Source: a virus. Taken from it: a stretch of 64,000 nt of DNA. The position numbers and the translations under genes were made by a program. Below, in pieces: positions 1 to 64,000 of the stretch. Where the stretch lies: positions 32,001 to 96,000 of the IMG/VR virus record IMGVR_UViG_3300025646_005482; one strand, given 5' to 3'. Each line of letters starts with the position of its first letter. Positions within the stretch are counted from its first letter, which is position 1. A model generated the notes under the pieces. That model did no database searches. It worked only from the letters and a program-made list of their open reading frames with translations, and was not told where the DNA came from.

Positions 1-754
1 GCCTCAAATTAATTCTGAACCAATCAGATTGAAATGGAAAGATCCTAAATTGAATGTGTTAATTCCGATGGCAGGAGCTGGCACAAGATTTAAAGAAGCA
101 GGTTATTCATTTCCTAAACCTTTGATAGATGTTGAAGGCAAACCAATGATTCAATTGGTTGTAGAAAATATTGGTATGGATGCAAACTACATCTATGTTT
201 GTCAAGAAGAGCATCGAGAAAGATTCAATTTAGATACTATGATGAATATGATGACATCTAATAATGCCATCGTTAGTATCGATAGAATCACAGAGGGCGC
301 TGCCTGCACAGCATTGCTAGCAGCTGACTATATAGATAATGATAATCCGTTATTTTTTGCCAACAGCGACCAATATGTAGAATGGGATCCAGTCGAATTC
401 ATGTATATGATGCAAGAAAAGGACTGTGATGGTGGCATAGTTACGTTCAAGGCTACACATCCAAAATGGTCATTCGCAGACATAGATGAGAATGGATATG
501 TACAACGCGTAGCAGAAAAAGATCCTATCAGTGATGACGCTACCGTCGGTTTTTATTATTGGAAAAAAGGCAGAGACTTTGTCAAGTACGCTAGACAAAT
601 GATCGAAGCTAATTTCAGGACAAACGGTGAATTTTATGTGTGTCCTGTTTTTAATATGGCGATCAACGACGGTAAACGAATTAAGGCATATCACGTCGAT
701 GAGATGTGGGGATTAGGTACACCAGAAGATTTAGAAAGATATTTAAACCGATGA
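1..754 (+). CDS. Sugar-phosphate nucleotidyltransferase-like (GT-A fold) protein, 5'-partial
   Basis: LIPMAGAGTRF...PKPLI signature, TEGAACT, NSDQ, AEKDPIS, NGEFYVCP, WGLGTPEDL. Frame is open to the window edge, so the start probably lies upstream. Confidence 0.8.
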   Translation, partial: PQINSEPIRLKWKDPKLNVLIPMAGAGTRFKEAGYSFPKPLIDVEGKPMIQLVVENIGMDANYIYVCQEEHRERFNLDTMMNMMTSNNAIVSIDRITEGAACTALLAADYIDNDNPLFFANSDQYVEWDPVEFMYMMQEKDCDGGIVTFKATHPKWSFADIDENGYVQRVAEKDPISDDATVGFYYWKKGRDFVKYARQMIEANFRTNGEFYVCPVFNMAINDGKRIKAYHVDEMWGLGTPEDLERYLNR

Positions 755-1452
755 AAGTAGCTGTGATATTTTCGGGTCTGATCAGATCTCATAAAAATTT
801 ACATGAACATTCAATAGCAAAAATGAACGCGTTGTTTCCAAACGCAGACTTCTTCTATACAACATGGAAAGGTTACGAAGAATATGATTGGATGACTTCA
901 TATTATGAAGAGCCGAAATTAATTTATAATGCTGACATCAAATTTATTAAACACAGTATAAAAGAATTTCGTAAAATTAGAGATCAGTTAGATCACCCTG
1001 ATTATGCAAAATATAAAAATCGTGTCAAATTCTGGAGAAAAGGTAGAAATCTCATCAAACAACATTTGGGGTATACACTAGCATTTGAAGAGCACGTGAC
1101 TAATCATGATATTGCTATCCGAGTTCGTTATGACTTGAAATGGTCAGATGATATTACTTTCGAAGATATGGATCAAGCATGTGAATTTGTTTATTTGTCA
1201 GAAAGACCATTGGGCATAGGAAACATTGAAACACCTCAGACAAAACCAGGACAAATTTGTTTGTGTGATACATCTAGTATACTCGGCGATTTTATGATTA
1301 TACACAGAGCCGATAAATTTAATCCGCAATATGTATGGGATTTATATAAAAACAAAAAATTAGGAACTGCTGAGCATGGATGGTGGCAGATTTTAGCAGA
1401 ACCATATTATAAAGAAGTGTATAATGGTGATCACATGTGGTGTACTATATGA
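751..1452 (+). CDS. Putative glycosyltransferase-like protein (MKxAVxFSG family), paralog 1
   Basis: ATG at 751 overlaps the upstream stop (ATGA). Motifs FSGLIR, DFFYTTW, IRVRYDL, DFMIIHRAD. Confidence 0.5.
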   Translation: MKVAVIFSGLIRSHKNLHEHSIAKMNALFPNADFFYTTWKGYEEYDWMTSYYEEPKLIYNADIKFIKHSIKEFRKIRDQLDHPDYAKYKNRVKFWRKGRNLIKQHLGYTLAFEEHVTNHDIAIRVRYDLKWSDDITFEDMDQACEFVYLSERPLGIGNIETPQTKPGQICLCDTSSILGDFMIIHRADKFNPQYVWDLYKNKKLGTAEHGWWQILAEPYYKEVYNGDHMWCTI

Positions 1453-2375
1453 AGATAGCAGTATGTTTTTCTGGACTGTTCAGAGACAATTATCAAGAGT
1501 GTATAGAAAAAATTAATTGGGTTTTTAGTGATCTCGATGCAGATTTTTTCTATGCTACATGGAAACAACAATACGGGCCAGATAGTACTGAATTATCTCC
1601 TGTAAGAAAAAGCTTTATCACTAAGTATTACGACTATCCTAAAAGACGATATCACTCTGCTATGGGTGATGTGAACCACCATATTAAAGCATGGAGATAC
1701 TACGAAAAAAATAACTGGGATCATTCATTATTGCCAACTCGTATGAAAAATAGATCTATCGAATCTATCAAAAAAGAGATGCTTATAAACATCACAACGA
1801 CAAGACGCAGAAGTTTACAAAACTTTCAACATTATGCTCATGCTTTAGTAGTCGATGATTTTGTCGATCCAAATAAATATGACCTCATCGTAAGAGTTCG
1901 TTATGATTTATTCGTTTATTCAGATCTTAAATACCACATCAAAGATTTTTGCGAACAGGTTTTAGAATACGGCGCGCCATACGGGTTTTATACATTCAAT
2001 GATTATAATACGATGGATGAGTTTTTAAATCCTACTAGAACAGTAACACAATGTATCTCACTTGATTGTCATGACTTCATGATTATTCATAGAGCCGATA
2101 TGTTTGATCCTAAACTCGTTTATAATTTTTATGATAGGAAAATATTACGGCCCGCCGAATCAGGTTGGTATCAGGTTCTCTGTGAACCATATAAAATATT
2201 CGCTGGTAAAGTAAACGGATTTGTTAGAATGTGTAGACAACACAGTGATCAAAACCAAGTCTTCAAAAAGTACGAAGAAGTGGCGAAGAAAGGTCTAGCA
2301 GCCGAAACTCGCTTCTTTAAGCATAATAACCCCGAAACAATGGGTGTAGTCGTTGACGATTTACGTACAGAATAG
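1449..2375 (+). CDS. Putative glycosyltransferase-like protein, paralog 2
   Basis: ATGA overlap. Shares FSGLFR, DFFYATW, VRVRYDL, DFMIIHRAD, AExGWxQxLxEPY with 751-1452. Confidence 0.5.
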   Translation: MKIAVCFSGLFRDNYQECIEKINWVFSDLDADFFYATWKQQYGPDSTELSPVRKSFITKYYDYPKRRYHSAMGDVNHHIKAWRYYEKNNWDHSLLPTRMKNRSIESIKKEMLINITTTRRRSLQNFQHYAHALVVDDFVDPNKYDLIVRVRYDLFVYSDLKYHIKDFCEQVLEYGAPYGFYTFNDYNTMDEFLNPTRTVTQCISLDCHDFMIIHRADMFDPKLVYNFYDRKILRPAESGWYQVLCEPYKIFAGKVNGFVRMCRQHSDQNQVFKKYEEVAKKGLAAETRFFKHNNPETMGVVVDDLRTE

Positions 2376-2377
2376 CA

Positions 2378-2406
2378 TTTACAAAATATCTTTTTTGCGG
2401 TAGAAT
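2378..2406 (+). promoter_or_regulatory. sigma70-type promoter upstream of uvsX
   Basis: TTTACA-N17-TAGAAT. Confidence 0.7.
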
Positions 2407-2433
2407 AGGACAGTGAAAAGTATAGGAGTTCAC

Positions 2434-3501
2434 ATGTCAATTTTATCTAAGTTACAAAAGAATTCAACCATCAAGGATACGGCTATCCTTTCTGAATCAA
2501 AGTTCTTCACGAAGAAGGACATGATTCCTACATCAATTCCTATCATCAACCTCGCCCTCAGTGGTCGGCTAGATGGTGGTCTCACACCTGGTCTCACGAT
2601 GTGGGCAGGTCCCAGCAAACACTTTAAAACTGCTTTCAGCCTTCTCATGGCAAAAGCATACTTGGAGAAATACGAAGAAGCCGCGCTTCTTTTTTATGAC
2701 TCAGAGTTTGGTACGCCGCAAAGTTATTTTACTGCTTTCGGTATTCCTATGGATCGTGTTCTGCATACTCCTGTTACAGATGTCGAGCAACTCAAGTTCG
2801 ATATCATGAAGCAACTCGATAACATTGATCGCGGCGATAAGGTCATCATCATTGTCGATTCTATCGGTAACCTCGCTTCGAAGAAAGAAGTTGAGGATGC
2901 ACTCAACGAGAAAGCTGTTGCAGACATGTCACGTGCTAAACAGATCAAGTCATTGTTCCGTATGGTCACACCACATCTCACCCTCAAAGATATTCCGATG
3001 GTCGTCGTGAACCATACTTACAAAGAAATGGCTCTGTTCCCGAAAGATATCGTTGGTGGTGGTACAGGTTCATACTACTCCGCTGACAACATCTACATCA
3101 TCGGTCGCCAACAAGAGAAAGAAGGCAAAGATGTGGTTGGTTATAACTTCATCATCAATGTGGAGAAATCACGCTATGTTAAAGAAAAGTCTAAGATACC
3201 TGTCACGGTTACTCATAGTGGGGGTATTAGTCGTTGGAGTGGTCTCTTGGACATTGCACTCACGGGAGGATTCGTTGTCAAACCAAGTAATGGCTGGTAC
3301 GCGAGGGTAGATCTTGAAACTGGTGCTGCCGAAGACAAGAAGTTCAGACTCAAAGAAACAGATAGCAAAGATTTTTGGTTGCCAATCGTGACGTCTGAGA
3401 AGTTCAATGAATATATAAAGCAGACATATCAGGTGGGTCACTCCGCTATTATCACAGAAGAAGAGATAGATGACTTCCTCGAAGATACAGTCACTGCATA
3501 A
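2434..3501 (+). CDS. uvsX: RecA-like recombinase UvsX
   Basis: GPSKHFKT Walker A variant, YDSEFG, DSIGNLASKKE, GGGTG; SD AGGAG upstream. Confidence 0.97.
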   Translation: MSILSKLQKNSTIKDTAILSESKFFTKKDMIPTSIPIINLALSGRLDGGLTPGLTMWAGPSKHFKTAFSLLMAKAYLEKYEEAALLFYDSEFGTPQSYFTAFGIPMDRVLHTPVTDVEQLKFDIMKQLDNIDRGDKVIIIVDSIGNLASKKEVEDALNEKAVADMSRAKQIKSLFRMVTPHLTLKDIPMVVVNHTYKEMALFPKDIVGGGTGSYYSADNIYIIGRQQEKEGKDVVGYNFIINVEKSRYVKEKSKIPVTVTHSGGISRWSGLLDIALTGGFVVKPSNGWYARVDLETGAAEDKKFRLKETDSKDFWLPIVTSEKFNEYIKQTYQVGHSAIITEEEIDDFLEDTVTA

Positions 3502-4126
3502 TGAAATAGACAATCTGTTACCTGCATGTAGGTCAGATTTTAAAGAATACAGACCGCATGAATTTATCGAGAATGATGGCGAAAATTGTATTTTACCAAA
3601 TGAATACATTCGTCTATGTCCATGGGAAGCTCGTTATTTGTCGACTGTTGCAAACAGTGCAAAACATGGTATAGTAGAGATAGGCAGATATTACGGTGGA
3701 AGCACGTTAGTTCTTGCTCAGTCAGCAAAAGAACATGTCATTATACATAGCTTTGATAATGAACCTCAAAATGATGATGAGCTAGCTAGTTTTATTGATA
3801 GACTAGGCTACAAAAATATCAATCTCTATGTACACGATTCAACTGATCCAGGTCCCAGTCGCTTTATAGATTATGATTTATTGTTTATTGACGGTGATCA
3901 TACATACGATGGTGTGTACAAAGATCTGGAAGCGTGGTATGATAACCTAATGATTGGTGGTCATGTACTATTTCATGATTGCTATGTTGGTTACTATATA
4001 CAAGAAGCGATAATGGACTTTACGCTCGGACGTAATGTACAATTCTATACATCACCATTCAAAAGTATACAATATTGGTCAAATGATAGTGGTAGTATTT
4101 GCCACTTCAGAAAGCTAGGAGACTAA
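3470..4126 (+). CDS. Class I SAM-dependent methyltransferase (Methyltransf_24-like)
   Basis: VEIGRYYGGST, DLLFIDGDHTYDGV, GGHVLFHD. Confidence 0.85.
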   Translation: MTSSKIQSLHNEIDNLLPACRSDFKEYRPHEFIENDGENCILPNEYIRLCPWEARYLSTVANSAKHGIVEIGRYYGGSTLVLAQSAKEHVIIHSFDNEPQNDDELASFIDRLGYKNINLYVHDSTDPGPSRFIDYDLLFIDGDHTYDGVYKDLEAWYDNLMIGGHVLFHDCYVGYYIQEAIMDFTLGRNVQFYTSPFKSIQYWSNDSGSICHFRKLGD

Positions 4127-5527
4127 ATGTCCGATATCTCTATTGAAAATTTGATTCTTAGTAATCTATTATATGATGAAAACTACATTCGTAGTGTTTT
4201 ACCATTTCTCAAAGAAGAATACTTTGTCAACCACGAACAACGTATCACATTCAATCTCGTAAACAAATACTTTACAAAGTACAATGCATGTCCATCTCGT
4301 GAAGCGCTGAAGATCGAGGTGGATGAGTTGTCTCTCAATACAGATACTCATGCAGCCTGTGTAAAATTTATCGCATCACTCAGTAAAGTGGAGGCTGATA
4401 ATGAGTGGCTGTTGAAGCAGACAGAGAAGTATTGTCAAGACAAAGCAATCTACAACGCCATTATGGAATCGATTCAGGTGATCGATGGGAAGACAGACAA
4501 AGACAAAGGTGCATTACCTCAGATCTTGTCTGATGCACTCGCTGTCTCTTTCGATACTCATATCGGCCACGATTTCCTCGAAGACTTCGAATCACGATAC
4601 GACTTCTATCACAAGAAAGTAGAACGTCAACCATTCGACCTCGATTACTTCAATCGTATTACTCGTGGTGGTATTCCTCGCAAAACACTCAACGTTATCC
4701 TCGCTGGTACTGGTGTAGGTAAGACACTGATGATGTGTCACTTCGCTGCATCGAATCTCATGCAAGGTAAGAACGTATTGTATGTCACCTTAGAAATGGC
4801 CGAAGAGAGGATCGCAGAACGTATCGATGCAAATCTGATGGGCGTACCACTCAATGATCTTGCTACGTATCCAAAAGAAACGTACGAGACCAAACTCAAT
4901 CGTGTCAAAGGCAAGACAGCAGGTAAACTGATCATCAAAGAATATCCTACTGCCTCTGTTGGTAGTGGTCACCTTCGACATCTACTCAATGAATTAAAGT
5001 TGAAGAAGAACTTTATACCTGACATCATATACATCGATTATCTCAATCTATGTGTGTCATCACGCATCCGAATGGGTGCCAATGTCAACACATACTCATA
5101 TGTCAAGGCAATTGCCGAAGAACTAAGAGGACTAGCAGTTGAATTCAACCTACCGATCTTCACAGCAACGCAGACTAATCGAACAGGGTTCACGTCGTCG
5201 GATGTGGGCCTCGAAGACACTAGCGAGTCCTTTGGATTGCCCGCTACTGCAGATTTTATGTTTGCCGCCATCTCTAACGAAGAGCTTGAGAGCCTCGGTC
5301 AACTCCTCATTAAACAGCTCAAGAATCGTTACAACGACCCCGGTCTCCATCGTCGATTTGTCGTCGGTGTCGATAGATCAAGAATGAAGTTGTACGATGT
5401 AGAACAGAAAGCACAAGCTAATGTTGGACCTGACATCGCTGACAAGCCAGTCATGGACAACACAGAGTTTGGTGAAGGTCTGCGCAGAGAACGCGTTGAC
5501 AAAACTATATTTGAAAGTTGGAAATAA
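4127..5527 (+). CDS. 41: Replicative DnaB-like helicase gp41
   Basis: AGTGVGKT Walker A, LEMAEE, IDYLN, ATQTNR, SESFGLPATAD, KQLKNRY. Confidence 0.97.
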   Translation: MSDISIENLILSNLLYDENYIRSVLPFLKEEYFVNHEQRITFNLVNKYFTKYNACPSREALKIEVDELSLNTDTHAACVKFIASLSKVEADNEWLLKQTEKYCQDKAIYNAIMESIQVIDGKTDKDKGALPQILSDALAVSFDTHIGHDFLEDFESRYDFYHKKVERQPFDLDYFNRITRGGIPRKTLNVILAGTGVGKTLMMCHFAASNLMQGKNVLYVTLEMAEERIAERIDANLMGVPLNDLATYPKETYETKLNRVKGKTAGKLIIKEYPTASVGSGHLRHLLNELKLKKNFIPDIIYIDYLNLCVSSRIRMGANVNTYSYVKAIAEELRGLAVEFNLPIFTATQTNRTGFTSSDVGLEDTSESFGLPATADFMFAAISNEELESLGQLLIKQLKNRYNDPGLHRRFVVGVDRSRMKLYDVEQKAQANVGPDIADKPVMDNTEFGEGLRRERVDKTIFESWK

Positions 5528-5528
5528 T

Positions 5529-6239
5529 ATGTACAATATGTTCATTCATCCATATAAGACAGGTGGCATCACTGTTTGGAGAAATATTATCGGTGAGAAG
5601 TTAACAGTAGAAAATGCATATCGTTCTGCTGGTCTCTGTGGAGAATGGCATCATTTTTATCTTACTCATCCTCAACAACAAAACTATAATAAATTCTATG
5701 AGTCAGACGGTAAATGTGTAGTTACAATTCGTGATCCAATCGAACAACTAATTTCTGCATACAATTATCAAAGATATAATATGGTTGTATTAGAAAAAAT
5801 AGGGTTTTCTGGACTTACAACTTATGGTATGCTCACTGAACGAATTGCTACTGATTCGATAAACAGTTTAAGACAAAATTTGACTGATCTTTATCCTGAT
5901 TTTAATCCAAAGGAAAATCAAATAGATGAACTTGCTAAGCGAGGTATTTTGGATTTTTATCCTAAACGGTATCAGTATCCAGAGTTATTAGCTAATTTAT
6001 TTGAGAATGTCGACATCAATGACATCGTTGTCTTAGAACAAGAAAAGCTGTTTGAAGACATGGAATTCAAATTAGGTATAGAATTACAGGAGAATGAAAA
6101 TATCATCAATTACTCTACTGCTGTTGAGATTGTGACTGAACTGTCAGATGAGTGTGAAGAGATGTTGCGTGATTATTTGAATATACACTATGAATGGTAC
6201 AATCAATTTAAATACGGCGACCTATATGAAGCGAGTTAA
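5529..6239 (+). CDS. Sulfotransferase-family protein
   Basis: FIHPYKTGG (5'-PSB-like) and TIRDPIEQLISAYNY (3'-PB-like). Confidence 0.65.
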   Translation: MYNMFIHPYKTGGITVWRNIIGEKLTVENAYRSAGLCGEWHHFYLTHPQQQNYNKFYESDGKCVVTIRDPIEQLISAYNYQRYNMVVLEKIGFSGLTTYGMLTERIATDSINSLRQNLTDLYPDFNPKENQIDELAKRGILDFYPKRYQYPELLANLFENVDINDIVVLEQEKLFEDMEFKLGIELQENENIINYSTAVEIVTELSDECEEMLRDYLNIHYEWYNQFKYGDLYEAS

Positions 6240-6399
6240 ATTTAAACATTGGAAAGATGACAGAGAACTAGTCGAAGTAGGCGAATTACCACCTGCTTTA
6301 AACAATCCGCAGTCTGAAAAGTACGTACTACAGACACCACGCGGTGAATTTGTTGATATTCGTAAAGAGACAGTTGTGGAGATAACAGATGTCGATTGA
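6226..6399 (+). CDS. Small hypothetical protein
   Basis: ORF overlapping both neighbours. Confidence 0.6.
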   Translation: MKRVKFKHWKDDRELVEVGELPPALNNPQSEKYVLQTPRGEFVDIRKETVVEITDVD

Positions 6400-6715
6400 T
6401 TACAAATTTAATGAAGAAGTATTGGTGAATGAGTTAGCTGATTACATCGACTCTACGTATGATCAGCACTATTCTAAGGGCAAGTTTCAAGCCACAGAGT
6501 TCATCATTGACGGTGGACACGGTGAAGGATTCTGCCTCGGAAACATCCTCAAGTACACACAGCGATACGGCCAGAAAGATGGCAAGAATCGTAAGGATCT
6601 ACTGAAGGTCCTACACTACGCTATCATAGCTCTCCATGTGCACGACCAGGAGCAGCAGGAATCTGCTGACTGGCGTACAAAGATGGTCATAGAATCAAAT
6701 GATCTAAAAATGTAA
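6389..6715 (+). CDS. DUF3310-like conserved phage protein
   Basis: TYDQHYS...GFCLGNILKYTQRYGQKDG...DLLKVLHYA. Confidence 0.75.
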   Translation: MSIDYKFNEEVLVNELADYIDSTYDQHYSKGKFQATEFIIDGGHGEGFCLGNILKYTQRYGQKDGKNRKDLLKVLHYAIIALHVHDQEQQESADWRTKMVIESNDLKM

Positions 6716-6845
6716 ATATTTTACAAAAATAGTCTAAGAAAATCTCTAATCAAATCAATAACTTAGAGATGCCCAGAAACTCCAATGAAATCAATAACCT
6801 AGAGATGTACATATCCGGTCCATGCGGTATAATGGCTCCTGTAAA
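6710..6845 (+). repeat. Early-promoter cassette copy 1: two IHF-like sites 36 bp apart plus sigma70 promoter
   Basis: AATCAATAACTTA 6753-6765, AATCAATAACCTA 6789-6801, TGTACA 6806-6811, TATAAT 6828-6833. Aligns with 42252-42388. Confidence 0.75.
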
Positions 6846-6863
6846 TTGATAAAGGACGTAGAT

Positions 6864-7157
6864 ATGGCTAAGCAACTTTACATTCCAGAGTTTTTCGCAG
6901 ACGCTTACAGTGGTCGTAACACCATCCCATGGGACGTTGCAGCTAACCACTTTCGTAACGCTAACTTCGGTACGATGTATGCTGATGGTAGTGGTCTGCT
7001 GGAAAACCTGATTGGTTTCGAAAAGTTCTACGACGAGCGCCTCAACGAGGTTGAGTTTGAAGACGACTTCTTCGACGAGTGGAAGTGGGAAATCTGTGCC
7101 TTCAACTCTCTTTGTGAAGGTTTCAGCAAGCTGTTCGCTCCTGCGGAAGCTGCATAA
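6864..7157 (+). CDS. Early acidic hypothetical protein
   Basis: SD AAGGA; first gene after the early promoter; ends APAEAA. Confidence 0.75.
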   Translation: MAKQLYIPEFFADAYSGRNTIPWDVAANHFRNANFGTMYADGSGLLENLIGFEKFYDERLNEVEFEDDFFDEWKWEICAFNSLCEGFSKLFAPAEAA

Positions 7158-7160
7158 ATA
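7153..7160 (+). promoter_or_regulatory. Possible late promoter variant
   Basis: CATAAATA before SD GGGAGG. Confidence 0.4.
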
Positions 7161-7176
7161 ATAAGGGAGGAAACGT

Positions 7177-7608
7177 ATGAAAAAGTTTCTATTAGTGATT
7201 GCTTTGTTACCGATGTTTGGTTGTACGACCTATGCCAACTCTACTTACAAAGATAATTCAACTGCAGACAGACGAGACATCGAAGCAACTGGTGCGGCCG
7301 CTGTTGAAGCTGCTAAGTCTAATACCGATAAAAATATCGATATTAAAGGTTTGCAAGTAAGTCATAACACTCATCATCAAGCTGATGTGACTATGACTAC
7401 TGGTAATCATCGCTATGTTGTTTTTGGTCCAGACGGTAAGCGTGATCATCGTGCTGAGCTTCGTCTGATGCAACAATCAATGCACAATCGTAATGGTCGT
7501 CAAGGTGTTGGTGAATACACACGGAATCGATTTGATCGAGAGTGGGATCACCGCGTAAAGCGTAAGATTGATGCTGAGATCGATCGATTTATGGACAAGG
7601 TGTTCTAA
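7177..7608 (+). CDS. Putative lipoprotein
   Basis: MKKFLLVIALLPMFGC lipobox-like signal. Confidence 0.7.
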   Translation: MKKFLLVIALLPMFGCTTYANSTYKDNSTADRRDIEATGAAAVEAAKSNTDKNIDIKGLQVSHNTHHQADVTMTTGNHRYVVFGPDGKRDHRAELRLMQQSMHNRNGRQGVGEYTRNRFDREWDHRVKRKIDAEIDRFMDKVF

Positions 7609-7772
7609 TGAATGAAACAGTGTTACGCTGGACAAAAGTAGTTTTACTTACTCCAGTTGTTGTTGTATGGGATGTGCTTTATTTTGTTATAAGTAAAGTG
7701 TACGAAGGTGCCACTTGGATTGACCAGAAGGGTGGCAATATTATTGACGATTTTATTGAAGGAAGGAGTTAA
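7608..7772 (+). CDS. Small membrane protein (54 aa, not in ORF track)
   Basis: TAATG coupling; MNETVLRWTKVVLLTPVVVVWDVLYFVISK. Confidence 0.6.
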   Translation: MNETVLRWTKVVLLTPVVVVWDVLYFVISKVYEGATWIDQKGGNIIDDFIEGRS

Positions 7773-7773
7773 C

Positions 7774-7947
7774 ATGGCAGAAGTAGCCAAATTGCCGCTT
7801 GAAACGATGAACGAAGTGTTGAACGTTCTTGGTGGTTTACCCTATGCTCAAGTGGCAGACATCATTGCAAAGGTACGACGAGATACTACGGTTGAAACTG
7901 TACCTGAAGAAATTCCAGCAAACAAGTCGAAGGTAAAATCTGAGTGA
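7774..7947 (+). CDS. Small hypothetical protein
   Basis: SD AAGGAG; LNVLGGLPYAQVADII. Confidence 0.65.
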   Translation: MAEVAKLPLETMNEVLNVLGGLPYAQVADIIAKVRRDTTVETVPEEIPANKSKVKSE

Positions 7948-8147
7948 CAGGAATTGAAGTAATATTAGCTACGGCTGGTTTTGCTATGCTAGCATTTAAA
8001 CTGTTGGTCTTTTTGTTAATCGCAGGCTTTGTTGTATGGGCTTTATTTCAAACAGCAGCTATTATCTTTAAGATTTTATTTTATGGTATCGTGACACTAG
8101 TGACTATAGCAGCACTATTCACGGTACCTATATGGTTGCTCGCTTAG
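7944..8147 (+). CDS. Small two-TM membrane protein
   Basis: GTGA overlap; almost entirely hydrophobic. Confidence 0.65.
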   Translation: MTGIEVILATAGFAMLAFKLLVFLLIAGFVVWALFQTAAIIFKILFYGIVTLVTIAALFTVPIWLLA

Positions 8148-8323
8148 CTATATTACTTCTATTAAGTGGTTGTGCGCTCCGGCCGCCTGACGACTGGGGC
8201 ATTTCTATTGAGGATATGGAAGGAATGGGAAATCCTACTATCGATGAGTGTCAAATCACTTTCGGTGGTGAGGTTCCTATGGTTCCTTGTGTGATTGAGT
8301 TAGAATTGGAATGGGAAATTTAA
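8132..8323 (+). CDS. Small putative lipoprotein
   Basis: LAILLLLSGC lipobox. Confidence 0.6.
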   Translation: MVARLAILLLLSGCALRPPDDWGISIEDMEGMGNPTIDECQITFGGEVPMVPCVIELELEWEI

Positions 8324-8718
8324 AGAATTTTATTGGCGACACAATAACACACGCCGAAAAAGGAATATTATTGTTTGTCGTATTCGGCACTATATGGGCT
8401 GCTGGTTTCGACATATTAGGTATGTTCCAACAACAAGGCAAGATGGCACTCGGTGATCTCTTCTTGCTATTCATCTACGCAGAGATTCTTGGCATGGTTG
8501 CGGCATTCTATAAGAGTGAGCGCATACCAGTATCACTGCCTCTCATCATTGCCATGACTGCGCTGACGCGTATGATCATACTACAGACGAAAGGCAATGA
8601 ACCACTCAACATCATCTATGAGTCTGCTGGCATTCTTATTCTTGCAGCTGCAGCGTATATCATGACGAAGAAAGATTACATCTCTTTGAAGAAAGGCGAT
8701 CTACGTGAGAGTCATTGA
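8311..8718 (+). CDS. psiE: Phosphate-starvation-inducible membrane protein PsiE
   Basis: LLFIYAEILGM...PLIIAMTALTRMIIL; four TM segments. Confidence 0.85.
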   Translation: MGNLKNFIGDTITHAEKGILLFVVFGTIWAAGFDILGMFQQQGKMALGDLFLLFIYAEILGMVAAFYKSERIPVSLPLIIAMTALTRMIILQTKGNEPLNIIYESAGILILAAAAYIMTKKDYISLKKGDLRESH

Positions 8719-9190
8719 TAATATATTCAATGACCAAGAGCTTACGTTTTGTAAGCAACAATTTCAAGATGCCCTCAAAGGTGAGTGGCAAATTAACAAG
8801 TTTTTGTGGCAACCATACTTGACCGAAGGCTATGACGGGTATGTGTTGATGCAAAATGTTAGCGATAGAGTCCGTGACATTGTCTTAGAGAATGTGCAAA
8901 AACATGTACAATACAAGCAAGAACCGGGTATAATGTTCTATATGTGGAGCGAAGGTTCAGCAATCAATTGGCATCATGATGATCATGTTGATAAGGCTTG
9001 CACAATATATCTCAACAATTGGCCGATTGATCGAGGTGGTCAATTCGTTTATCGTGATGAACACAAACAAACTTTCGTTCCTATCATTGAGAATCGAATG
9101 GTTATCAATGACAATCATACCGAACACAAAGTGACACCGGTGAAAAAGAGTAAAGAGATAAGATATACACTTCAGGTATTTGGAACATGA
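8705..9190 (+). CDS. 2OG-Fe(II) oxygenase
   Basis: WHHD...IYLN...GG...HKVTPV...RYTLQ. Confidence 0.85.
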   Translation: MRVIDNIFNDQELTFCKQQFQDALKGEWQINKFLWQPYLTEGYDGYVLMQNVSDRVRDIVLENVQKHVQYKQEPGIMFYMWSEGSAINWHHDDHVDKACTIYLNNWPIDRGGQFVYRDEHKQTFVPIIENRMVINDNHTEHKVTPVKKSKEIRYTLQVFGT

Positions 9191-9744
9191 ACAGATTTAA
9201 GATTGAAAAAACACCACAGCAATGCGCTCAGTCACATTGCGACAAACACGTACCAAAGATGTACGTCGAGGAAGGACAGATGCTATCGACTGTGCATCGT
9301 CTTCTCGATGGTACTGAGGAGCGTCGACCTTCAAAGTCAGGTAAGACTATGCAACGATATTGGAAATTGCCTGACGAGCGCGAGGACGTTCTCTATGCGG
9401 CCGTACATGTAAAACATCCGTGTACACTATGGGCAATGGAAACGGCAGGTAACTATCAGTGGGCATATCAGATGTTCCTCTACCTCGGCATCGAGTACAA
9501 CTACCGCTACAACAAGTACCACAAGACAGACGAGCTTGATGGTTGGTTGTGTTATCCTCCCAGCAATATCAATCCTTCTCAAGAAGTGACTCCGATGCCA
9601 CTTGCAATGGGTGCCAATCCAGAGTGCATCAATCCTGACGACGTGATTGGTTCTTATCGTGCATTCTATCAGAAGAAGCAACATCGCTTCAATATGGTAT
9701 GGACAAAGCGGCCTGTACCTCACTGGTTCGAATACGCTGCATGA
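9187..9744 (+). CDS. Pyrimidine-dimer DNA glycosylase/DenV-like family protein
   Basis: HCDKHVPKM..E..QMLST, HPCTLW, EYNYRYNKYHK, YRAFY, WTKRPVPHW. Confidence 0.7.
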   Translation: MNRFKIEKTPQQCAQSHCDKHVPKMYVEEGQMLSTVHRLLDGTEERRPSKSGKTMQRYWKLPDEREDVLYAAVHVKHPCTLWAMETAGNYQWAYQMFLYLGIEYNYRYNKYHKTDELDGWLCYPPSNINPSQEVTPMPLAMGANPECINPDDVIGSYRAFYQKKQHRFNMVWTKRPVPHWFEYAA

Positions 9745-9772
9745 TAAATAGTCCTATCGATAGGAGATAGGA
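9743..9772 (+). promoter_or_regulatory. Late promoter variant plus RBS-occluding hairpin
   Basis: GATAAATA 9743-9750; TCCTATC 9752-9758 is complementary to GATAGGA at 9759-9765 and 9766-9772. Confidence 0.6.
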
Positions 9773-9775
9773 TTC

Positions 9776-11119
9776 ATGGCTCTAGGCAAGCTTACACCAG
9801 CAGAACTCATCAAGAAAAATAGTAATACGGGCGAGCAGCGTATAGACATTCTCGAGAATGCTATCAAGAAAGGTGTCGCCCTTCCTCTCGTTGACGGTAG
9901 TGAAGTAGTACTCGAAAACTCTAAAGAAAACTTAGATGCGGTCGAAGGTTTCAAAACCGCTGGCAAAGCTTTCGATTTAAAAGTAAAAACTGGTCAAAGA
10001 GTTATCAAATCATCTGATATCGGCAAGTCACCTCTTTTTGGAGGAGGTATAGGCGGTGCAGGTGGTGGTACACAACAAACTGCGATCGTAGAATCAATGC
10101 AGTGTGTTTATCTGCAGGCGATGTTAGATAATCCAAATCAGAATATCGAGTTTTTCACACCGTCAGTGATGAAAAAAGCATATGCTAGGTGCGAAGTAGG
10201 TGGTACTACATTCGACGAGATTCGAGACTTTGATCCGAGTTGGCACGTATCAGCATTCTTATCTGCTGAGATCATTATCAAAAATGGTTATGTCAATAAG
10301 AATCAAGTCTTTCATCGCGATTCAAATACGATGAAGAAGATCTACGCTATGAAGAAAGAGGCATTCAAAAATTCTGGCCTTGACATTCTGACTGATGACA
10401 AGTGGAATCCCGGTGATATATGGGCAGTCGATAAAAACTTTGACGTCAGTAAGATGCGAACCCGCACTATACAAGAATACAACGAAGATATTCTAATGGC
10501 TTTTAAGAGCAGAAAATGTGTTGGTATATCATTGAAGCTAGTAAAAAGAAATGCACGTTTATCTGTATTGAACGACTCAAACGCGCGCCCATCTACACTC
10601 AAATACATAGAATCAAAGACACAAGGTCAACAACGCAATAATACTTTCTACTCTTCTAAAGGCGGTCAGATCATATATTCAGACGGCAAGATGGAGTGTA
10701 GACCAAATTCTCAGTTAGCTGTTATCAAAGCAGAGATTTTAGGCAAGACAGCGAGAGGTGGAGGTGCGAGTTGGGGCGTCATATCAGATATCGTCAAAGA
10801 TGTTGCTAATATAACATTGCCCAATAACTCTGCTATCGTTAACGCAGCAAAAGCAATGAAGCGCGGTGATAAGACAGCGATCAATAAGTTCTGGTTAGAT
10901 GCTAAATTAATTAACAGCAATATCAAAGAAGCAGAATTTAAAGATCAAGTCCCAAAATGTGAGTTAGATTGGATACACGGTAAATATGGTGTATGTACTT
11001 TGTTGAGTACTTTGCAAAGAACAAAAGGTGCTAAAGCAAACGAGATAGTTAACTCTATTCACAACTATGCTGGTAGTCAATCAAAATTATCCAGTGTATA
11101 TGTTAAGGTTTACGAATGA
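9776..11119 (+). CDS. Putative PD-(D/E)XK-like nuclease-fold protein
   Basis: E.MQC...DKWNPGDIW...GISLK arrangement. Confidence 0.45.
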   Translation: MALGKLTPAELIKKNSNTGEQRIDILENAIKKGVALPLVDGSEVVLENSKENLDAVEGFKTAGKAFDLKVKTGQRVIKSSDIGKSPLFGGGIGGAGGGTQQTAIVESMQCVYLQAMLDNPNQNIEFFTPSVMKKAYARCEVGGTTFDEIRDFDPSWHVSAFLSAEIIIKNGYVNKNQVFHRDSNTMKKIYAMKKEAFKNSGLDILTDDKWNPGDIWAVDKNFDVSKMRTRTIQEYNEDILMAFKSRKCVGISLKLVKRNARLSVLNDSNARPSTLKYIESKTQGQQRNNTFYSSKGGQIIYSDGKMECRPNSQLAVIKAEILGKTARGGGASWGVISDIVKDVANITLPNNSAIVNAAKAMKRGDKTAINKFWLDAKLINSNIKEAEFKDQVPKCELDWIHGKYGVCTLLSTLQRTKGAKANEIVNSIHNYAGSQSKLSSVYVKVYE

Positions 11120-12345
11120 AAAAGTTTGATAAGTATATAGTAGAAGCTAAAAATACACACATGGAACATGTGGAGGATCTGATATTCAATGAAGGCGTGG
11201 TTGGTACTAGAAAGGCTATTAATTTCTTACGTGATCTCAGAGATATGCTTGCTGGTAGCAGCAAAAGTAGAATCTCTCGCACCGTTAAATGGGACGGCGC
11301 TCCGGCTGTATTCGCGGGCATTGATCCATCAGACGGAAAGTTTTTCGTCGCTAAAAAGGGAGTATTCAATAAGAATCCTAAAGTCTATAAGACTCCCGCT
11401 GACGTTAAGGCTGATACTAGCGGGGATCTCCAGGCTAAACTACTTGTATCACTCGCCGAATTTAGTAAACTCGGAATCAAAAAAGGTGTATATCAAGGAG
11501 ACTTGATGTTCACAGGCAACGATGTGAAGAAAGAGGATATCGATGGTCAGTCTTATTATACTTTCCAACCTAATACTATTGTTTACGCTGTTCCTGTGGA
11601 CAGTAATCTTGGACGACAGATCGCTCGCGCGAAGATCGGCATCGTATGGCATACCACTTACACTGGTAATTCTTTTGAGTCTATGTCTGCTAGTTTTGGA
11701 AAAGACATCGCTTCTACCTTTAATAATGTAGCAAGCATTTGGCAGACAGACGCCACATATAGAGATGAATCAGGTCGTGCTACATTCACCGAGAAAGAAA
11801 CAGAACAAGTCACAAATTTACTTGCTTCTGTTGGTCGTGTATTCAATAGTACGCCAGCCGATCTCATTAACTATTGGCATGAAAATCCTAAGTTACTCGA
11901 GCTCGTGAAGATATTCAATAATAGTTACGTACGTCAAGGAAAGAGAATTAATCCTCGGACACATACACAAGCATTCATGAACTGGATGACAGATAGATAT
12001 AAGAAAGAAATGGATAAAGTGAAGACTCCTGCCGCGAAAGCAAAGAAGAAGGCAGAGATGAAAGAGACAATGAGAATATTCAGTAAGTTCAACAAAGGTC
12101 AGATTCAGAATGTGTGGACGCTGATGGTACTTCTGTCGGACGCCAAACAGATGATTATAAATAAAATGAATCAAGCTGGTTCACTACGTACATTCTTGCG
12201 AACACGCAACGGATTTAAAGTGACAGCACCAGAGGGTTTCTGCGCTATCGACCACCTCAGCAATGATGCAGTGAAGATAGTAGACAGAATGGAATTTAGT
12301 AAAGCAAACTTTAGTCCCGATATTATTAAGGGTTGGCAAAGATAA
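11116..12345 (+). CDS. Conserved T4-like protein (DUF6267-like) with ligase-type KxDG motif and CTS-like N-terminus
   Basis: MKKFDKYIVEA; KNTHMEHVED; TVKWDGAPA; QGDLMF; PEGF; KIVDRMEFS. Confidence 0.65.
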   Translation: MKKFDKYIVEAKNTHMEHVEDLIFNEGVVGTRKAINFLRDLRDMLAGSSKSRISRTVKWDGAPAVFAGIDPSDGKFFVAKKGVFNKNPKVYKTPADVKADTSGDLQAKLLVSLAEFSKLGIKKGVYQGDLMFTGNDVKKEDIDGQSYYTFQPNTIVYAVPVDSNLGRQIARAKIGIVWHTTYTGNSFESMSASFGKDIASTFNNVASIWQTDATYRDESGRATFTEKETEQVTNLLASVGRVFNSTPADLINYWHENPKLLELVKIFNNSYVRQGKRINPRTHTQAFMNWMTDRYKKEMDKVKTPAAKAKKKAEMKETMRIFSKFNKGQIQNVWTLMVLLSDAKQMIINKMNQAGSLRTFLRTRNGFKVTAPEGFCAIDHLSNDAVKIVDRMEFSKANFSPDIIKGWQR

Positions 12346-12349
12346 CAAA

Positions 12350-13051
12350 ATGATTGATATAGTATGTTTTAAGTGGGGTGACAAGTTCGGTCCAGCATAT
12401 GTAAATAGACTAGCTGCAGCGATTGAAAGACATGTGACTGTTCCGCATCGTTTTATTTGCTATACTGATAATCCTTATGGTGTGAAATGCGAAACACGCC
12501 CATTCATCACCAATCTCCCGTATTGGTGGTACATCATCGGTCTAACTAATCCAGACCACGATCATTCAGAAAAAACAATCTATATGGATCTCGATACTAT
12601 CATCACCAAAAACATTGATGATATCGTATCTCTTGACGTGCCATTTGCAACTATCAGTGATTTCTATGCCACTAGCGGATTACAAACTGCTTATATTATG
12701 TGGAATAAGGAAGTAGGTAAAAAGATCTGGGACTTTTTCACAAGCAAATATCAGCCAGAAGATTATGAAAAGCTATGTAGATCTGCAACAGGTGGCACTA
12801 ATAAATTCTTAGAGGAATGTATGGGTGTCAGACGACTAAATAAAAATCCAAATGCTGGTGTCCCAGGTGTGGTAGTCAACAGATTACAAGATCATTTTCC
12901 TGGTAGTTGCATCAGTTATAAAGTTCATGTAGTAAAACAAAACATGCAAACATTACCTGACAACACACGAATGGTATTTTTCCATGGTAAACCAATGCCT
13001 CATGAAGTAAAAGCAGATTGGATGAACGAACATTGGAGAGATTTACCTTGA
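12350..13051 (+). CDS. GT-A fold glycosyltransferase
   Basis: VCFKWGDKF...YVNRL, YMDLD (DxD), FFHGKPMPH. Confidence 0.75.
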   Translation: MIDIVCFKWGDKFGPAYVNRLAAAIERHVTVPHRFICYTDNPYGVKCETRPFITNLPYWWYIIGLTNPDHDHSEKTIYMDLDTIITKNIDDIVSLDVPFATISDFYATSGLQTAYIMWNKEVGKKIWDFFTSKYQPEDYEKLCRSATGGTNKFLEECMGVRRLNKNPNAGVPGVVVNRLQDHFPGSCISYKVHVVKQNMQTLPDNTRMVFFHGKPMPHEVKADWMNEHWRDLP

Positions 13052-13971
13052 AAGTTATAACAAGCGCAACTCCTGAATTTTTGCCTGGTGTACAAGCACT
13101 CAGAAATAGTTTGAAGATTCATCATCCCGATGCAGAGTTATGGTGTTTTTACTATTCAAAAGGTCAAGATGTCGAATTACCGACTGATGTAAATTACATA
13201 CACGAAGCAAAGCACTTAGGTCCACTCATCGATGATGGTAAAACATTTAGACACGGTTTACCACTCGGACCTGACATGTACGCACGTATTTTAATACCCA
13301 ACTATTTTGATTCTGGTCGTGTATTCTATGTTGATGCTGATTGTCTGATACTCAACGATATATCAGAATTGTGGACGATGGATTTACAGGGTTATCCAAC
13401 TGCTTGCGTATATAGACCAGATATTGGATGGCATGCTGGTGGTAGAGAATGGACGATGGCGTCCGGTACTTTCCTTTGTGATGTAGAAGCCTGGAAACTT
13501 TTTAGGTTGATTACTGATAGAAAACACCATGAAGGTCTGACTGAATACATGTATGACGTGATGGAATATGATGCACAAGAACTAAAAAGATTCAATCTAA
13601 ATGTAGAGAGCGTAATGAGTTATGCTCATGATGGAAAATTTTTGCACCTCGATGCAGCATATCAAAATCTGACATATTATGGTTGTTTGGTCAAAGATGA
13701 TAAAGTAGCACATTATGCAGGTCCCAAACCATGGTTAATCGAAGATCATACTGATAAGAATCGTGATGTCAATTATAGAGAATTGTGGTTAGCATATTAT
13801 GATAAAGATTTAGAGATGATCAAGAAATTGACAGACGAGCTACCACAAGCTCGAGCTCAAAATGCTATGACAAAAGCAAATCGAAATCATAGACCATTTT
13901 TGTCGAACGAACAATTAGAAAAAGTCAACAACAGATTTTTAGAAATCTATAATAGAGTACAAGGAAAATAA
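13048..13971 (+). CDS. GT8-like glycosyltransferase
   Basis: YARILIP, YVDADCL, DISELW, HYAGPKPW; TTG start with SD GGAG. Confidence 0.85.
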   Translation: MKVITSATPEFLPGVQALRNSLKIHHPDAELWCFYYSKGQDVELPTDVNYIHEAKHLGPLIDDGKTFRHGLPLGPDMYARILIPNYFDSGRVFYVDADCLILNDISELWTMDLQGYPTACVYRPDIGWHAGGREWTMASGTFLCDVEAWKLFRLITDRKHHEGLTEYMYDVMEYDAQELKRFNLNVESVMSYAHDGKFLHLDAAYQNLTYYGCLVKDDKVAHYAGPKPWLIEDHTDKNRDVNYRELWLAYYDKDLEMIKKLTDELPQARAQNAMTKANRNHRPFLSNEQLEKVNNRFLEIYNRVQGK

Positions 13972-13972
13972 T

Positions 13973-14887
13973 ATGAAAATTTTAGTTACAGGCGGTGCAG
14001 GCTTTATCGGTCAATACACCGTAGAAAAATGTATCGAAAGAGGTCATGAGCCATTTATCTTTGATCACTATGATCGCAAAGAAGAATATCCTTGTCCTGT
14101 TATTCTGGGAGATGTACGCGATGACGTAGCAGTCACAGAGGCGATGGCACATGCTGATGCTTGGATTCACCTCGCTGCCGTTCTCGGTACACAAGAAACA
14201 GTATTCAATCCACGACCTGCCGCACAGTCAAATCTGATGGGCGGTTTGAATATGCTCGAAGCTGCAGTTCAGTATGATTTGCCTGGTACCTACATCGGTG
14301 TAGGTAATCATTGGATGAACAACACATATTCTATCACGAAGACAATGATTGAACGATTCATTGATATGTACAATAAGAATCGTGGCACTCGTGTCAACAT
14401 CGTACGTGCAATGAATGCATACGGACCTCGCCAGCGACCCGTTGCTCCGTGGGGTTGTAGTAAAGTACGTAAGATTACACCATCATTTGCATGCCGCGCG
14501 CTGTCAGGTATGGACGTAGAGGTCTATGGTGACGGTCAGCAAGTATCTGATATGTGTTGGGTTGGTGATGTTGCACATGCTTTGGTTGTTGCGACCGAAA
14601 AAGCTGCAGCCGGTACTATTTTTCCTGAAGCTGTTGAAGTTGGACCTGAGATCAATAGCACTGTTCAAGAAGTTGCCGAATTGATCATTAGTCTAGCTGG
14701 CACTGACGCCAAATTGGTAAATCTACCAATGAGACCAGGCGAAATCGCTGGTTCCACTGTTGCTGCTGATGTTAACACTCTGCGATACGTGGATATGTCT
14801 GTCGATGATTTGATGCCTCTTGAAGAAGGTATGAAACAAACAGTTGAGTTTTTCAGAGAGTTAGTTGCGCAGACGAATGATTCCTAA
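13973..14887 (+). CDS. NAD-dependent epimerase/dehydratase
   Basis: TGGAGFIG, HLAA, YSITK (YxxxK), NAYGP, GDGQQ. Confidence 0.93.
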   Translation: MKILVTGGAGFIGQYTVEKCIERGHEPFIFDHYDRKEEYPCPVILGDVRDDVAVTEAMAHADAWIHLAAVLGTQETVFNPRPAAQSNLMGGLNMLEAAVQYDLPGTYIGVGNHWMNNTYSITKTMIERFIDMYNKNRGTRVNIVRAMNAYGPRQRPVAPWGCSKVRKITPSFACRALSGMDVEVYGDGQQVSDMCWVGDVAHALVVATEKAAAGTIFPEAVEVGPEINSTVQEVAELIISLAGTDAKLVNLPMRPGEIAGSTVAADVNTLRYVDMSVDDLMPLEEGMKQTVEFFRELVAQTNDS

Positions 14888-15425
14888 TGGTTCTATCAGT
14901 GTAGTAGGTAATTCGCAAAGTCTTTTTGGCAAGGGTTATGGACCTCAAATCGATCAACATACTACTATTCGTTTTAATCATATACCGTCTCTCGACCCTG
15001 TACATCAGGGAGTCAGATGGGATTACATGGCGACAAGTAATCCGAGAGAAATAAAGAAATGGAATAACCACGACGGTGAATTACCATTTAAAAATTTCTT
15101 TTTTACACCATGGGCAGCATCTGAAGAGAGACATCACAATGCTCGTAAATGGCAGACACCGATGTATGCTACACCGAGAGAGGTATGGGAAGAAGTTCAA
15201 CAAATAACTAAAGCTCGACCATCAACCGGCATTTTAGTACTTTATACGTTGTATAAATTGGGTTTAGAAGACGTTCATATATTTGGTTTTGATTGGAAAG
15301 CAACACCAACATATTATAATGATCCGATAAAAGAAAAAGGTGAAAGCAAAATGCATGATTATGTTGACGAACGTAAGATATGTATGGAGCTGATCAGTAA
15401 AAACAATTGGAAGTATCATGTGTGA
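14877..15425 (+). CDS. GT29 (sialyltransferase-like) protein
   Basis: VVGNS...IDQHTTIRFN; RPSTG; IFGFD; terminal H..E motif. Confidence 0.65.
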   Translation: MIPNGSISVVGNSQSLFGKGYGPQIDQHTTIRFNHIPSLDPVHQGVRWDYMATSNPREIKKWNNHDGELPFKNFFFTPWAASEERHHNARKWQTPMYATPREVWEEVQQITKARPSTGILVLYTLYKLGLEDVHIFGFDWKATPTYYNDPIKEKGESKMHDYVDERKICMELISKNNWKYHV

Positions 15426-16105
15426 AAACCTATATACTCTATCACAATCATCCTAAATCTATCCAGTATTCGAAAGAAGCAGCCAAAAGTTGTGATGATT
15501 TAGGAATACCGTACGAATTGTTTGAGGGTTATGGTAATATCATGTCTGCAGACGCTGCAAGAGATTTAGGTGTAATATCTGATCCAAATATCAAAGACAA
15601 ATATGACATTAATCATACTAGAAATAAAGCATCGTTATGCAGTCTGAGTCATGCCGCAATATGGAAAAAAATGGCTGAAGAAGAGCATGATGCAATCATA
15701 CTTGAACACGATGCTATCATGCTGTATAAATTTGAATTGAATATACCAGAAGGAGAAATTGTACAGCTGGGATATAAGGTAAATAATATAAAATCGTATG
15801 ATCATTTAGCTGCAGGTAAACCAAAAAATTTAACAGCAATTACGACTCACTGTGGTTCACATGCATATGCGTTAACTCATGGTTCAGCTAAAATATTGTG
15901 GGAAGGTGTAAAACACAGAAAAGGAACAGGCTGCATAGATCAACATGTTATGCAAACTAAAAAGTATAGACAGAATTTAAGCATGAGTATTGCTGATCCT
16001 ATCTGTGCTTTAGGTTGGTTGAGAGAATCAACGATCTGGAATAAAGCTTCAAGGACAAATAAAACATTTATATCCAGTTTTGGAAATTATTATGAAAGCA
16101 AATAG
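15422..16105 (+). CDS. GT25-like glycosyltransferase, paralog 1
   Basis: CSLSHAAIWKK, IILEHDA, GSHAYALT. Confidence 0.7.
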   Translation: MKTYILYHNHPKSIQYSKEAAKSCDDLGIPYELFEGYGNIMSADAARDLGVISDPNIKDKYDINHTRNKASLCSLSHAAIWKKMAEEEHDAIILEHDAIMLYKFELNIPEGEIVQLGYKVNNIKSYDHLAAGKPKNLTAITTHCGSHAYALTHGSAKILWEGVKHRKGTGCIDQHVMQTKKYRQNLSMSIADPICALGWLRESTIWNKASRTNKTFISSFGNYYESK

Positions 16106-16847
16106 AGCATATATTTTAAAAACAAATCATGTCAAATCAACAGAGTATGCCGCTGATGTAGCGAGATCATGTGATGATATCGGATTGAAATATGAATATG
16201 TCAATTGGTATCAAGGTCTGCCTGACGAGGCGTGGGCAAATACAGGAGTGGCTAAACCTCCAAAAATAAGTGGTAGTCCTGCAGCTCAATGTTGTTTTAG
16301 TGGTCATTTGGCTATTTGGAAAAAGATTTTAGATAGTGGAGAAGCTGGCATCGTACTAGAACATGATGGTATGATGCTTCATTATCCTGATATCGACATA
16401 TTAGATGATTTCATCGTTCTGATGGGATATAAACTAAGAGATCCAAATCAATATGATCATAAGTTAGCAGGACCTCCTGTCGAGATTGTTGATGTGAAAG
16501 GTGCGGGTCATGAGGGTTCACACGCGTATGCGCTAACACCACACACAGCAGATCGACTTATCAATGAAGTATTAGAACAAGGCGCATCAGGCGCCATCGA
16601 TAATAGATACTTTTTAAAATCTAGAAAATCAAAGATAGGTTTGAAGATTATGTCGCCTACACCTGCTATCGGCTGGATTCGTGATTCTACTATTCAATCA
16701 AGAGGTCATTCAGCTGATCGTAATTACGAATTCATAGAAAGTTTTCAAAAATATTTTAATAAAGGTCAGAATCCACAACAGCCCAATCGTAAAAAAGTTC
16801 CTGATGGACATATGAATGCTATGGCTGGGAGTTCTTCACTTTCATAA
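16092..16847 (+). CDS. GT25-like glycosyltransferase, paralog 2
   Basis: CFSGHLAIWKK, IVLEHDG, GSHAYALT; aligns with 15422-16105. Confidence 0.7.
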   Translation: MKANRAYILKTNHVKSTEYAADVARSCDDIGLKYEYVNWYQGLPDEAWANTGVAKPPKISGSPAAQCCFSGHLAIWKKILDSGEAGIVLEHDGMMLHYPDIDILDDFIVLMGYKLRDPNQYDHKLAGPPVEIVDVKGAGHEGSHAYALTPHTADRLINEVLEQGASGAIDNRYFLKSRKSKIGLKIMSPTPAIGWIRDSTIQSRGHSADRNYEFIESFQKYFNKGQNPQQPNRKKVPDGHMNAMAGSSSLS

Positions 16848-16850
16848 TTG

Positions 16851-16858
16851 TATAAATA
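16851..16858 (+). promoter_or_regulatory. T4-type late promoter
   Basis: TATAAATA, intergenic. Confidence 0.85.
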
Positions 16859-16864
16859 CCAGTA

Positions 16865-16917
16865 GAAGTTAGGCTGCGGCAGACCTTCGTATAACGGATA
16901 AGGCTAAGGCAATCTCC
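16865..16917 (+). other. Tandem-hairpin 5' leader with repeated loop AGGCTRMGGCAR
   Basis: Motifs at 16871-16882 and 16901-16912, closed by GAAG/CTTC and GGA/TCC. Confidence 0.5.
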
Positions 16918-18279
16918 ATGAAAACTGTAGTCATAGCGTTCGGTCGTATGAATCCTCCTACGATCGGCCACGAAAAATTAGTATCAAAAATACGGACTAC
17001 TGCACGTAAGTATCGTGCGAAGCCTATGCTCTTCTTGTCACATTCACAAGACAAGAAAAAAAATCCTCTCTCATACGAAGACAAAATCCGCTACAGTAAA
17101 AAAGCATTTGGTGCAATGGTAACTAAATCCAATGCACGTACTATTATAGATGTAGCAAAAGACCTTGAGAAACAGTTCGACGAATTAGTTGTTATTGGTG
17201 GTTCGGACCGAGTGTCAGAGTTTCAATCATTATTAGATAGGTATAATGGTAAAGACTATGCTTTCGAAAAGATCACTGTCGTCTCAGCTGGAGAACGTGA
17301 TCCAGACTCAGATGATGTGTCTGGTATGTCAGCATCGAAACTACGATCTCTAGCTCAAACTGGTAAGTTTACAGAGTTTAAGAATGGTCTACCTAAGAAT
17401 CTGCAAAGGGGCAGAGAGGCAAAAGAGATGTACGATACGATAAGAAATGCAGCAGGCATCACTGAAGATATGTCGCTGCAAGAAGTACTCAATATGCAAC
17501 AGCGACTGAAGAAAAAAGCTTTGATGCGTCGACTCAAAGGCAAAATCAAGTTAGGTCGTAGGCGTGCTAAGTTTAGGATTGCGAATCCCGAAAAATTAAG
17601 AAAGAGATCTGCTAAAAAGGCTCGCGAAATCATTCGAGCTCGTATTGCCGGATCTCAAGGCAAAAGTTACAAAGATTTGCCATATGCAGGTCGACAACAA
17701 GTCGATAAACGCGTAGAGAAGAAAAAAGATTTGATCGCACGTCTCGCTAAGCGCATGATGCCTAAAGTCAAGAAGGCAGAGATGGAGCGAGTAAAAAGAA
17801 ATCGTAGCTCGAAGAAAGAAGAGACAGAATTGAATTTGTATCAGATCATCGAACATCTGATCGAAAAGGTAAACATCGAACAAGTTACAGAGAAGGTTGA
17901 GCGTAACCTCCTGAAGAAGAGTGAGAAGCATGGTATCTCATTCGAAGAATTACGCCAGCGTTATATCGATGCCAAAGCAGAATGGGTAATCGAAGACACT
18001 GAGTTGACCGCTGATCAATATGCATTCGATAAGTTGAATCATGATCTCATCAATGAGAAAGGTGAGGATGCAAAAGGTCATAAGCGACCAACAGAAGACG
18101 GTGCAGGATTGACACGAAAAGGTGCAAAAGCACATGGTGTCAAAACTGCAGTCACAACGCCACCATCTAAACTCGACCCCGACGGTGAAGCAGCAGGCAG
18201 ACGAAAGTCTTTCTGTGCTCGCTCACGTAGTTGGACAGGCGAGAGAGGGAAAGCTGCACGACGAAGGTGGAATTGCTAA
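16918..18279 (+). CDS. Cytidylyltransferase/NMNAT-like (HIGH superfamily) domain fused to basic C-terminal modules
   Basis: FGRMNPPTIGH, KNPLS, GSDR, SAGERDPD, MSASKLR; then K/R-rich modules ending RRKSFCAR...RRWNC. Confidence 0.85.
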   Translation: MKTVVIAFGRMNPPTIGHEKLVSKIRTTARKYRAKPMLFLSHSQDKKKNPLSYEDKIRYSKKAFGAMVTKSNARTIIDVAKDLEKQFDELVVIGGSDRVSEFQSLLDRYNGKDYAFEKITVVSAGERDPDSDDVSGMSASKLRSLAQTGKFTEFKNGLPKNLQRGREAKEMYDTIRNAAGITEDMSLQEVLNMQQRLKKKALMRRLKGKIKLGRRRAKFRIANPEKLRKRSAKKAREIIRARIAGSQGKSYKDLPYAGRQQVDKRVEKKKDLIARLAKRMMPKVKKAEMERVKRNRSSKKEETELNLYQIIEHLIEKVNIEQVTEKVERNLLKKSEKHGISFEELRQRYIDAKAEWVIEDTELTADQYAFDKLNHDLINEKGEDAKGHKRPTEDGAGLTRKGAKAHGVKTAVTTPPSKLDPDGEAAGRRKSFCARSRSWTGERGKAARRRWNC

Positions 18280-19082
18280 TGGCAATTTGGAATAAAGACT
18301 CACAAGCGTTTCTGAATAATAATAAGACATTATTCGAAGCTTTTTCAATTGCCGATAAAGACGGTAATATCATGAACACATTTGGTACATCAGCCAATAT
18401 TCCTATTGCTGATGGATCAGTTGCCGGTTATTCAGTAAGAAATATTTTTGGTACTACTGCTGGTGATGCTGACATTGTAACGTCTGAGTTTAGAACACCG
18501 TGGGAACGAGCAAGCAACTATGAGTTTCCATCAGCAGCAAATACGATGTCCTTAGTCAGTACAAGTGGATCTGATACAGCTGTAACAGTTTTGATTTCTG
18601 GACTTGATGAAAACTATCTACCAATTAGCGAAACGAAAACATTGACAGGTACAGCACCGATTACTACAGACAATAGTTATTTTAGAATTAATGACATGAT
18701 TTGTACTGTTGGAAATGCTGTTGGAACTATTACATTATCTATTGGCGCAGATGTTTATTCACAGATTGATCCAGGAAATGGAAGAGATCAAAAAGCAGTA
18801 TATACTGTACCTGCTGGATATTGTTTCTTCTTAACACGAATCGACGCATTTTGTACTGATGCAAATGGTGGTAAGGCAGCACGATTTAGAAACTATTTGC
18901 GCTCTTCAAATGGTAGAGTGTTGAGAGTTGCTGATACAACGTTTTTTGAAAATATGAATATTATGAGACAGGCGCCATTTAAGTACGACCAAAAAACGGA
19001 TATTGAAATGCAATTAAGGTCTTTGTCAGGTTCTACTTTCGGCTCAGTGTTTGCTGAAGGTATACTAGTACAACAAGTATAA
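18279..19082 (+). CDS. Probable virion structural protein (beta-rich)
   Basis: TAATG coupling; Thr/Ser/Gly-rich; GLDENY, FRIN, YTVPAG; in a late operon. Confidence 0.55.
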   Translation: MAIWNKDSQAFLNNNKTLFEAFSIADKDGNIMNTFGTSANIPIADGSVAGYSVRNIFGTTAGDADIVTSEFRTPWERASNYEFPSAANTMSLVSTSGSDTAVTVLISGLDENYLPISETKTLTGTAPITTDNSYFRINDMICTVGNAVGTITLSIGADVYSQIDPGNGRDQKAVYTVPAGYCFFLTRIDAFCTDANGGKAARFRNYLRSSNGRVLRVADTTFFENMNIMRQAPFKYDQKTDIEMQLRSLSGSTFGSVFAEGILVQQV

Positions 19083-19097
19083 CAAACGGACAGATAA

Positions 19098-20720
19098 ATG
19101 AATATCTTCAAAGAATACACAGAAAATCAGAAGCGCGCTAAAGATAAGATCAAGCGTGAGAAAGAAGCTGATAAGGCAAAACATGATCGTATGATGGATC
19201 AAGCTCGTAACCGTGATACTTCTCGAAAGAATACTATGTCTGAGTCAGAGATTCATGTACGTCTCGATCATCTCGATGGTGACTCTCGTCAGAAGAAAGC
19301 TGGTGCTGTCATGCGCAAGCATGAACGAGCAGGTCATATCGAGTATGTTGGCAATACTGATAAAGGTGTTGTATTCAAAGCGAAGAGCAAAGCACACGCT
19401 GACCGACTACACAGAGATCTGAAGCCTCATGCAACTGGTGTTGAGCACATGAGCGAAGCTACTAAGTCAGCACAAGATCCCGATATTAAAGATAGAGAGG
19501 GTACACAACCCGCTGCCTATCATAAAGGTTTAAAGAAAACAACAAAAGCAAAGCGAGATGCACACTTTAAGAAGCACGGTAAGAAAGCAGATGATGATGC
19601 TTCAGCATATAAAGATGCACCTGGCGATAAGAAAGCAAGGAAGGGAGACATGCCTAAGTCAAAGTATACTAAGTTCGTAGATAATATGATGAAGGAAGGT
19701 ACTGACTTCGCTGCTCATCGTGCCGCTAAAGCAACTGCACCTTCAGATTCTGATCGTAAAAAGATGGCGAAGGTAGCAGATCTGATGCGTAAAGAGCGTG
19801 AGAAGAAAGCTGCGATGAAAGAGGGTAAGGTTGATAATCACCCAGAAGTTAGAAAGCTATTTAAGGGTATAGGCAAAACCAAACCGGATAGTTTCGAAAG
19901 AAGGCGTGCGGTTCGTGCTTGGTCAAATAAGCGAAAGGAACTGCATAACGAAGAAGCACAAGTCGATGAAAGTGTATACAAAGGTAAAGATGCATTTGGT
20001 CGTGGTGTGATTGGTAGACTGCGTGGTGGTAAAGCTGGTGCTTATATGGCAAAGAAAGCCAAAGAACGTTCTGATATGAATAAGAAGAACGATCCAGGTT
20101 CAGCGAAGAAAGGTTATGCTCTCAGTGTAACAGACAAAGATAAAGCAATGGCGAAAGCACGAAAGAAAGGTTTGAGCCCTAAGCATCCTACTACTAACTA
20201 TAATAGGAAGCTGCCTGAAGAAGCACAGAAGAAAGATCATCAGACTATTAGCTACGTTACACATGGTGGTCAGAAGGGTAAAGTACAGGTACATAAAGAC
20301 AATGCCTTCAAAGCACTGAATCATTATCGTAAAAATAACAAGAGTGCACAGTTTGAAGCGATGTCACCTGAATCTCGGAAAGCACATGGTCGAATGTTTA
20401 AGGCCGCACAAAAGAAGAAGGATGATTCAGCTGCACAAGCCGACCGCGAAAAGCGATTGAAGGCAAAAGGATGGGTCAAGAACGATCGTGGCGGTATGTC
20501 GAAAGTAACCGAAGAGGGTGATAGTTCATTCGCTGCGAAGGCTGCTAAGTCAGGCATTTCGGTCGGTACCCTGAAGAAGGTATATAATAGAGGAGTTGCT
20601 GCGTGGAAGACAGGTCATCGACCAGGAACTACGCCATCTCAATGGGGTCATGCACGTGTAAATGCGTTCATTGCCAAGAAAAAGAAAGGTGGACTTAACC
20701 ACGACAAAGATCTAGCGTGA
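19098..20720 (+). CDS. Basic modular protein, probable capsid-internal polyprotein
   Basis: MNIFKEYTE N-terminus; modules separated by MSE, MKE, VDE, LPEE, QFE, VTEE; last module KSGIS..LKKVYNRGVAAWKTGHRPG..QWGHARVN. Confidence 0.65.
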   Translation: MNIFKEYTENQKRAKDKIKREKEADKAKHDRMMDQARNRDTSRKNTMSESEIHVRLDHLDGDSRQKKAGAVMRKHERAGHIEYVGNTDKGVVFKAKSKAHADRLHRDLKPHATGVEHMSEATKSAQDPDIKDREGTQPAAYHKGLKKTTKAKRDAHFKKHGKKADDDASAYKDAPGDKKARKGDMPKSKYTKFVDNMMKEGTDFAAHRAAKATAPSDSDRKKMAKVADLMRKEREKKAAMKEGKVDNHPEVRKLFKGIGKTKPDSFERRRAVRAWSNKRKELHNEEAQVDESVYKGKDAFGRGVIGRLRGGKAGAYMAKKAKERSDMNKKNDPGSAKKGYALSVTDKDKAMAKARKKGLSPKHPTTNYNRKLPEEAQKKDHQTISYVTHGGQKGKVQVHKDNAFKALNHYRKNNKSAQFEAMSPESRKAHGRMFKAAQKKKDDSAAQADREKRLKAKGWVKNDRGGMSKVTEEGDSSFAAKAAKSGISVGTLKKVYNRGVAAWKTGHRPGTTPSQWGHARVNAFIAKKKKGGLNHDKDLA

Positions 20721-20727
20721 GGAAATT

Positions 20728-21033
20728 ATGGCAGATTTGAAAGACACAGCTCAAATTCAAGGATTGATGAGCGCGGTGAAAGATATTATGGCAGGTAATC
20801 AAAACCTGTATCAACAAGATTTAGAACGACAATTTAATTTTCCTGGTGGTATGGCGCCAGTAGAGGAACCAGTAGATGTTAGCGGAAGCGATACAGAGAC
20901 AGAAGTTGCAGTCAGCGGCGAAGAGCCTATCGAAGCTAGCGCGGAGCTCGACGTCAGTGCGGAGAGTGATGCAGAAGATGCAGTCGGGGAAGTTGCCGAC
21001 GAAGCAGGATCTGAAATCGATCAAGGGCGCTGA
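20728..21033 (+). CDS. Acidic low-complexity protein (scaffold/core-like)
   Basis: SD GAGGA; E/D-rich C-terminal half. Confidence 0.6.
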   Translation: MADLKDTAQIQGLMSAVKDIMAGNQNLYQQDLERQFNFPGGMAPVEEPVDVSGSDTETEVAVSGEEPIEASAELDVSAESDAEDAVGEVADEAGSEIDQGR

Positions 21034-22387
21034 GCAAGACGATGTAGTCATGGCTCTGACCAAGGCGATTGGTCCTGACGAAGCAATCAAATTGCTTGAG
21101 ATGTGTGATATGTCTAAACACGCTGAGAAACTTGTGTCTGCGAAAGGCAATCCTGATGGTCCGCTTCCAAAGTGGGGCGAGCCAGGTGGTGTAGAAGATG
21201 CATTGAAGAAAACACCTGGTCAAAAGAAAAAGAAAGTTGTGGAAGAAGTGAAGACAATCAAAGTTGGCGAGGATGCCGTAGGTGCAGATAACTGTCACTA
21301 TGCACTCGTCATGGATAGAAAAGTCACTGCAACCGGTACGAAAGACGAGATGCTGGCGAAGTGCAAAAAGGAGGGAGGCCGAGTTTGGGTGTCTACTAAA
21401 AACGTTGGAGATGTAGTAGAAGAAGCTGAATTGCGACACATACTACGATATATTCCTGATCCTGAAGCAATTCAAGAAGCAGAGTATCATGTCACACGTC
21501 CAGGCGGATCATTAAGTAAACCTGATAGTGTACATAAGAATAAGTCAGAAGCAATGAAAGCTGCGTACAGACTGTCTAAGAATAAGCACATGGGTGCTAA
21601 AGGTGGTCAAGTGTATCGAGTACATAATGGCGAAGTTACTCATGGTTTTGACACTGAAGGTCGTTCGCGGCACCTCGGTCTCGATCATGCTAAAGTAACC
21701 GGCAAGAAGCCTATCAAAGAGATGGGCCAAATGAGTCATGGTAATCCGCTTCATACTTCTAATGCTGGAAAAAACCGTACCGCTACATCTAAATCGATGG
21801 CAGCTGCTGGTAAAAAGAGAAAAACTTTAGACAAATTAGAAAAAAAGATGGTCGCACTCAAGAGAAAAAAGAGGGCATTCAGAAGAGATATGTATGAAGC
21901 AAAGTTTGCTGTTGACATTGAAGGCATGCCTCGTTTCTATATGGATTCGGATTCACCAGCAAAAGTCAAGATAGCGTTACGAAATATGCTGAAGAAAGCA
22001 TCGGCTGTCAAGAGTGTTACTCGTACATATGATACGAACATCAAGGCTGATCTGAGACAGCGTCTGAAAGATGCGAGTACAGATATGCATACTAATTACG
22101 TATCAGAGAAGTTAAAGCCGTCCGATGACATGGGTGATTGGGTCGACGACTTCAAAAAATCAGATGCACCACAATTTAAGGGTAAGTCAATGGAAAAGAG
22201 ACGACAAATGGCCATCGCTGCTAAACTGTCTGCGATGCGAGAAGGTTGGAAATCAGATTCAGGTTGGAAGAAAGTTTCTGGTCCTCGCAAAGACGAGTAC
22301 GGCAATACGGTTAAGAAACAAAACATTGCTAAGCACCTTGCTAAAAAAGCAATGAACAAGACGAAAGCAATGGGAGAAAAGAAATGA
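20876..22387 (+). CDS. Basic modular protein, probable capsid-internal polyprotein
   Basis: ATG 20876 with GAGGA at 20863-20867; modules separated by LAE, LLE, VEE, IQE, IKE, MYE, VSE, MRE. Confidence 0.65.
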   Translation: MLAEAIQRQKLQSAAKSLSKLARSSTSVRRVMQKMQSGKLPTKQDLKSIKGAEQDDVVMALTKAIGPDEAIKLLEMCDMSKHAEKLVSAKGNPDGPLPKWGEPGGVEDALKKTPGQKKKKVVEEVKTIKVGEDAVGADNCHYALVMDRKVTATGTKDEMLAKCKKEGGRVWVSTKNVGDVVEEAELRHILRYIPDPEAIQEAEYHVTRPGGSLSKPDSVHKNKSEAMKAAYRLSKNKHMGAKGGQVYRVHNGEVTHGFDTEGRSRHLGLDHAKVTGKKPIKEMGQMSHGNPLHTSNAGKNRTATSKSMAAAGKKRKTLDKLEKKMVALKRKKRAFRRDMYEAKFAVDIEGMPRFYMDSDSPAKVKIALRNMLKKASAVKSVTRTYDTNIKADLRQRLKDASTDMHTNYVSEKLKPSDDMGDWVDDFKKSDAPQFKGKSMEKRRQMAIAAKLSAMREGWKSDSGWKKVSGPRKDEYGNTVKKQNIAKHLAKKAMNKTKAMGEKK

Positions 22388-22536
22388 AGAAGTTCAAGGA
22401 TTTTGTAACGGAGAAGAAAGAATTGTCTCCTGCACAGAAGAAGCATCTTGATGTAGATGATGATAACGACATTGACGCAGCAGATTTTAAGAAGCTGCGA
22501 GCGAAGAAAGAGAAAGCTGTCAAGGATGACGACTAA
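22384..22536 (+). CDS. 50-aa protein with CTS-like N-terminus and EF-hand-like loop (not in ORF track)
   Basis: MKKFKDFVTE-KKELSPAQKKHLDVDDDNDIDAADFKKLRAKK; ATGA overlap. Confidence 0.75.
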   Translation: MKKFKDFVTEKKELSPAQKKHLDVDDDNDIDAADFKKLRAKKEKAVKDDD

Positions 22537-22542
22537 TAAATA
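22535..22542 (+). promoter_or_regulatory. Possible late promoter variant
   Basis: AATAAATA. Confidence 0.45.
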
Positions 22543-22572
22543 ACTGTTTAAACATAAGACGGAGAATAAGAA

Positions 22573-22917
22573 ATGTCTTTATTCGGAAAAAGAGACCAGT
22601 ACTCTGACGCACCTAAGTTTGTTGCGAAGGCAGAAACAGGTGAGACTGGACAAGCTTTGTTCGGCAATACTACTGATGGTGTTTTTGGTGTAGATCAAGC
22701 TGAATCAAAAGCTGCGCGCGGCGCTGGAAAGGGTAGTGTACCTCCAGGTTGGGTTCGTAAGTATACTCGAACTCGTGGCGGTGTAAGCCAGGATGTACAT
22801 GAGACACTAGCAACTCTTAAGATTAGTCTTGATGCTACTGATTTCGCTAATACTTCAACGCTTGATGTAGCTAACACTACTGGTACTGCTGACGATTCAG
22901 AATTCCCTGATTCCTAA
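22573..22917 (+). CDS. Probable small virion protein
   Basis: SD GGAG; MSLFGKRD...VFGVD..E...PGWV...ETL...DDSEFPDS. Confidence 0.6.
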   Translation: MSLFGKRDQYSDAPKFVAKAETGETGQALFGNTTDGVFGVDQAESKAARGAGKGSVPPGWVRKYTRTRGGVSQDVHETLATLKISLDATDFANTSTLDVANTTGTADDSEFPDS

Positions 22918-22930
22918 TATTTAGATCATT

Positions 22931-23320
22931 ATGACACCATTGACTGAGTCAAACTTTTTGTTATATGCTGCGGCAAATTACACCAATACGGTGTACGATA
23001 CTGAAGAGTTTTATGATGACTTGAAAAGGTTCAAATATCTAAAGCGTCTCTTCTCAAGATATATTGAGAAGGGTGAGTTAAAGGAAAGATTGATACTGAA
23101 TCATGTCATTACATTATATAACGTATTTCGTCATGATGCAGCGACACGTATGTTATTTTTTAAGATCGATGAAGAACACTGGCATATTTTAAAAACATTT
23201 TTATTATTTTTACAATATATGCCAGATAGAATCACAGATCTAAATTTTGAAGGGTGTCATATTAGAACAGAAATGTTATCAGTAGATCTTAAAATTGCAG
23301 AGGTATTAAGGAACATATAG
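22931..23320 (+). CDS. Conserved T4-like hypothetical protein
   Basis: EEFYDDLKRFKYLKRLF...LKERLILNH...RMLFFK. Confidence 0.75.
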   Translation: MTPLTESNFLLYAAANYTNTVYDTEEFYDDLKRFKYLKRLFSRYIEKGELKERLILNHVITLYNVFRHDAATRMLFFKIDEEHWHILKTFLLFLQYMPDRITDLNFEGCHIRTEMLSVDLKIAEVLRNI

Positions 23321-23466
23321 TGGCTAAAGCAAAAGGAATGATGGGCATCAAGCTTACTATCGAACCTTCTAATAAGGGGACCAGTATTGGTCGCAACAAT
23401 ATTAAGATGGCTTCGATGAACAAAGCTAGAAAGAGATCATTTAAAAAGTATAGAGGTCAGGGCTAA
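23320..23466 (+). CDS. Small basic conserved protein (48 aa, not in ORF track)
   Basis: GTG start; TSIG...SMNKARKRSFKKYRGQG; coupled to both neighbours. Confidence 0.7.
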   Translation: MAKAKGMMGIKLTIEPSNKGTSIGRNNIKMASMNKARKRSFKKYRGQG

Positions 23467-23969
23467 TGGCTAAAGGTGTAGTAGATCTAGCTGCGATTTA
23501 CATGTTTTTAAAGCGATTAGTAACACCTTTTGACCAATGGGATGCATATAAAACCGGTCTTATTGATAAGGACGGGAAAGTTATTGTGTCTAAAGCCGAT
23601 AGAACTCCTGAACAGAACAAATCGTTTGGGTATTTCGATCGCCTTGTAGCTAATCTGAAAAAACTGATGGGCAAAATACCCGGAGGTAAAACCCGTATCG
23701 CATCATTTGCTGCTGCGCTCTTGCTTTTGCGTGAAAAGAATCTAGATCCCGATGACATTGAATATCTAGAAGAGTGTTTGCATCACTACATGAAAGAAGC
23801 GGAAATGCTAGTTGAAGAAGGAGAAGGTGGTCCTACTAATTCTACATCGATGGGCCCTGGTATGGGCGATGATCCTCAAGTATTTCCTAAGAAGAAAAGA
23901 AAAACATCCTTCATCACGCGCAATTACATTGAGGTCAATGGCAAGCGCAAACGTATTTTTAAGGGCTGA
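23466..23969 (+). CDS. T4-like gp61.1-type conserved protein
   Basis: YMFLKRLVTPFDQWDAYKTGLIDKDG; position shortly upstream of primase. Confidence 0.6.
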   Translation: MAKGVVDLAAIYMFLKRLVTPFDQWDAYKTGLIDKDGKVIVSKADRTPEQNKSFGYFDRLVANLKKLMGKIPGGKTRIASFAAALLLLREKNLDPDDIEYLEECLHHYMKEAEMLVEEGEGGPTNSTSMGPGMGDDPQVFPKKKRKTSFITRNYIEVNGKRKRIFKG

Positions 23970-23971
23970 CC

Positions 23972-24256
23972 ATGGCTGAATCACAAGTAAAACGTTTAGA
24001 TCGTATTGAAGAGAAGATCGATAAGTTAGGCGATGCAATGATCTCTCTCGCGCGCGCTGAAGAAAAACTTATTGCTATTGAAAACAATAATCATGCTAAC
24101 TTTGACCGGCTCAATCGCTTCTCTTCTAAGCTGGATGATATAGAGAAGAAGGTTGATGACAATGCTCATACCGTTCAAATCATCAATCGTCTGTTCTGGA
24201 TTGTAGCCGTAGCAATCGCGTCTGTAGTGGTATCACAGCACTTCCCGTTTGTTTAA
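23972..24256 (+). CDS. Coiled-coil protein with C-terminal TM helix
   Basis: RLDRIEEKIDKL heptads; FWIVAVAIASVVV. Confidence 0.7.
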   Translation: MAESQVKRLDRIEEKIDKLGDAMISLARAEEKLIAIENNNHANFDRLNRFSSKLDDIEKKVDDNAHTVQIINRLFWIVAVAIASVVVSQHFPFV

Positions 24257-24259
24257 ACA

Positions 24260-24287
24260 TGTACATTCCCTGACATAGCGGTATAAT
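24260..24287 (+). promoter_or_regulatory. sigma70-type promoter for primase/nrd operon
   Basis: TGTACA-N16-TATAAT. Confidence 0.7.
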
Positions 24288-24315
24288 AGCTCTATCGCTA
24301 TTCAGGTATTTTATT

Positions 24316-25329
24316 ATGTGGTTAGAACAAAAGTATATTGGTCTCATCTCCAACCGATTGGACCGATTTAAGCGAGTTAAGGCTCAACACTATAACTTCA
24401 GGTGCCCCGTTTGTGGAGACTCCAGAAAAAATAAGTACAAAGCACGTGGTTGGATATTTCCGAAAGACGATGGCGGATTTTTGTACCATTGTCATAATTG
24501 TAGTATCACTTTGGGTATCGATAAGTTACTTGAGTTCGTCGATCCAATAATATATCAGGAATTTATCCGCGAGAAAATATCGGATAATCTGACCCCGCAA
24601 GAGCGGAAGGTGACAGAGGCCGAAGTACTGGCTATCAAAATGAAACCCCCCAAGTTCGTTAAGTCTAGCGGACTAAAAAACCTCAAAAAAATCTCACAAT
24701 TATCTCACAGTCATCCCGCCAAGGTATATATAAACAAGAGACAGATTCCTACTCTGTATCATGCTAAGCTGTTCTATGCGCCACGCTTCAAGCAATTTGT
24801 CAATAGTGTGTTGCCTGGAAAGTTTGATACATTGGATCATGATGAACCACGTCTCATTATACCGTTTCTCGATGAGGATAAGAACCTCTTCGGATTTCAA
24901 GGACGATCGTTTCGTAAGGATGGCATACGGTATATAACAATAATGATCGACACGAAGAAGTCGAAAGTCTTCGGCTTAGATACCTGTGATCGTTCTAAAA
25001 CACACTACATTCTAGAAGGTCCTATCGACTCGATGTTTGTAGATAACTCTATCGCGATGGCAGGTGGTTCCATTGATTGGGATTTAGTGAATGAAAACAG
25101 CGTTTTTGTTTACGATAACGAACCACGATCTGCAGAAACATGTGCTAAGATTGAGAAGACGATAGATAAAGGATATAAGGTGGTCATATTCCCGGAGTCA
25201 ATCAAATCAAAGGACATCAATGATATGATTTTAAACTCAGAAACTATGTACATCGATGAAGTTTTAAGAGATAATATATCCTCCGGCCTTGAAGCAAAAA
25301 TACATTACACCGCATGGAAAAGAATATGA
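24316..25329 (+). CDS. 61: DNA primase gp61
   Basis: RCPVCGDS...YHCHNC zinc finger; FQGR; EGPIDS; DNEPR; KDIND. Confidence 0.96.
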   Translation: MWLEQKYIGLISNRLDRFKRVKAQHYNFRCPVCGDSRKNKYKARGWIFPKDDGGFLYHCHNCSITLGIDKLLEFVDPIIYQEFIREKISDNLTPQERKVTEAEVLAIKMKPPKFVKSSGLKNLKKISQLSHSHPAKVYINKRQIPTLYHAKLFYAPRFKQFVNSVLPGKFDTLDHDEPRLIIPFLDEDKNLFGFQGRSFRKDGIRYITIMIDTKKSKVFGLDTCDRSKTHYILEGPIDSMFVDNSIAMAGGSIDWDLVNENSVFVYDNEPRSAETCAKIEKTIDKGYKVVIFPESIKSKDINDMILNSETMYIDEVLRDNISSGLEAKIHYTAWKRI

Positions 25330-25541
25330 GTAGCAAAGAAATTCACCTCAGTACATTTATGAACCCTGAATTCAATCGCAAGGCAGAATTGTCTAAGGAT
25401 ACATATCATTATATCGTTCGTATGTTCGAAAACGGACAACTAATGAAAACAGAACTCCTTGAAAATCATTCTGTCTATTATGCTGAAGATTTGGCAGAAA
25501 ACTTCGTCCAAAAATGGGGTGCATTCAAAGATGGAAATTGA
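25326..25541 (+). CDS. Hypothetical protein
   Basis: ATGA overlap; HSVYYAEDLAENFV. Confidence 0.65.
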   Translation: MSSKEIHLSTFMNPEFNRKAELSKDTYHYIVRMFENGQLMKTELLENHSVYYAEDLAENFVQKWGAFKDGN

Positions 25542-25755
25542 TCCTGTAGTTTTTATCACTGTTGCACTGATGTTTATCTGCTATCAAGTAGGTCGTGTAA
25601 TTGGTGGTGCCGAAGCTCATCATGCAGGATTTGTAGAAGGTGCAAGTGCAGGCATAGATAAGATTTTAAAGGTGCTAAGACAAGAGTATGGTATCATTGT
25701 AGGCTATGATGATATCGTTGTAAAACCAGAAGAAATAGAAGAAAAGGCAGACTAA
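25531..25755 (+). CDS. Small membrane protein
   Basis: N-terminal TM helix. Confidence 0.6.
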   Translation: MEIDPVVFITVALMFICYQVGRVIGGAEAHHAGFVEGASAGIDKILKVLRQEYGIIVGYDDIVVKPEEIEEKAD

Positions 25756-26192
25756 TGTTCAGATACAATTGTATAATTCGCAGGGTCGTCGACGGTGATA
25801 CTATCGATGTAGACATTGATCTCGGATTTGGGATCTGGCAGCATAACGAACGCGTCCGTATTCATGGTATCGACACGCCAGAATCACGCACTCGAGACAA
25901 AGTAGAAAAGCAGTTCGGTCTGCTAGCGAAAAAGTTTGTACAAAAACATTTGCCTGTTGGTTCAAAACAAACGCTAGTCACAGAAAAGGCTGGCGATGAG
26001 TCGAAAGGTAAATTCGGTCGTATTTTGGGCAAGTTTGAAGTATATGATGGAGTAACTGACAGCACCATGTTTTTAGGAGATATCATGATCCGCGAAGGAC
26101 ATGCAGTTCCTTATTTTGGTTTAAGTAAGGAAGACATTCAAGAGCAACATCTTGCTAATCGTCTAAAACTGCATGAGCGCGGAGTGATCTAA
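25755..26192 (+). CDS. Thermonuclease (SNase-like) family protein
   Basis: VVDGDTIDV, VRIHGIDTPE, KFGRILG. Confidence 0.9.
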   Translation: MFRYNCIIRRVVDGDTIDVDIDLGFGIWQHNERVRIHGIDTPESRTRDKVEKQFGLLAKKFVQKHLPVGSKQTLVTEKAGDESKGKFGRILGKFEVYDGVTDSTMFLGDIMIREGHAVPYFGLSKEDIQEQHLANRLKLHERGVI

Positions 26193-28504
26193 TGATTGGC
26201 AATATCATCAGTGTAACTAAAAGAAACGGAGACAAAGAAGCTCTTGATTTGGAAAAATTTCATCGTGTTGCTAGTTTTGCTTGCGATGGCCTGAACGGTG
26301 TATCCGCTTCTGAATTAGAGATCAAAACACACATTCAGTTCTACAACAACATCAAGACTGTCGATGTACAGGAGATGTTGATCAAAGCAGCAGCTGATCT
26401 TATCACTGAAGAAACACCGAACTATCAGTATGTAGCAGGCCGTCTAATCAATTATGGGCTGCGCAAAGAGGTATATGGTCAGTTCAAACCTCCGTCTCTC
26501 ACAGAACATATTATTACACAAATAGCCGAATTTCGATACGATGAAGTGTTGATGAAAAAATACACTCGCGAAGAGATAGATTTTCTTAACAGTAAAATAG
26601 ATCATACTCGCGACTTCGCCTTGACTTATGCTGCGATGGAACAAATGCGCGGCAAGTATCTTTTAAAAGATCGTGTTACAGGCAAAATCTATGAAACACC
26701 TCAGATGGCGATGATGTGTATCGCTATGGTTCTGTTTCATGATTACGACAAAGACAGACTCGAATGGGTTGTAAAGTTATACAATGCTCTGAGCAACTTC
26801 GATATCAGTCTGCCTACACCAATTATGGCGGGAGTACGAACGCCTCAACGACAGTTCTCGTCTTGCGTACTTATCGAGACTGATGACTCACTGGATTCTA
26901 TCAATGCAACGGCTTCGTCAATTGTCAAATACGTTTCTCAAAAAGCTGGAATCGGCGTCGGTGCCGGTCGCATCCGTGCTTTGGGTTCTGCTGTGCGCAA
27001 CGGTGATACTAGTCATACTGGTATTATCCCCTTTCTTAAGTATTTTCAGAGTGCTGTTAAAAGTTGTTCGCAAGGCGGTGTTAGAGGCGGAGCGGCGACT
27101 ATCTACTATCCGATTTGGCACTACGAAGTAGAAGATCTACTTGTACTGAAGAACAATAAGGGTACGGAAGAAAATCGAGTCCGTAACATGGATTACGGCG
27201 TACAATTTAATCAAGTCATGTATGAACGTCTTGTGAAAGGACAAGATATTACTTTGTTCTCACCTCATGAATGTCCTGATATGTACGAAGCATTCTTTGT
27301 AGATACCGATAAGTTCCGCGAATTGTATGAGAAGTATGAGCGCAAGACTTCTATCATGAAGCGTTCAATTCCTGCTCGCGATCTCTTTGCTCATTTTATG
27401 CAGGAACGAAAGGATACTGGTCGTATCTATTTGATGAATGTTGATAACGCGAATGACCATGGTGCATTTAAGAAAGAGCTTGCGCCTATTCGCCAGTCTA
27501 ACCTCTGCTGTGAAATCAATCTGCCTACTACACCACTCAATGATCTACACGATGAGAAAGGAGAGATCAGTCTGTGCACTCTGGCAGCTATCAATTGGGG
27601 TAACATCAGAAAACCAGAAGATTTTGCTTTACCGTGTGAACTCTCGGTCAGAGCATTAGATGCATTGCTTGATTATCAAGACTATCCTGTGAATGCAGCG
27701 TTTCAAGGAACGATGGCACGTCGCCCGCTGGGAATAGGTATCATTAACTTTGCATATTGGCTTGCAAAGAATGACACAAATTATCAAGCACCTAATCTTA
27801 AATTAATTCATGAATACGCAGAAGCATGGTCATACTATCTGATTCAGGCATCCGCTGTTCTCGCTGCAGAAAAAGGGTCTTGTGGTAAATCGTATCAAAC
27901 AAAATATCATGATGGTGTATTGCCTATCGACACGTATAAGAAAACTGTCGATGAACTGACACCACCAGAATATAATATGCCATGGAATGAATTACGTGCT
28001 TTGCTCAAAGAAGTCGGCATTCGTAACTCAACACTGATGGCGCTGATGCCTGCTGAGACGTCTGCACAGATCAGCAATAGCACGAATGGTATTGAACCTC
28101 CTCGCTCGCTCATCTCTGTGAAGCAATCAAAAGACGGTGTGCTGAAGCAGGTTGTACCACAAATACATAAACTAAAGAACAAGTATGATTTGCTTTGGGA
28201 ACAAAAATCTCCCGAAGGCTATCTACAAATTATGGCGGTGTTGCAGAAATTTATCGATCAAGGTATTTCTGTCAATACGAGCTATAATCCATTGCATTAT
28301 GATGAAGAGAAGATTCCTCTCTCGACAATGATGCAACATATGTTGATGTTCTACAAGTATGGTGGCAAGCAACTCTATTACAATAACACTTATGACGGAG
28401 CTGGTGAAATCACCGACGAACGTGATCCACCAGTGGAAGAAGTCGAAGAAGGCGCGGCATGTGATTGGAGAAATCCAGAAGACTGCGACGCCTGTAAGAT
28501 CTAA
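26192..28504 (+). CDS. nrdA: Class Ia ribonucleotide reductase alpha subunit with ATP cone
   Basis: VTKRNG, QFSSCVLI, CSQGGVRGG, SNLCCEI, C-terminal CDAC. Confidence 0.98.
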   Translation: MIGNIISVTKRNGDKEALDLEKFHRVASFACDGLNGVSASELEIKTHIQFYNNIKTVDVQEMLIKAAADLITEETPNYQYVAGRLINYGLRKEVYGQFKPPSLTEHIITQIAEFRYDEVLMKKYTREEIDFLNSKIDHTRDFALTYAAMEQMRGKYLLKDRVTGKIYETPQMAMMCIAMVLFHDYDKDRLEWVVKLYNALSNFDISLPTPIMAGVRTPQRQFSSCVLIETDDSLDSINATASSIVKYVSQKAGIGVGAGRIRALGSAVRNGDTSHTGIIPFLKYFQSAVKSCSQGGVRGGAATIYYPIWHYEVEDLLVLKNNKGTEENRVRNMDYGVQFNQVMYERLVKGQDITLFSPHECPDMYEAFFVDTDKFRELYEKYERKTSIMKRSIPARDLFAHFMQERKDTGRIYLMNVDNANDHGAFKKELAPIRQSNLCCEINLPTTPLNDLHDEKGEISLCTLAAINWGNIRKPEDFALPCELSVRALDALLDYQDYPVNAAFQGTMARRPLGIGIINFAYWLAKNDTNYQAPNLKLIHEYAEAWSYYLIQASAVLAAEKGSCGKSYQTKYHDGVLPIDTYKKTVDELTPPEYNMPWNELRALLKEVGIRNSTLMALMPAETSAQISNSTNGIEPPRSLISVKQSKDGVLKQVVPQIHKLKNKYDLLWEQKSPEGYLQIMAVLQKFIDQGISVNTSYNPLHYDEEKIPLSTMMQHMLMFYKYGGKQLYYNNTYDGAGEITDERDPPVEEVEEGAACDWRNPEDCDACKI

Positions 28505-29310
28505 TGGCATTTTTAGTACATAATCTACCTCCAATCCCAGTCATGGTTCGTAAAGAGTATCTCTATGATCTCGAATACGGCCATGGCGAGTTCACACCTG
28601 GTATATGGACATCGGTCAAATCGGTGACAGGCAAAGCTTTGTACTTCGAAACATTATTGACTGACTATGGTGCATTGTTCGATAAGCTACCTATCTCTGC
28701 ATTTGTATGGAAGACAGACATTGATTACGATCTACCGCTCGATACTTTGCAATTATGGGACTGCTTCGACTATCATATAACCGTTATCCAGAAACCACTT
28801 CTGTCAAGTTGTAAGTTCTTCGGTAAAGATAAACAGTTTCATGAAGGCGAATATTTGTTTACAATAGATAATTGTCATGCAGATAATAATATCTTAGATG
28901 AGAACTTTAGTGAACATGATCCTGAGCATAAGTCATTCAACATCATTCAATTGCAGAATGGTCAGTTCGCCGCTCAGCCAAACAATCGAATCATTTGGCG
29001 TGACTCGAGTTTGACTGTTGACGAACCACTGAAACCTGACTTTAAAGTCTGTACACAAAACTATCATGTAGAGACAGAACCAAAATGGAGTGTAGGTCAT
29101 ACCGACGAGTGGAGCTATAAGACAAAAGAAGAAGCATTAGAAGAAGTCAATGAAAAATATCCAAAGACTCTCGATATCTTGAAAGAAGATTATATACAGT
29201 TTGAGAAAAGATACAAAGAAGCTTTGCATGACTACACAAGAGTTAGAGAAGATAATGAGAAATTTCGTCATCGCAAGAAGGTGGCCAGGAAAAGGAAGAA
29301 TACAGAATAA
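28504..29310 (+). CDS. Conserved hypothetical protein between nrdA and nrdB
   Basis: TAATG coupling on both sides; VRKEYLYD, LPISAF, LQLWDCF, EHKS, AAQPNNR. Confidence 0.75.
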   Translation: MAFLVHNLPPIPVMVRKEYLYDLEYGHGEFTPGIWTSVKSVTGKALYFETLLTDYGALFDKLPISAFVWKTDIDYDLPLDTLQLWDCFDYHITVIQKPLLSSCKFFGKDKQFHEGEYLFTIDNCHADNNILDENFSEHDPEHKSFNIIQLQNGQFAAQPNNRIIWRDSSLTVDEPLKPDFKVCTQNYHVETEPKWSVGHTDEWSYKTKEEALEEVNEKYPKTLDILKEDYIQFEKRYKEALHDYTRVREDNEKFRHRKKVARKRKNTE

Positions 29311-30353
29311 TGTCAGTATTTCATACGAAGAAAATTGATTTTACTACACAGCCAGCATTCTTTGGTCCACGTGTAAATATTGCACGATACGATAAACAAC
29401 GATATCGTGTCTTTGAAACGCTCACTGATAAACAACTCGGTTTCTTTTGGCGTCCTGAAGAAGTGGACATCAGCCGTGATAGTAAAGACTTTAAGAATCT
29501 AACCGAACATGAGCAACATATTTTTACGAGCAATTTGAAGCGACAGATCTTGCTCGACTCAGTACAAGGGCGAGGTCCCGTTGAGACGTTCATGCCTTTG
29601 TGTTCGTTACCTGAACTTGAGAACTGGCTCGTAACATGGGCCTTCAGCGAGACCATTCATTCACGATCATATACACATATTATCCGTAATGTATATTCAG
29701 ATCCATCAAAAGTATTTGACGAGATGCTCGACATCAAAGAGATTGTTGATTGCGCAGAATCTATTTCGAAATACTATGATAATCTGGCAGAAAACCCAAC
29801 GAAAAAGAATCTGTGGTTGGCAGTGAATGCTGTGAATGCACTCGAAGGCATCCGCTTCTATGTGTCGTTCGCTTGCAGTTGGGCATTTGCCGAACTCAAA
29901 AAGATGGAAGGTAACGCAAAGATCATTAAGTTTATCGCACGTGATGAGAACGTGCACATGGCATCAACACAACAACTCATCAAGCTATTACCAAAAGAAG
30001 ACAAAGACTACGCCAAAATTGCTATAGATAGTAAGGAAGAAGTAAAACAAATTTTCCGTGATGTGCTCGACCAAGAAAAAGCATGGGCAAACTATTTGTT
30101 CAAACAAGGATCTATGATAGGTCTGAATGCTGAGCTCTTGAATGAGTATGTGGAGTGGCTAGGTAACAAGCGTATGTATGCCATTGGATTATCAAACGAG
30201 CGAGGCGGATCTGACCCGCTGCCTTGGACACAAAAGTGGATCAGTGGTGCAGAAGTACAGGTCGCCCCGCAAGAAACTGAAATCACATCATATATTGTTG
30301 GTGGTATCAAGAAAGATGTCGACGACGATACATTTAAGGACTTTTCATTCTAA
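29310..30353 (+). CDS. nrdB: Ribonucleotide reductase beta subunit
   Basis: FFWRPEE, LLDSVQGR, ETIHSRSY, EGIRFYVSF, RDENVH, VAPQE. Confidence 0.98.
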   Translation: MSVFHTKKIDFTTQPAFFGPRVNIARYDKQRYRVFETLTDKQLGFFWRPEEVDISRDSKDFKNLTEHEQHIFTSNLKRQILLDSVQGRGPVETFMPLCSLPELENWLVTWAFSETIHSRSYTHIIRNVYSDPSKVFDEMLDIKEIVDCAESISKYYDNLAENPTKKNLWLAVNAVNALEGIRFYVSFACSWAFAELKKMEGNAKIIKFIARDENVHMASTQQLIKLLPKEDKDYAKIAIDSKEEVKQIFRDVLDQEKAWANYLFKQGSMIGLNAELLNEYVEWLGNKRMYAIGLSNERGGSDPLPWTQKWISGAEVQVAPQETEITSYIVGGIKKDVDDDTFKDFSF

Positions 30354-31072
30354 TGAATAATTTTCAAACAAAAATTCTATCAGAGCTATTTGATATTATA
30401 GCTGGTGACGAACCATTAAAACCAAAAAGATTCGAACACATCGATATCTGTCATGCTGGTGAAAACCATATCAGTGACTATACTGATATGGAACCATTGA
30501 TGGACAGAATGGGCATTGCAGAATGTCCGAGAGATCTATACGAATTCTATGAATTAATAGGTGCTAATAAAACTATTATCATGCACGATGAATTTGGAGA
30601 TCTAGATTGGAACAAGCATTTTGAATGGCCACGAGAAAAGCCCTTCGACATCATCGTAAACTGCGGTAAGTCATCACACATTTTCAATCAATTTGCTTTC
30701 TTTGATAACATCCATCGTATGGCTGGTGAAGGCACGTTTATGGTACACGCTGTTCCGTTTTTCTCTACCGTAGAAGCATCAATTTATACATATTCTCCAA
30801 ACTTCTTTGCTAGATTATGTGCAGCGAATCAGTATGAAATGTGTGGGTCATTCATCGGCACTACTACGGGTGAAAGATTTTCTCGGATGAAAATATCCCT
30901 CGATTATGCGTTGAATAGATACAGCGATGAATTTAAATTTCAAATATGGTCCAACGGCGAAGATAAAGGGTATAAAAGACCCGCTCATGTAGGTGTGATA
31001 TTGCGAAAGAAGAATAACGACCAATTCAAAATACCAGACTACAGAGAACGAGATGATACAGACGCTGATTGA
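30353..31072 (+). CDS. Possible methyltransferase-fold protein
   Basis: DLDWN...FDIIVNCGKSSHIFNQ...F.NIH...G..MVHAVP. Confidence 0.45.
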   Translation: MNNFQTKILSELFDIIAGDEPLKPKRFEHIDICHAGENHISDYTDMEPLMDRMGIAECPRDLYEFYELIGANKTIIMHDEFGDLDWNKHFEWPREKPFDIIVNCGKSSHIFNQFAFFDNIHRMAGEGTFMVHAVPFFSTVEASIYTYSPNFFARLCAANQYEMCGSFIGTTTGERFSRMKISLDYALNRYSDEFKFQIWSNGEDKGYKRPAHVGVILRKKNNDQFKIPDYRERDDTDAD

Positions 31073-31247
31073 ACTAATCAAATCAAAATTTAAAATAGAA
31101 ACTCGTATTGTAGATACCGATACGGAATTGAGTTTGGTTGTTGTCAATATGTTTGGCAATGAGGTAATATATGAACACAAACAAGATTTGTTACCTCTGT
31201 TAGAAGCTTTTAAAAGCAGGATAAAAGATGTACAAGAAGACGATTAA
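31053..31247 (+). CDS. Hypothetical protein
   Basis: ORF within an operon. Confidence 0.55.
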   Translation: MIQTLIELIKSKFKIETRIVDTDTELSLVVVNMFGNEVIYEHKQDLLPLLEAFKSRIKDVQEDD

Positions 31248-31398
31248 TTGTAAATCGTGCGAGGTCAAATGTGACGTAATTATTCGTCAGACTAATTTTG
31301 ATGATGAAGAGATGCCTATCGAGTTTTGTCCTATCTGTAGTGCATCTCTCGAAGATCAGCAGTTTGAATATGATGATGATATGGAGTTAGAGTGGTAA
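31228..31398 (+). CDS. Small Zn-ribbon protein (56 aa, not in ORF track)
   Basis: CKSC...FCPIC with acidic tail; SD AGGA. Confidence 0.7.
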   Translation: MYKKTINCKSCEVKCDVIIRQTNFDDEEMPIEFCPICSASLEDQQFEYDDDMELEW

Positions 31399-31856
31399 AC
31401 TATCCTGGAATTAGTTCGGCGTGGGATCGTAAGTTCTTAGCGTTAGCACAACACATCTCATCGTGGTCGAAAGACCCGTCAAAAAAGATCGGCGCGGTAG
31501 CTGTTGGTCCTAATCGTAATATTCTCGCCACAGGATATAATGGATTCCCAAAGGGAATACAAGACACCGAAGAAAGACTGAACGATCGCGAGACAAAGTA
31601 TGAGCTCGTGGTACACGCTGAAATGAATTGTATATATAATGCTGTAGAGAATGGAGTTTCACTGAAGGGTGCACATCTCTACGTTTACGGATTACCTATC
31701 TGCCACGAATGTGCAAAAGGCGTAGTACAAGTTGGTATAGGTAGAGTAGTCATCGAAGATGCATTATGCGCCGAACAAAGGTGGTCAGACAGTTTTGCCA
31801 AATCAAAAAGAATCTTCCACGAAGGTAACGTCGTCGTTAACTACTGCAAGTTATGA
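31392..31856 (+). CDS. cd: dCMP deaminase
   Basis: SKDPS, GYNGFP, HAEMN, PICHECAK. Confidence 0.92.
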   Translation: MVNYPGISSAWDRKFLALAQHISSWSKDPSKKIGAVAVGPNRNILATGYNGFPKGIQDTEERLNDRETKYELVVHAEMNCIYNAVENGVSLKGAHLYVYGLPICHECAKGVVQVGIGRVVIEDALCAEQRWSDSFAKSKRIFHEGNVVVNYCKL

Positions 31857-32280
31857 AAACCCATGGATACACTTACTAGAAGGTTGGGCGCTCGAGTCTG
31901 AGCATGTACAAAATTTCTATGGTATGGTATATTTGTTAATTAATAAAGAAACTAAACGTAAGTATATCGGCAAGAAGTTTTTTTGGAGTAAGAAGACACT
32001 ACCTCCGCTCAAAGGCAAGAAGAGAAAGAGAAGATCATTAGTCGAATCAGACTGGAAAAATTACTACGGATCAAATCAAGAACTCAAAGATGAGCTAGCT
32101 AATGGTGCCGAGTTCGAACGATATGTGGTTCATCTTTGCGAAACAAAAACAGAGTGTGCATATTGGGAAATGGATTATCAAATTCGTTGTGAAGCACTAC
32201 TCACAGAAGAATACTATAATCAATTTATTGGTGGGAAGATAAACGGAAAATGGCTAAAGAAAAAAGACGAGAAATTCTAA
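31759..32280 (+). CDS. GIY-YIG family endonuclease (start uncertain)
   Basis: YGMVYLLIN...KYIGKK, WKNYYGS, YWE, YYN. Confidence 0.8.
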   Translation: MHYAPNKGGQTVLPNQKESSTKVTSSLTTASYENPWIHLLEGWALESEHVQNFYGMVYLLINKETKRKYIGKKFFWSKKTLPPLKGKKRKRRSLVESDWKNYYGSNQELKDELANGAEFERYVVHLCETKTECAYWEMDYQIRCEALLTEEYYNQFIGGKINGKWLKKKDEKF

Positions 32281-32471
32281 TTTCGCTAGACAATGTGTTT
32301 TCTGCACAAATTCAAAGACATAAAGTCAATGTCGATATCATGATTGATAGCAATGTCGGTGTAGCGGAACACCCTGACGTGATGTTAACTATCGAAGAGG
32401 AGTTAGCAAAAATGGCCGAATGGGAAGATAAACGCGAAGTATTGAGGAAATATTTTGGCGAGTCCGAATGA
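32250..32471 (+). CDS. Hypothetical protein
   Basis: VGVAEHPD...IEEEL. Confidence 0.7.
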   Translation: MAKEKRREILISLDNVFSAQIQRHKVNVDIMIDSNVGVAEHPDVMLTIEEELAKMAEWEDKREVLRKYFGESE

Positions 32472-32691
32472 TCACATCGTAGTCATCACACAGGAGGGTT
32501 GTCCTCCTTGTGATATGCTGAAGATGTATATTGAACAGAAAGATGTGAAGTGTGTAATGCTAGAAGTGCACACTGATATTTCTTTAGAGGCTGTAGAAAA
32601 AATATGGCCAGAATGCGAAGGTTTTCCATTCGTAACCGTGAATGGTGCTTTTATTGGTGATTTAATGTTCTACTTGGAGAGTGGATTGTAA
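32455..32691 (+). CDS. Glutaredoxin-like protein
   Basis: CPPC and FPFVTVNGAFIG. Confidence 0.8.
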   Translation: MASPNDHIVVITQEGCPPCDMLKMYIEQKDVKCVMLEVHTDISLEAVEKIWPECEGFPFVTVNGAFIGDLMFYLESGL

Positions 32692-32870
32692 TGTTAGATG
32701 TATGGAGAATTAAGAAAACACGAGAGATCGTTTATCCAATGGGTAAAGCCGATGGTAATAATCACACACTAGTTTTATTTCGACATAAGAGACAAACTAA
32801 AGCTGGTAATTATGGTCATCTCAGTGCAGTGAGAAATGATAACTTAATCAAGGATCGTGAAAATGGCTGA
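32691..32870 (+). CDS. Small hypothetical protein (59 aa, not in ORF track)
   Basis: TAATG coupling, fills the gap. Confidence 0.55.
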   Translation: MLDVWRIKKTREIVYPMGKADGNNHTLVLFRHKRQTKAGNYGHLSAVRNDNLIKDRENG

Positions 32871-33870
32871 GATACTCGCTGGAGAATTTAAACGCAACGA
32901 AACAAATGAAAAATCAATGGGCGGTACAGAAGTACTGACCATGAAAGTTGCAGAACGAGCTGACCAAAAATTATTGAAAGAATGCCAAATCATTTCTTCT
33001 CGTGTAAAGAGCGAGTTAGCAGATGATAAGATTCGTATTTTTTGGGCACATGATTTGCCAGGCGATCCTGAGGCCGATTTTTTAAAGACCGATCATGGCA
33101 AAGAAAAGTTTCATAAATTCGTGTTTGTATCTAACTGGCAAATGCAGAGATACATCGACCGCTATCAATTACCATGGAGTAAATGTATTGTATTACGCAA
33201 CTTTATTGATACGATACCCGAACACGAAAAACCCAATGACGGCACAATCAATCTGATATACCACACAACACCACACCGAGGCCTAAACATCTTGGCTGCA
33301 GTGTTTCAAAGGATTGCAGAAAAACATAAGAATGTTCATCTTGACGTGTACTCATCATTCGACATATATGGATGGGGCGCCCGAGACAATGATTACAAAG
33401 AAGTGTTTAAGATTCTCGATGATCATCCGAATGCAACTAATCATGGCGCGAAGCCACATGCAGAAGTCGTAGAGGCACTCAAGAAATCTCATATCTTTGC
33501 ATATCCATCTACATGGGCAGAGACTGGTTGTCTTGCACTGATGGAAGCGATGTCAGCTAAAAACGTCTGTGTACACTCCAACTTCGGCGCTTTATATGAA
33601 ACAGCATCACATTGGACAAATATGTACCAGTTTTACGAAGATCCCAATTCACATGCTGGTGCCTTGTTTAATATGTTAGATTTGTCTATCAATCATTACA
33701 AAGACATGTATCATAACACAGGGCCTACGAAGGTATATGCTGATACATTTTATAGTTGGGAAAACAGGGCAGCCGAGTGGAATTCACTGATGAGTGCGCT
33801 GATTGGCCACATTAAAGATAGATCTGTACCGAAAGATGTTGGACCGGTTTTCAGTTATAAGACAACTTGA
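32863..33870 (+). CDS. GT-B (GT4-like) glycosyltransferase
   Basis: GGTE, WAHD, FVSNWQ, TPHRGL, YPSTWAETGCLALMEAM. Confidence 0.88.
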   Translation: MAEILAGEFKRNETNEKSMGGTEVLTMKVAERADQKLLKECQIISSRVKSELADDKIRIFWAHDLPGDPEADFLKTDHGKEKFHKFVFVSNWQMQRYIDRYQLPWSKCIVLRNFIDTIPEHEKPNDGTINLIYHTTPHRGLNILAAVFQRIAEKHKNVHLDVYSSFDIYGWGARDNDYKEVFKILDDHPNATNHGAKPHAEVVEALKKSHIFAYPSTWAETGCLALMEAMSAKNVCVHSNFGALYETASHWTNMYQFYEDPNSHAGALFNMLDLSINHYKDMYHNTGPTKVYADTFYSWENRAAEWNSLMSALIGHIKDRSVPKDVGPVFSYKTT

Positions 33871-33878
33871 TATAAATA
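33871..33878 (+). promoter_or_regulatory. T4-type late promoter
   Basis: TATAAATA. Confidence 0.6.
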
Positions 33879-33883
33879 GATCT

Positions 33884-34204
33884 ATGAACAATGTCATAGA
33901 GTTTCCGTTAGATCGTCGTCTGGAACAGATGGCGATTGAGGACGGTTTCAATGTCTACGATAAAGTAGAACTCGCCGAATTAGACACAGATCAATACTTG
34001 TCTGAAATGCTTAGTAGTATGTTTAGTAACGACTATAGAGTAGACAATGAAGATTATGTGTACGATATTTCCTTCTTATACGAGACTCTCAAATCATTTG
34101 TCTATAAGATGAATGATTGCCATCACCCCATTCAACACTTCGCGAAGAACTTATACTGGGATGCAGTACATCCAGACACTACTCAATTGGAATTCGATTT
34201 TTAG
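33884..34204 (+). CDS. Hypothetical protein
   Basis: MNNVIEFP...HHPIQ. Confidence 0.7.
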   Translation: MNNVIEFPLDRRLEQMAIEDGFNVYDKVELAELDTDQYLSEMLSSMFSNDYRVDNEDYVYDISFLYETLKSFVYKMNDCHHPIQHFAKNLYWDAVHPDTTQLEFDF

Positions 34205-34205
34205 G

Positions 34206-34234
34206 TTTACAAAGCCACATTTATTTGGTAGAAT
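34206..34234 (+). promoter_or_regulatory. sigma70-type promoter for rnh
   Basis: TTTACA-N17-TAGAAT. Confidence 0.75.
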
Positions 34235-34261
34235 ATACCAGTAAATAAGTGGAGTTTAACA

Positions 34262-35098
34262 GTGATTATATTAGATTACAACCAAGTAGCCCTCGCCAGT
34301 CTGATGGTGAGTGGTCCTAAAAACATCAATGCGAATGAAGATCTGCTACGACATATGATCCTCAATTCTATTCGTATGAATAAAGTCAAGTTTGAGAAAG
34401 AGTTCGGCGAGCTAGTTATCGCATGCGACGCTACGTCTAACTGGCGCAAACAGTTCTTCCCATATTACAAAGCGAATCGCAAGAAGAACCGACAAGATTC
34501 TGGTCTAGACTGGAATGAAATCTTTCGTATTCTCAATGCAGTACGCGATGAACTTGCAGAATTCTTTCCCTACCCCACCGTCCGAGTTGAGCATGCCGAA
34601 GCTGATGATGTCATTGCGACTCTTTGTCATGAACACGGTCGCCAACTCGGCGGTGACCCTATCCTCATCTTGTCAGGCGACAAAGACTTCCAGCAGCTCC
34701 AGAAATATTCTAATGTCCAGCAGTATGATCCTACACGAAAGAAATGGATTCGCTGTAATGATCCTGTGGCATTCCTGAAAGAGCATATTATTAAAGGCGA
34801 CACCGGTGATGGTATACCCAATGTGTTGAGTGCTGATGATACATTTGTAGCAAATGCACGACAGAAACCATTACGTTCGAAGAGGATGGCTGAATTGTTG
34901 GAGCATGTACCAGAAGAACTAAGGTATAATTACAGCCGTAATCGTATGCTTATCGATCTCAGTGCCGTACCCAACGACATTAGGGCAAACATCAAAAAGG
35001 TATGCGAAGAACAAGAAGGCAAAGGTCGAGAAAAACTCTTCAATTACTTTATCAAATACAAACTCAAAAATTTAACCGATAGCATCTCGGAGTTTTAA
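34262..35098 (+). CDS. rnh: T4-type RNase H (5'-3' exonuclease)
   Basis: WRKQFFPYYKANRK, EADD, SGDKDFQQLQ, GDTGDGIPN. Confidence 0.95.
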   Translation: MIILDYNQVALASLMVSGPKNINANEDLLRHMILNSIRMNKVKFEKEFGELVIACDATSNWRKQFFPYYKANRKKNRQDSGLDWNEIFRILNAVRDELAEFFPYPTVRVEHAEADDVIATLCHEHGRQLGGDPILILSGDKDFQQLQKYSNVQQYDPTRKKWIRCNDPVAFLKEHIIKGDTGDGIPNVLSADDTFVANARQKPLRSKRMAELLEHVPEELRYNYSRNRMLIDLSAVPNDIRANIKKVCEEQEGKGREKLFNYFIKYKLKNLTDSISEF

Positions 35099-35099
35099 A

Positions 35100-35528
35100 A
35101 TGGCAAAATTAATTAGCGATATCTTTAAAGAAATAGAAAAGGTATCTGGCCGAAAGGCAAAAATTCAAAAGTTACAAGAATATCAAAATAACAATGCCTT
35201 CATGCAAATCTTAGAGGCAGTGTGTGACGTTCGAGTTATTTTTGAATTACCTGACGGCGCGCCTCCCTACAATCCTCCTGAAGATATGATCGATAATACA
35301 GGAGGTCTGTACAAAGAAATACGTAAGATGTATATCTTTACGAAGAATAGTCGTAGCGCCGCCATCCAGCCGTTCAAGCGTGAAAAGGTATTCATCGAGA
35401 TGTTAGAGAGTATTCATCCAAATGATGCTGAGCTGATGCTGAGTGTCAAGGAAAAGAAACTGCCGTACAAAGGCATTACATCAAAACTAGTACAGGAAGC
35501 ATTTCCGGAAAGGTTTAAGTATGAGTAA
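35100..35528 (+). CDS. Conserved T4-like hypothetical protein
   Basis: LPDGAPPY...KREKVFIEMLESIHPNDAEL...KLPYKGIT. Confidence 0.75.
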   Translation: MAKLISDIFKEIEKVSGRKAKIQKLQEYQNNNAFMQILEAVCDVRVIFELPDGAPPYNPPEDMIDNTGGLYKEIRKMYIFTKNSRSAAIQPFKREKVFIEMLESIHPNDAELMLSVKEKKLPYKGITSKLVQEAFPERFKYE

Positions 35529-35694
35529 ATCTAAGAGAGAAAGTAATTACCGCAAAGAAGAGCGTAAATATCAGGATGGTTCACAGCGAGAATTTATCCA
35601 TGAGTACCGCGAGCACAAAGAAGAAAAATATTTAAAAAATGTTCTCAGATCTAACGATCTGGAAGCTCTGTTGGAAGTTGAAGATTATAAATAA
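35521..35694 (+). CDS. Small charged protein (57 aa, not in ORF track)
   Basis: Overlaps the upstream stop, fills the gap. Confidence 0.55.
   Translation: MSKSKRESNYRKEERKYQDGSQREFIHEYREHKEEKYLKNVLRSNDLEALLEVEDYK
35686..35693 (+). promoter_or_regulatory. T4-type late promoter
   Basis: TATAAATA. Confidence 0.55.
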
Positions 35695-35697
35695 AAC

Positions 35698-35931
35698 ATG
35701 CCTACATACACTTATTTTAATTCTGAGTCCGGTGAACAAGAAGAACATTTCCATAAGATAGCTGAAATGGACGACTTCTCAGCTAGGCACCCCCATCTCA
35801 CTCGAGTTATCACAGCTCCGAAGAACAATATTGTTACTGGCATCAATCAAAAACCTGATGCTGGCTTTCGTGATGTCCTCAAATCAATCAAAAAAGCCTC
35901 AGGGAGGGATAATACAGTCAACACCTTTTAA
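35698..35931 (+). CDS. FmdB-like small protein (Cys-less)
   Basis: MPTYTY...KPDAGFRDVLKSIKK. Confidence 0.65.
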   Translation: MPTYTYFNSESGEQEEHFHKIAEMDDFSARHPHLTRVITAPKNNIVTGINQKPDAGFRDVLKSIKKASGRDNTVNTF

Positions 35932-35966
35932 CCCGTAAGTTTAATAACAAAAAAAGAGTAGGTTAT

Positions 35967-36707
35967 ATGGCACTTTCGAAGAGACAACGACGCGCGTTAC
36001 GTAAGAATGGAATTTTGGATTCGCGTGAACATGTACCACAGAGAGGCATGAAGCTTCAGCCAATTTTTCCGAAAACTTTTGCTCAACAGTTGACTTTTGA
36101 TGCATACGACTCAGGAGACCATTTACTACTTCATGGAATGGCAGGTACAGGTAAAACATTTATTTCATTTTACTTGGCACTGACAGATTTATTCAATAAT
36201 CCCGACTGCGAGTACTACGACATCACAGTCGTACGTTCCGCGGTACCAACCAGAGATATCGGCTTCCTTCCGGGTAATGAAGACGAAAAGCTATCAGTAT
36301 ATGAAGAACCTTATCGAGCAATCTGTAACGAGTTGTTTCGACGCGGCGACGCATACGATATCCTGAAAGAAAAAGAACTAGTAAAGTTTATGTGTACATC
36401 TTTCGTTAGAGGCTGTACAATGGATAATACTATTGTCATTATAGACGAAGTTAACAACATGAATTTTCACGAATTAGATTCGATCATCACACGAATCGGT
36501 GAAAATTGCAGGGTGATCTTTTGCGGTGATTTCCGACAAAGTGATTTAACTAAACAACAGGAGAGACAAGGTCTTCTAGATTTTATGAAGATTATTGACA
36601 GACTACATGGATTCGAACACATTGAATTCCATGCTAACGATATCGTTAGATCATGTCTGGTGAAGGAGTATATCATTGCAAGAGAAGAACTCGGACTTTG
36701 CGCTTAA
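35967..36707 (+). CDS. phoH: PhoH-family ATPase
   Basis: GMAGTGKT, VRSAVPTRDIGFLPG, IIDE, GDFRQSDL, DIVRS. Confidence 0.95.
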   Translation: MALSKRQRRALRKNGILDSREHVPQRGMKLQPIFPKTFAQQLTFDAYDSGDHLLLHGMAGTGKTFISFYLALTDLFNNPDCEYYDITVVRSAVPTRDIGFLPGNEDEKLSVYEEPYRAICNELFRRGDAYDILKEKELVKFMCTSFVRGCTMDNTIVIIDEVNNMNFHELDSIITRIGENCRVIFCGDFRQSDLTKQQERQGLLDFMKIIDRLHGFEHIEFHANDIVRSCLVKEYIIAREELGLCA

Positions 36708-37359
36708 ACTTTTTGAGCCCAAACCCCTAAAACGAATCAACGAGGATGGCCAGAGGCTGTACGTTACTGAAAATGGAGAAAAATATCCATCAGTAACGTC
36801 GGCCCTTGGTGCATTATCGAGGAAGAAGATATGGGAATGGAGACAGCGTGTTGGCGCCGAAACTGCCAACAAGATCTCAACACAGGCATCCCGCGCCGGT
36901 ACTGCAGTGCACCAGATTGCGGAAGACTATATTCTCGGACAGATGAAAGAAGACGTGAATCCGATCGCGTTAAACACCTTTCGAACCATCCAGCCGTATC
37001 TCGATCAGAAAGTGGACGAGATCTACGGCGTGGAACTGCAAATGTATTCGACCGAATTAAAAACGGCCGGAACAACTGATCTTATCTGCCGCTATGACGG
37101 CAAAAACACAATCTTAGACTTCAAAACATCTAAACGTTGGAAATCAAAAGACGAGATTCACTCGTACTTTATGCAAGGCGCTGCGTATGCTACGATGGTC
37201 AAAGAACACTATGATATGGATATCGAACGTATCGTGATTCTGATGGCCGTAAATGCTGGTGAAGGTGCACTCGTATTTGATGAAGCACTCGAAGATTGGC
37301 AACCAATGACACGTAAATTCTTTGATCTATATCATAAAGGAAAACTGAAGGATTTTTAA
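36676..37359 (+). CDS. PD-(D/E)XK exonuclease (Cas4-like fold)
   Basis: YPSVT, RAGTAVH, AGTTD, DFKTS, YFMQGAAYA. Confidence 0.85.
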   Translation: MQEKNSDFALKLFEPKPLKRINEDGQRLYVTENGEKYPSVTSALGALSRKKIWEWRQRVGAETANKISTQASRAGTAVHQIAEDYILGQMKEDVNPIALNTFRTIQPYLDQKVDEIYGVELQMYSTELKTAGTTDLICRYDGKNTILDFKTSKRWKSKDEIHSYFMQGAAYATMVKEHYDMDIERIVILMAVNAGEGALVFDEALEDWQPMTRKFFDLYHKGKLKDF

Positions 37360-38033
37360 TGGCTACTAAAGAAGTATTTTCGGTTACACCTGATTTCTTA
37401 TCAGTTAAAGAGTGTGATCAACTAGTAAAGTTTTGTGAAAAGTTTAAGGATCGTTGGGGAAATGGCGAAGTATCCGAAGATGGAATTGCGGGTCAAGCTG
37501 CAAGAGATCCTATCCGTAACTGCAAAACGTGGTTTATTCAAGGCGACTTCGATGAGAAAGATCAGAGAGAAGCCGAAAGATTTTACAGGATGATTGATGA
37601 AAGATTCAATCGTGTAAAATTAGAAATGGGTCTTGATAACTGGGTTATTACTGAGAGAGAAGCATTTCAGTATACACACTACGAAAAAAATGACGGATAC
37701 GGTTGGCATAAAGATACACATGATGACCCATACGACTCTGCAATGGGTACTGATCCAGCGCATGACGGTCTAAATAGAAAATTAAGTATGACTATTTTTC
37801 TAAACGATTTTGTTGAGTGGGAAGAAGGTCGCTTTGAAATAGAAAATGCATGGACTCATGGACCTAATGATCCTCATTATAGAATTCATCAGTTCCAACC
37901 AGATTATAGTGATCAAATCAGAAAGGGTACAGCAATTGTTTTCCCTTCATATGTCCAACATAGAGTATCGCCAGTACAATCTGGTGTACGTAAATCACTC
38001 GTCGCTTGGTATCTTGGTCCGCCTTGGGTTTAA
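37359..38033 (+). CDS. 2OG-Fe(II) oxygenase (prolyl-4-hydroxylase-like)
   Basis: QYTHY, WHKD, RKLSMT, FPSYVQHRVSPV, RKSLVAW. Confidence 0.9.
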   Translation: MATKEVFSVTPDFLSVKECDQLVKFCEKFKDRWGNGEVSEDGIAGQAARDPIRNCKTWFIQGDFDEKDQREAERFYRMIDERFNRVKLEMGLDNWVITEREAFQYTHYEKNDGYGWHKDTHDDPYDSAMGTDPAHDGLNRKLSMTIFLNDFVEWEEGRFEIENAWTHGPNDPHYRIHQFQPDYSDQIRKGTAIVFPSYVQHRVSPVQSGVRKSLVAWYLGPPWV

Positions 38034-38506
38034 TTGTTTAGCGGATTATCGAGTATAATCTGAATCTTCTCTTCGAGATCTTTTCTGGTCTGACGTAAAT
38101 CAGCATCGAGCGTTCTCATACGCTCGTTTACTTTCGACTCAATACCATATACATCATCACGCAGTTCGCGCTGTGTAGTATTTGTCTGATCGTCTACACG
38201 TCTAGCAAGGGTCTCGACTTTATCCATATCTTCGGTTAGTCTATCTTCTGCTAACTCAAGCTTCTTCTCAAGCTGATCTATCGTAGCGAGGAGTGATGCC
38301 ATTGATTCTGACTGTACTGCCAATTCTTGTTCTATATGTGACATGTCAGGCGCCACGTACTCCTCAATCTGCGCCTTCATATTACGATAGTCATTATAAA
38401 ATTCGAACGCACCCCATGCACCACCACCGAGAGTCGATAGTGCTGTAAGGACCATAAACATCTTACCGCCCTTAAATGTCATGCCAGCAAATTCAAATTC
38501 TGCCAT
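38030..38506 (-). CDS. N-terminally membrane-anchored coiled-coil protein
   Basis: TM MFMVLTALSTLGGGAWGAF followed by long heptad repeats. Confidence 0.75.
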   Translation of the reverse strand: MAEFEFAGMTFKGGKMFMVLTALSTLGGGAWGAFEFYNDYRNMKAQIEEYVAPDMSHIEQELAVQSESMASLLATIDQLEKKLELAEDRLTEDMDKVETLARRVDDQTNTTQRELRDDVYGIESKVNERMRTLDADLRQTRKDLEEKIQIILDNPLNN

Positions 38507-38618
38507 TTTTTTCTGCCTTTTCCGCTATGTATCGTTCGGTTGTTCTAATAATAATATAACCTTTGTCATCATAGACTGTATAAATTAATTGGCCTCCGCG
38601 AGTAACTTCTATGCTCAT
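38493..38618 (-). CDS. Small protein (41 aa, not in ORF track)
   Basis: MSIEVTRGGQLIYTVYDDKGYIIIRTTERYIAEKAEKNGRI; coupled to neighbours. Confidence 0.6.
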   Translation of the reverse strand: MSIEVTRGGQLIYTVYDDKGYIIIRTTERYIAEKAEKNGRI

Positions 38619-39079
38619 TATAAAATACTCAGAAAGCCGGCAATGATCATACCAATAAACACAAAGAAGCCGCCGACAGCTGCTACGTCAATATAAAATG
38701 CTTTTTTACGGGCAGCTGCTTGTGCTGCTTCGATTCTACGTTGACGAATCATGCGTCTTTCTTTCATCATATCTTCGTAGAACTGTTGTTGACCAGTATA
38801 AAGCAAAAATTCATATAGTTCTTTTTCGAGTTGCTTTATCTTGTGTCGTGCTGCGGTGACTTGTAGTGCTTGTGCTTCTACACTACTTCCACCAAATAAT
38901 GATCCCACCATCGATGGGTTTTTTGCGTGTTGATCTGCCTCTGCTAGTTGTTCTTTCGCATCAAAGAATTTGGCAAATACATCGTACATATCCTGGACCT
39001 CTTGGCCCTTCTCAATCGCTCCTTTAATCATATTAAATGCAGAACCAGCCATCGACAACGCCGCGGCTATTTCTATCAT
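38618..39079 (-). CDS. Helical protein with C-terminal TM anchor
   Basis: Amphipathic N-terminus, coiled coil, TM VAAVGGFFVFIGMIIAGFLSIL. Confidence 0.75.
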   Translation of the reverse strand: MIEIAAALSMAGSAFNMIKGAIEKGQEVQDMYDVFAKFFDAKEQLAEADQHAKNPSMVGSLFGGSSVEAQALQVTAARHKIKQLEKELYEFLLYTGQQQFYEDMMKERRMIRQRRIEAAQAAARKKAFYIDVAAVGGFFVFIGMIIAGFLSIL

Positions 39080-39084
39080 TATGA

Positions 39085-39537
39085 TTACTCTCCGTTAGCT
39101 AATACACTCGGTGCCGTCGGAGCCTCAAACTGTAGGTTCCGAAGGTTTTGTATCTCCTGTTGTAACTTCAGCACCTCGAGCCTTTTCTTTTCCAACTCGA
39201 GTTTGTATAATACATTGCAATTGAGTCTTTCTTTCGGCGCTCCAATTGGTATGGTGATTCTACCATATACGCCGATGTCTCTCATAAAATCGTCTTGTCG
39301 GAAATTATAAGTTGGATCCATACCACCATAAAATGGATCATTCTGATTTAAAATTCCTACAACACCGAACTCTACGTTCGTTGATGAACCGATAGCAGCC
39401 GAACATTCCAAATCACCAGCCCGTATTCTATCTGACTGGAAACTCTGCGGAGATTGTGGAATTGCTAAGTTGATACCACTTGATTGTGCATATGTAAACA
39501 TCGGTAACATCAACAGCATTATAATTATTTTTTTCAT
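39085..39537 (-). CDS. Secreted protein with Cys-bounded beta hairpin and coiled coil
   Basis: Signal peptide MKKIIIMLLMLPMFTYA; C...VEFGVVG...IGVYGRITIP...C; heptads. Confidence 0.75.
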   Translation of the reverse strand: MKKIIIMLLMLPMFTYAQSSGINLAIPQSPQSFQSDRIRAGDLECSAAIGSSTNVEFGVVGILNQNDPFYGGMDPTYNFRQDDFMRDIGVYGRITIPIGAPKERLNCNVLYKLELEKKRLEVLKLQQEIQNLRNLQFEAPTAPSVLANGE

Positions 39538-39911
39538 TTTACTTTTGAACATACCCTAGAAGAAACTAAACTCGCAGATAGTCTTTGTTTCTCATGTAAT
39601 GAGAGAGAACAAATGTAACGCACACGCGGTACATCTGCCTTTCTTATGTATATATTTATTTTTTTGCGCTCGAGATACTGTACATTTACTGTACGGCCAT
39701 CAGTCATGGCCCACGGTATATGTTCCCAATTATCGGTGTATACTTCGAAAGTGTAGTATGATACGTCTGCGCGAGAGTTCCAAAGAAGCATCTCAGCAAC
39801 ATAAACATCTTTGACGTATGACATTTTGAGTTCGGGATAGGTGGGAGTCCATGCGTGGGCCCATGCGGACCCACTCATGACTGTAAACAAGAGAGCCATA
39901 ATATAGCGCAT
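39534..39911 (-). CDS. Secreted Ig-like protein, pilus-chaperone-like
   Basis: Signal peptide ending AWA; TP...L.N....Y..EV.T..W strand pattern; Cys pair. Confidence 0.55.
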   Translation of the reverse strand: MRYIMALLFTVMSGSAWAHAWTPTYPELKMSYVKDVYVAEMLLWNSRADVSYYTFEVYTDNWEHIPWAMTDGRTVNVQYLERKKINIYIRKADVPRVRYICSLSLHEKQRLSASLVSSRVCSKVK

Positions 39912-39913
39912 GG

Positions 39914-40411
39914 TTAGATCGCTATGCAGTTAGCCTGAACGATTGCAGTGTACGTACCGCCAGGAAGTGCTTTGCTAATACCATAGTCAGCTTCTGAACT
40001 GACTTTGAACCATGTGCTACCGGTATACTCGAGATCGATCTCAGTAGTAGAATCATACTCAATCTTACTCGTATCGTATGCAGACATCTGAGCATCAGAT
40101 ACGGCCTCTACCGCAGTAGAACCTGTCCATGCAATTGTATCTGAAAGTGCAGGACTTTGTGAGAAAGATGAAGGATGAGTGATGACCGCTTTATACGCGT
40201 TAGCGATAACAACATCATAACGTACAACAGGCTCTACACCACCATCAACTGAGTCAGTACTAAGTACGCTTGCTGAAGGGTTACCGTATACACCTTGCTT
40301 ATCAAGAGTGACAACACACTTAGACTCAACATTTCCTACGATAGGAGCATCGAGTGCTTGTGCGCTGATAGCTGTCATGGCGATTGCTGCTGCCAAAATT
40401 TTCTTGAACAT
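39914..40411 (-). CDS. Secreted pilin/fimbrial-subunit-like protein
   Basis: Signal peptide ending AQA; N-terminal IVGNVESKC; C-terminal GGTYTAIVQANC. Confidence 0.55.
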   Translation of the reverse strand: MFKKILAAAIAMTAISAQALDAPIVGNVESKCVVTLDKQGVYGNPSASVLSTDSVDGGVEPVVRYDVVIANAYKAVITHPSSFSQSPALSDTIAWTGSTAVEAVSDAQMSAYDTSKIEYDSTTEIDLEYTGSTWFKVSSEADYGISKALPGGTYTAIVQANCIAI

Positions 40412-41292
40412 TACTGTTCTCCTTTGTATTGTGATTTGACTAACTTATCATGTAGTACATCTTGTGCAATAAGTAGGCTTCGACCCCGGTTATTTCTAGG
40501 CATCGAAGCATCTTTGAGTTGAATTGTTTCACGATATACTGTATCAGGCAATTGCTCATAATATAGATTAGAGAATTGGCTCATAGCCATTACTTGATTA
40601 TGCTTCGCTGTATCTTGAGCATTTTGTAATGATCTACTAGCTATACCTAATACTGTCTCGAGATCAACCTCTTCTTCATCGTCTTCTTTTTCCTCCATGT
40701 CTTTGCGCTCACGTTCCTCTTCATCTTCGTCGCGCATAGTCATCTCTCTATCAATCTCGTCTTGTACGAATGTATTATCAAGTGGATCTACAACTTCAAC
40801 CGATGGAATATCAGGCATTTGTACCTTATATCCTGGACATGATGGATCCGATTGCGGATCAAAACATGTGTCATACTGATATGTGTAAATAACTGACGGA
40901 TCAGTTACTTTACCATCACCTTCCCATACTATTTCTCCGTCTCCCCAATAATCGATAGGTATTCCACCAACACCTATCACTTTGAAGATAGAATTTCCTG
41001 GCAGACCTGTCCAATCATCTGTCTCTCGAAAGATGTATCCACCATCGACTGCATTCTCGTTTTGCACAGTAACAAGCAATGGATCCTCAGGATTTTTGAT
41101 TGTCGTATACCTATACAAAACTGTGTTGACTTGCAAACCAGCCTGCTGAGGCAAGAGATTACTCATGACCCAATTGTATCCATTCTGTGCAGCGTTGGTC
41201 GTTTGACCAAATACCTGTTCAGAGTAGGAGTAAGAGGGCGAGTATGCCAGCAAGACCGCCACCAGCCATGGCAGTTTTCTTTGTTTGCTCAT
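40411..41292 (-). CDS. Secreted protein with beta domain, CxDPxxDPxCPGY motif and acidic coil
   Basis: Signal peptide; CFDPQSDPSCPGY; E/D-rich segment. Confidence 0.7.
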   Translation of the reverse strand: MSKQRKLPWLVAVLLAYSPSYSYSEQVFGQTTNAAQNGYNWVMSNLLPQQAGLQVNTVLYRYTTIKNPEDPLLVTVQNENAVDGGYIFRETDDWTGLPGNSIFKVIGVGGIPIDYWGDGEIVWEGDGKVTDPSVIYTYQYDTCFDPQSDPSCPGYKVQMPDIPSVEVVDPLDNTFVQDEIDREMTMRDEDEEERERKDMEEKEDDEEEVDLETVLGIASRSLQNAQDTAKHNQVMAMSQFSNLYYEQLPDTVYRETIQLKDASMPRNNRGRSLLIAQDVLHDKLVKSQYKGEQ

Positions 41293-41827
41293 CTATTCCA
41301 TCCTTTGGTTTCTCTATTGTTTCATTATCAGCACCTGCAGCAAGCCACGCGGCTTTTGCTTCAGCACCGATCAAACCATCATATGGACATGGTGTACCAG
41401 CATTCATCATTGCATTGAATACTCTTTCGTCTGTACACATGAGTGACACTGCTGCCACTTTCATACCCATATCATATAGAGTTTTGGCATTCTTCAGTCG
41501 TTCACAGTTCTCATCAGTAAATTGTGTACCTGTAGAAATACCGAGAATTTGTGTTTGTACTGCTCCAGCTACACCAAAAGTACAAAGATCAGAGTTCGAT
41601 GTATTGATAGTTGGTGTAATCGCCGATGCAGGAGGCGACTTCAGTGTTGTGGTAGTATTACCGTTGGTCGTAATTGTGCTTGTAGTTGTCGACTCAGTTC
41701 TGATTAAATTAGGATCTACAGCTTCTTCTTGAGCGATTACAATTGCAGGTAGCCACAGAAAACCGAAAATGATGATAATGCAAAACAGAGTGACTCTAAG
41801 CAAGCTTGAGTCTAATTTATCAAACAT
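41219..41827 (-). CDS. Exported protein with Thr-rich stalk, 4 Cys and C-terminal Gly-Gly/hydrophobic tail
   Basis: N-terminal TM/signal; TTTSTITTNGNTTTT; SPPASAI; AGGGLAGILALLLLL. Confidence 0.75.
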   Translation of the reverse strand: MFDKLDSSLLRVTLFCIIIIFGFLWLPAIVIAQEEAVDPNLIRTESTTTSTITTNGNTTTTLKSPPASAITPTINTSNSDLCTFGVAGAVQTQILGISTGTQFTDENCERLKNAKTLYDMGMKVAAVSLMCTDERVFNAMMNAGTPCPYDGLIGAEAKAAWLAAGADNETIEKPKDGIDEQTKKTAMAGGGLAGILALLLLL

Positions 41828-41910
41828 ATTATTTTTACCTATAAAATTTTAAAATTGATTTTTAAATACATCAATATAGGCATACTGTTAGAGTGGCTCA
41901 TCCACATAAG

Positions 41911-41918
41911 TATTTATA
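41911..41918 (-). promoter_or_regulatory. T4-type late promoter for the minus-strand exported-protein operon
   Basis: TATTTATA on the plus strand. Confidence 0.75.
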
Positions 41919-41932
41919 CAAACCTGATCCCA

Positions 41933-42013
41933 GGCCTGTCAATAAATGGACAGGCCCCTGCACCTCACGGCTTATACGCAAAAGTTATAAGCTTAGAAGT
42001 AAAAAGTCTAAGC
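41933..42013. repeat. Cluster of inverted repeats between divergent promoters
   Basis: GGCCTGTC/GACAGGCC; GCTTATA-N9-TATAAGC; GCTTAGA-N9-TCTAAGC. Confidence 0.7.
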
Positions 42014-42019
42014 CAGGCA

Positions 42020-42048
42020 TGTAACGGGGCCTCCCCATGAGGTAGAAT
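42020..42048 (+). promoter_or_regulatory. sigma70-type early promoter
   Basis: TGTAAC-N17-TAGAAT. Confidence 0.55.
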
Positions 42049-42073
42049 ACCAGCCCCCTTGAGGAGAATATCT

Positions 42074-42265
42074 ATGTATACTTATGAACTCGACTGCGCT
42101 TCTGACTGCACCCTCGGCTACCTCTCTGATCTTTGCACCAAATACAATGCACACTATCGCTCTCGCATCCACTATGGACCTGCCGGGGGCAATCCGTATA
42201 TCCAATTCATTTTTAATAACCAAAACGACTTAGATCATTTTGTTATTGATTATGTAAATAATTAA
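42074..42265 (+). CDS. Small early protein
   Basis: SD GAGGAG; GPAGGNPYIQF. Confidence 0.7.
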   Translation: MYTYELDCASDCTLGYLSDLCTKYNAHYRSRIHYGPAGGNPYIQFIFNNQNDLDHFVIDYVNN

Positions 42266-42388
42266 CAAAAATAATCTAAAAAAATCTCTAATGAAATCAA
42301 TAACTTGCAAGCGCCCAAAAAGTCTAATCAAATCATAGACTTAGAGGTGTACAACCCCATCTCAGCAGGGTATAATGGCTCTTGTCAA
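42252..42388 (+). repeat. Early-promoter cassette copy 2: two IHF-like sites 36 bp apart plus sigma70 promoter
   Basis: AATCAATAACTTG 42295-42307, AATCATAGACTTA 42331-42343, TGTACA 42348-42353, TATAAT 42371-42376. Confidence 0.75.
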
Positions 42389-42402
42389 ATGGAGATATAC
42401 TT

Positions 42403-42909
42403 ATGAAAGCGATCATTCAGACTCAACACATGGAAAACTACGGTGCCCACGATTGGGACGGCGAGGGTTCTTGTCCGCAGTACTGGAAGCCCAAAGGTGG
42501 TAGCACCTACATCTTCAACTGCACCATCGAGGAGAACATGGACCCTCAGTGGTGGGCCCGTGTCGAGGCTGCTTGCACCAGCAAGAGCGAGTACTTTGAG
42601 GAGTACTCAGTTGGTGAGACTGTGGTCGATGATATCGACTTTCGTGTCTCTGACCACACCCCTGACTGGGACGCACCTTATTATGGTACGATCAAGGAAG
42701 ATCGTATCTCTTTCAACCGCACGACCGAAAACCGGCCGATGTCTGGTTGGCGCAAAGAAATCGCTAAGGAGTTCACCGCGTACGACGTGTTGGACAATGG
42801 CGAGGAAGTACATCACGGTGTTGCCTTCGAAATGGTAAACGGTGATGTTATACCTTTCGCTGAGCTTCGCGCTTGGCTGGACAAGTACGCACCTGCGGAG
42901 GCAGCGTAA
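42403..42909 (+). CDS. Early hypothetical protein
   Basis: SD GGAG; TQHMENYGAHDWDGEGSCPQYWKPKGG; ends APAEAA. Confidence 0.8.
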   Translation: MKAIIQTQHMENYGAHDWDGEGSCPQYWKPKGGSTYIFNCTIEENMDPQWWARVEAACTSKSEYFEEYSVGETVVDDIDFRVSDHTPDWDAPYYGTIKEDRISFNRTTENRPMSGWRKEIAKEFTAYDVLDNGEEVHHGVAFEMVNGDVIPFAELRAWLDKYAPAEAA

Positions 42910-42989
42910 TGAAAGACACACTTACTGGAATTTTTGTAATGGCACTGTTGGGTGCCATCCTTGGAATCATGTTAGGAGTATCCATATAA
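42909..42989 (+). CDS. 26-aa single-TM peptide (not in ORF track)
   Basis: TAATG coupling on both sides. Confidence 0.5.
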   Translation: MKDTLTGIFVMALLGAILGIMLGVSI

Positions 42990-43351
42990 TGGGTAGAAAA
43001 AGAAAGAACGATCCGTTTGCAGTCGAAGAAGTCGAGGTATTTGATCCTGACTTCAAGCAACCCCAAATGATCATTCAGCTTCGTAAGATCGTCGACTCTA
43101 TCGGCAATCCGAAGCCGCTTCATTGGGTTCGTACTGACGGTGATCGTAACATTTGGGTTGCTCACAAGCACGCCAAAACCATCGTTGAGATGTACGATCG
43201 ACTGACTAGCGAAGAAGCTACTTCGTCTGTCGTCCAGAATCGTCAAGATCCAGCTATCAATGCACAACGTACACGCCTCAAGCGTGAGTTTATGCAGCGC
43301 CTGCAGACCACTGTCGGTCTCCAGTCAATTCTCGAGTCGTTGCGAGCATGA
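42989..43351 (+). CDS. Hypothetical protein
   Basis: SD AGGAG; MIIQLRKIVD. Confidence 0.7.
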   Translation: MGRKRKNDPFAVEEVEVFDPDFKQPQMIIQLRKIVDSIGNPKPLHWVRTDGDRNIWVAHKHAKTIVEMYDRLTSEEATSSVVQNRQDPAINAQRTRLKREFMQRLQTTVGLQSILESLRA

Positions 43352-43560
43352 CTAAGCAGGAAACAGCTGCTCGCGAGTTCGGTAACCTCATGGACCATTA
43401 CTTCGCGTATGATGATTTTCACCTCGGAGTATTTCCTCTGATGAAGAGAACACGTGGCCGTGAGGATGCTGTAGAAAATACAGCTTGGCATGAGTTTGAA
43501 GCTAGACTGCTTGATCTGATATTGAAGCAAATACCACCGGAGTATCCAAACGAGCTATGA
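43348..43560 (+). CDS. Hypothetical protein
   Basis: ATGA overlap. Confidence 0.6.
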   Translation: MTKQETAAREFGNLMDHYFAYDDFHLGVFPLMKRTRGREDAVENTAWHEFEARLLDLILKQIPPEYPNEL

Positions 43561-43787
43561 GAATCTTCAAGGAATTAACAGAGTGGCCTGACGTTGAGTA
43601 CAATGTACCCAACCACACTTATGCTGTCAATGATGCAGGGAAGTGTGTAGGCTACGTCAAGACTGGTACCTCAGAATGGATATTCTTTGCTAAGCCCCGT
43701 ATGTTTGACAGGGCCCGCCGCAAGTTTATCCAGCTCAAGTCAGGAAATTTAGTAAATCTTTTTGAAAAAAACTATGTACAATACTAA
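43557..43787 (+). CDS. Hypothetical protein
   Basis: ELTEW....PNHTY...FDRARRKF. Confidence 0.7.
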   Translation: MRIFKELTEWPDVEYNVPNHTYAVNDAGKCVGYVKTGTSEWIFFAKPRMFDRARRKFIQLKSGNLVNLFEKNYVQY

Positions 43788-43803
43788 TTTTTTTTGGTAG
43801 AAT
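43775..43803 (+). promoter_or_regulatory. sigma70-type promoter
   Basis: TGTACA-N17-TAGAAT. Confidence 0.7.
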
Positions 43804-43828
43804 GGTACATGTAAATTGAATTGGCCGA

Positions 43829-43893
43829 GAATGTAGAGGTGGGGTTGCAACCCGAAACGGCCCAAATAGCTGAATATGACAGCCTCTACATTC
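43829..43893 (+). ncRNA. Structured leader RNA (11-bp stem closing a multibranch loop)
   Basis: GAATGTAGAGG/CCTCTACATTC; inner TGGG/CCCA, CCGAAACGG, CTG/CAG. Confidence 0.5.
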
Positions 43894-43920
43894 ACCTTAA
43901 TTAGCCTGTAGGAGGGCAAT

Positions 43921-44055
43921 ATGAAAAATGAAAATGTAGTTGAATTTCCAAGCCAAAACAATGATGATCAGCGCGCCAAAATCGAACGGCAAGCTGACGA
44001 GATTGCGGCTCAAACGGATGCTATCGCTAACCTAATCTTTGGTGAGGAAGCTTAA
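43921..44055 (+). CDS. 44-aa protein (not in ORF track)
   Basis: SD AGGAGG; MKNENVVEFP. Confidence 0.65.
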   Translation: MKNENVVEFPSQNNDDQRAKIERQADEIAAQTDAIANLIFGEEA

Positions 44056-44057
44056 TA

Positions 44058-45044
44058 ATGGCACATATGGTTGAAACAATGGCGTACGCTGGTGAAGTTC
44101 CTTGGCACGGTTTAGGTGTCAAGGTTGCTGACGATCTGACGCCTCAAGAGATGATGAAGGTTGCTGGTCTTGATTGGTCAGTAGAGCGTCATCCTATCAC
44201 TACGCTGGTTGATGGTGAAGAGATCACTATCGAAGGCAAAAAAGCTTTGGTTCGTTCATCTGACAACAAAGTACTCGACGTTGTAGGAGATCAGTGGATC
44301 CCAGTCCAAAATGCTGATGCGTTCGAGTTCTTTGACGAGTATGTTAAGGCTGGCGGCATGACGATGCACACTGCTGGATCGTTGAAAGATGGCCAGATTG
44401 TATGGGGACTCGCTAAGATCGACGAATCTTTTTCTCTCTTTGGCGGTAAGGATCAGGTAGACTCCTACCTCTTGCTGTCAAATCCACATAATTACGGTCG
44501 CGGTGTCGATGTTCGATTCACACCCATTCGGGTAGTTTGCAATAACACCCTGTCAATGTCTCTCGAAGGCAAAGCATCGCTTGGTATCTCGCTTAATCAC
44601 AAGTCAGAGTTCAATGCTGAGCGTGTCCGCCTAGCCCTCGATGAGGCATCTAAGAAGATGGAAACCTACCACGAAATGGCTGATTTTCTGTCGAAGAAGT
44701 ACTACAAGCAAGCTGACTTGTTCGAGTACTTCAACCAAGTCTTCCCTGTTACCACCAATCGTGCTGGTACAATGGACTTTGACGAGCTTATGAAGTCATT
44801 CCAGGAAGGTAAGAAAGCTGGTTCGCGTAACGCTAGAACTGCAATGGAAATCATTCACACTCAGCCTGGTGCATCACTTGCCGAAGGTACATGGTGGAAT
44901 GCTTACAACGCGGTGACTTATATGACTAATCACACTCTCGGCAACAGTCAAGATACTCGACTGCAGTCAGCTTGGTTCGGTCATAACAAGAACACGAACA
45001 TCAACGCTTTAGGTATGGCAATTGAATACGCTCAAGCAGCGTAA
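44058..45044 (+). CDS. DUF932-family protein
   Basis: VPWHGLG, AGLDW.V, QNADAF, TAGSL, TPIRVVCNNTL, GTWWNAYNAVT. Confidence 0.9.
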   Translation: MAHMVETMAYAGEVPWHGLGVKVADDLTPQEMMKVAGLDWSVERHPITTLVDGEEITIEGKKALVRSSDNKVLDVVGDQWIPVQNADAFEFFDEYVKAGGMTMHTAGSLKDGQIVWGLAKIDESFSLFGGKDQVDSYLLLSNPHNYGRGVDVRFTPIRVVCNNTLSMSLEGKASLGISLNHKSEFNAERVRLALDEASKKMETYHEMADFLSKKYYKQADLFEYFNQVFPVTTNRAGTMDFDELMKSFQEGKKAGSRNARTAMEIIHTQPGASLAEGTWWNAYNAVTYMTNHTLGNSQDTRLQSAWFGHNKNTNINALGMAIEYAQAA

Positions 45045-45049
45045 GGTTT

Positions 45050-45092
45050 GGAGGCTCGCGGCCACGGCGAGACGTGGCCGGCCTCCTTTTTT
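45050..45092 (+). terminator. Rho-independent terminator
   Basis: GGAGGC...GGCCACG/CGTGGCC...GCCTCC followed by T6. Confidence 0.85.
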
Positions 45093-45097
45093 AGTAA

Positions 45098-45105
45098 CAT
45101 AAATA
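45098..45105 (+). promoter_or_regulatory. Possible late promoter variant
   Basis: CATAAATA right after the terminator. Confidence 0.5.
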
Positions 45106-45131
45106 TTATTCCATACAGAGGAGGATTTGTT

Positions 45132-45461
45132 ATGGAATGGATTATTGCAGTAGCTGTGGCACTTGGATTGGCCGCATTTTTCTTTTGGCCGCGAGTGAGC
45201 GAAAAAATCGATGAAGTTCAGGAAGACATCACCGAAGCTCGCGAAAAGGTTGAAGAGAAGTTTGAAGAAGTCATTGAAGATGTTGAAGATGCAGTTAAAG
45301 AAGCATTGAATAATCTTCCGACAAAAGCGCAACTAATGAAACTCACTAAGGCAAAGATCGATGAACTGGCTTCAGAAGTCGGTATCACACTTGATCGACG
45401 TCAAACAAAAGAGAAGATGGTTGCTGACCTTCAGAAGCAAGCTAAAAAAGCGAAACAGTAA
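45132..45461 (+). CDS. Membrane-anchored protein with C-terminal Rho-N/HeH-like motif
   Basis: N-terminal TM; LMKLTKAKIDELASEVGITLDRRQTKEKMV. Confidence 0.65.
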   Translation: MEWIIAVAVALGLAAFFFWPRVSEKIDEVQEDITEAREKVEEKFEEVIEDVEDAVKEALNNLPTKAQLMKLTKAKIDELASEVGITLDRRQTKEKMVADLQKQAKKAKQ

Positions 45462-45462
45462 T

Positions 45463-45711
45463 ATGACAGAAATAATCGACGATGCTCCGAAGGAGTTCGG
45501 AGCTCAGTCTTTTTTGTTCGAGATAGAAAAGCTACGAGAGAAAGATTCAATCGATTATATGGATGCCATCTTACATTATTGCGAAAGAAACGATATTGAG
45601 ATCGAGGCAGTGGCGCAGTACATTCGAAAGAATCTAGTGCTCAAAGCAAAGATCCAAGAAGAAGCCGAAGATTTAAACTTTTTACAGAAGACAGCAAGAC
45701 TACCTATATAA
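45463..45711 (+). CDS. 33: Late transcription coactivator gp33
   Basis: F..EIEK...YMDAILHYCE..DIEIE...LKAKIQEEA..LNFL; synteny 33-59-32. Confidence 0.9.
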   Translation: MTEIIDDAPKEFGAQSFLFEIEKLREKDSIDYMDAILHYCERNDIEIEAVAQYIRKNLVLKAKIQEEAEDLNFLQKTARLPI

Positions 45712-46280
45712 TGGAACCATTTGAGGCATTTCAGAAATATCTTGCGCTCAAGCTTCACTTCGATTCTGAATCCTATGACTACTTCAAGTACCGTGGGAAG
45801 ACGAATGCAAAGAAAGATAAGTTTGATTTAAGGCAAGATCGTTTCTTCTTCCATCGTCTATCAAAGAAAGATGATCTCGAGTTGTACCTAGCCAGCAATC
45901 TGTTTGAAAATCCAGATGCATGGGTAGGACAACTCCTTGATCAAGAATGCGTTGATAGATTTAAAGAAACAAAGAAACGTCATCAGTCCCTGAAATATCT
46001 TTTTCAGCAAGACATGTCACAGTTCGAGAGCTTAGATGACGCGCTCGTGGTTAAGAACGGTGATTACCCTAAGATACTCAACATGTACAACAGAAAGGAG
46101 ATCATGCCTGAAACCATGATAATCCTGAATGCTACGTGTAGGGTATTCTGGTATTGGAAAGAAAACATTTCTGATACTATTATATGGCCGAAGACAATGA
46201 ACAAGCTGTTGAAGTTTCAGCCGTTCGTGAAGTTTGATTTAGAAGATTATGTTGAACTCGTCGGCAATTTATATAAATAA
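45711..46280 (+). CDS. 59: Helicase loader gp59
   Basis: YLALKLHF...YDYFKY.GK; R.DRFFF; ETMIIL. Confidence 0.9.
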   Translation: MEPFEAFQKYLALKLHFDSESYDYFKYRGKTNAKKDKFDLRQDRFFFHRLSKKDDLELYLASNLFENPDAWVGQLLDQECVDRFKETKKRHQSLKYLFQQDMSQFESLDDALVVKNGDYPKILNMYNRKEIMPETMIILNATCRVFWYWKENISDTIIWPKTMNKLLKFQPFVKFDLEDYVELVGNLYK

Positions 46281-46321
46281 GGGGGAGGGGGGTTTACAAG
46301 CACTCTCTTTTGTAGTAAGAT
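46272..46321 (+). promoter_or_regulatory. Late (TATAAATA 46272-46279) and sigma70-type (TTTACA-N17-TAAGAT) promoters for gene 32
   Basis: Motif matches. Confidence 0.65.
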
Positions 46322-46385
46322 ATACTTGTTATATTATGAATACTGTGAATAAACTGTTTATACATTCGCATACAAGGAAATACAT

Positions 46386-47297
46386 ATGGATTTTGCAAGT
46401 CTAAAATCAAACCGTAAGTCGTCATTCGACAAACTTACAGCAGCCGCTGAGAAAGTAGCCGGCAATCAATCACAAAGCAACGGCCCAGACGAACGCTTTT
46501 GGAAACCCACAGTCGACACAGCAGGTAATGGTTCTGCCATTATCCGATTCTTGCCTGCACCCTCAGGTGAAGATGTGCCTTTCGTCAGATATTGGGACCA
46601 TGGCTTCCAAGGCCCTGGTGGTTGGTACATTGAGAAGTCACTGACTTCTATCGGCCTCGACGATCCTGTCGGTGAATACAACTCTAAGTTGTGGAACTCT
46701 GGTCTTGAGTCTGACAAAGAGATCGCACGTAAGCAGAAGCGTCGTCTTCACTATGTGTCTAATATCTTGGTCGTCTCTGATCCTGCCAATCCTCAGAACG
46801 AAGGCAAAGTCTTCCTCTATGAGTATGGCAAGAAGATCTTTGACAAGATCAATGACCTCATGCATCCCGCCTTCGAAGACGAGGCAGCAGTCAACCCATT
46901 TGATCTGTGGGAAGGTGCCAACTTCCGCCTGCGCATTCGCAAGGTAGAAGGTTATCGTAATTACGACAAGTCAGCATTCGACTCTCCGTCTGCTCTGTCT
47001 AACGATGACAGCGAGCTTGAAACCATTTGGAAACAGGAACATGGTCTTGCCGAGTTCCTCGATCAGAAGAACTTCAAGTCGTACGAAGAGCTTCAGCAGA
47101 AGTTGATGCGTGTACTTGGTGGGTTGCAGCCTGATAGTGTAGCAGAAGATGTACCTAATGCATCACCTGCTGCGCCTGAAGTGGCTCCAGCGTGGACACC
47201 TCCAGCAGCTACAGCAGAACCTGAACCAGCAAAGGAAACAGTCTTCGACGACGATGATGAGTCACTGGATTTCTTTAGGAAGCTTGCTAACGAATAA
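46386..47297 (+). CDS. 32: Single-stranded DNA-binding protein gp32
   Basis: DERFWKP, IRFLP, HGFQGPGGWYIE, GKKIFDKI, NYDKS, acidic tail. Confidence 0.97.
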   Translation: MDFASLKSNRKSSFDKLTAAAEKVAGNQSQSNGPDERFWKPTVDTAGNGSAIIRFLPAPSGEDVPFVRYWDHGFQGPGGWYIEKSLTSIGLDDPVGEYNSKLWNSGLESDKEIARKQKRRLHYVSNILVVSDPANPQNEGKVFLYEYGKKIFDKINDLMHPAFEDEAAVNPFDLWEGANFRLRIRKVEGYRNYDKSAFDSPSALSNDDSELETIWKQEHGLAEFLDQKNFKSYEELQQKLMRVLGGLQPDSVAEDVPNASPAAPEVAPAWTPPAATAEPEPAKETVFDDDDESLDFFRKLANE

Positions 47298-47311
47298 AGC
47301 TTGGGAAGCTT

Positions 47312-47374
47312 AGGGTCGTAGATCTTCAAAAGCGCGAGTCATGCAGTAGCGCGCGGGTCTACGGCCCTTTTTTT
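47312..47374. terminator. Long-stem terminator between convergent genes
   Basis: AGGGTCGTAGATC/GGTCTACGGCCCT followed by T7. Confidence 0.75.
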
Positions 47375-49793
47375 ATGTCTGCATTTTGATCCTGACAAAT
47401 GGATCGATTGACATATAGTTAGGTCGAGCACCATCTAAACCTGATTTAGCTTGTGTACCCGCTGGAATAGGTGTTTCTTTCATTGCTTGACCTTGCCTTA
47501 TGATAGGCATAAGAGTAGCTTTGATAGCTTGATCTACAGTTTCATCAACTACTGAATCGATATTTTCTTGTAAACCTGCTAATTTTTCATTAATTGGTTT
47601 TTCTACATTTTCGGCAACTATATTAGCTACATCTTGTTGTATAGCGCCGGGTACTTGTTCTAAAATTTCACTGATAGGTACTACTTCACCCACATCAGGT
47701 AATTGTAAAGTTTCTTGTGCGGCTTCTTTCAAATCACGAATACTTATACCGCCAGGTATTGCATCTTCCATTCTTATGGAATTTTCTTTCATGCGTTTAA
47801 GTGCTTCTGAGCCAGAAATTTTACCTTCTCGTAAGTCTTTGTATATTTGAGCACTTTCGCGAGTATAAAACTTAGTGTCTTCGTAGCTGGTTGATTCTGC
47901 GTCTTCTCCTGTAATACCATCAGTTGAAGTTGGTGTTTCAGCAATTTCAGCAGTAATACCATCTGTAGCTGGTTGTTCCATGACATCTTCACCAGTAATA
48001 CCATCTGTATTTGTTGGAACCTCTACTATCGGATCTTCTTCTACCGGCTCTTCAGCTAGTTTTTTAGCTACAGTGTTTTCAGTAATAGTATCCATAATAT
48101 TATTTAATCCTTCCATACCTACTGCACTAAATACTGCTTCACTTAATGGTGTTCCATGTGTTTCTTGGTATCTTTCTCCTAGATCCAGCCACTCGTCGTA
48201 TATCATATCTTTGAAAGCAGCTTTAATATCTGATTCTGATTCTGCAACGTCAAACATTCCTTCGCCCAATATATCAGCGAACTTATCTACATCAGCCATA
48301 CCGCTATATTTTTCTTCCATTTCTTCATCAGATGTGGCTTCTACATCTTCTAAATCAACATCGCCACCACCAAACATCATCTCGCCCAATTTTTCATCAA
48401 TTTCGGTATTGTCTGCAATTAGCTTTCCTGCCATATATCCGACACCAGCTGCGGCAGTAACACCTGCAGCAACTGCTAAAACTGGTGCGGCAGCAACTAA
48501 TAATGCTGGAGCAGCAACACCCATTGCAGTCGCGGCCGCTACACCGCCTGATGCTGCTAATCCTGCAACACCAGTAATAGTAGAAGCTGTCAATAGAGCG
48601 CCTGACACACCTTCTTCAGACGCAGCAATAGCTTGATCTAATAGACCCACTTCTTCTTCAGCTACAGGTTCTTCTTCAGATCCGTCGTCTACACCATCGT
48701 CATCAGGAGGATCGAGACCCAACTCTCGCATTTGATCATCGGTAAGATATTCACCTTCTTGTGCATCTTCTAAAGATGAAGCATATTGCTTATCGTCTGT
48801 TGGATCTGCTGCGCCTTCTTCTTCTTGTATTTCTGGTTCTTCTTCATCATCTGTAAGCCACGCACCTACATCATCTGCAAATAATGCTATAGCGCCCATC
48901 GTAGCGACGTTCATTGCTCTCGTAAGGAAACCTGCTGTTTTAGCAGTGACATAACCAGCGGCTAAACCAGCTCCTAACATCACAGCACCAGTAATAGGAC
49001 CTCTTTTCTTTTCTTGGTCATTTTCGTCGCGACGTCTTTCATTAGCTCTGTTAGTAGCTAAATTTAAACCAATAGCATCTTTCAGAGCCTTTTTAATTAG
49101 ATTTAAATTAGCATTTGTAATTACTAATTGTTTATTGAGTTCGTCAGTTTGACCTCTCAAAGCATCAGTAATTTTAAACAGTTGACCAATTTCAGCTATT
49201 CGTGATGGTATAATAGTACCCGATTGAATAAATGGGTATCCGCCTTCTTCATCAAGCTCAATGTCTTCAACTGCTGTAACTTTAATTAGAGACGATGCTC
49301 TCTCTTCTTCAGGCAATTCAATTCTTGGTATTGAAACTGCAAGAGCCTGTGGCATCCATGATAGATCAATAGTTTTATCTAATATTTCGGCAGGTGTTTT
49401 CTGAGGTGGTTCGGCAGTTCCAGGCGCACCGACTGGTGTGTTTGGTGGGTCTTCACTACCACCTAACATAGAACCAATTAAGCCGCCGACACCACCTGTT
49501 CCAAGCATTCCTTTTAGTTTGCCTTTAAAACCTGTGGTACCGCTTTTGACTTTTGCGTTTTTCTTTATTCGTTTTGCTTCACGCTGTTGTCTCAGCTGTT
49601 TGGCCTGATTTTTTCGAGCTTTAATTTCTTTTGGTGATCTTTGAGCAGGCGGTTTTCCTTTTGAACTTTTTACTAGTTCTTTTTGTTTTTTAGCTTTTTT
49701 CTTTGCAACAGTTTTTGCGCCCTTCTTGGCACCGAGCGTCACAAGACTTTTTGCCGCTTTTAGTATTCCGCCTACGACTGCTCCTGCACCCAT
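47373..49793 (-). CDS. Probable tape-measure-like (gp29-position) protein
   Basis: 806 aa; directly after gp51; coiled coil, Ala/Gly hydrophobic segments, acidic tracts. Confidence 0.55.
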   Translation of the reverse strand: MGAGAVVGGILKAAKSLVTLGAKKGAKTVAKKKAKKQKELVKSSKGKPPAQRSPKEIKARKNQAKQLRQQREAKRIKKNAKVKSGTTGFKGKLKGMLGTGGVGGLIGSMLGGSEDPPNTPVGAPGTAEPPQKTPAEILDKTIDLSWMPQALAVSIPRIELPEEERASSLIKVTAVEDIELDEEGGYPFIQSGTIIPSRIAEIGQLFKITDALRGQTDELNKQLVITNANLNLIKKALKDAIGLNLATNRANERRRDENDQEKKRGPITGAVMLGAGLAAGYVTAKTAGFLTRAMNVATMGAIALFADDVGAWLTDDEEEPEIQEEEGAADPTDDKQYASSLEDAQEGEYLTDDQMRELGLDPPDDDGVDDGSEEEPVAEEEVGLLDQAIAASEEGVSGALLTASTITGVAGLAASGGVAAATAMGVAAPALLVAAAPVLAVAAGVTAAAGVGYMAGKLIADNTEIDEKLGEMMFGGGDVDLEDVEATSDEEMEEKYSGMADVDKFADILGEGMFDVAESESDIKAAFKDMIYDEWLDLGERYQETHGTPLSEAVFSAVGMEGLNNIMDTITENTVAKKLAEEPVEEDPIVEVPTNTDGITGEDVMEQPATDGITAEIAETPTSTDGITGEDAESTSYEDTKFYTRESAQIYKDLREGKISGSEALKRMKENSIRMEDAIPGGISIRDLKEAAQETLQLPDVGEVVPISEILEQVPGAIQQDVANIVAENVEKPINEKLAGLQENIDSVVDETVDQAIKATLMPIIRQGQAMKETPIPAGTQAKSGLDGARPNYMSIDPFVRIKMQT

Positions 49794-49993
49794 TATAGAT
49801 CGCCTATCTCTACTTGATTTTTATTCTTTTTCTTTTCTATCTTTTCTTTAATCAAATCTACCCATACCTCTCTTTCGAAAGGTATCATATTCTCTATTTC
49901 AGGTATCGTAATCGGGTGGAACTGAGTCAAATTAAACGTGAGTTTGTAGTGAGAGTATAAATCGAGATAACTCAGCCCAATATAAAAAAATCG
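49793..49993 (-). CDS. 51: gp51-like baseplate hub assembly domain with no good independent start (probable frameshift product)
   Basis: LYSHYKLTFNLTQFHPITIPEIENMIPFEREVWVDLI; -1 frame opens at 49993 across a T7 run. Confidence 0.75.
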   Translation of the reverse strand, partial: RFFYIGLSYLDLYSHYKLTFNLTQFHPITIPEIENMIPFEREVWVDLIKEKIEKKKNKNQVEIGDL

Positions 49994-50685
49994 TTAAGAT
50001 TCCTGAATACTACCTTCTTATTTTTATTATTGCTATTTGTATAGTTAACAACATGTTCAATCTTGGGCATATTATCAAAGAATTTGCCGATTGTCTTATA
50101 ATGTTCAACTGGTAGCATTTCTAAAAATGTATCTTGTTCTACTTTTGATTCTTGATCCCAAGCATAAACATCATCTTCATCAAATACAGCATCGATACAT
50201 GCTTTTATCAGTTCGTACGTAATTTCAGTAATGTCTTCCAAATTTTTAATTTTTTCTGAGACAGCAGGAGTTGGATACTTCATCATCAATCCAATTCCTC
50301 CATCTAATTCAATCTTGTTATTATGATTCTCGTCGGGCATCTTCATCTCTACATCATTTAAATCAAGAGATAGTTTATATTCAATTCCATCGTCACTATC
50401 AACTACCTTAAAATTAATAATATTACCCACAGACACAGATCTAATCTTAATGAACAACCATTCGAGATCAAATGTTGCGCATTTGTCGATGTCAAATGCA
50501 TCCATCACAATACAATTATTAATCACTGTTCTAATTGCATTGTATACTTCGTTTACTTCTCCCGTTTCTTTTGCTAACAATAAGATTTTTTCTTCTTTAA
50601 CAAGGAAAGGTCTATAATAAATTGGTTTGCCAGTTGACGGCAGAGTAGTCTGAAAAGTGGGACTACTGATTTTTGGTAAAGCCAT
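49972..50685 (-). CDS. 26: Baseplate hub assembly protein gp26-like
   Basis: MALPKI..P, YRPFLVKEEKILL, FDLEWLFIKIRSVSVG, MKYP, FFDNMPK. Confidence 0.9.
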   Translation of the reverse strand: MALPKISSPTFQTTLPSTGKPIYYRPFLVKEEKILLLAKETGEVNEVYNAIRTVINNCIVMDAFDIDKCATFDLEWLFIKIRSVSVGNIINFKVVDSDDGIEYKLSLDLNDVEMKMPDENHNNKIELDGGIGLMMKYPTPAVSEKIKNLEDITEITYELIKACIDAVFDEDDVYAWDQESKVEQDTFLEMLPVEHYKTIGKFFDNMPKIEHVVNYTNSNNKNKKVVFRNLNDFFILG

Positions 50686-50697
50686 TATGAAACTCCA

Positions 50698-51219
50698 TTA
50701 CGATACTGTAAATCGTGTAAACCTATAATTAACTGAAAATTTAGCTATCTCATCGTGTTGACCCCATCCTAATTGTATTGGTTCTACAACAATAGGAAAG
50801 GCTTCGATGAATTTTATTGTTTTGACTTTGGTTTTGTTATGTCTTTTATAAACATTTAAATCCATGTCGACAACATAATCAAAGAGAAACTTAGCTGAGA
50901 ATGCATCTGCGCCATCTAAGTCAACAATTTTATTTGCCCAATTTCTATATGTCTGATATATCTCAGCTTCTTCATCAACCGTATGCATCATACTCACTTC
51001 TTGAGGATTATACTTATACGGGATATTATAGATTAATCCATTTCCATACGGAGAAAAATTATCTACAGAAGAAAATGCGATACCAGGCATCGACGCAGTT
51101 TCTGTTCTAATTAAAATTTGATCGCCATTACCACCTGGAGGTGTAACGACCAATTCGTACATGCTCGCTGGCAAACTATCTTTTGTTTGTGATTTCCATG
51201 CGTCAATTGATAATGACAT
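50698..51219 (-). CDS. Tail-tube-fold protein (gp19/gp54 family)
   Basis: ASMPG...PY...W...EAFPIVVEPIQL.W...FSVNYRF. Confidence 0.75.
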   Translation of the reverse strand: MSLSIDAWKSQTKDSLPASMYELVVTPPGGNGDQILIRTETASMPGIAFSSVDNFSPYGNGLIYNIPYKYNPQEVSMMHTVDEEAEIYQTYRNWANKIVDLDGADAFSAKFLFDYVVDMDLNVYKRHNKTKVKTIKFIEAFPIVVEPIQLGWGQHDEIAKFSVNYRFTRFTVS

Positions 51220-51220
51220 T

Positions 51221-51823
51221 TTACGATCTCTGAATTAGTTGTTTAGAATCTTTCCAGACAACTGCTTGTTGTCTCTTTCTAAATCTCTGTGTTGGTAACA
51301 TGAGTGCGATGTCCCAATCATCGTATGGTATCCACAGATATCGTGATCTTACTTGATTAAATAAGTATCGTTTTACGGTGGGCCTAAAGTATTTATATTT
51401 GGCGGCAGAGTTCAAAAATCCATAGCTCAATCTTAATTTCTTTGATTCTCTCAGATTGTCTTGTCTTTGTATAGTATACAATCTATCCATCAGTCTAGCA
51501 CGAAATAGAGGAGGTAGATAGTGCAGATTCATTCCTAAAAATCCATCTTTATATCTCTCAAGAACAAATATTAATGGAAACATATCATAGTACGGTAAAG
51601 TTTCTTTATGTTTAGGATCATACATAAACATATACATACGGCCGACATCGAGATTCACTAATTTATTATATGTTCTGGCTCTATTCTTTAGCTCTCGTCT
51701 CGTATTCACGGCTTTGATAGAGGAAGCCTTATCACGATACCAATCACGTGCTTCTTCTGTGCCAGCCTCTACACCTTCTGCTCTACCTTCATCAGCTATC
51801 TTTTGAAAGATATATGTTGCCAT
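51221..51823 (-). CDS. 2: DNA end protector gp2
   Basis: MYMFMYDPKHKETLPYYDMFPL, GMNLHYLPP, VKRYL. Confidence 0.93.
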   Translation of the reverse strand: MATYIFQKIADEGRAEGVEAGTEEARDWYRDKASSIKAVNTRRELKNRARTYNKLVNLDVGRMYMFMYDPKHKETLPYYDMFPLIFVLERYKDGFLGMNLHYLPPLFRARLMDRLYTIQRQDNLRESKKLRLSYGFLNSAAKYKYFRPTVKRYLFNQVRSRYLWIPYDDWDIALMLPTQRFRKRQQAVVWKDSKQLIQRS

Positions 51824-52269
51824 TAGAATTTTAATCCTAGTTCGTTTTCTGTGAGGATGACAAAATCCCAACCTCGTTCTTTACAATATTTATTTGCTGC
51901 AGTCCATTTCGAAGAATTTATACCCCACGTCTTCACTTCATATAAATACTTCTTAGTAAGTTTATTTTGCGCAGTTGGCTCTACGGTTTCTTTGTGAGGT
52001 TTGATCTCAACTACCACCGTATCAGTTTTACCGTCGCGATTGATCTTCTTGACCCAAAAATCTGGAAAGTATCGATGTACTCGTCCGTCTATCGGTGACC
52101 TATATGGAATGATTAGCTCTTCACTTGCCCATTCTAAAACACCTTTTTCGGAATCGAGATAACGCATAAAGAATAGCTCCCATCTACTTCTATAAATAAT
52201 GTTGGTGGGATCACCTCGATACTTACTCGGATTTTTAGGTTTAAAGACACCTTTATAAGTCTTAGCCAT
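51823..52269 (-). CDS. 4: Head completion nuclease gp4
   Basis: KYRGDPTNIIYRSRWE, WASEE, HRYFPDF, EIKP, N..KW. Confidence 0.95.
   Translation of the reverse strand: MAKTYKGVFKPKNPSKYRGDPTNIIYRSRWELFFMRYLDSEKGVLEWASEELIIPYRSPIDGRVHRYFPDFWVKKINRDGKTDTVVVEIKPHKETVEPTAQNKLTKKYLYEVKTWGINSSKWTAANKYCKERGWDFVILTENELGLKF
52191..52198 (+). promoter_or_regulatory. Late promoter inside gene 4 driving the baseplate operon
   Basis: TATAAATA about 95 nt upstream of the gp48 start. Confidence 0.7.
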
Positions 52270-52274
52270 TAAAC

Positions 52275-52282
52275 TATTTATA
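52275..52282 (-). promoter_or_regulatory. Late promoter for the 4-2-tube-26-51 operon
   Basis: TATTTATA on the plus strand. Confidence 0.75.
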
Positions 52283-52291
52283 GGATTTCTC

Positions 52292-53527
52292 ATGGCAGAA
52301 AAAACAGCAGTCGACGGAGTAGGACCGGTCGCATCACAATTAAAGGAAACTTTTAGTTCTCTTGAGCGTGCTCAGCTGAGCGCTATCAAAAATATGGGAG
52401 GAGGAGCAGTTAATCCTCGTCCTGGTACTGGAGGATCTGATGTTAGTGGTATTGTGACACGAATTAATCCTACACAAAAATCTGCAATGGAAATAGGAGC
52501 AAACTTAGCTGCAAAACTAGAAAGATCAGGTGCTGTTTTGCGCGCAGCTTCGGGTGAAATAAGCGCACAAATAAATTCGACAGTACAAGATAAATTACCA
52601 TTAGCACGAAGATATCCTAAACAAATCCCAGATCTTTCTAATGTCAAAAACAGAGTACCAGATCCTTACGGTACTAGTGTCGAAGAAAGAATTAAAACAC
52701 AAAAAGAAAGTATTTTAGGTGAAGAAGATTTCCAGTACGAAGGTTTAGCTTATCCTCCAGATCTTGGTGAAAATACAGCTAAAGCTTGGATTGAATTGGA
52801 ATTTATGACATATACTCGTGGATCGCCATTCGGTAAAGGACAGATTAACGGTGGTACAGTTATCAAGCTTCCTCTGCCTGAAAATTTAAATGTTTATCAC
52901 TCTATTAGATACGAAGAAAGAGATACTGGTACACTTGGTGCACTTGCTCAAAAAGATTCTGCTAGAATTGTAGCGTCTAATGCAACAGCTGAAGCAAATA
53001 AAAAATTCGAAGATATGCAAATGAAAAATTTGATTTCAGGATTAAGTGGCAGCGATTTGCTCAAAGATGCAGCAGAAGTGGCTGGTTATGCTGCGTATTC
53101 TAAACTTGTTGAATCAGAGCCAGTACTAGGTGGTTTAGCAGGTCAAATATCAGGTGTAATTCCAAATCCACACCCAACAGTATTTTTTAAGGGTGTTGAT
53201 CTAAGACAGTTTGAATGGACTTGGCACTTTGTTCCTCGTTCTGCAGCTGAAGCTGCGAGATTAAAACAAATTATAGTAATGATCAAATCAAAGATACTAC
53301 CTAAAAATGGTGGTAACTTTATGGATTACCCAGATTTGATTCAGCCGAGAGTAATTCCAGAAGATCAAGCGTGGGGTAAATTTAGAAGATGTGCTGTTAA
53401 AAACTTTAGTATTAACTTTACTGGCGAAGGTACATCAGCCTTTTTCGTCAATGGTGCACCTGTTTCAGTCAGATGTCAAATGTCTTTCCAAGAAATTGAA
53501 GCATTTATAAATCAATCTGAGGGATAA
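52292..53527 (+). CDS. 48: Baseplate tail-tube cap gp48
   Basis: LAYPPD, LPLP, NPH..VFFKGVDLRQFEWTWHFVPRSAAEA, FQEIE. Confidence 0.85.
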   Translation: MAEKTAVDGVGPVASQLKETFSSLERAQLSAIKNMGGGAVNPRPGTGGSDVSGIVTRINPTQKSAMEIGANLAAKLERSGAVLRAASGEISAQINSTVQDKLPLARRYPKQIPDLSNVKNRVPDPYGTSVEERIKTQKESILGEEDFQYEGLAYPPDLGENTAKAWIELEFMTYTRGSPFGKGQINGGTVIKLPLPENLNVYHSIRYEERDTGTLGALAQKDSARIVASNATAEANKKFEDMQMKNLISGLSGSDLLKDAAEVAGYAAYSKLVESEPVLGGLAGQISGVIPNPHPTVFFKGVDLRQFEWTWHFVPRSAAEAARLKQIIVMIKSKILPKNGGNFMDYPDLIQPRVIPEDQAWGKFRRCAVKNFSINFTGEGTSAFFVNGAPVSVRCQMSFQEIEAFINQSEG

Positions 53528-53529
53528 TA

Positions 53530-54396
53530 ATGTCAGATAGAACACAATACTTTAAAAAATTCCCGCTGACCATCTATAACGATGTACCCGCTATTAATAT
53601 CTTACGACGTGTAGATTTTAATACTAAAGTGAGGGATTTCTTTACAGCTTTTTATAGTTTTACAGTTAAATCAGGCGAAAGACTAGAAACTGTTGCTTTC
53701 GATTATTATGATGATCAAGATTTGGATTGGTTAATCTATCATACAAACGATATCATGGATCCGTATCATGATGTAGTACTCGATTTTGAAGATTTCGAAG
53801 AGACAATAAAGAAAAAATATGGCAGTATACGTCTAGCTAAATTAAAGACTTTTTGTTATCGCAACAATTATAGAGGCGATATACAAATGTTAACTAGCGA
53901 CGGGTACTCAGCTCTTGATGGAGACGTAAAGAAATATTGGAAACCACAATTTGCTCTCGGCCAGATATCAGGTTATGATAGAAACGAAGATGATATGTTT
54001 GCTTCTACTAATCGTATCATATCTTTTTCGTTTTCAGCTACAGTAGAAAATACTTTTACTAAGAATGAAATAGTAACTAATAACAAAGGCGGTATGGCGC
54101 AGGTTGCGACTAGCAATACTTCTTATGTTACGTTGCAACACATCGAAGGAGATTGGGCAAGTTACACGACAAATTTTGATGTGACTGGTGATGAATCAGG
54201 ACGAGTCATTAATTTCGATCATGCGACTTATAAACTTATTCAACATGTAATACCAGAAGCCGAAGCAATTTATTTTGAAAAATATAGTTTCTATGATTAT
54301 GAAACAGAAAAGAACGATGCATTACGTAATATTTCTCTGATAGATAAAGCCTACGCAGAAGAAATTAATCTACAACTCGATGGTTTAATGAAGTAA
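53530..54396 (+). CDS. 53: Baseplate wedge gp53
   Basis: YFKKFP..Y, GERLETVAFDYY....WLI...N, YDYE..KND. Confidence 0.88.
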   Translation: MSDRTQYFKKFPLTIYNDVPAINILRRVDFNTKVRDFFTAFYSFTVKSGERLETVAFDYYDDQDLDWLIYHTNDIMDPYHDVVLDFEDFEETIKKKYGSIRLAKLKTFCYRNNYRGDIQMLTSDGYSALDGDVKKYWKPQFALGQISGYDRNEDDMFASTNRIISFSFSATVENTFTKNEIVTNNKGGMAQVATSNTSYVTLQHIEGDWASYTTNFDVTGDESGRVINFDHATYKLIQHVIPEAEAIYFEKYSFYDYETEKNDALRNISLIDKAYAEEINLQLDGLMK

Positions 54397-55671
54397 ATGA
54401 AAGCTAAAGACGCTGGTGAGGTAATCATATCGGGTGAAAAGATATCGCTGAAAAAGTTTTCAGGCGGTGGAAATCTGAATATACACAACCTTGTCCAAAG
54501 AATGGAATTGGTTGAATCACTCGATACACATACTATTACTGCTGATTTTTATATCGCTGAAGGTATTGATTTACCTAATGAATATCCCATGGGTGGTGAA
54601 GAATTAGTAGAATTAGGAATACAAACTCCTGGAAAAGGAGTGTGTAATTATAAGTTCTTTATTGAAAGTATCAAAGCAATGACTACGAACGATGAATCTA
54701 ATATGCGTTCTTATTTGTTGCGTTGTACTACAAAAGATTTTCTAAAAAATAGTTGTACAGTATACACAAAGAGATATAAAGATAAACCATATGATGCGGC
54801 TTTACGTGAAGTCATTAATACGGATCTTGGTGCACAAGAACCATTAATGACAGTAGAGGCTACGAAAGGTAAGTTTGATTATGTTGTCAATCAAAAACGA
54901 CCTTTTCAGGTAGTAGATTTGATAAAAGAAAGAGCCGTCTCAGCCGAAGGAAATAAGTCTTCTATTTTTACATTCTATCAAGATGCTGATGGATACCACT
55001 TTACAACTATTGAGAAATTAATTACAGAACGAAAAGGTGGTGCAGAAAGTAAAACTTTTGTAGCTGACACATCTAATAAAATAGCCAATTATGAAGAAGT
55101 TATTAACGTTAGAAATATTCTAGCATACGAAACAGTTACGCAAGGATCATCAGTAGATAAAGTATTAGACGGTGCACAATATACGCAGATACGAGAATTT
55201 GATTTACATCGTGGTTCTTATTATGATATGCAAGAGTATATAAATCCAGCTCACCATGGCGCATTTAAAAAGACAGACGCGTCTAACGATTTTCATAGTG
55301 GTGATTATAATGGTTTTACTACAAAATTGCCTGGTGTAACTCGTATGGCATTTAAAGATGATACACGGCCCGAAATGGAACACAATAAAAACATTCATTG
55401 GGCCCGTGGTTTTATACCGAGGATGAATCAATACGGTGTAAGATTTAGAACGTATGGTGATACTGATATGAGAGTGGGAGATATTATAAAATTAAAGCTG
55501 CCTATTATATCAGGTACCACTGGATCTCGACCACAGAATAAAATATTTTCACAGAATTATATTGTGACTAATTTAAAACATGTTTTGCAAAAAACAGATC
55601 AAGGTAGATTCGAACACTTTTTGGTAATGGAAGTGGCCAAGCCAAATCAATATGGCAGACCGCTTGGATAA
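54397..55671 (+). CDS. Baseplate hub protein (gp27-like)
   Basis: Lies between 53 and 5; P..GEE.V, FYQD..GYHF, GD....GD.I, Y.VT.LKH. Confidence 0.7.
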   Translation: MKAKDAGEVIISGEKISLKKFSGGGNLNIHNLVQRMELVESLDTHTITADFYIAEGIDLPNEYPMGGEELVELGIQTPGKGVCNYKFFIESIKAMTTNDESNMRSYLLRCTTKDFLKNSCTVYTKRYKDKPYDAALREVINTDLGAQEPLMTVEATKGKFDYVVNQKRPFQVVDLIKERAVSAEGNKSSIFTFYQDADGYHFTTIEKLITERKGGAESKTFVADTSNKIANYEEVINVRNILAYETVTQGSSVDKVLDGAQYTQIREFDLHRGSYYDMQEYINPAHHGAFKKTDASNDFHSGDYNGFTTKLPGVTRMAFKDDTRPEMEHNKNIHWARGFIPRMNQYGVRFRTYGDTDMRVGDIIKLKLPIISGTTGSRPQNKIFSQNYIVTNLKHVLQKTDQGRFEHFLVMEVAKPNQYGRPLG

Positions 55672-55682
55672 TGGAGAAATAA

Positions 55683-57743
55683 ATGGCATTTTATCATTTA
55701 GGACATGGATTTAATTGGTTTATGGGTCGAGTGGTAGAACTCGATCCAACCGAAGATCCAAAGTTCAAAAGATATTTAGGTCGTGTAAAAGTGCGAGTCA
55801 TACACGATCAAACTGGTGATTTAGGTAAAATCAAAGCTCCGTTTGGTATTCCTGATTCTGATCTATTATGGGCGTGGCCATTATCATCTATACAATCTGC
55901 AAGTTTAAGTTATCGCAAGATAGTAGAATTAGAAGAATATCCTACACCATTTTGGATTGATGCTGTGGGTACATCACCTACGGGCATCGCTGTTGGCACT
56001 TATGTTTTTGGTTTTTATATTGATGGTCAAGAAGGTAACATACCAGTTATTTTTGCTACCTATCATAAAGACTCAATATATCCTGAACCACCCACTGACG
56101 ATGCAGCTGGTGATATGTTGCAGATCAAACCTCCTGAAGGTCCCATTTTTGATTACATGGATGTATCTGCTCTGGCGAAAGGTTGGCATCATGATCCAGA
56201 ACGAGATGAGAATCATCCTTTAGGAAGAGAATATCCACCATCTACTGACCCCGAAAAGGGTGGTCAGATGCTGCCTAAACACAAATCGGCTGCTAATCCA
56301 GACGGTTATAAAAAAGGTTTGATGAATCTCGTTTGGGAACCAGCATCAGATTATAACACAAAATATCCGTTTAATTTTGTTCATACTACGAAATCAGGGC
56401 ATGCAATAGAGTTAGACGATACACAGGGACACGAGAGGATACAGTGGTGGCATCGATCTGGTAGCTTCGAAGAACTATCTAATAATATACTAGGTGGTCC
56501 TCAGGACAGAGACGGATTAGCTGGTGAGTATCCTCAAAAGATGGTTGGTTGGAAAGAACCAATGAAAAACCATGAACCGGGCACTCACCCGCCATGGGAA
56601 GGAAGACGTGTAAAGAAAACTACAGGCAATGATTATACTATCGTATTAGAAAACAAAGAGACGTATGTAGGTGCATCGACTAAACTAGAGATTGTTAATA
56701 ACACGACTTCTGGTATAGGCAATAATCATATCGAGACAGTTGCTAATAACGTTTATATCGCTGTAGGTTTTTATCCACGAACTGCAAACAATGAATTAAC
56801 GGGCGAATCAGCACGTTATCAATTAAAAGATTCATGGCAAGACGAAACTGGTTTTAGAAGCAACGCCGAGAAGAAGTTTAAAGAATTACCTGCTACGCAC
56901 AAATATGATTTTATTACAGACGTAGCTAACAACGTTCAAATGTCTGTGGGTTGGACGTGGAAAAAAGGAAGAGAGATTGATGTATATTCTGAGAAAAATA
57001 ATTTTGTTGAGATAGCAAACAATCAATTAGTATCTCTTGGTTGGATTCCACTCAATAATTACGATGGTGACAAAGAAGGTAGATCTATTCAAGCGCTTGA
57101 CAAGATGAATCATTATCTTGATGTCAAGAATAATAGTTTTACTACGATTGGGTGGAATCCGTTTACAGAAGCACGTCAAGCGACTGCCTTAGATATCTCA
57201 AACCATTACACTGATGTAAAGAATAATGCGTGGGTCAATATTGGTTATGAACCAAAAGGAGAAGATGCGCGCTTAATCAATTCTGACGACGTATATAACT
57301 ATTATACTGACGTGAGAAATACGTGGAGACAAACAACACAAAATAATTTATACATTAGTGTAGGTAATTTGCCTAAAGACGAAAGAAAAAAATCACAATC
57401 TGATGAACGAAGTTTATTCATAGATGTTTCGAATAAATGGGCTACACGAGTTGGTACAGATACAGCCTTTGATTTTAGAGGCAAGATGAACATGAACATC
57501 ATCAAAGAAGGTATGATTGATGCTCACTCACAATTCGTCATTAATGGACATCAAGAAGTTATAATTAAATCTCCTGTAGGCATTACATTTGAAGCGCCGT
57601 CAGTGACAGTAGTTGGTGGTAGTTTCTCAGCTGAGAAAGGTTTGAGTGCGATGTCGAAGGGAATGAGTACGTCTTTTACAGCAATGAATGGTGTCACACT
57701 TAATTTTACCGATGGAATATTAACTAGTATAGAAAGGCCGTAG
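55683..57743 (+). CDS. 5: Baseplate central spike gp5-like protein (no lysozyme domain evident)
   Basis: WFMGRVV...GRVKVR OB-fold, VFGFYIDG, YPFN.V..TKSGH..ELDDT.G.ERI...HRSG, beta-helix repeats. Confidence 0.88.
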   Translation: MAFYHLGHGFNWFMGRVVELDPTEDPKFKRYLGRVKVRVIHDQTGDLGKIKAPFGIPDSDLLWAWPLSSIQSASLSYRKIVELEEYPTPFWIDAVGTSPTGIAVGTYVFGFYIDGQEGNIPVIFATYHKDSIYPEPPTDDAAGDMLQIKPPEGPIFDYMDVSALAKGWHHDPERDENHPLGREYPPSTDPEKGGQMLPKHKSAANPDGYKKGLMNLVWEPASDYNTKYPFNFVHTTKSGHAIELDDTQGHERIQWWHRSGSFEELSNNILGGPQDRDGLAGEYPQKMVGWKEPMKNHEPGTHPPWEGRRVKKTTGNDYTIVLENKETYVGASTKLEIVNNTTSGIGNNHIETVANNVYIAVGFYPRTANNELTGESARYQLKDSWQDETGFRSNAEKKFKELPATHKYDFITDVANNVQMSVGWTWKKGREIDVYSEKNNFVEIANNQLVSLGWIPLNNYDGDKEGRSIQALDKMNHYLDVKNNSFTTIGWNPFTEARQATALDISNHYTDVKNNAWVNIGYEPKGEDARLINSDDVYNYYTDVRNTWRQTTQNNLYISVGNLPKDERKKSQSDERSLFIDVSNKWATRVGTDTAFDFRGKMNMNIIKEGMIDAHSQFVINGHQEVIIKSPVGITFEAPSVTVVGGSFSAEKGLSAMSKGMSTSFTAMNGVTLNFTDGILTSIERP

Positions 57744-57752
57744 GATAATAAT

Positions 57753-58445
57753 ATGTCAATGTCAGTAGCGATAGCTCGCTTAAAATCAATGCAAGAAGAA
57801 CTCGAGGCCGCAACAGGTGTAACCGAGGTCGAATTGCCTGGTCCTCCCGCTGGTCAAGTAGTATCAGTCGCAGGTGAATTTAGTTGTGAAAGATTAGAAT
57901 TGTTAGTGCAAGAACATATCAAAGCCGTAACTGATATGATCAAAGCAAAAACGCAAGAAATCTCTGCGCTAATATCTAACTACGCTCCTATCTTATCTTT
58001 ACCGAGTGATCCGCTCAAGATTTTGAAATGGGCAAAGAAAGTAGTATTAGGAATGGCCGAACCTGCAATTGCAGCGGCTATTCAACATGCTATCGAAATT
58101 GCTCAATTGGCTGGAGCAATGGCTGGTTTGATCGGTGCAGTTGCAGCTGCGGCGTCTAGACTTGCAACGTGTATTACAAATCTAGTTCAAGATAGTTTAA
58201 AGTCTGTGATGGACGAATTGATGAATGGAGCAATTGCTCTATACGATCAAGCAACAGGAATTTATGAATCACTGAAAGATCAAGCGCTTGATCAACTTGG
58301 ATTCAATGAAATTTTAGAATTGTCAGATACCGTATCAGGCCAGATTGATACTCTGAAGAGCACGGTGGGTGACATTGAAAGTTCGGTCGATAGTATGTCG
58401 AATAGTGTTGACGTATTATCTGGCATTCAAGTACCAGCAACGTAG
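57753..58445 (+). CDS. Helical protein with central hydrophobic hairpin
   Basis: SD AGGA; Ala-rich IAQLAGAMAGLIGAVAAAA. Confidence 0.7.
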   Translation: MSMSVAIARLKSMQEELEAATGVTEVELPGPPAGQVVSVAGEFSCERLELLVQEHIKAVTDMIKAKTQEISALISNYAPILSLPSDPLKILKWAKKVVLGMAEPAIAAAIQHAIEIAQLAGAMAGLIGAVAAAASRLATCITNLVQDSLKSVMDELMNGAIALYDQATGIYESLKDQALDQLGFNEILELSDTVSGQIDTLKSTVGDIESSVDSMSNSVDVLSGIQVPAT

Positions 58446-58454
58446 GAATAGATC

Positions 58455-59360
58455 ATGGCAGATTGCGCAAATTGCGGAGCAGCTAATTCACCAGAATGTG
58501 AAAACTGTACAAAGTGTGGTAAACCCGTTGGTGGTATTCGCAGTGCTCCTCCTAATTCACCCACTGGTGGCCGGACAGTTTTTGGTACTGGTAGTATTGG
58601 TGCTAAGGGCAAGTGGTTTTCAGGAATCCAAGCTTTAGGTGAAAAAGCAGCAAAAGAAATTGCAGAACAAGTTTCTACAATTGGTCCGACTCGGGCAAAT
58701 AATAAAGTCAGAAAACCAGGAACTGGTCGGCCAAAACCAACTGTATATACAATTCCTCAAATCAATATACCTGTAGCTAATACAGAAGAATACGAAGTAT
58801 CATCTAACACCGAACTTTATATTCCTGCTATCGGTACTGAAATTGGTAATGGAGCTGTAGACTATGTAAAGTTTGCAGAAAAAATGCAAGCTCAAGCGAC
58901 AGAGTTAGCAAACAATCTACAGACGCTAAAGAATCAAAAGGGAGTTTCCAGCGGTGCAGGCGGGGGTGTACCTGACGGACCTGATTGTGATATCGACGTA
59001 GAATATCCTGCTAATACGTTTACGATTGAAGTTAAATCAAAATTTGAAGTTATACCGTGTGAAGATCCGGTGCCGTGTGAATTTACATGTTCAACATTTA
59101 CTGTAAATGCTGATGATACAGTTACTATAACAAACGGCACGATTACTATCACATTGAGTGGCGGCACATTGTCATTTGCTGGTGTGACGGCGATGGATTT
59201 ACCATCTGTCACAACTATCGGTGGTAATGCTATTGCTGATAAATCTTGGGTTACTAGCGGCTTCTCAGAAAATACCCATACTCATACATTCTCAGGTACT
59301 GGTTCTGACGGTAACACTAGTATTACTATTTCTGGAACTACGTCTGCAGCATCAACATAA
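58455..59360 (+). CDS. Zn-ribbon plus spike-tip-like protein with HxH motif
   Basis: CANCG...CENCTKCG; Thr-rich beta C-terminus ending HTHTF. Confidence 0.6.
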   Translation: MADCANCGAANSPECENCTKCGKPVGGIRSAPPNSPTGGRTVFGTGSIGAKGKWFSGIQALGEKAAKEIAEQVSTIGPTRANNKVRKPGTGRPKPTVYTIPQINIPVANTEEYEVSSNTELYIPAIGTEIGNGAVDYVKFAEKMQAQATELANNLQTLKNQKGVSSGAGGGVPDGPDCDIDVEYPANTFTIEVKSKFEVIPCEDPVPCEFTCSTFTVNADDTVTITNGTITITLSGGTLSFAGVTAMDLPSVTTIGGNAIADKSWVTSGFSENTHTHTFSGTGSDGNTSITISGTTSAAST

Positions 59361-59363
59361 ATA
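59356..59363 (+). promoter_or_regulatory. Possible late promoter variant
   Basis: CATAAATA before gene 25. Confidence 0.5.
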
Positions 59364-59382
59364 ACAATTAAAAGAGAAAACA

Positions 59383-59823
59383 ATGGGCGTTAAGACAGCA
59401 AGAGAAAACGAACAATATAAAATCACGGCCAGAAATCGTGATTTGTTTAGCGATTTCAATCAATCTTTTTTACCTCATCCAAATACTGGTCAAATCAGTC
59501 GAAAGGTAAATGTCGACGCGGTTAAGATGTCTTTACGTAATCTCGTATTGACTAATAAATATGAAAGGTTAAGAAACCCACGATTTGGTGGCAATATTCG
59601 TAGGTGGTTGTTCGAGCCATCTACATCAGCATATGCTATTACAAAAGAAATAGAACGACATGTAAGAGAAATTGTTCGTCAATATGAGCCGCGAGTAAGA
59701 TTATTAGAAGTGATCGCATCAGCAACAGAAGATGATACCACCGTCAATATTTACATTAAGTTTAGCATCGTCTCATCAGAAAGAGATGAAGAACTCAACA
59801 TCACATTGTATAGAGTAAGATAA
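59383..59823 (+). CDS. 25: Baseplate wedge gp25
   Basis: AVKMSLRNLVLT...ER...P.FG.NI...LFE, YEPRV. Confidence 0.92.
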   Translation: MGVKTARENEQYKITARNRDLFSDFNQSFLPHPNTGQISRKVNVDAVKMSLRNLVLTNKYERLRNPRFGGNIRRWLFEPSTSAYAITKEIERHVREIVRQYEPRVRLLEVIASATEDDTTVNIYIKFSIVSSERDEELNITLYRVR

Positions 59824-61584
59824 ATGGCCTCTACAAGTAACGATCTCACCACTCTCGACTTCGAATCCGTCAAAGAAAATCTAAAGACGTATCTATCTAG
59901 TCAAGCTATCTTTAAAGACTATGATTTCGAAGCATCTAATATCAGCGTTTTGTTAGATATTCTTGCATATAATACAAACCTCAATGGTTTTTATTTAAAC
60001 ATGATTGCAAATGAGATGTTTCTTGACTCAGCACTATTACGCGATTCTATTATTTCACATGCTAAAGAATTAAACTATTTGCCGCGGTCATTTAGATCAG
60101 CACAGGCTATTATCAACCTAACTCTTACTGACAATTCTAATAATTCTACAGTGCTTATACCGCGCGGTACCACATTTACCGGCCGCTCAGCCAATAAGAA
60201 TTTTACTTTTACGACTGCAGAAAATATACAAGCTCGTAGTACTAACATCACAAATCAATTTAAAGCTGACAATATAGTTATATACGAAGGTGATTACGTA
60301 CAAGATTCTTATGTAACTGATGCTCAAAATCAACCGCGTTTTATCATTACGAATAAAACTGTAGACACAAATAGTTTAAAGGTAATCGTTATTGAAGACA
60401 ATGGCGCAACAACACTGTCTTATGAAAGAAGAGATTCTCTTTTTGGCATCGGTGCTACTGATCAGGTTTTCTTTATACAAGCAGCAGAAAACGACACATA
60501 TGAAATTTTATTTGGTGATGGTGTTATAGGTAGACAACCTAAGAACAACTCTATTGTACTTATCGAGTATCGTGCATGCAACGGCGAATTGCCAAATGGC
60601 TTAGGTGTATTTGCTGCTGATGATAATGTTGGTTCAGCTACAGTTACGGCCGTTGAAACAGTGAGTAAAGCTTCTGGCGGTTCAATTCCTGAATCACTAG
60701 ATTCAATTAAGTTTAATGCGCCACGAGCATTTACTACTCAGGAACGTGTTGTTACAGCACAAGATTACGCCACACTTCTCAAAGCTAATTTCTCTGAGAT
60801 TAATGATGTTGCTGCATTTGGTGGAGAAGAATACACACCTCCTCAGTTTGGCAAAGTAATTGTTGCTGTAGATTTAAAGAACACAGACTTGTTGCCTGAT
60901 AGCTATCGTGAAAAATATAGAAACTTTATTGCACCTCGTAGCCCCTTGTCAATCGATCCAGTATTCGTCAAACCAGAATATTTGTATTTGTCTATTACTA
61001 CTAATGTCAAATACGATATCTCACAGACATCATTGGGTGTAGATGATATTAAGAGTCTTGTTGTATCAGCTATTCAAGCTTACAACGAAAATAGTCTAAA
61101 TGGATTTAAAAAGACGATGCGTTACAGTAAATTAGTTGCAGCAATCGATGGTGCACAAAACGCTATTATCAGCAACGATACTACTGTTTTGGCAACTCAA
61201 TACTTGCCATTGATAATCGGCCAGAGATCGGCTTATAAATTAGATTTTGCAATGCCATTAACTATTGACAAAGACAAATCTTCGGTTAAATCTGAATTGT
61301 TCCAATTCTCTGGCACACCGAGTTATATCAGAGATGACAACGATGGCAAATTAAGAATAGTCAATGAGGGAGCAGATGATGTTTTCTTGGCAACAGTTGG
61401 TTCGGTTGACTATAATAATGGAGAAATAATATTAGATGATTTTGCTACTGGTGACCAGAAAACACAATTGAAATTTACTGTTACTCCAAAAGAAAGAGAC
61501 ATTGCTTCTATTAGATCTTCTATTCTCAGAGTTCTCGATGAAGATATCACCGTAAGAGTCGACCAGGTCCGTTTAGATGGCTAG
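59824..61584 (+). CDS. 6: Baseplate wedge gp6
   Basis: LDFE..K..L, DYDFEAS, LAYNT, EMFLDSA, FGDGVIG, QERVVTAQDY. Confidence 0.95.
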   Translation: MASTSNDLTTLDFESVKENLKTYLSSQAIFKDYDFEASNISVLLDILAYNTNLNGFYLNMIANEMFLDSALLRDSIISHAKELNYLPRSFRSAQAIINLTLTDNSNNSTVLIPRGTTFTGRSANKNFTFTTAENIQARSTNITNQFKADNIVIYEGDYVQDSYVTDAQNQPRFIITNKTVDTNSLKVIVIEDNGATTLSYERRDSLFGIGATDQVFFIQAAENDTYEILFGDGVIGRQPKNNSIVLIEYRACNGELPNGLGVFAADDNVGSATVTAVETVSKASGGSIPESLDSIKFNAPRAFTTQERVVTAQDYATLLKANFSEINDVAAFGGEEYTPPQFGKVIVAVDLKNTDLLPDSYREKYRNFIAPRSPLSIDPVFVKPEYLYLSITTNVKYDISQTSLGVDDIKSLVVSAIQAYNENSLNGFKKTMRYSKLVAAIDGAQNAIISNDTTVLATQYLPLIIGQRSAYKLDFAMPLTIDKDKSSVKSELFQFSGTPSYIRDDNDGKLRIVNEGADDVFLATVGSVDYNNGEIILDDFATGDQKTQLKFTVTPKERDIASIRSSILRVLDEDITVRVDQVRLDG

Positions 61585-64000
61585 AGATATTACGAGAGAA
61601 ATCTCGCAATTAGTTAAGAACCAATTTCCCTCTTTTTATCATGAAGAGGGAGAAATGTTTATTGCATTCGTAAAAGCATATTACGAATGGTTAGAATCAA
61701 ACAATCAGGCTTTGTATCATAGTCGAAGATTGCCAGACTATAAAGACATTGATAAGACTATCGATGATTTTATTATTGACTTCAAAAACAAATTTCTTGT
61801 TGATGTGCAGTTTAACGTTGCGACTAATAAAAGACTCTTCATTAAAAATGCATTAGAATTTTACAGAGCAAAAGGAACATCACGAGCTGTAGACCTATTC
61901 TTTAAACTAGTATATGGTTTAGAAGCCAGAGTTTATGAGCCATCACGTGATCTGTTTAGATTGTCAGATAATGAATGGACAGATGAACGCTATCTAGAAA
62001 TTTTGCCTAATCCTAAAAATCTAAATTTCGTAGGCAAACAGATATTTGGTTCTATATCAGGTGCCACCGCGTTTGCCGAAAAATTAGTAAGAGTAAAATC
62101 TGGATCAAAATTCATTGAAGTTTTATATCTCAGTGGTCTTTCTGATAACTTCGTAACAAACGAACTAATATATGCATACGATATCGATGTCGATGCGCAA
62201 GCTGAATACAGGACAGAAATCGTAGGTTCGCTTACACACTTTACAATCACGGCTTCAGATGCAGGATTTGAGGTTGGTGAAAAACTATACGTAAAAGTAG
62301 GATCTGGTAAAAAAGCACAAGCAACTGTATCAGCAGTCCAATCTGCTGTAGGTATTGTTGATTTTACATTCGTACATGGTGGATGGGGTTATAGTACTAA
62401 CGCTCAGATAATTGGTTCTGATAAGACTATGATATTTGACAATGTGCAATTTACTAGTAATGCATATTTTTATCATAACTTTCCTTTCGAACAATTTACT
62501 CCAATAAAACAAGATGTAGTAAGATATTATCTCGAAACTACTAATACGACTAGTACTACAGCAGCATTAGATCTTGCCATCGGTACAGAAGTTTATGCTG
62601 CTTGGGGTGACGATGGTAGTAATACTGTAGTTTGGGAAGGTACAATAGTCGATAAGAGTATTCCTAATTCCACATTAGATATTAATTATACAAAAACAAA
62701 TTATACGAATGATTTAACTGACGACGGCCGAGCAATATCTGGTAATAATGACATCACATTCTTATTTGCAAATGTCTCTGGTAATACAGTTGCGATGGAA
62801 ATTGATGTCGTAGATCAAAATGCATTAGATGTTTCGGTAGAAGGAAACGTGATCGCGACATCAAATACCTGTACTATTAGTTATACTACGTCTGACACTG
62901 ATACTGTAATTGAAACTAATGAAATATTCTATCAAGCTGATCCTACCTACAGCCATATGTTTGCGTCAGCTAGTGTTTTAGGTACGTTTGCAAATACAGA
63001 AACATCAGCGAAATATATCAATTTACAAATGAATAGGGGATATTTTAGAACAGATCTTCCTTTCTACAGAACAGTAAACGGAGATGGAGTTACTGATGTA
63101 GAATATCAAGTTGTCAATATGTCTAATGTCGCTGTAGGTATTATTACTAGTACTACTGATTTGAACTTTAAGCTTTTAGCAAATACGTACGCTGCAAATA
63201 CTGCTCTCGGAACTTTCTGTCCTGGTAGCAATAATAATGTCATCGGAGCATATACTACTAAAGCTACGATCAGAGCATCATCCTTCGAAAATACCGAAGG
63301 TCATACTTTCTTGCAGACTCTTGATAAAAATGGTGCAGAACTTACTATCAATAAACTCGATCTCTCAACCATAATTGATGATACAGCTAATATTGATATT
63401 ACTGATACAGCCAATTCGCCATTCGAACATGTTCATGCCGGTAACACTATATTCTATTCTAATACTACTCTCGATGATGCGCTAAATTATACAGCAGAAA
63501 CAATTACTCTCGGAGAAATATCATCGTTTGTCGTGACATCACCTGGTGCAGGGTATGGTGCTGATCCAATGTTCATTGTTTATGAACCCACGTTGTATCA
63601 CGCTGAAAGATATGATTTTTATTTAAGATATAAATCAGAAAATGCCATCGATGACTTACAAAAAGCCTTTATAATCGGAGAAAATATTACGACAGCGAAT
63701 GGAACAAAGGCTAAGATACGAAGATTTAATCAAGCTACGAGAGAAATTTATGCGACGCGATTGCATTTAAGTCAAGATACGTCTAACACTGTAAATCTCT
63801 GGACTACAGACGATTTTAGAATCGGAGACACAATTACAGGTGATACTTCACGTATATCTGCAATAATAGAAACAATTGATGAGACACGATACGCTCCACG
63901 TTCTGGTCTAAACGCAGATATTAAAACACTTGCATTATCAGGTACAGGATTTATTACGGATTTGCGTATATTAGATTCAGGATTTGGTTATTTCGGCAAA
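61577..64000 (+). CDS. Large baseplate wedge protein (gp7-like), 3'-partial (not in ORF track)
   Basis: MARDITREISQLVKNQFPSFY...FVKAYYEWLE...FYRAKGT; follows gp6; runs off the window. Confidence 0.8.
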   Translation, partial: MARDITREISQLVKNQFPSFYHEEGEMFIAFVKAYYEWLESNNQALYHSRRLPDYKDIDKTIDDFIIDFKNKFLVDVQFNVATNKRLFIKNALEFYRAKGTSRAVDLFFKLVYGLEARVYEPSRDLFRLSDNEWTDERYLEILPNPKNLNFVGKQIFGSISGATAFAEKLVRVKSGSKFIEVLYLSGLSDNFVTNELIYAYDIDVDAQAEYRTEIVGSLTHFTITASDAGFEVGEKLYVKVGSGKKAQATVSAVQSAVGIVDFTFVHGGWGYSTNAQIIGSDKTMIFDNVQFTSNAYFYHNFPFEQFTPIKQDVVRYYLETTNTTSTTAALDLAIGTEVYAAWGDDGSNTVVWEGTIVDKSIPNSTLDINYTKTNYTNDLTDDGRAISGNNDITFLFANVSGNTVAMEIDVVDQNALDVSVEGNVIATSNTCTISYTTSDTDTVIETNEIFYQADPTYSHMFASASVLGTFANTETSAKYINLQMNRGYFRTDLPFYRTVNGDGVTDVEYQVVNMSNVAVGIITSTTDLNFKLLANTYAANTALGTFCPGSNNNVIGAYTTKATIRASSFENTEGHTFLQTLDKNGAELTINKLDLSTIIDDTANIDITDTANSPFEHVHAGNTIFYSNTTLDDALNYTAETITLGEISSFVVTSPGAGYGADPMFIVYEPTLYHAERYDFYLRYKSENAIDDLQKAFIIGENITTANGTKAKIRRFNQATREIYATRLHLSQDTSNTVNLWTTDDFRIGDTITGDTSRISAIIETIDETRYAPRSGLNADIKTLALSGTGFITDLRILDSGFGYFGK

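Follow-up and report, generated by a model that had tools for sequence, protein, structure and literature searches.

Results

The window, by which we mean the whole 64,000-nucleotide stretch of DNA that was analyzed, is part of the 160-kb genome of a T4-like marine myophage. The phage carries T4-type head genes (Portal_T4, Peptidase_S77 [3.8e-37], T4_CASP, and Gp23), and Peptidase_S77, the gp21-family head-maturation protease, is also found in all four isolate genomes (4/4) with related genes. The genes between 16918 and 22536 are tightly packed, with overlaps or gaps of ≤15 nt. The sole sizeable intergenic gap, 70 nt long, precedes them and holds a T4-type late-promoter match, TATAAATA, 60 nt upstream of the 16918 ATG, in agreement with an initial annotation that placed the cluster downstream of a late promoter. 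The next plus-strand match occurs only at 33871; over the window, the 10 matches found versus 4.95 expected are not a significant enrichment (5 of 100 shuffles reach 10). The cluster has the following features (a slash marks a joint or leader end).

16851..16858, + strand: T4-type late-promoter match TATAAATA, inside the 70-nt gap that precedes ORF 16918
16918..17466, + strand: ORF 16918 residues 1-183, NMNAT/cytidylyltransferase-like domain with HIGH-type motif PTIGHEKL, end ITE183/D
17467..18279, + strand: ORF 16918 tail, residues 184-302 very basic, 303-453 with DUF-like stretches
18279..19082, + strand: intervening gene, not a polyprotein
19098..19124, + strand: ORF 19098 leader, residues 1-9, MNIFKEYTE/N, resembling the T4 capsid-targeting sequence
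19125..19244, + strand: module A1, residues 10-49, single long helix, end MSE49/S
19245..19457, + strand: module A2, residues 50-120, small alpha/beta ferredoxin-like unit, end MSE120/A
19458..19697, + strand: module A3, residues 121-200, end MKE200/G, the most widespread module
19698..19823, + strand: module A4, residues 201-242, end MKE242/G
19824..19970, + strand: module A5, residues 243-291, closing with acidic connector EEAQVDE291/S
19971..20219, + strand: module A6, residues 292-374, net +16, end LPE374/E
20220..20357, + strand: module A7, residues 375-420, beta-hairpin plus helix, end QFE420/A
20358..20513, + strand: module A8, residues 421-472, end VTE472/E
20514..20720, + strand: module A9 and stop codon, residues 473-540, helical, C-terminal half of Pfam DUF5824
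20728..21033, + strand: acidic 101-aa protein, sharing 158 nt with the long 20876 frame
20876..22387, + strand: ORF 20876, candidate polyprotein, joints set by homology; start uncertain (20876, 20969, 20978, or 21050)
22384..22536, + strand: 50-aa gene, leader MKKFKDFVTE/K plus 40-aa charged payload

The description of the modules as K/R/H-rich was borne out: K+R+H make up 24.9% of 16918, 29.6% of 19098, and 24.1% of 20876, and module pI is 8.0 to 11.5 throughout, short leaders and spacers excepted. The basic modules (19098, 20876, and the tail of 16918) span 19 to 151 aa, most of them 40 to 85 aa.

The enzyme domain of 16918 matches phrog_3041 (8.3e-67) and phrog_395 (1.8e-40), and it scores 18.1 bits against Pfam PF01467, under the cut-off of 21. 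It is matched by 574 phage records, chiefly the cyanophage "cytitidyltransferase" T4-GC190. BLASTP HSP ends accumulate at residue 183, and five homologues have h-x-E at the equivalent domain end. In the tail, residues 184-302 have a net charge of +31 and a pI of 11.5, without an internal [ILVM]xE, and within residues 303-453, positions 327-381 resemble DUF5824 in divergent form and the terminal part, 396-442, resembles DUF6321 (E=0.0019, under the family cut-off). phrog_10346 matches residues 333-453 (2.1e-12), and a T7-like cyanophage has an ORF with 76% identity to the final 37 aa. A module type had been proposed to be common to 16918 and 19098; the match exists, between the tail and A9, but is weak (24% identity over 55 aa, pairwise E=2e-4).

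In 19098, A3 corresponds to the first half of the Pfam DUF5824 profile, as mapped via the homologues P0077 and P0233, and A9 matches PF19141 with 58.4 bits (1e-15; cut-off of 25). A9 is confidently modeled (pLDDT 80-91), and many stand-alone genes of 76 to 130 aa carry a module of this type. The A2 model reaches pLDDT 69-79, with weak ferredoxin-fold matches. Six of the eight joints of 19098 lie in stretches with pLDDT<50, which make up 32% of its residues; joint 200 falls within a helix in the structure model. For 20876, the joints follow residues 124/125, 182, 201, 282, 341, 411, and 456 (nucleotides 21247/21250, 21421, 21478, 21721, 21898, 22108, and 22243). Its AF2 model, with a mean pLDDT of 50 and folded islands at 128-173 and 202-259, is too poor for judging linker exposure at the joints.

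The small neighbors are also shared with related loci. The 18279 gene (phrog_8198, 6e-44) occurs at the equivalent place in L003 and L004, and its leader, MAIWNKDSQAFLNNNKTLFE followed by A, shows similarity to the first positions of a "virion structural protein" family (phrog_1645 positions 1-34, 2.3e-5). The gene for the acidic 101-aa protein, for which Pfam and PHROG gave no family match, always lies upstream of the large polyprotein and is kept in L003, L004, L006, and L009. The 22384 gene is kept in L003, and its N terminus matches the start of homologue P0036, which continues into A6 to A9.

Relatives delete, reorder, and duplicate modules and shift them between neighboring genes, and end-to-end alignment of homologues, which was looked for, is absent. 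The architectures include A1-A2-A3-A4-A5-A6-A7-A8-A9, A1-A3-A2-A9, enzyme-A3-A1-A9, A3-A9-x-A2-x-B5, and B1-B2-A3-A2-A8-B3-B5-B6-A4-A7-B7. L004 and L006 have only A1+A9 in place of 19098, next to a 20876-type gene of 800 to 890 aa; proteins of that kind contain a 19098-type block (A2, A3, A7, A8, and sometimes A4), and several 20876-type proteins carry a copy of A7 that is 98 to 100% identical. Among the relatives' modules, ArfA-like, SutA RNAP-binding, HNH, and Zeta_toxin domains score above Pfam cut-offs. DUF5824-like and DUF6321-like modules are also present in podophages without a gp21-type protease, and the modules are therefore not dependent on a T4 head.

Module borders, defined as fixed break points of BLASTP HSPs against 347 homologues, coincide with Glu sites. 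The break points fall at residues 49, 120, 200, 242, 291, 374, 420, and 472 of 19098 (37 HSPs have their endpoint at 200) and at residue 183 of 16918. Among the 98 distinct upstream contexts of modules with clean borders, 90 have Glu at P1 (background, 6.4%; binomial p about 5e-97), and in all 243 contexts, Glu lies within -3 to +1 in 84%. Ungapped, unbiased all-versus-all breakpoints have Glu as the last aligned residue in 27%. Glu precedes A4 in 9/9 contexts and occurs at the A6 joint in 12/12 and at the A7 joint in 21/23; E472 is nearly invariant. The following residue is typically E, A, G, or S. Because both Glu codons occur at the joints and neighboring codons differ, conservation of the joint is at the protein level.

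P3 is V, M, L, or I in 45% (background, 17%). In 19098, each of the seven [ILVM]xE motifs coincides exactly with a joint, with none inside modules, and 20876 has 10 of its 13 at joints defined by homology; by count, the motif is about 2-fold enriched in 20876 only (p=0.003). The strict (I/L)-X-E rule of T4, on which the initial annotation relied, does not describe these joints: M or V prevails at P3, and counting shows no enrichment of [IL]xE in the three ORFs (5 versus 4.5, 1 versus 1.4, and 4 versus 2.7 expected). Most of the sites that it listed are nonetheless break points (MSE, MKE twice, VDE, LPE[E], VTE[E], VEE twice, IKE, MYE, VSE, MRE, and ITE). Few HSPs end at IQE201 or LLE75, LQE189 and INE380 show no homology break, and LAE4 of 20876 may precede the true start; the list lacked the joint QFE420, which has no aliphatic P3. 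As internal controls, gp23 has five of seven motifs within its first 58 residues, where LSE58/T aligns with the T4 site, and gp22 has 25 motifs versus 14.8 expected. The motif is thus concentrated where T4 biology predicts cutting.

Leaders of about 10 residues resembling the T4 capsid-targeting sequence, MKTYQEFIAE (PMC8442874), begin 19098 (MNIFKEYTE), 22384 (MKKFKDFVTE), and stand-alone single-module genes, among them DUF5824 genes of 76 to 90 aa (MLKFKQYIEE, MIRFNQYISE, and MISFKKYLEE); MKGFSQYIAE begins long family proteins. No such leader was found at the starts of 16918 and 20876 or in a podophage DUF5824 gene. T4-GC190, the orthologue of the 16918 enzyme, was detected in purified S-SM1 virions (PMC3037559), where the protein starts MKKFSAFLNE/A, and orthologues were reported in S-CREM2, S-SCSM1, and S-CBWM1 virions (PMC10665884, PMC9602691); the S-CREM2 detection comprises 3 peptides, and carry-over is named as a possibility in that study (PMC10665884). 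A single 874-aa protein of Roseobacter phage CRP-701 has DUF5824 fused ahead of Peptidase_S78 and a capsid domain, an arrangement that puts DUF5824 inside the procapsid.

Discussion

We propose, with a probability of roughly 0.65, that 16918, 19098, and 20876 are cargo polyproteins that are loaded into the head, cut at Glu joints, and injected. Since relatives swap modules at protease-like Glu joints, the chains probably enter the capsid, are split into their parts, and are injected. Modules that are basic and shuffled, Glu joints, leader similarity, the presence of the protease, and the promoter match are all observed; from them we infer packaging, cleavage, and ejection. The TATAAATA site at 16851 would drive late transcription of the genes. 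The 19098 chain would enter the prohead core through its 9-residue T4-like leader and the others by another route. The gp21-family protease would then cut after every joint Glu, yielding about 20 basic peptides of roughly 4 to 10 kDa and an enzyme of roughly 21 kDa. These products would remain with the packaged DNA and exit the head with it at infection, like the internal proteins of T4. Their most likely roles, as judged from sequence, would be DNA charge neutralization and early host manipulation. The mechanism put forward in the initial annotation is well supported as an inference, and its interpretation as a whole is partly supported; the nucleic-acid-binding or anti-defense role that it assigned to the peptides gained no support.

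The putative cargo resembles T4 internal proteins in several ways. Both are basic, come from T4-type phages whose genomes encode a gp21-family protease, and have a leader of about 10 residues, M-K-x-(F/Y)-x-x-(F/Y)-(I/L)-x-E, with a cut site (predicted here) after Glu and a hydrophobic P3; in both, the cargo is highly variable and the leader is conserved among close relatives. In contrast to the T4 proteins, many modules are chained here behind one leader or none, with exchange at cut-site-like joints between them and a P3 of mostly M/V instead of L/I, and neither Pfam nor PHROG gave a match to T4 internal proteins. An enzyme as head cargo has a precedent in T4 Alt, which is packaged and trimmed by gp21 (PMC9026906), and in cyanophage T4-GC190, which is present in virions and whose leader ends L-x-E/A (PMC3037559). 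Alt is an ADP-ribosyltransferase, whereas the enzyme here is an NMNAT/cytidylyltransferase-like nucleotidyltransferase that has lost its leader and bears a 270-aa basic modular tail. T4-GC190 is homologous to residues 1-183 of 16918 (41 to 47% identity, E 1e-34 to 1e-39) and likewise lies upstream of modular basic proteins, but its N-terminal leader is about 80 aa long, and its C-terminal domain is nonbasic and of another kind.

The gp21 rule is L/I-X-E and that of giant phages is S/A-X-E (PMC9026906), at which inner-body/ejection proteins of phiKZ, 201phi2-1, and SPN3US are cut by a gp21-like protease (PMC9026906, PMC5694885, PMC10052503). In many giant-phage head proteins, cleavage follows Glu at multiple, redundant sites and depends on few other determinants, and the fragments remain with the DNA and are ejected, as we propose here. 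Those proteins are mostly single and large, lose propeptides, and are not interchangeable small modules, and their P3 preference differs. We found no polyprotein reading of the cyanophage T4-GC190 proteins in the accessible literature. The polyvalent proteins of phages and conjugative elements, reportedly treated by Iyer et al. in 2017, are said to be large and multidomain, to travel with DNA, and to release several effectors, some by proteolysis. They have large enzymatic domains, often with an embedded peptidase, and not basic modules of 40 to 85 aa at prohead-protease-type sites.

It is unlikely that the proteins stay uncleaved as long basic multidomain beads on a string, for instance to condense DNA or to scaffold the nucleoid or replication factories, with the joint Glu as a structural cap or a by-product of module recombination. 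The deviation of P3 from the T4 rule, the helical placement of joint 200, and the leaderless 16918 and 20876 would agree with this, but one invariant residue with a hydrophobic P3 over about 25 module adjacencies is typical for protease sites and not for flexible linkers. Nor would such chains be expected to lack the motif within the 19098 modules, to have modules that also stand alone behind a leader ending in the same motif, or to leave joint codons unconserved. We consider it similarly improbable that the chains, although they enter the prohead and are processed by the gp21 homologue, are assembly parts (core or scaffold fillers, or size determinants) and not injected effectors, with fragments that are expelled or merely neutralize DNA charge. 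In favor of this view, cleavage breaks the T4 core proteins gp22, gp67, and gp68 into numerous fragments (PMC9026906), the scaffold of this phage is also motif-rich, and none of the window's own modules, which are simply basic, was recognized as belonging to an enzyme family or a known binding family. However, extreme module turnover among close relatives suits accessory cargo better, the ArfA-like, SutA, HNH, and Zeta_toxin modules of relatives correspond to host-machinery binders and enzymes, and folded, conserved modules such as A2 and A9 suggest, from their models, specific functions.

Cleavage in the cytoplasm by another Glu-specific protease, host or phage, of polyproteins that are never packaged appears very unlikely: the cluster showed no further candidate protease, there are leaders similar to the T4 capsid-targeting sequence, enzyme orthologues occur in virions (PMC3037559), and DUF5824 is fused to a protease-capsid gene.

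We found no published description of such protease-jointed module polyproteins. Under the proposed cargo model, each joint would be a self-contained cut site, so that recombination could add, drop, reorder, and move modules and leave their neighbors unharmed. If this is true, a single leader would be able to load many cargoes.

Gene content of the cluster

The basic proteins encoded downstream of a late-promoter match in this T4-like phage have a modular architecture that is real and highly non-random. The window spans bases 32001-96000 of a virus genome of 160,330 bp. Among cultured phages, the T4-like myophages Pelagibacter phage HTVC008M, Phage C48C1, and the Methylophilales Melnitz phages are closest to this genome, and the region itself has no nucleotide match among phage isolates (megablast, 50,697 phage records). 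The cluster comprises the following elements, with ORFs named by their start positions in the window.

16851-16858: late-promoter match TATAAATA, inside the 70-nt gap upstream of ORF 16918, with tight gene packing downstream
ORF 16918: 453 aa, an NMNAT/cytidylyltransferase-like domain from its very start, then a very basic tail
18279-19082: phrog_8198 gene, between two putative polyprotein genes
ORF 19098: 540 aa, with DUF5824 at its C-terminal end (58 bits)
ORF 20728: 101 aa, acidic, in the region 20728-21050
ORF 20876: about 445 to 503 aa, start uncertain (20876, 20969, 20978, or 21050)
ORF 22384: 50 aa

The pelagiphage and cyanophage transcriptome papers give no timing for genes of this cluster. 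Searched one by one against Pfam, PHROG, and NCBIfam, the proteins yield the cytidylyltransferase-like domain, DUF5824, and a weak match to DUF6321, and no further function. The enzyme domain of ORF 16918 is matched by phrog_3041 (8.3e-67) and phrog_395 (1.8e-40), and it scores under the cut-offs of PF01467 (18.1 bits; cut-off, 21) and TIGR00125 (20.3 bits; cut-off, 27.7). Its HIGH-type (H/T)xGH motif is visible (TIGHEKL, residues 15 to 21), and a PDB sequence search returned no solved structure matching the domain. Near the other end of the protein, DUF6321 (PF19846) matches residues 396 to 442 at 19.2 bits, under its cut-off of 28.5, and the motif RRKSFCAR is common to the C terminus of HTVC008M gp131. 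The last 37 residues (18169-18279; RRKSFCAR..., DUF6321-like) share 76% identity with an ORF from the T7-like cyanophage S-TIP28; this end module crosses phage morphotypes.

ORF 20728 overlaps the long frame of ORF 20876 by 158 nt, and three comparison loci (L003, L004, and L006) conserve the two frames, both of them open. In a divergent locus (L009), the corresponding genes are adjacent without overlap; the acidic partner gene always lies upstream of the big basic putative polyprotein. A frameshift joining the two ORFs was considered as a candidate reading, and the selected frame cannot be distinguished because the four close loci are approximately 89% identical in DNA.

Modules and their rearrangement

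Searches of 5.8 billion proteins yielded >3,000 relatives of ORF 19098, 862 of ORF 20876, and at least 1,346 shorter ones. BLASTP aligned segments (HSPs) do not run from end to end but form blocks with fixed ends: at residues 49, 120, 200 (37 HSPs), 242, 291, 374, 420, and 472 of ORF 19098, at residues 124/125, 182, 282, 341, 411, and 456 of ORF 20876, and at residue 183 of ORF 16918. We refer to these homology-defined boundaries as joints and to the modules as A1 to A9 (ORF 19098) and B1 to B7 (ORF 20876). Annotation of the homologues with these modules gave dozens of architectures, including the following.

A1 to A9: collinear, with single modules absent or substituted
A1-A3-A2-A9
enzyme-A3-A1-A9 (e.g., HTVC008M gp130)
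A3-A9-x-A2-x-B5
B1-B2-A3-A2-A8-B3-B5-B6-A4-A7-B7: 800-aa proteins with mixed modules of ORFs 19098 and 20876, 79 to 100% identity

The initial annotation, which proposed from the sequence alone that these genes encode injected cargo polyproteins with gp21-protease-like sites, had predicted that modules would recur in different orders among relatives, as these architectures bear out; end-to-end alignment without shuffling, which it named as contrary evidence, was not seen.

At two syntenic loci, L004 and L006, a gene of only 116 to 121 aa (leader, A1, and A9) stands in the slot of ORF 19098, and the neighboring gene of the ORF 20876 type encodes 883 to 893 aa. Database proteins of this larger type (P0031 to P0038) carry an ORF 19098-type block composed of A2, A3, A7, A8, and sometimes A4. 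From the small slot and the block in the large neighbor-type proteins, module blocks appear to move between adjacent genes.

Pfam DUF5824 (PF19141) is itself a composite of two separable modules. Its 127 profile positions correspond to A3 (profile 1 to 63; 19458-19697) plus A9 (profile 64 to 127; 20514-20717), which are adjacent in many proteins and have 272 aa of other modules between them in ORF 19098, where the profile match covers residues 482 to 537 (profile positions 64 to 124; 58.4 bits versus a cut-off of 25). The ESM Atlas returned DUF5824 clusters only, all of them viral, and no paper mentioning the name DUF5824 was found in the searchable literature.

Glutamate at the joints

Judged solely by motif counts, the finding would have been discarded; what carries information is where the motifs fall with respect to the homology breaks. 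Of the T4 (L/I)-x-E cleavage rule, it is the sequence motif that can be followed here. By count, the motif put forward in the initial annotation is unimpressive: strict [IL]xE is no commoner than in shuffles, and [ILVM]xE is enriched about twofold, in ORF 20876 only. By position, the signal is strong. At the cleanly defined module starts (A2, A4, A6, A7, A8, B5, and B6), Glu is the residue before the putative cut (P1) in 90 of the 98 different contexts found upstream, versus a background of 6.4% (binomial p ~5e-97), regardless of the upstream module or uncharacterized sequence. Examples, with a slash at the putative cut, are MMKE/G, EQADE/G, GLKKE/G, ETVPE/G, KMTQE/E, YWKE/E, and MYPE/A. Two residues earlier (P3), V, M, L, or I is present in 45% (V, 15%; M, 15%; L, 8%; I, 7%) versus 17% in the background, and the residue after the cut (P1') is E, A, G, or S. 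An unbiased test took the ends of ungapped all-against-all HSPs that lie inside both proteins and past which the sequences diverge; Glu was the last shared residue at 27% of these ends. All seven [ILVM]xE motifs of ORF 19098 fall at joints and none within modules; in ORF 20876, 10 of 13 do so. Either Glu codon may occur at a joint, amid varying flanking codons, which places selection on the amino acid. Recombination microhomology as the source of the joint Glu was ruled out by the same use of both codons and by the differing neighbor codons. A subset of family joints has an acidic connector of the type EEVEQVDE (129 matches versus 9 in shuffles), with one instance in the window (EEAQVDE291/S).

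Most of the junctions proposed in the initial annotation coincide with homology break points, namely, MSE, both MKE sites, VDE, LPE, VTE, both VEE sites, IKE, MYE, VSE, MRE, and ITE. Two others, LQE189 and INE380, are at no homology break, and QFE420 had been overlooked; given the P1 count, the mismatch between module boundaries and Glu sites that would have weighed against the proposal was not seen.

Leader sequences

The T4 capsid-targeting sequence, MKTYQEFIAE, is removed by gp21 (PMC8442874, PMC9026906). Similar leaders, with h-x-E at the end, begin ORF 19098 (MNIFKEYTE/N) and ORF 22384 (MKKFKDFVTE/K). Stand-alone DUF5824 genes of 76 to 90 aa consist of leader and domain only (MLKFKQYIEE/, MIRFNQYISE/, and MISFKKYLEE/), and the same kind of leader occurs on long family proteins (e.g., MKGFSQYIAE/). 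Such a leader is absent from ORF 16918, whose start (MKTVVIAFGR) is that of the enzyme, and from ORF 20876; orthologues of the ORF 16918 enzyme that have one are found in P-SSM4 (MKKFSAFLKE/A), S-SM1 (MKKFSAFLNE/A), and DLP_6 (MKNIKDILE/A). The podophage DUF5824 protein HTVC202P gp56 has no leader, which argues that the leader belongs to the T4-type setting and not to the DUF5824 domain. In the searchable literature, we found neither polyproteins nor capsid-targeting leaders described for T4-like phages of the sea.

Comparable N termini occur elsewhere in the window. The DUF6267 ligase-like protein (11116-12345; 5e-108) begins with a 10-residue add-on, MKKFDKYIVE/A, and the Pfam profile begins at residue 13; by its sequence, this extension of an enzyme is an almost perfect capsid-targeting leader of the T4 type. 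A 76-aa ORF at 43557-43787, without a family match, has a capsid-targeting-like start (MRIFKELTE/W). The phrog_8198 gene product begins MAIWNKDSQAFLNNNKTLFE/A, a stretch that is kept in the L004 homologue although the remaining protein differs and that matches positions 1 to 34 of a "virion structural protein" PHROG. It is possibly a targeting propeptide of another kind, with a gp21-type site at its end.

Head genes and links to the capsid

Outside the window, the genome has a head module of the T4 type (Portal_T4, Peptidase_S77, T4 scaffold family, and Gp23), which includes a prohead protease of the gp21 family.

Genome 144523-145188 (locus L013, 143326-146301): Peptidase_S77 protease gene, between the portal and scaffold genes (3.8e-37; 128 bits versus a cut-off of 27)

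As an internal control, the [ILVM]xE motifs of the head proteins are clustered where T4 biology predicts cutting. In gp23, five of seven lie within the first 58 residues, and LSE58/T is aligned to the T4 LTE/A site. Counts exceed expectation in the scaffold (25 versus 14.8) and in gp21 (14 versus 6.1). Three small ORFs (80, 237, and 79 aa) between portal and gp21 occupy the place of T4 gp67 and gp68; the 237-aa ORF, like the scaffold, is enriched in [ILVM]xE. The gp21 of this phage begins MKLIKEINE/T.

Relatives of the cluster proteins provide indirect links to the capsid. The cyanophage core "citidylyltransferase" T4-GC190, homologous to residues 1 to 183 of ORF 16918, was found in purified S-SM1 virions (Sullivan et al. 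2010; PMC3037559), and the same enzyme is reported from the virion proteomes of S-CREM2 (3 peptides), S-SCSM1, and S-CBWM1, for which the authors warn of carry-over (PMC10665884, PMC9602691). In the 29-kb Roseobacter phage CRP-701, the 874-aa "major capsid protein" (L015, 2599-5223) is a fusion of an N-terminal domain, DUF5824 (133 to 183; 26.5 bits), Peptidase_S78 (317 to 412), and an HK97-type Phage_capsid domain (594 to 865). Fused in this way, the cargo-like DUF5824 must sit inside the procapsid.

Discussion

We consider the best reading to be that these are capsid cargo polyproteins, predicted to be cut at the Glu joints by the gp21 homologue, and assign it a probability of roughly 0.65. 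The AF2 model of ORF 19098 (mean pLDDT, 60) breaks up into small, separate units. A long helix forms A1, and A2 folds as an alpha/beta unit resembling ferredoxin; A7 combines a hairpin with a helix, and A9 is helical (pLDDT, 80 to 91). Foldseek against the PDB gave only weak generic ferredoxin-fold matches (best E = 0.065). Six of the eight joints of ORF 19098 lie at a pLDDT of <50, where 32% of residues fall (binomial estimate, roughly p = 0.02), and joint 200 lies inside a modeled helix; the model of ORF 20876 (mean pLDDT, 50) is too poor for judging joint exposure. That such units stay together as uncleaved chains of beads seems to us improbable, and cleavage outside the head still more so.

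All modules are basic (pI 8.0 to 11.5), and they might be cleaved to serve as assembly or charge-neutralizing parts and not as effectors, a reading to which we give the same low weight as to the uncleaved chains. In Pfam, PHROG, and NCBIfam, the window's own modules hit no functionally characterized family. Above Pfam cut-offs, relatives' modules include the tail of the ribosome-rescue factor ArfA, the SutA RNAP-binding domain, HNH_3, DUF3008, and Zeta_toxin; these hint at host-directed roles and are proof of nothing for this phage. In P0233, P0206, P0077, and P0201, the ArfA, SutA, HNH_3, and Zeta_toxin modules are chained with DUF5824 modules.

The T4 internal proteins are textbook examples of proteins injected with phage DNA, as single proteins and in a few coliphages. 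The cluster proteins have no homology to IPI, IPII, or IPIII (Pfam, PHROG, and NCBIfam). Building on the cargo polyprotein reading, we tentatively suggest, at somewhat less than even odds, a plug-and-play cargo system common to ocean T4-like phages (pelagi-, methylo-, and cyanomyophages). Whatever small protein is inserted between Glu joints downstream of a single capsid-targeting leader would gain head loading, release by the prohead protease, and injection. The same joints would also be safe boundaries for recombination, and populations could therefore trade effector modules freely across genes and genomes. Among relatives, the candidate effectors include ArfA mimics, mimics of the SutA RNAP-binding domain, HNH proteins, zeta-type kinases, and NMNAT-like enzymes. 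In small HK97-type phages, fusion of such modules to the protease-capsid gene may serve an equivalent purpose.

If cleavage takes place as predicted here, a large and fast-changing set of injected peptides is carried by myophages that rank among the most abundant in the sea. The leader together with the Glu joints would offer a simple rule for spotting virion cargo in the genomes of uncultured phages, and the proposal would account for the mosaic look of hundreds of basic ORFs annotated as "hypothetical."

Follow-up and report, generated by a model that had tools for sequence, protein, structure and literature searches.

Several described systems resemble parts of the phage gene cassette reported here. 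Two-component spanins, such as lambda Rz/Rz1, combine an inner-membrane protein of type II topology and an Rz-type coiled coil with an outer-membrane lipoprotein partner. Chaperone-usher pili (Fim, Pap, Caf1, Csu) have an usher and a two-domain chaperone such as PapD, FimC or CsuC, while MSP/PapD-like single domains (VAP-A, MOSPD2, nematode MSP) bind short peptide strands and are eukaryotic and cytosolic, lacking a signal peptide or disulfide. A further comparison comes from marine phages: a curli (type VIII secretion) cassette is common to pelagimyophages and HTVC023P-type podophages (PMC7029224, PMC9599517), and pelagimyophages keep envelope-modifying genes in a variable genome region (PMC7029224).

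The cassette described here is like the phage curli cassette in being a multi-gene envelope or secretion cassette, abundant in marine viromes, carried by both myo- and podoviruses and placed in the variable part of T4-like genomes. Its genes, however, are entirely different, with no match in o1-o8 to CsgG, CsgF or curlin Pfam families, and PF03783 has no match in the 160-kb record. We found no paper in the literature describing the cassette. It probably encodes a so far undescribed device that spans the envelope and serves the late stage of infection.

Architecture and likely timing of the cassette

The cassette consists of eight coupled minus-strand ORFs, o1 to o8, spanning 38030-41827 of the window (the whole 64-kb stretch of viral DNA analysed). 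Successive ORFs overlap by 74, 1, 4, 1 or 14 nt or are separated by gaps of 2 and 5 nt, and both flanking genes, a 2OG-Fe(II) oxygenase (37359-38033) and an ORF at 42382-42909, lie on the plus strand, in agreement with an earlier note on this DNA that had described tightly coupled genes running opposite to their neighbours. The surroundings are a variable region among replication genes (PhoH, exonuclease, 2OG oxygenase and gp32).

The same note had proposed five consecutive exported products with paired cysteines, and this description holds for o1 (41219-41827, 202 aa), o2 (40411-41292, at 293 aa the largest product), o3 (39914-40411, 165 aa), o4 (39534-39911, 125 aa) and o5 (39085-39537, 150 aa; the ORF was listed as 39085-39552, and a start at 39537 gives MKKIII...). 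Their predicted signal peptides, called by hydropathy and sequence reading, begin with basic residues, have their hydrophobic core inside residues 3-32 and carry small side chains at -3/-1, with inferred cleavage sites, in order, of VIA/Q, SYS/Y, AQA/L, AWA/H and TYA/Q. The cysteines that are invariant in the family alignments of the mature proteins are C82/C108/C131/C147 in o1, C143/C152 in o2, C32/C162 in o3, C101/C121 in o4 and C45/C107 in o5.

In o1, a Thr/Ser-rich linker, a near-invariant four-cysteine domain (residues ~62-154) and a C-terminal hydrophobic tail (183-202) can be distinguished, and in o5 Cys45 and Cys107 enclose two amphipathic beta segments, with a heptad helix at the C-terminus; the cysteine-bracketed amphipathic segment followed by a helix is seen in both, as previously described, and hhalign found no relationship between the two. 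Whilst o1 matches phrog_20531 (6e-17) and o5 matches phrog_37374 (1.7e-6), a sequence search of the PDB with o5 gave no match, and o2, in which an acidic low-complexity linker joins a beta-rich N-domain with the two invariant cysteines to a conserved helical C-terminus, matched nothing in Pfam, PHROG or the PDB. The 74-nt overlap between o1 and o2 (41219-41292, minus strand) encodes, in two reading frames, both the o1 hydrophobic tail and the o2 signal peptide, and overlaps of 71-74 nt are retained in T4-like and podovirus-type loci.

At the end of the operon, the two membrane-anchored helical proteins expected from the first reading are o6 (38618-39079, 153 aa), which is helical in its N-terminal part, is anchored by a C-terminal TM segment at 125-153 and is found in only a minority of loci, and o8 (38030-38506, 158 aa), which has a short conserved N-terminus, a Gly-rich TM segment at 16-34, a long heptad-rich helix and an invariant C-terminal NPL. 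Between them lies o7 (38493-38618, 41 aa), a small, soluble and subclade-specific protein.

The minus strand carries, at 41911-41918, a T4-type late-promoter-like octamer that matches the consensus, TATAAATA, lying 84 nt before the start codon of o1. Across the window the octamer occurs 10 times where 4.95 would be expected, a count attained in 5 of 100 shuffled sequences, so that copy number alone is weak evidence for a late promoter. Its position is more telling: TATAAATA recurs at -76 to -91 of o1 in 10 of 18 T4-like relatives whilst the neighbouring bases vary. The podovirus contigs place the cassette between the portal and scaffold genes, with o1 starting only 2 nt past the portal gene, and the two are apparently co-transcribed. 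Late expression of the operon, as originally proposed, is therefore plausible from the conserved octamer in the subclade and from this linkage to the portal gene.

Gene order and neighbourhoods in related phages

The order o1-o2-o3-o4-o5-(o6,o7)-o8 recurs in more than 100 contigs of uncultured marine viruses, some T4-like and others resembling podoviruses, bearing out the expectation that the genes would co-occur in other genomes. The six-gene core of o1-o5 and o8 keeps its order in ~100 contigs across the two virus morphotypes down to 39-59% identity, with o6 and o7 detected in only part of the loci. The o1 family comprises more than 8000 clusters at 90% identity, none of them named, and has homologues in the Pelagibacter phages HTVC115P, HTVC023P, HTVC202P, HTVC033P, Baldr and Mosig, in the Roseobacter phages CRP-207 and CRP-810, and in JWAlpha and RSP15. 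The o3 family numbers 2813 clusters, and a search of 50,697 phage records with o3 gave no match.

A smaller, three-gene module is present in six cultured Pelagibacter and Roseobacter phages: HTVC115P (gp54/53/49), HTVC023P (gp45/46/48), HTVC202P (gp24/25/26), Mosig (202/201/200), CRP-207 (gp75/74/73) and CRP-810 (gp53/52/51). It encodes, in order, an o1-like four-cysteine protein, a protein of 187-611 aa and an N-anchored coiled coil ending in NPL; o3-o5 are absent from these phages. The first and last genes are homologous to o1 and o8 (o8 shares 33.5% identity with HTVC115P gp49 at 1e-23, and 25% end to end with its podovirus-contig homologue at E 4e-12), whereas the middle gene is recognised chiefly from where it lies and how large its product is. 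In four of the six phages the middle protein clearly begins with a signal-peptide-like segment, the C-terminal 44 residues of o2 give a weak end-to-end alignment with HTVC115P gp53 (E 0.003, probability 10%), and an upstream ATG for gp53 gives the same kind of overlap as that between o1 and o2.

Lysis genes are frequent neighbours of both arrangements. A PF11351 holin lies directly upstream of the module in Mosig (1.6e-5) and downstream of the cassette in all eight podovirus-type records searched (~1e-25), followed, in the podovirus-type locus examined in detail (L035), by a weakly matching GH19 endolysin-like gene. In HTVC023P, a Peptidase M15 gene is directly 3' of the o8-like gene. In 32 of 74 loci, a gene for an EF-hand/2-TM protein lies downstream of o8 at no more than 3 kb, in several of them only 4-15 nt away, and Rz/Rz1-like pairs follow o8 at 2-3.7 kb in at least six loci. 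Many of these loci are interrelated, and we count about five or six independent arrangements. The location within a lysis cassette holds for the podovirus-type contigs, Mosig, HTVC023P, CRP-207 and many T4-like contigs, but not for the phage studied here, in which, as in its closest relatives, the cassette is 45 kb from the EF-hand/spanin cluster. A lysis role read from gene adjacency is circumstantial, and the earlier suggestion of a trans-envelope or non-canonical lysis function is favoured by the gene context in relatives.

The comparison of o8 with spanins is similarly mixed. As in an i-spanin, an N-terminal TM segment precedes a predicted periplasmic coiled coil, and this is conserved throughout the family; type II topology, the length of the coiled coil, a conserved C-terminal tip, late timing and, in many relatives, proximity to a holin/endolysin/spanin cluster are further likenesses to Rz. 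At the level of sequence, the match to the Rz-like spanin phrog_312 is weak (E 0.013) and gives no significant link to a spanin family, and the Pfam and PDB matches across residues 40-150 are generic coiled-coil noise. Rz/Rz1 also differ in having a lipobox and cysteines: o8 contains no Cys, a lipobox is missing from every cassette product, no further minus-strand ORF reaching 40 aa is found inside o8, and an Rz1-like frame, embedded or overlapping, is absent. The candidate partners of o8 would instead be the signal-peptide proteins o1, o2 and o5. The phage also has a canonical, T4-type Rz/Rz1-like pair of overlapping genes (G000:C1, ~117.4-118.2 kb; L125:1805-2582), headed by the EF-hand/2-TM gene. 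The members of the pair score 6.6e-13 against phrog_739 (i-spanin) and 1.9e-11 against phrog_812 (o-spanin), with the lipobox LNSGC. Because of this pair, the phage does not depend on the cassette alone to disrupt its host's outer membrane. In favour of a lysis role, a search for a phrog_812 o-spanin gave no hit in any of the six cultured module carriers.

The folds of o3 and o4 and the possibility of a fibre

The earlier note had described o4 as a small beta protein and had likened the strand patterns seen in the operon to pilins and PapD-like N-domains; the predicted fold of o4 is indeed PapD-like. The AF2 model (pLDDT 84.8) of this single PapD/MSP-like Ig domain, whose mature 107 aa begin with an invariant His after the inferred cleavage site, matches in VIA-align the N-domains of nine chaperone-usher chaperones (FimC, SafB, PapD, YadV, CfaA, FaeE, CsuC, CupB2 and EcpB) with Z 10.6-7.8, the best being FimC (Z 10.6, rmsd 2.7 A, 99 aa aligned). 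The alignment is confined to residues ~1-125 of FimC, SafB, PapD and CsuC, such that o4 has the N-domain fold but is not a two-domain chaperone with both PapD_N and PapD_C. The eukaryotic MSP/PapD-like single domains share the same fold (Z 9.0-9.4) and, like o4, consist of one domain. The resemblance does not extend to sequence: o4 gave no match to PF00345 (PapD_N) and none to FimC by hhalign, which found nothing for FimA either, and Pfam was likewise negative for the Fimbrial and SCPU families.

For o3 the evidence is more equivocal. Its AF2 model (pLDDT 88.3) is an Ig-like beta sandwich preceded by an N-terminal extension, with invariant I24, G26, V28, E29 and K31, for which the monomer model shows no structure. 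Chaperone-usher pilins (CfaB, FimG, Caf1, the PapG pilin domain, Csu and CanA) head the Foldseek list, but at a non-significant E of 5e-3 to 3e-2 and TM of 0.33-0.52, whilst VIA-align places unrelated staphylococcal adhesin Ig domains first, at a Z of 7.9, a value that noise can reach in this tool, and its top 50 contain no chaperone-usher pilin. Pfam at E<=1 gave no match, Fimbrial and SCPU included, for o3 and 24 family members, and a profile search of the PDB found nothing; one ESM-feature neighbour (score 0.94, rank 24) is a cluster with an SCPU domain in 15% of its members. The model thus suggests a generic Ig-like sandwich, and the pilin fold that had been suggested for o3 is not established.

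These two proteins raise the possibility of an usher-less fimbria or a surface or periplasmic fibre, in which o3 would form a donor-strand polymer, o4 would act as a half-chaperone that keeps o3 competent for assembly and the polymer would reach the surface by way of an o1 or o5 pore, serving adhesion or aggregation of infected cells. The chaperone-like fold of o4, the pilins at the top of the Foldseek list, the SCPU-containing neighbour and the invariant I-x-G-x-V extension of o3 all speak for it, as does the published precedent of the phage curli cassette (PMC7029224, PMC9599517). Chaperone-usher pili are also like the cassette in pairing a chaperone with an adjacent exported Ig-like protein (o3, 145 residues) that has a conserved N-terminal extension, both being disulfide-containing and predicted to be periplasmic. 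We nevertheless consider such a fibre unlikely. The system would indeed be usher-less, as the earlier note had it: PF00577 has no match at E<=0.1 in the 160-kb record, which also lacks a secretin or CsgG, and no related locus has an usher-sized ORF between o1 and o8. Moreover, o4 has no second chaperone domain, five or six other cassette proteins have no counterpart in chaperone-usher pili, the cultured phages with the older module do without o3-o5, and a fibre leaves the lysis-gene context unexplained. The adhesion or aggregation role found no direct support.

A possible trans-envelope complex acting with the lysis machinery

The reading we prefer, and to which we give somewhat less than an even chance, is that the cassette encodes a late, Sec-exported and disulfide-bonded assembly that spans the periplasm without a lipoprotein and acts with the lysis machinery, most likely disrupting or managing the outer membrane of a Gram-negative host at the end of infection. 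The gene order and neighbourhoods, the conservation, the hydropathy-based topologies and the o4 fold are observed, and we infer the localisation of the proteins, all of their contacts and their function as follows. The N-terminal helix of o8 would anchor it in the inner membrane, its coiled coil of ~120 residues would cross the periplasm, and the invariant NPL tip would dock the exported partners o1 and o2 on the outer-membrane side. The gene positions of o1, o2 and o8 would represent the older module common to the cultured Pelagibacter and Roseobacter phages, between whose second and third genes the lineage studied here may have added the Ig-like o3, the PapD-like o4 and the hairpin-plus-coiled-coil o5. 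Beta-strand complementation by o4 is the probable means by which o3 or another subunit is held in the periplasm. We know of no precedent for a chaperone-like/Ig pair in lysis.

Superinfection exclusion or receptor masking, in which the altered envelope would prevent adsorption or injection by other phages, or by the phage's own progeny on debris, appears decidedly unlikely. All cassette products are predicted to be envelope-bound, and the cassette is sited in a variable region amid replication genes, as are the envelope-modifying genes of pelagimyophages (PMC7029224). Transcription from a late promoter, or together with the portal and lysis genes, argues against this role, as does a six-gene order kept to ~40% identity across virus families, unlike fast-changing single-gene exclusion. 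T4 Imm and Sp, as examples of known exclusion proteins, are made early.

It is very unlikely that the complex is instead a regulator of lysis timing, which would sense the periplasm or outer membrane and control a holin (the EF-hand/2-TM protein, for example) by a logic analogous to T4 RI/RIII lysis inhibition, with no outer-membrane rupture of its own. The shared neighbourhood with holin candidates and the coexisting canonical spanin pair would suit a regulator, and the conserved short cytoplasmic N-terminus and Gly-rich TM segment of o8 suggest intramembrane contacts; however, none of the products resembles RI, RIII or another antiholin, a sensor would not seem to call for as many as five exported disulfide proteins, and the EF-hand/2-TM protein is itself only a putative holin. 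To the idea that these are virion or virion-assembly components that merely look exported we give almost no credence, since the position between portal and scaffold genes in the podovirus contigs, or after tail-fibre-like genes in HTVC115P, is outweighed by five signal peptides of the cleavable type, on proteins whose invariant cysteines are even in number, and by the lack of any structural PHROG match, and tailed-phage virions assemble in the cytoplasm.

Returning to the trans-envelope complex, we suggest, more tentatively, that the three-gene unit, which is widespread in phages of marine Alphaproteobacteria, may be an unrecognised, lipoprotein-free phage trans-envelope machine that, in the lineage studied here, has taken up a single-domain PapD-like chaperone and an Ig-like subunit. 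Donor-strand-type assembly is so far known only from bacterial pili, and if this suggestion is true, viruses would be using chemistry of that type in the periplasm of a cell that is about to lyse.

Layout and conservation of the cassette

The 160-kb IMG/VR record that holds the window is a T4-like marine myovirus with a G+C content of ~40%, encoding gp32, a helicase loader, PhoH and baseplate genes. A cyanophage host was rejected because the genome carries no psbA, and from the hosts of its relatives we infer a Gram-negative marine heterotroph. Between two plus-strand genes, a 2OG-Fe(II) oxygenase (37359-38033) and an ORF at 42382, lie eight minus-strand ORFs, transcribed in the order o1 (41219-41827), o2 (40411-41292), o3 (39914-40411), o4 (39534-39911), o5 (39085-39552, or from a start at 39537), o6 (38618-39079), o7 (38493-38618) and o8 (38030-38506), with junctions that either overlap by 1-74 nt or leave gaps of 2-5 nt. 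The earlier note described these genes as an operon of exported proteins, and correctly so: judged from their sequences, o1 to o5 each have a signal-peptide-like N-terminus and an even count of invariant cysteines in the mature protein, a hydrophobic tail closes o1, o6 has a C-terminal membrane anchor, and o8 has an N-terminal transmembrane segment followed by a long heptad-rich helix. Within the 74-nt overlap of o1 and o2 (41219-41292), one frame encodes the hydrophobic tail of o1 and another the signal peptide of o2. This overlap is conserved, being ~70 nt long at two related loci as well (L035:5105-5175 and L040:4792-4868). In the cultured phage HTVC115P, the annotated GTG start of gp53 (L040:3405-4868) cuts off a good signal peptide, and starting instead at an ATG in the same frame, 63 nt upstream, yields MIKSKSLSIILSLWLLLLLLLVSPSKA/E... 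and an overlap with gp54, which would be the same o1/o2-type arrangement if that ATG is used.

The T4-type late-promoter-like octamer TATAAATA (41911-41918, minus strand) lies 84 nt 5' of o1 and is mildly enriched in the window (10 occurrences vs 4.95 expected). It is retained at positions -76 to -91 in 10 of 18 T4-like relatives, where the adjoining bases are divergent. Close relatives also carry a TTGACAGG element ~20 nt upstream of it (window region 41919-42060), and a small plus-strand ORF at 42059-42265 (68 aa, 3 Cys) matches no family.

A gene-neighbourhood search, envisaged in the earlier note, found fixed-order co-occurrence in other virus contigs. The o3 query led to 38 viral contigs and the o1 query to more than 500 matching stretches, of which the best 80 were kept; the order o1-o2-o3-o4-o5-(o6,o7)-o8 is constant in every contig of sufficient length, these related loci not being phylogenetically independent. 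Genes o6 and o7 are restricted to a minority of loci. In one group of podovirus-like contigs, the proteins are down to 39-59% identity with those of the window. There, the o8 homologue directly follows o5, and o1 begins 2 nt downstream of a gene for 826 aa that has no Pfam match and that we read, from its size and position, as the portal gene. At 90% identity the o1 family comprises more than 8000 clusters (a lower bound), o3 2813 and o4 635, none of the three families being named or containing a Pfam domain; with clustering at 50%, o3 has only ~10 full-length relatives among 1.84 billion proteins. For a distant o3 relative, P0213, no locus was found in viral contigs. All o1 matches in 'genome' collections (L126-L146) fall on MAG contigs of 1.4-113 kb, most below 20 kb, assigned to unrelated phyla (Melainabacteria, Opitutales, Aquiluna, Polaribacter, Methanobacteriota and others), and are probably phage DNA that was binned wrongly.

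Predicted folds of o3 and o4

The AF2 model of o3 (24 sequences, pLDDT 88.3) is a beta sandwich from Cys32 onwards, preceded by residues 24-31, which are invariant and unstructured in the model. The top PDB matches in Foldseek were chaperone-usher pilins and CanA, at only E 5e-3 to 3e-2 and TM 0.33-0.52. VIA-align instead ranked Ig domains of staphylococcal adhesins first, at a Z of 7.9 that the tool itself regards as typical of noise, with chaperone-usher pilins absent from the top 50. Neither the BFVD viral structure library nor an hhalign comparison with FimA returned anything for o3.

The picture is clearer for o4 (37 sequences, pLDDT 84.8), where the resemblance to PapD-like N-domains proposed in the earlier note finds support in the model, whose fold is chaperone-like. 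VIA-align matches it best to the N-terminal domains of FimC (Z 10.6, 2.7 A, 99 residues), SafB, PapD, YadV, CfaA, FaeE, CsuC, CupB2 and EcpB, with MSP domains of the same superfamily interleaved among them. The Foldseek ranking differs, giving Ig domains of Kir channels and MSP domains. There was no sequence-level signal for chaperone families, hhalign against FimC was negative, and o4 has a single domain vs the two of these chaperones. Directly behind its inferred signal-peptide cleavage site (slash in AWA/H-x-W-T-P-x-Y-P), o4 has an invariant histidine, His19 (39855-39857), recalling the N-terminal-His metal sites of CopC, YcnI and LPMO. Copper proteins appear among the fold matches only below the chaperones (Z 7.4-8.1); the predicted N-terminus may form a copper 'histidine brace'.

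Searches by sequence linked none of o1, o2, o3 and o5 to solved structures. They gave only weak lectin matches for o4 (E 0.007), and generic coiled coils including viral fusion proteins for o8, which we treated as compositional. The best score of o2 against the ESM Atlas, 0.78, is noise. Paralogy was rejected for o1 and o5, where hhalign pairs the signal peptides only, and for o3 and o4, whose comparison was negative.

A three-gene module and its lysis-gene neighbours

Using tblastn and profile searches, we found homologues of o1 and o8 in cultured phages. Six of these share one unit: first an exported protein with four Cys that resembles o1, then a larger protein, and last a coiled coil that is anchored at its N-terminus, ends in NPL and aligns with o8; all six lack o3 to o5. 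In that order the genes are gp54/53/49 in HTVC115P, gp45/46/48 in HTVC023P, gp24/25/26 in HTVC202P, 202/201/200 in Mosig, gp75/74/73 in CRP-207 and gp53/52/51 in CRP-810. A signal-peptide-like N-terminal segment is evident in the larger protein of four of the six. Two of the coiled coils, CRP-810 gp51 (L041:5219-5641) and CRP-207 gp73 (L149:3292-3873), are labelled 'lysozyme' or 'putative lysozyme' in GenBank. Both are N-anchored, end in NPL and belong to the o8 family, a Pfam scan of CRP-810 gp51 shows no lysozyme domain, and the annotation is probably wrong.

Lysis genes recur beside these loci. A PF11351 holin lies immediately upstream of the module in Mosig, while immediately downstream there is a peptidase M15 in HTVC023P and a protein with an EF-hand and two transmembrane segments (EF-hand/2-TM) in CRP-207. 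Each of the eight podovirus-type records searched has the PF11351 holin too, on the downstream side of the cassette. At least 2.5 kb of sequence beyond o8 is available at 74 loci; at 32 of these an EF-hand/2-TM gene lies within 3 kb of o8, at several of them only 4-15 nt away, and in at least six loci an Rz/Rz1-like pair lies 2-3.7 kb downstream of o8. At the single locus read in detail (L035), o8 is followed in turn by the genes for the EF-hand/2-TM protein and the holin and by one resembling a GH19 endolysin, a weak match (E 9.6e-5) that does not reach Pfam's cut-off.

Other genes were seen in these neighbourhoods. At a further related locus, L085, a transglutaminase-like cysteine peptidase (Peptidase_C93, E 1.2e-4; L085:10854-11276) follows the EF-hand/2-TM gene and is a possible endolysin candidate; at eight loci in all, a peptidase of this kind lies no more than 3 kb past o8, mostly between o8 and the EF-hand gene. 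Small, very basic proteins beside the module (L085:9976-10549, L041:5643-5894, L149:4228-4506 and L148:7041-7693) recur both in contigs of myo- and podoviruses and in cultured pelagiphages and roseophages. Several of them end in ...AAYWADKVKW, and the L085 protein has a sub-threshold DUF5872 match.

In the record under study, the EF-hand/2-TM gene lies 45 kb from the cassette (G000:C1:117128-117415; G000:C1 being the whole record). It is followed by two overlapping genes, which encode a coiled coil with an N-terminal anchor (phrog_739, 6.6e-13) and a lipoprotein whose lipobox reads LNSGC (phrog_812, 1.9e-11), by these matches a canonical i-spanin/o-spanin pair. We regard G000:C1:117128-118582 (L125:1474-2582, outside the window) as a probable lysis cluster, with the EF-hand/2-TM protein (109 aa) as its holin candidate. 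PF11351 and the T4 holin family PF11031 are absent from the whole record, and DUF7201 has only one sub-threshold match, elsewhere in the genome. A phrog_7084 protein lies just upstream of the cluster. Because this Rz/Rz1-like pair is encoded 45 kb away, the cassette is ruled out as the sole spanin of the phage and is not its only means of breaking the outer membrane. None of the six cultured carriers has a phrog_812 match, which fits the module doing the spanin job there and, since spanin families are diverse, is not proof; phrog_739 matches in cultured phages are non-specific, the control matching in 10 of 14 genomes.

Possible roles and significance

We tentatively favour the view that the cassette encodes a complex that is made late, spans the periplasm and has a function linked to lysis. 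In such a complex o8 would be anchored in the inner membrane, with ~124 residues of helix crossing the periplasm (~18 nm if continuous, by our own estimate at 1.5 A per residue), and its invariant NPL tip would, at the outer membrane, meet o1, o2 and perhaps o5 as its exported partners, while o4 may act as a strand-complementing holder of o3; we infer all of these contacts and localisations. The complex would differ from Rz/Rz1 spanins in their defining features, as the cassette has no lipoprotein and o8 has no cysteine.

An usher-less fibre is an unlikely alternative; it would suit the chaperone-like model of o4 and the pilins among the Foldseek matches of o3, yet the cassette departs from chaperone-usher pili in features that define them: no usher was found, the chaperone has one domain only, and a pilin fold for o3 is not established. 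A role of the exported proteins in exclusion or receptor masking seems improbable, and regulation of lysis timing, which would share the lysis-gene neighbourhood, slightly more so. A virion role is very hard to credit. A curli/T8SS identity, considered in view of the published pelagiphage cassette, was rejected because neither CsgG nor CsgF is present. The two cassettes do share a genomic habit: both reside in the variable region of T4-like genomes, and both move between myo- and podoviruses.

Ocean viromes are very rich in these gene families, which occur in phages of SAR11 and Roseobacter; none in the cassette is named, belongs to Pfam or has a relative of known structure. A literature search covering pelagiphage spanins, PapD-like phage proteins and HTVC115P found no description of these genes. 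SAR11 and Roseobacter are dominant marine heterotrophs and, to our knowledge, the way in which their phages breach the outer membrane has not been described. The uncultured eight-gene cassette is now tied to a smaller and presumably older module of six cultured phages, and can thereby be put to laboratory test. A lysis function would make the module a new kind of architecture, distinct from disruptin and from both classes of spanin, and should o3 and o4 truly use strand complementation, viruses would for the first time be seen to employ chemistry of the chaperone-usher type. Whatever its role, it joins the curli cassette as a second envelope module of several genes that myo- and podoviruses exchange.
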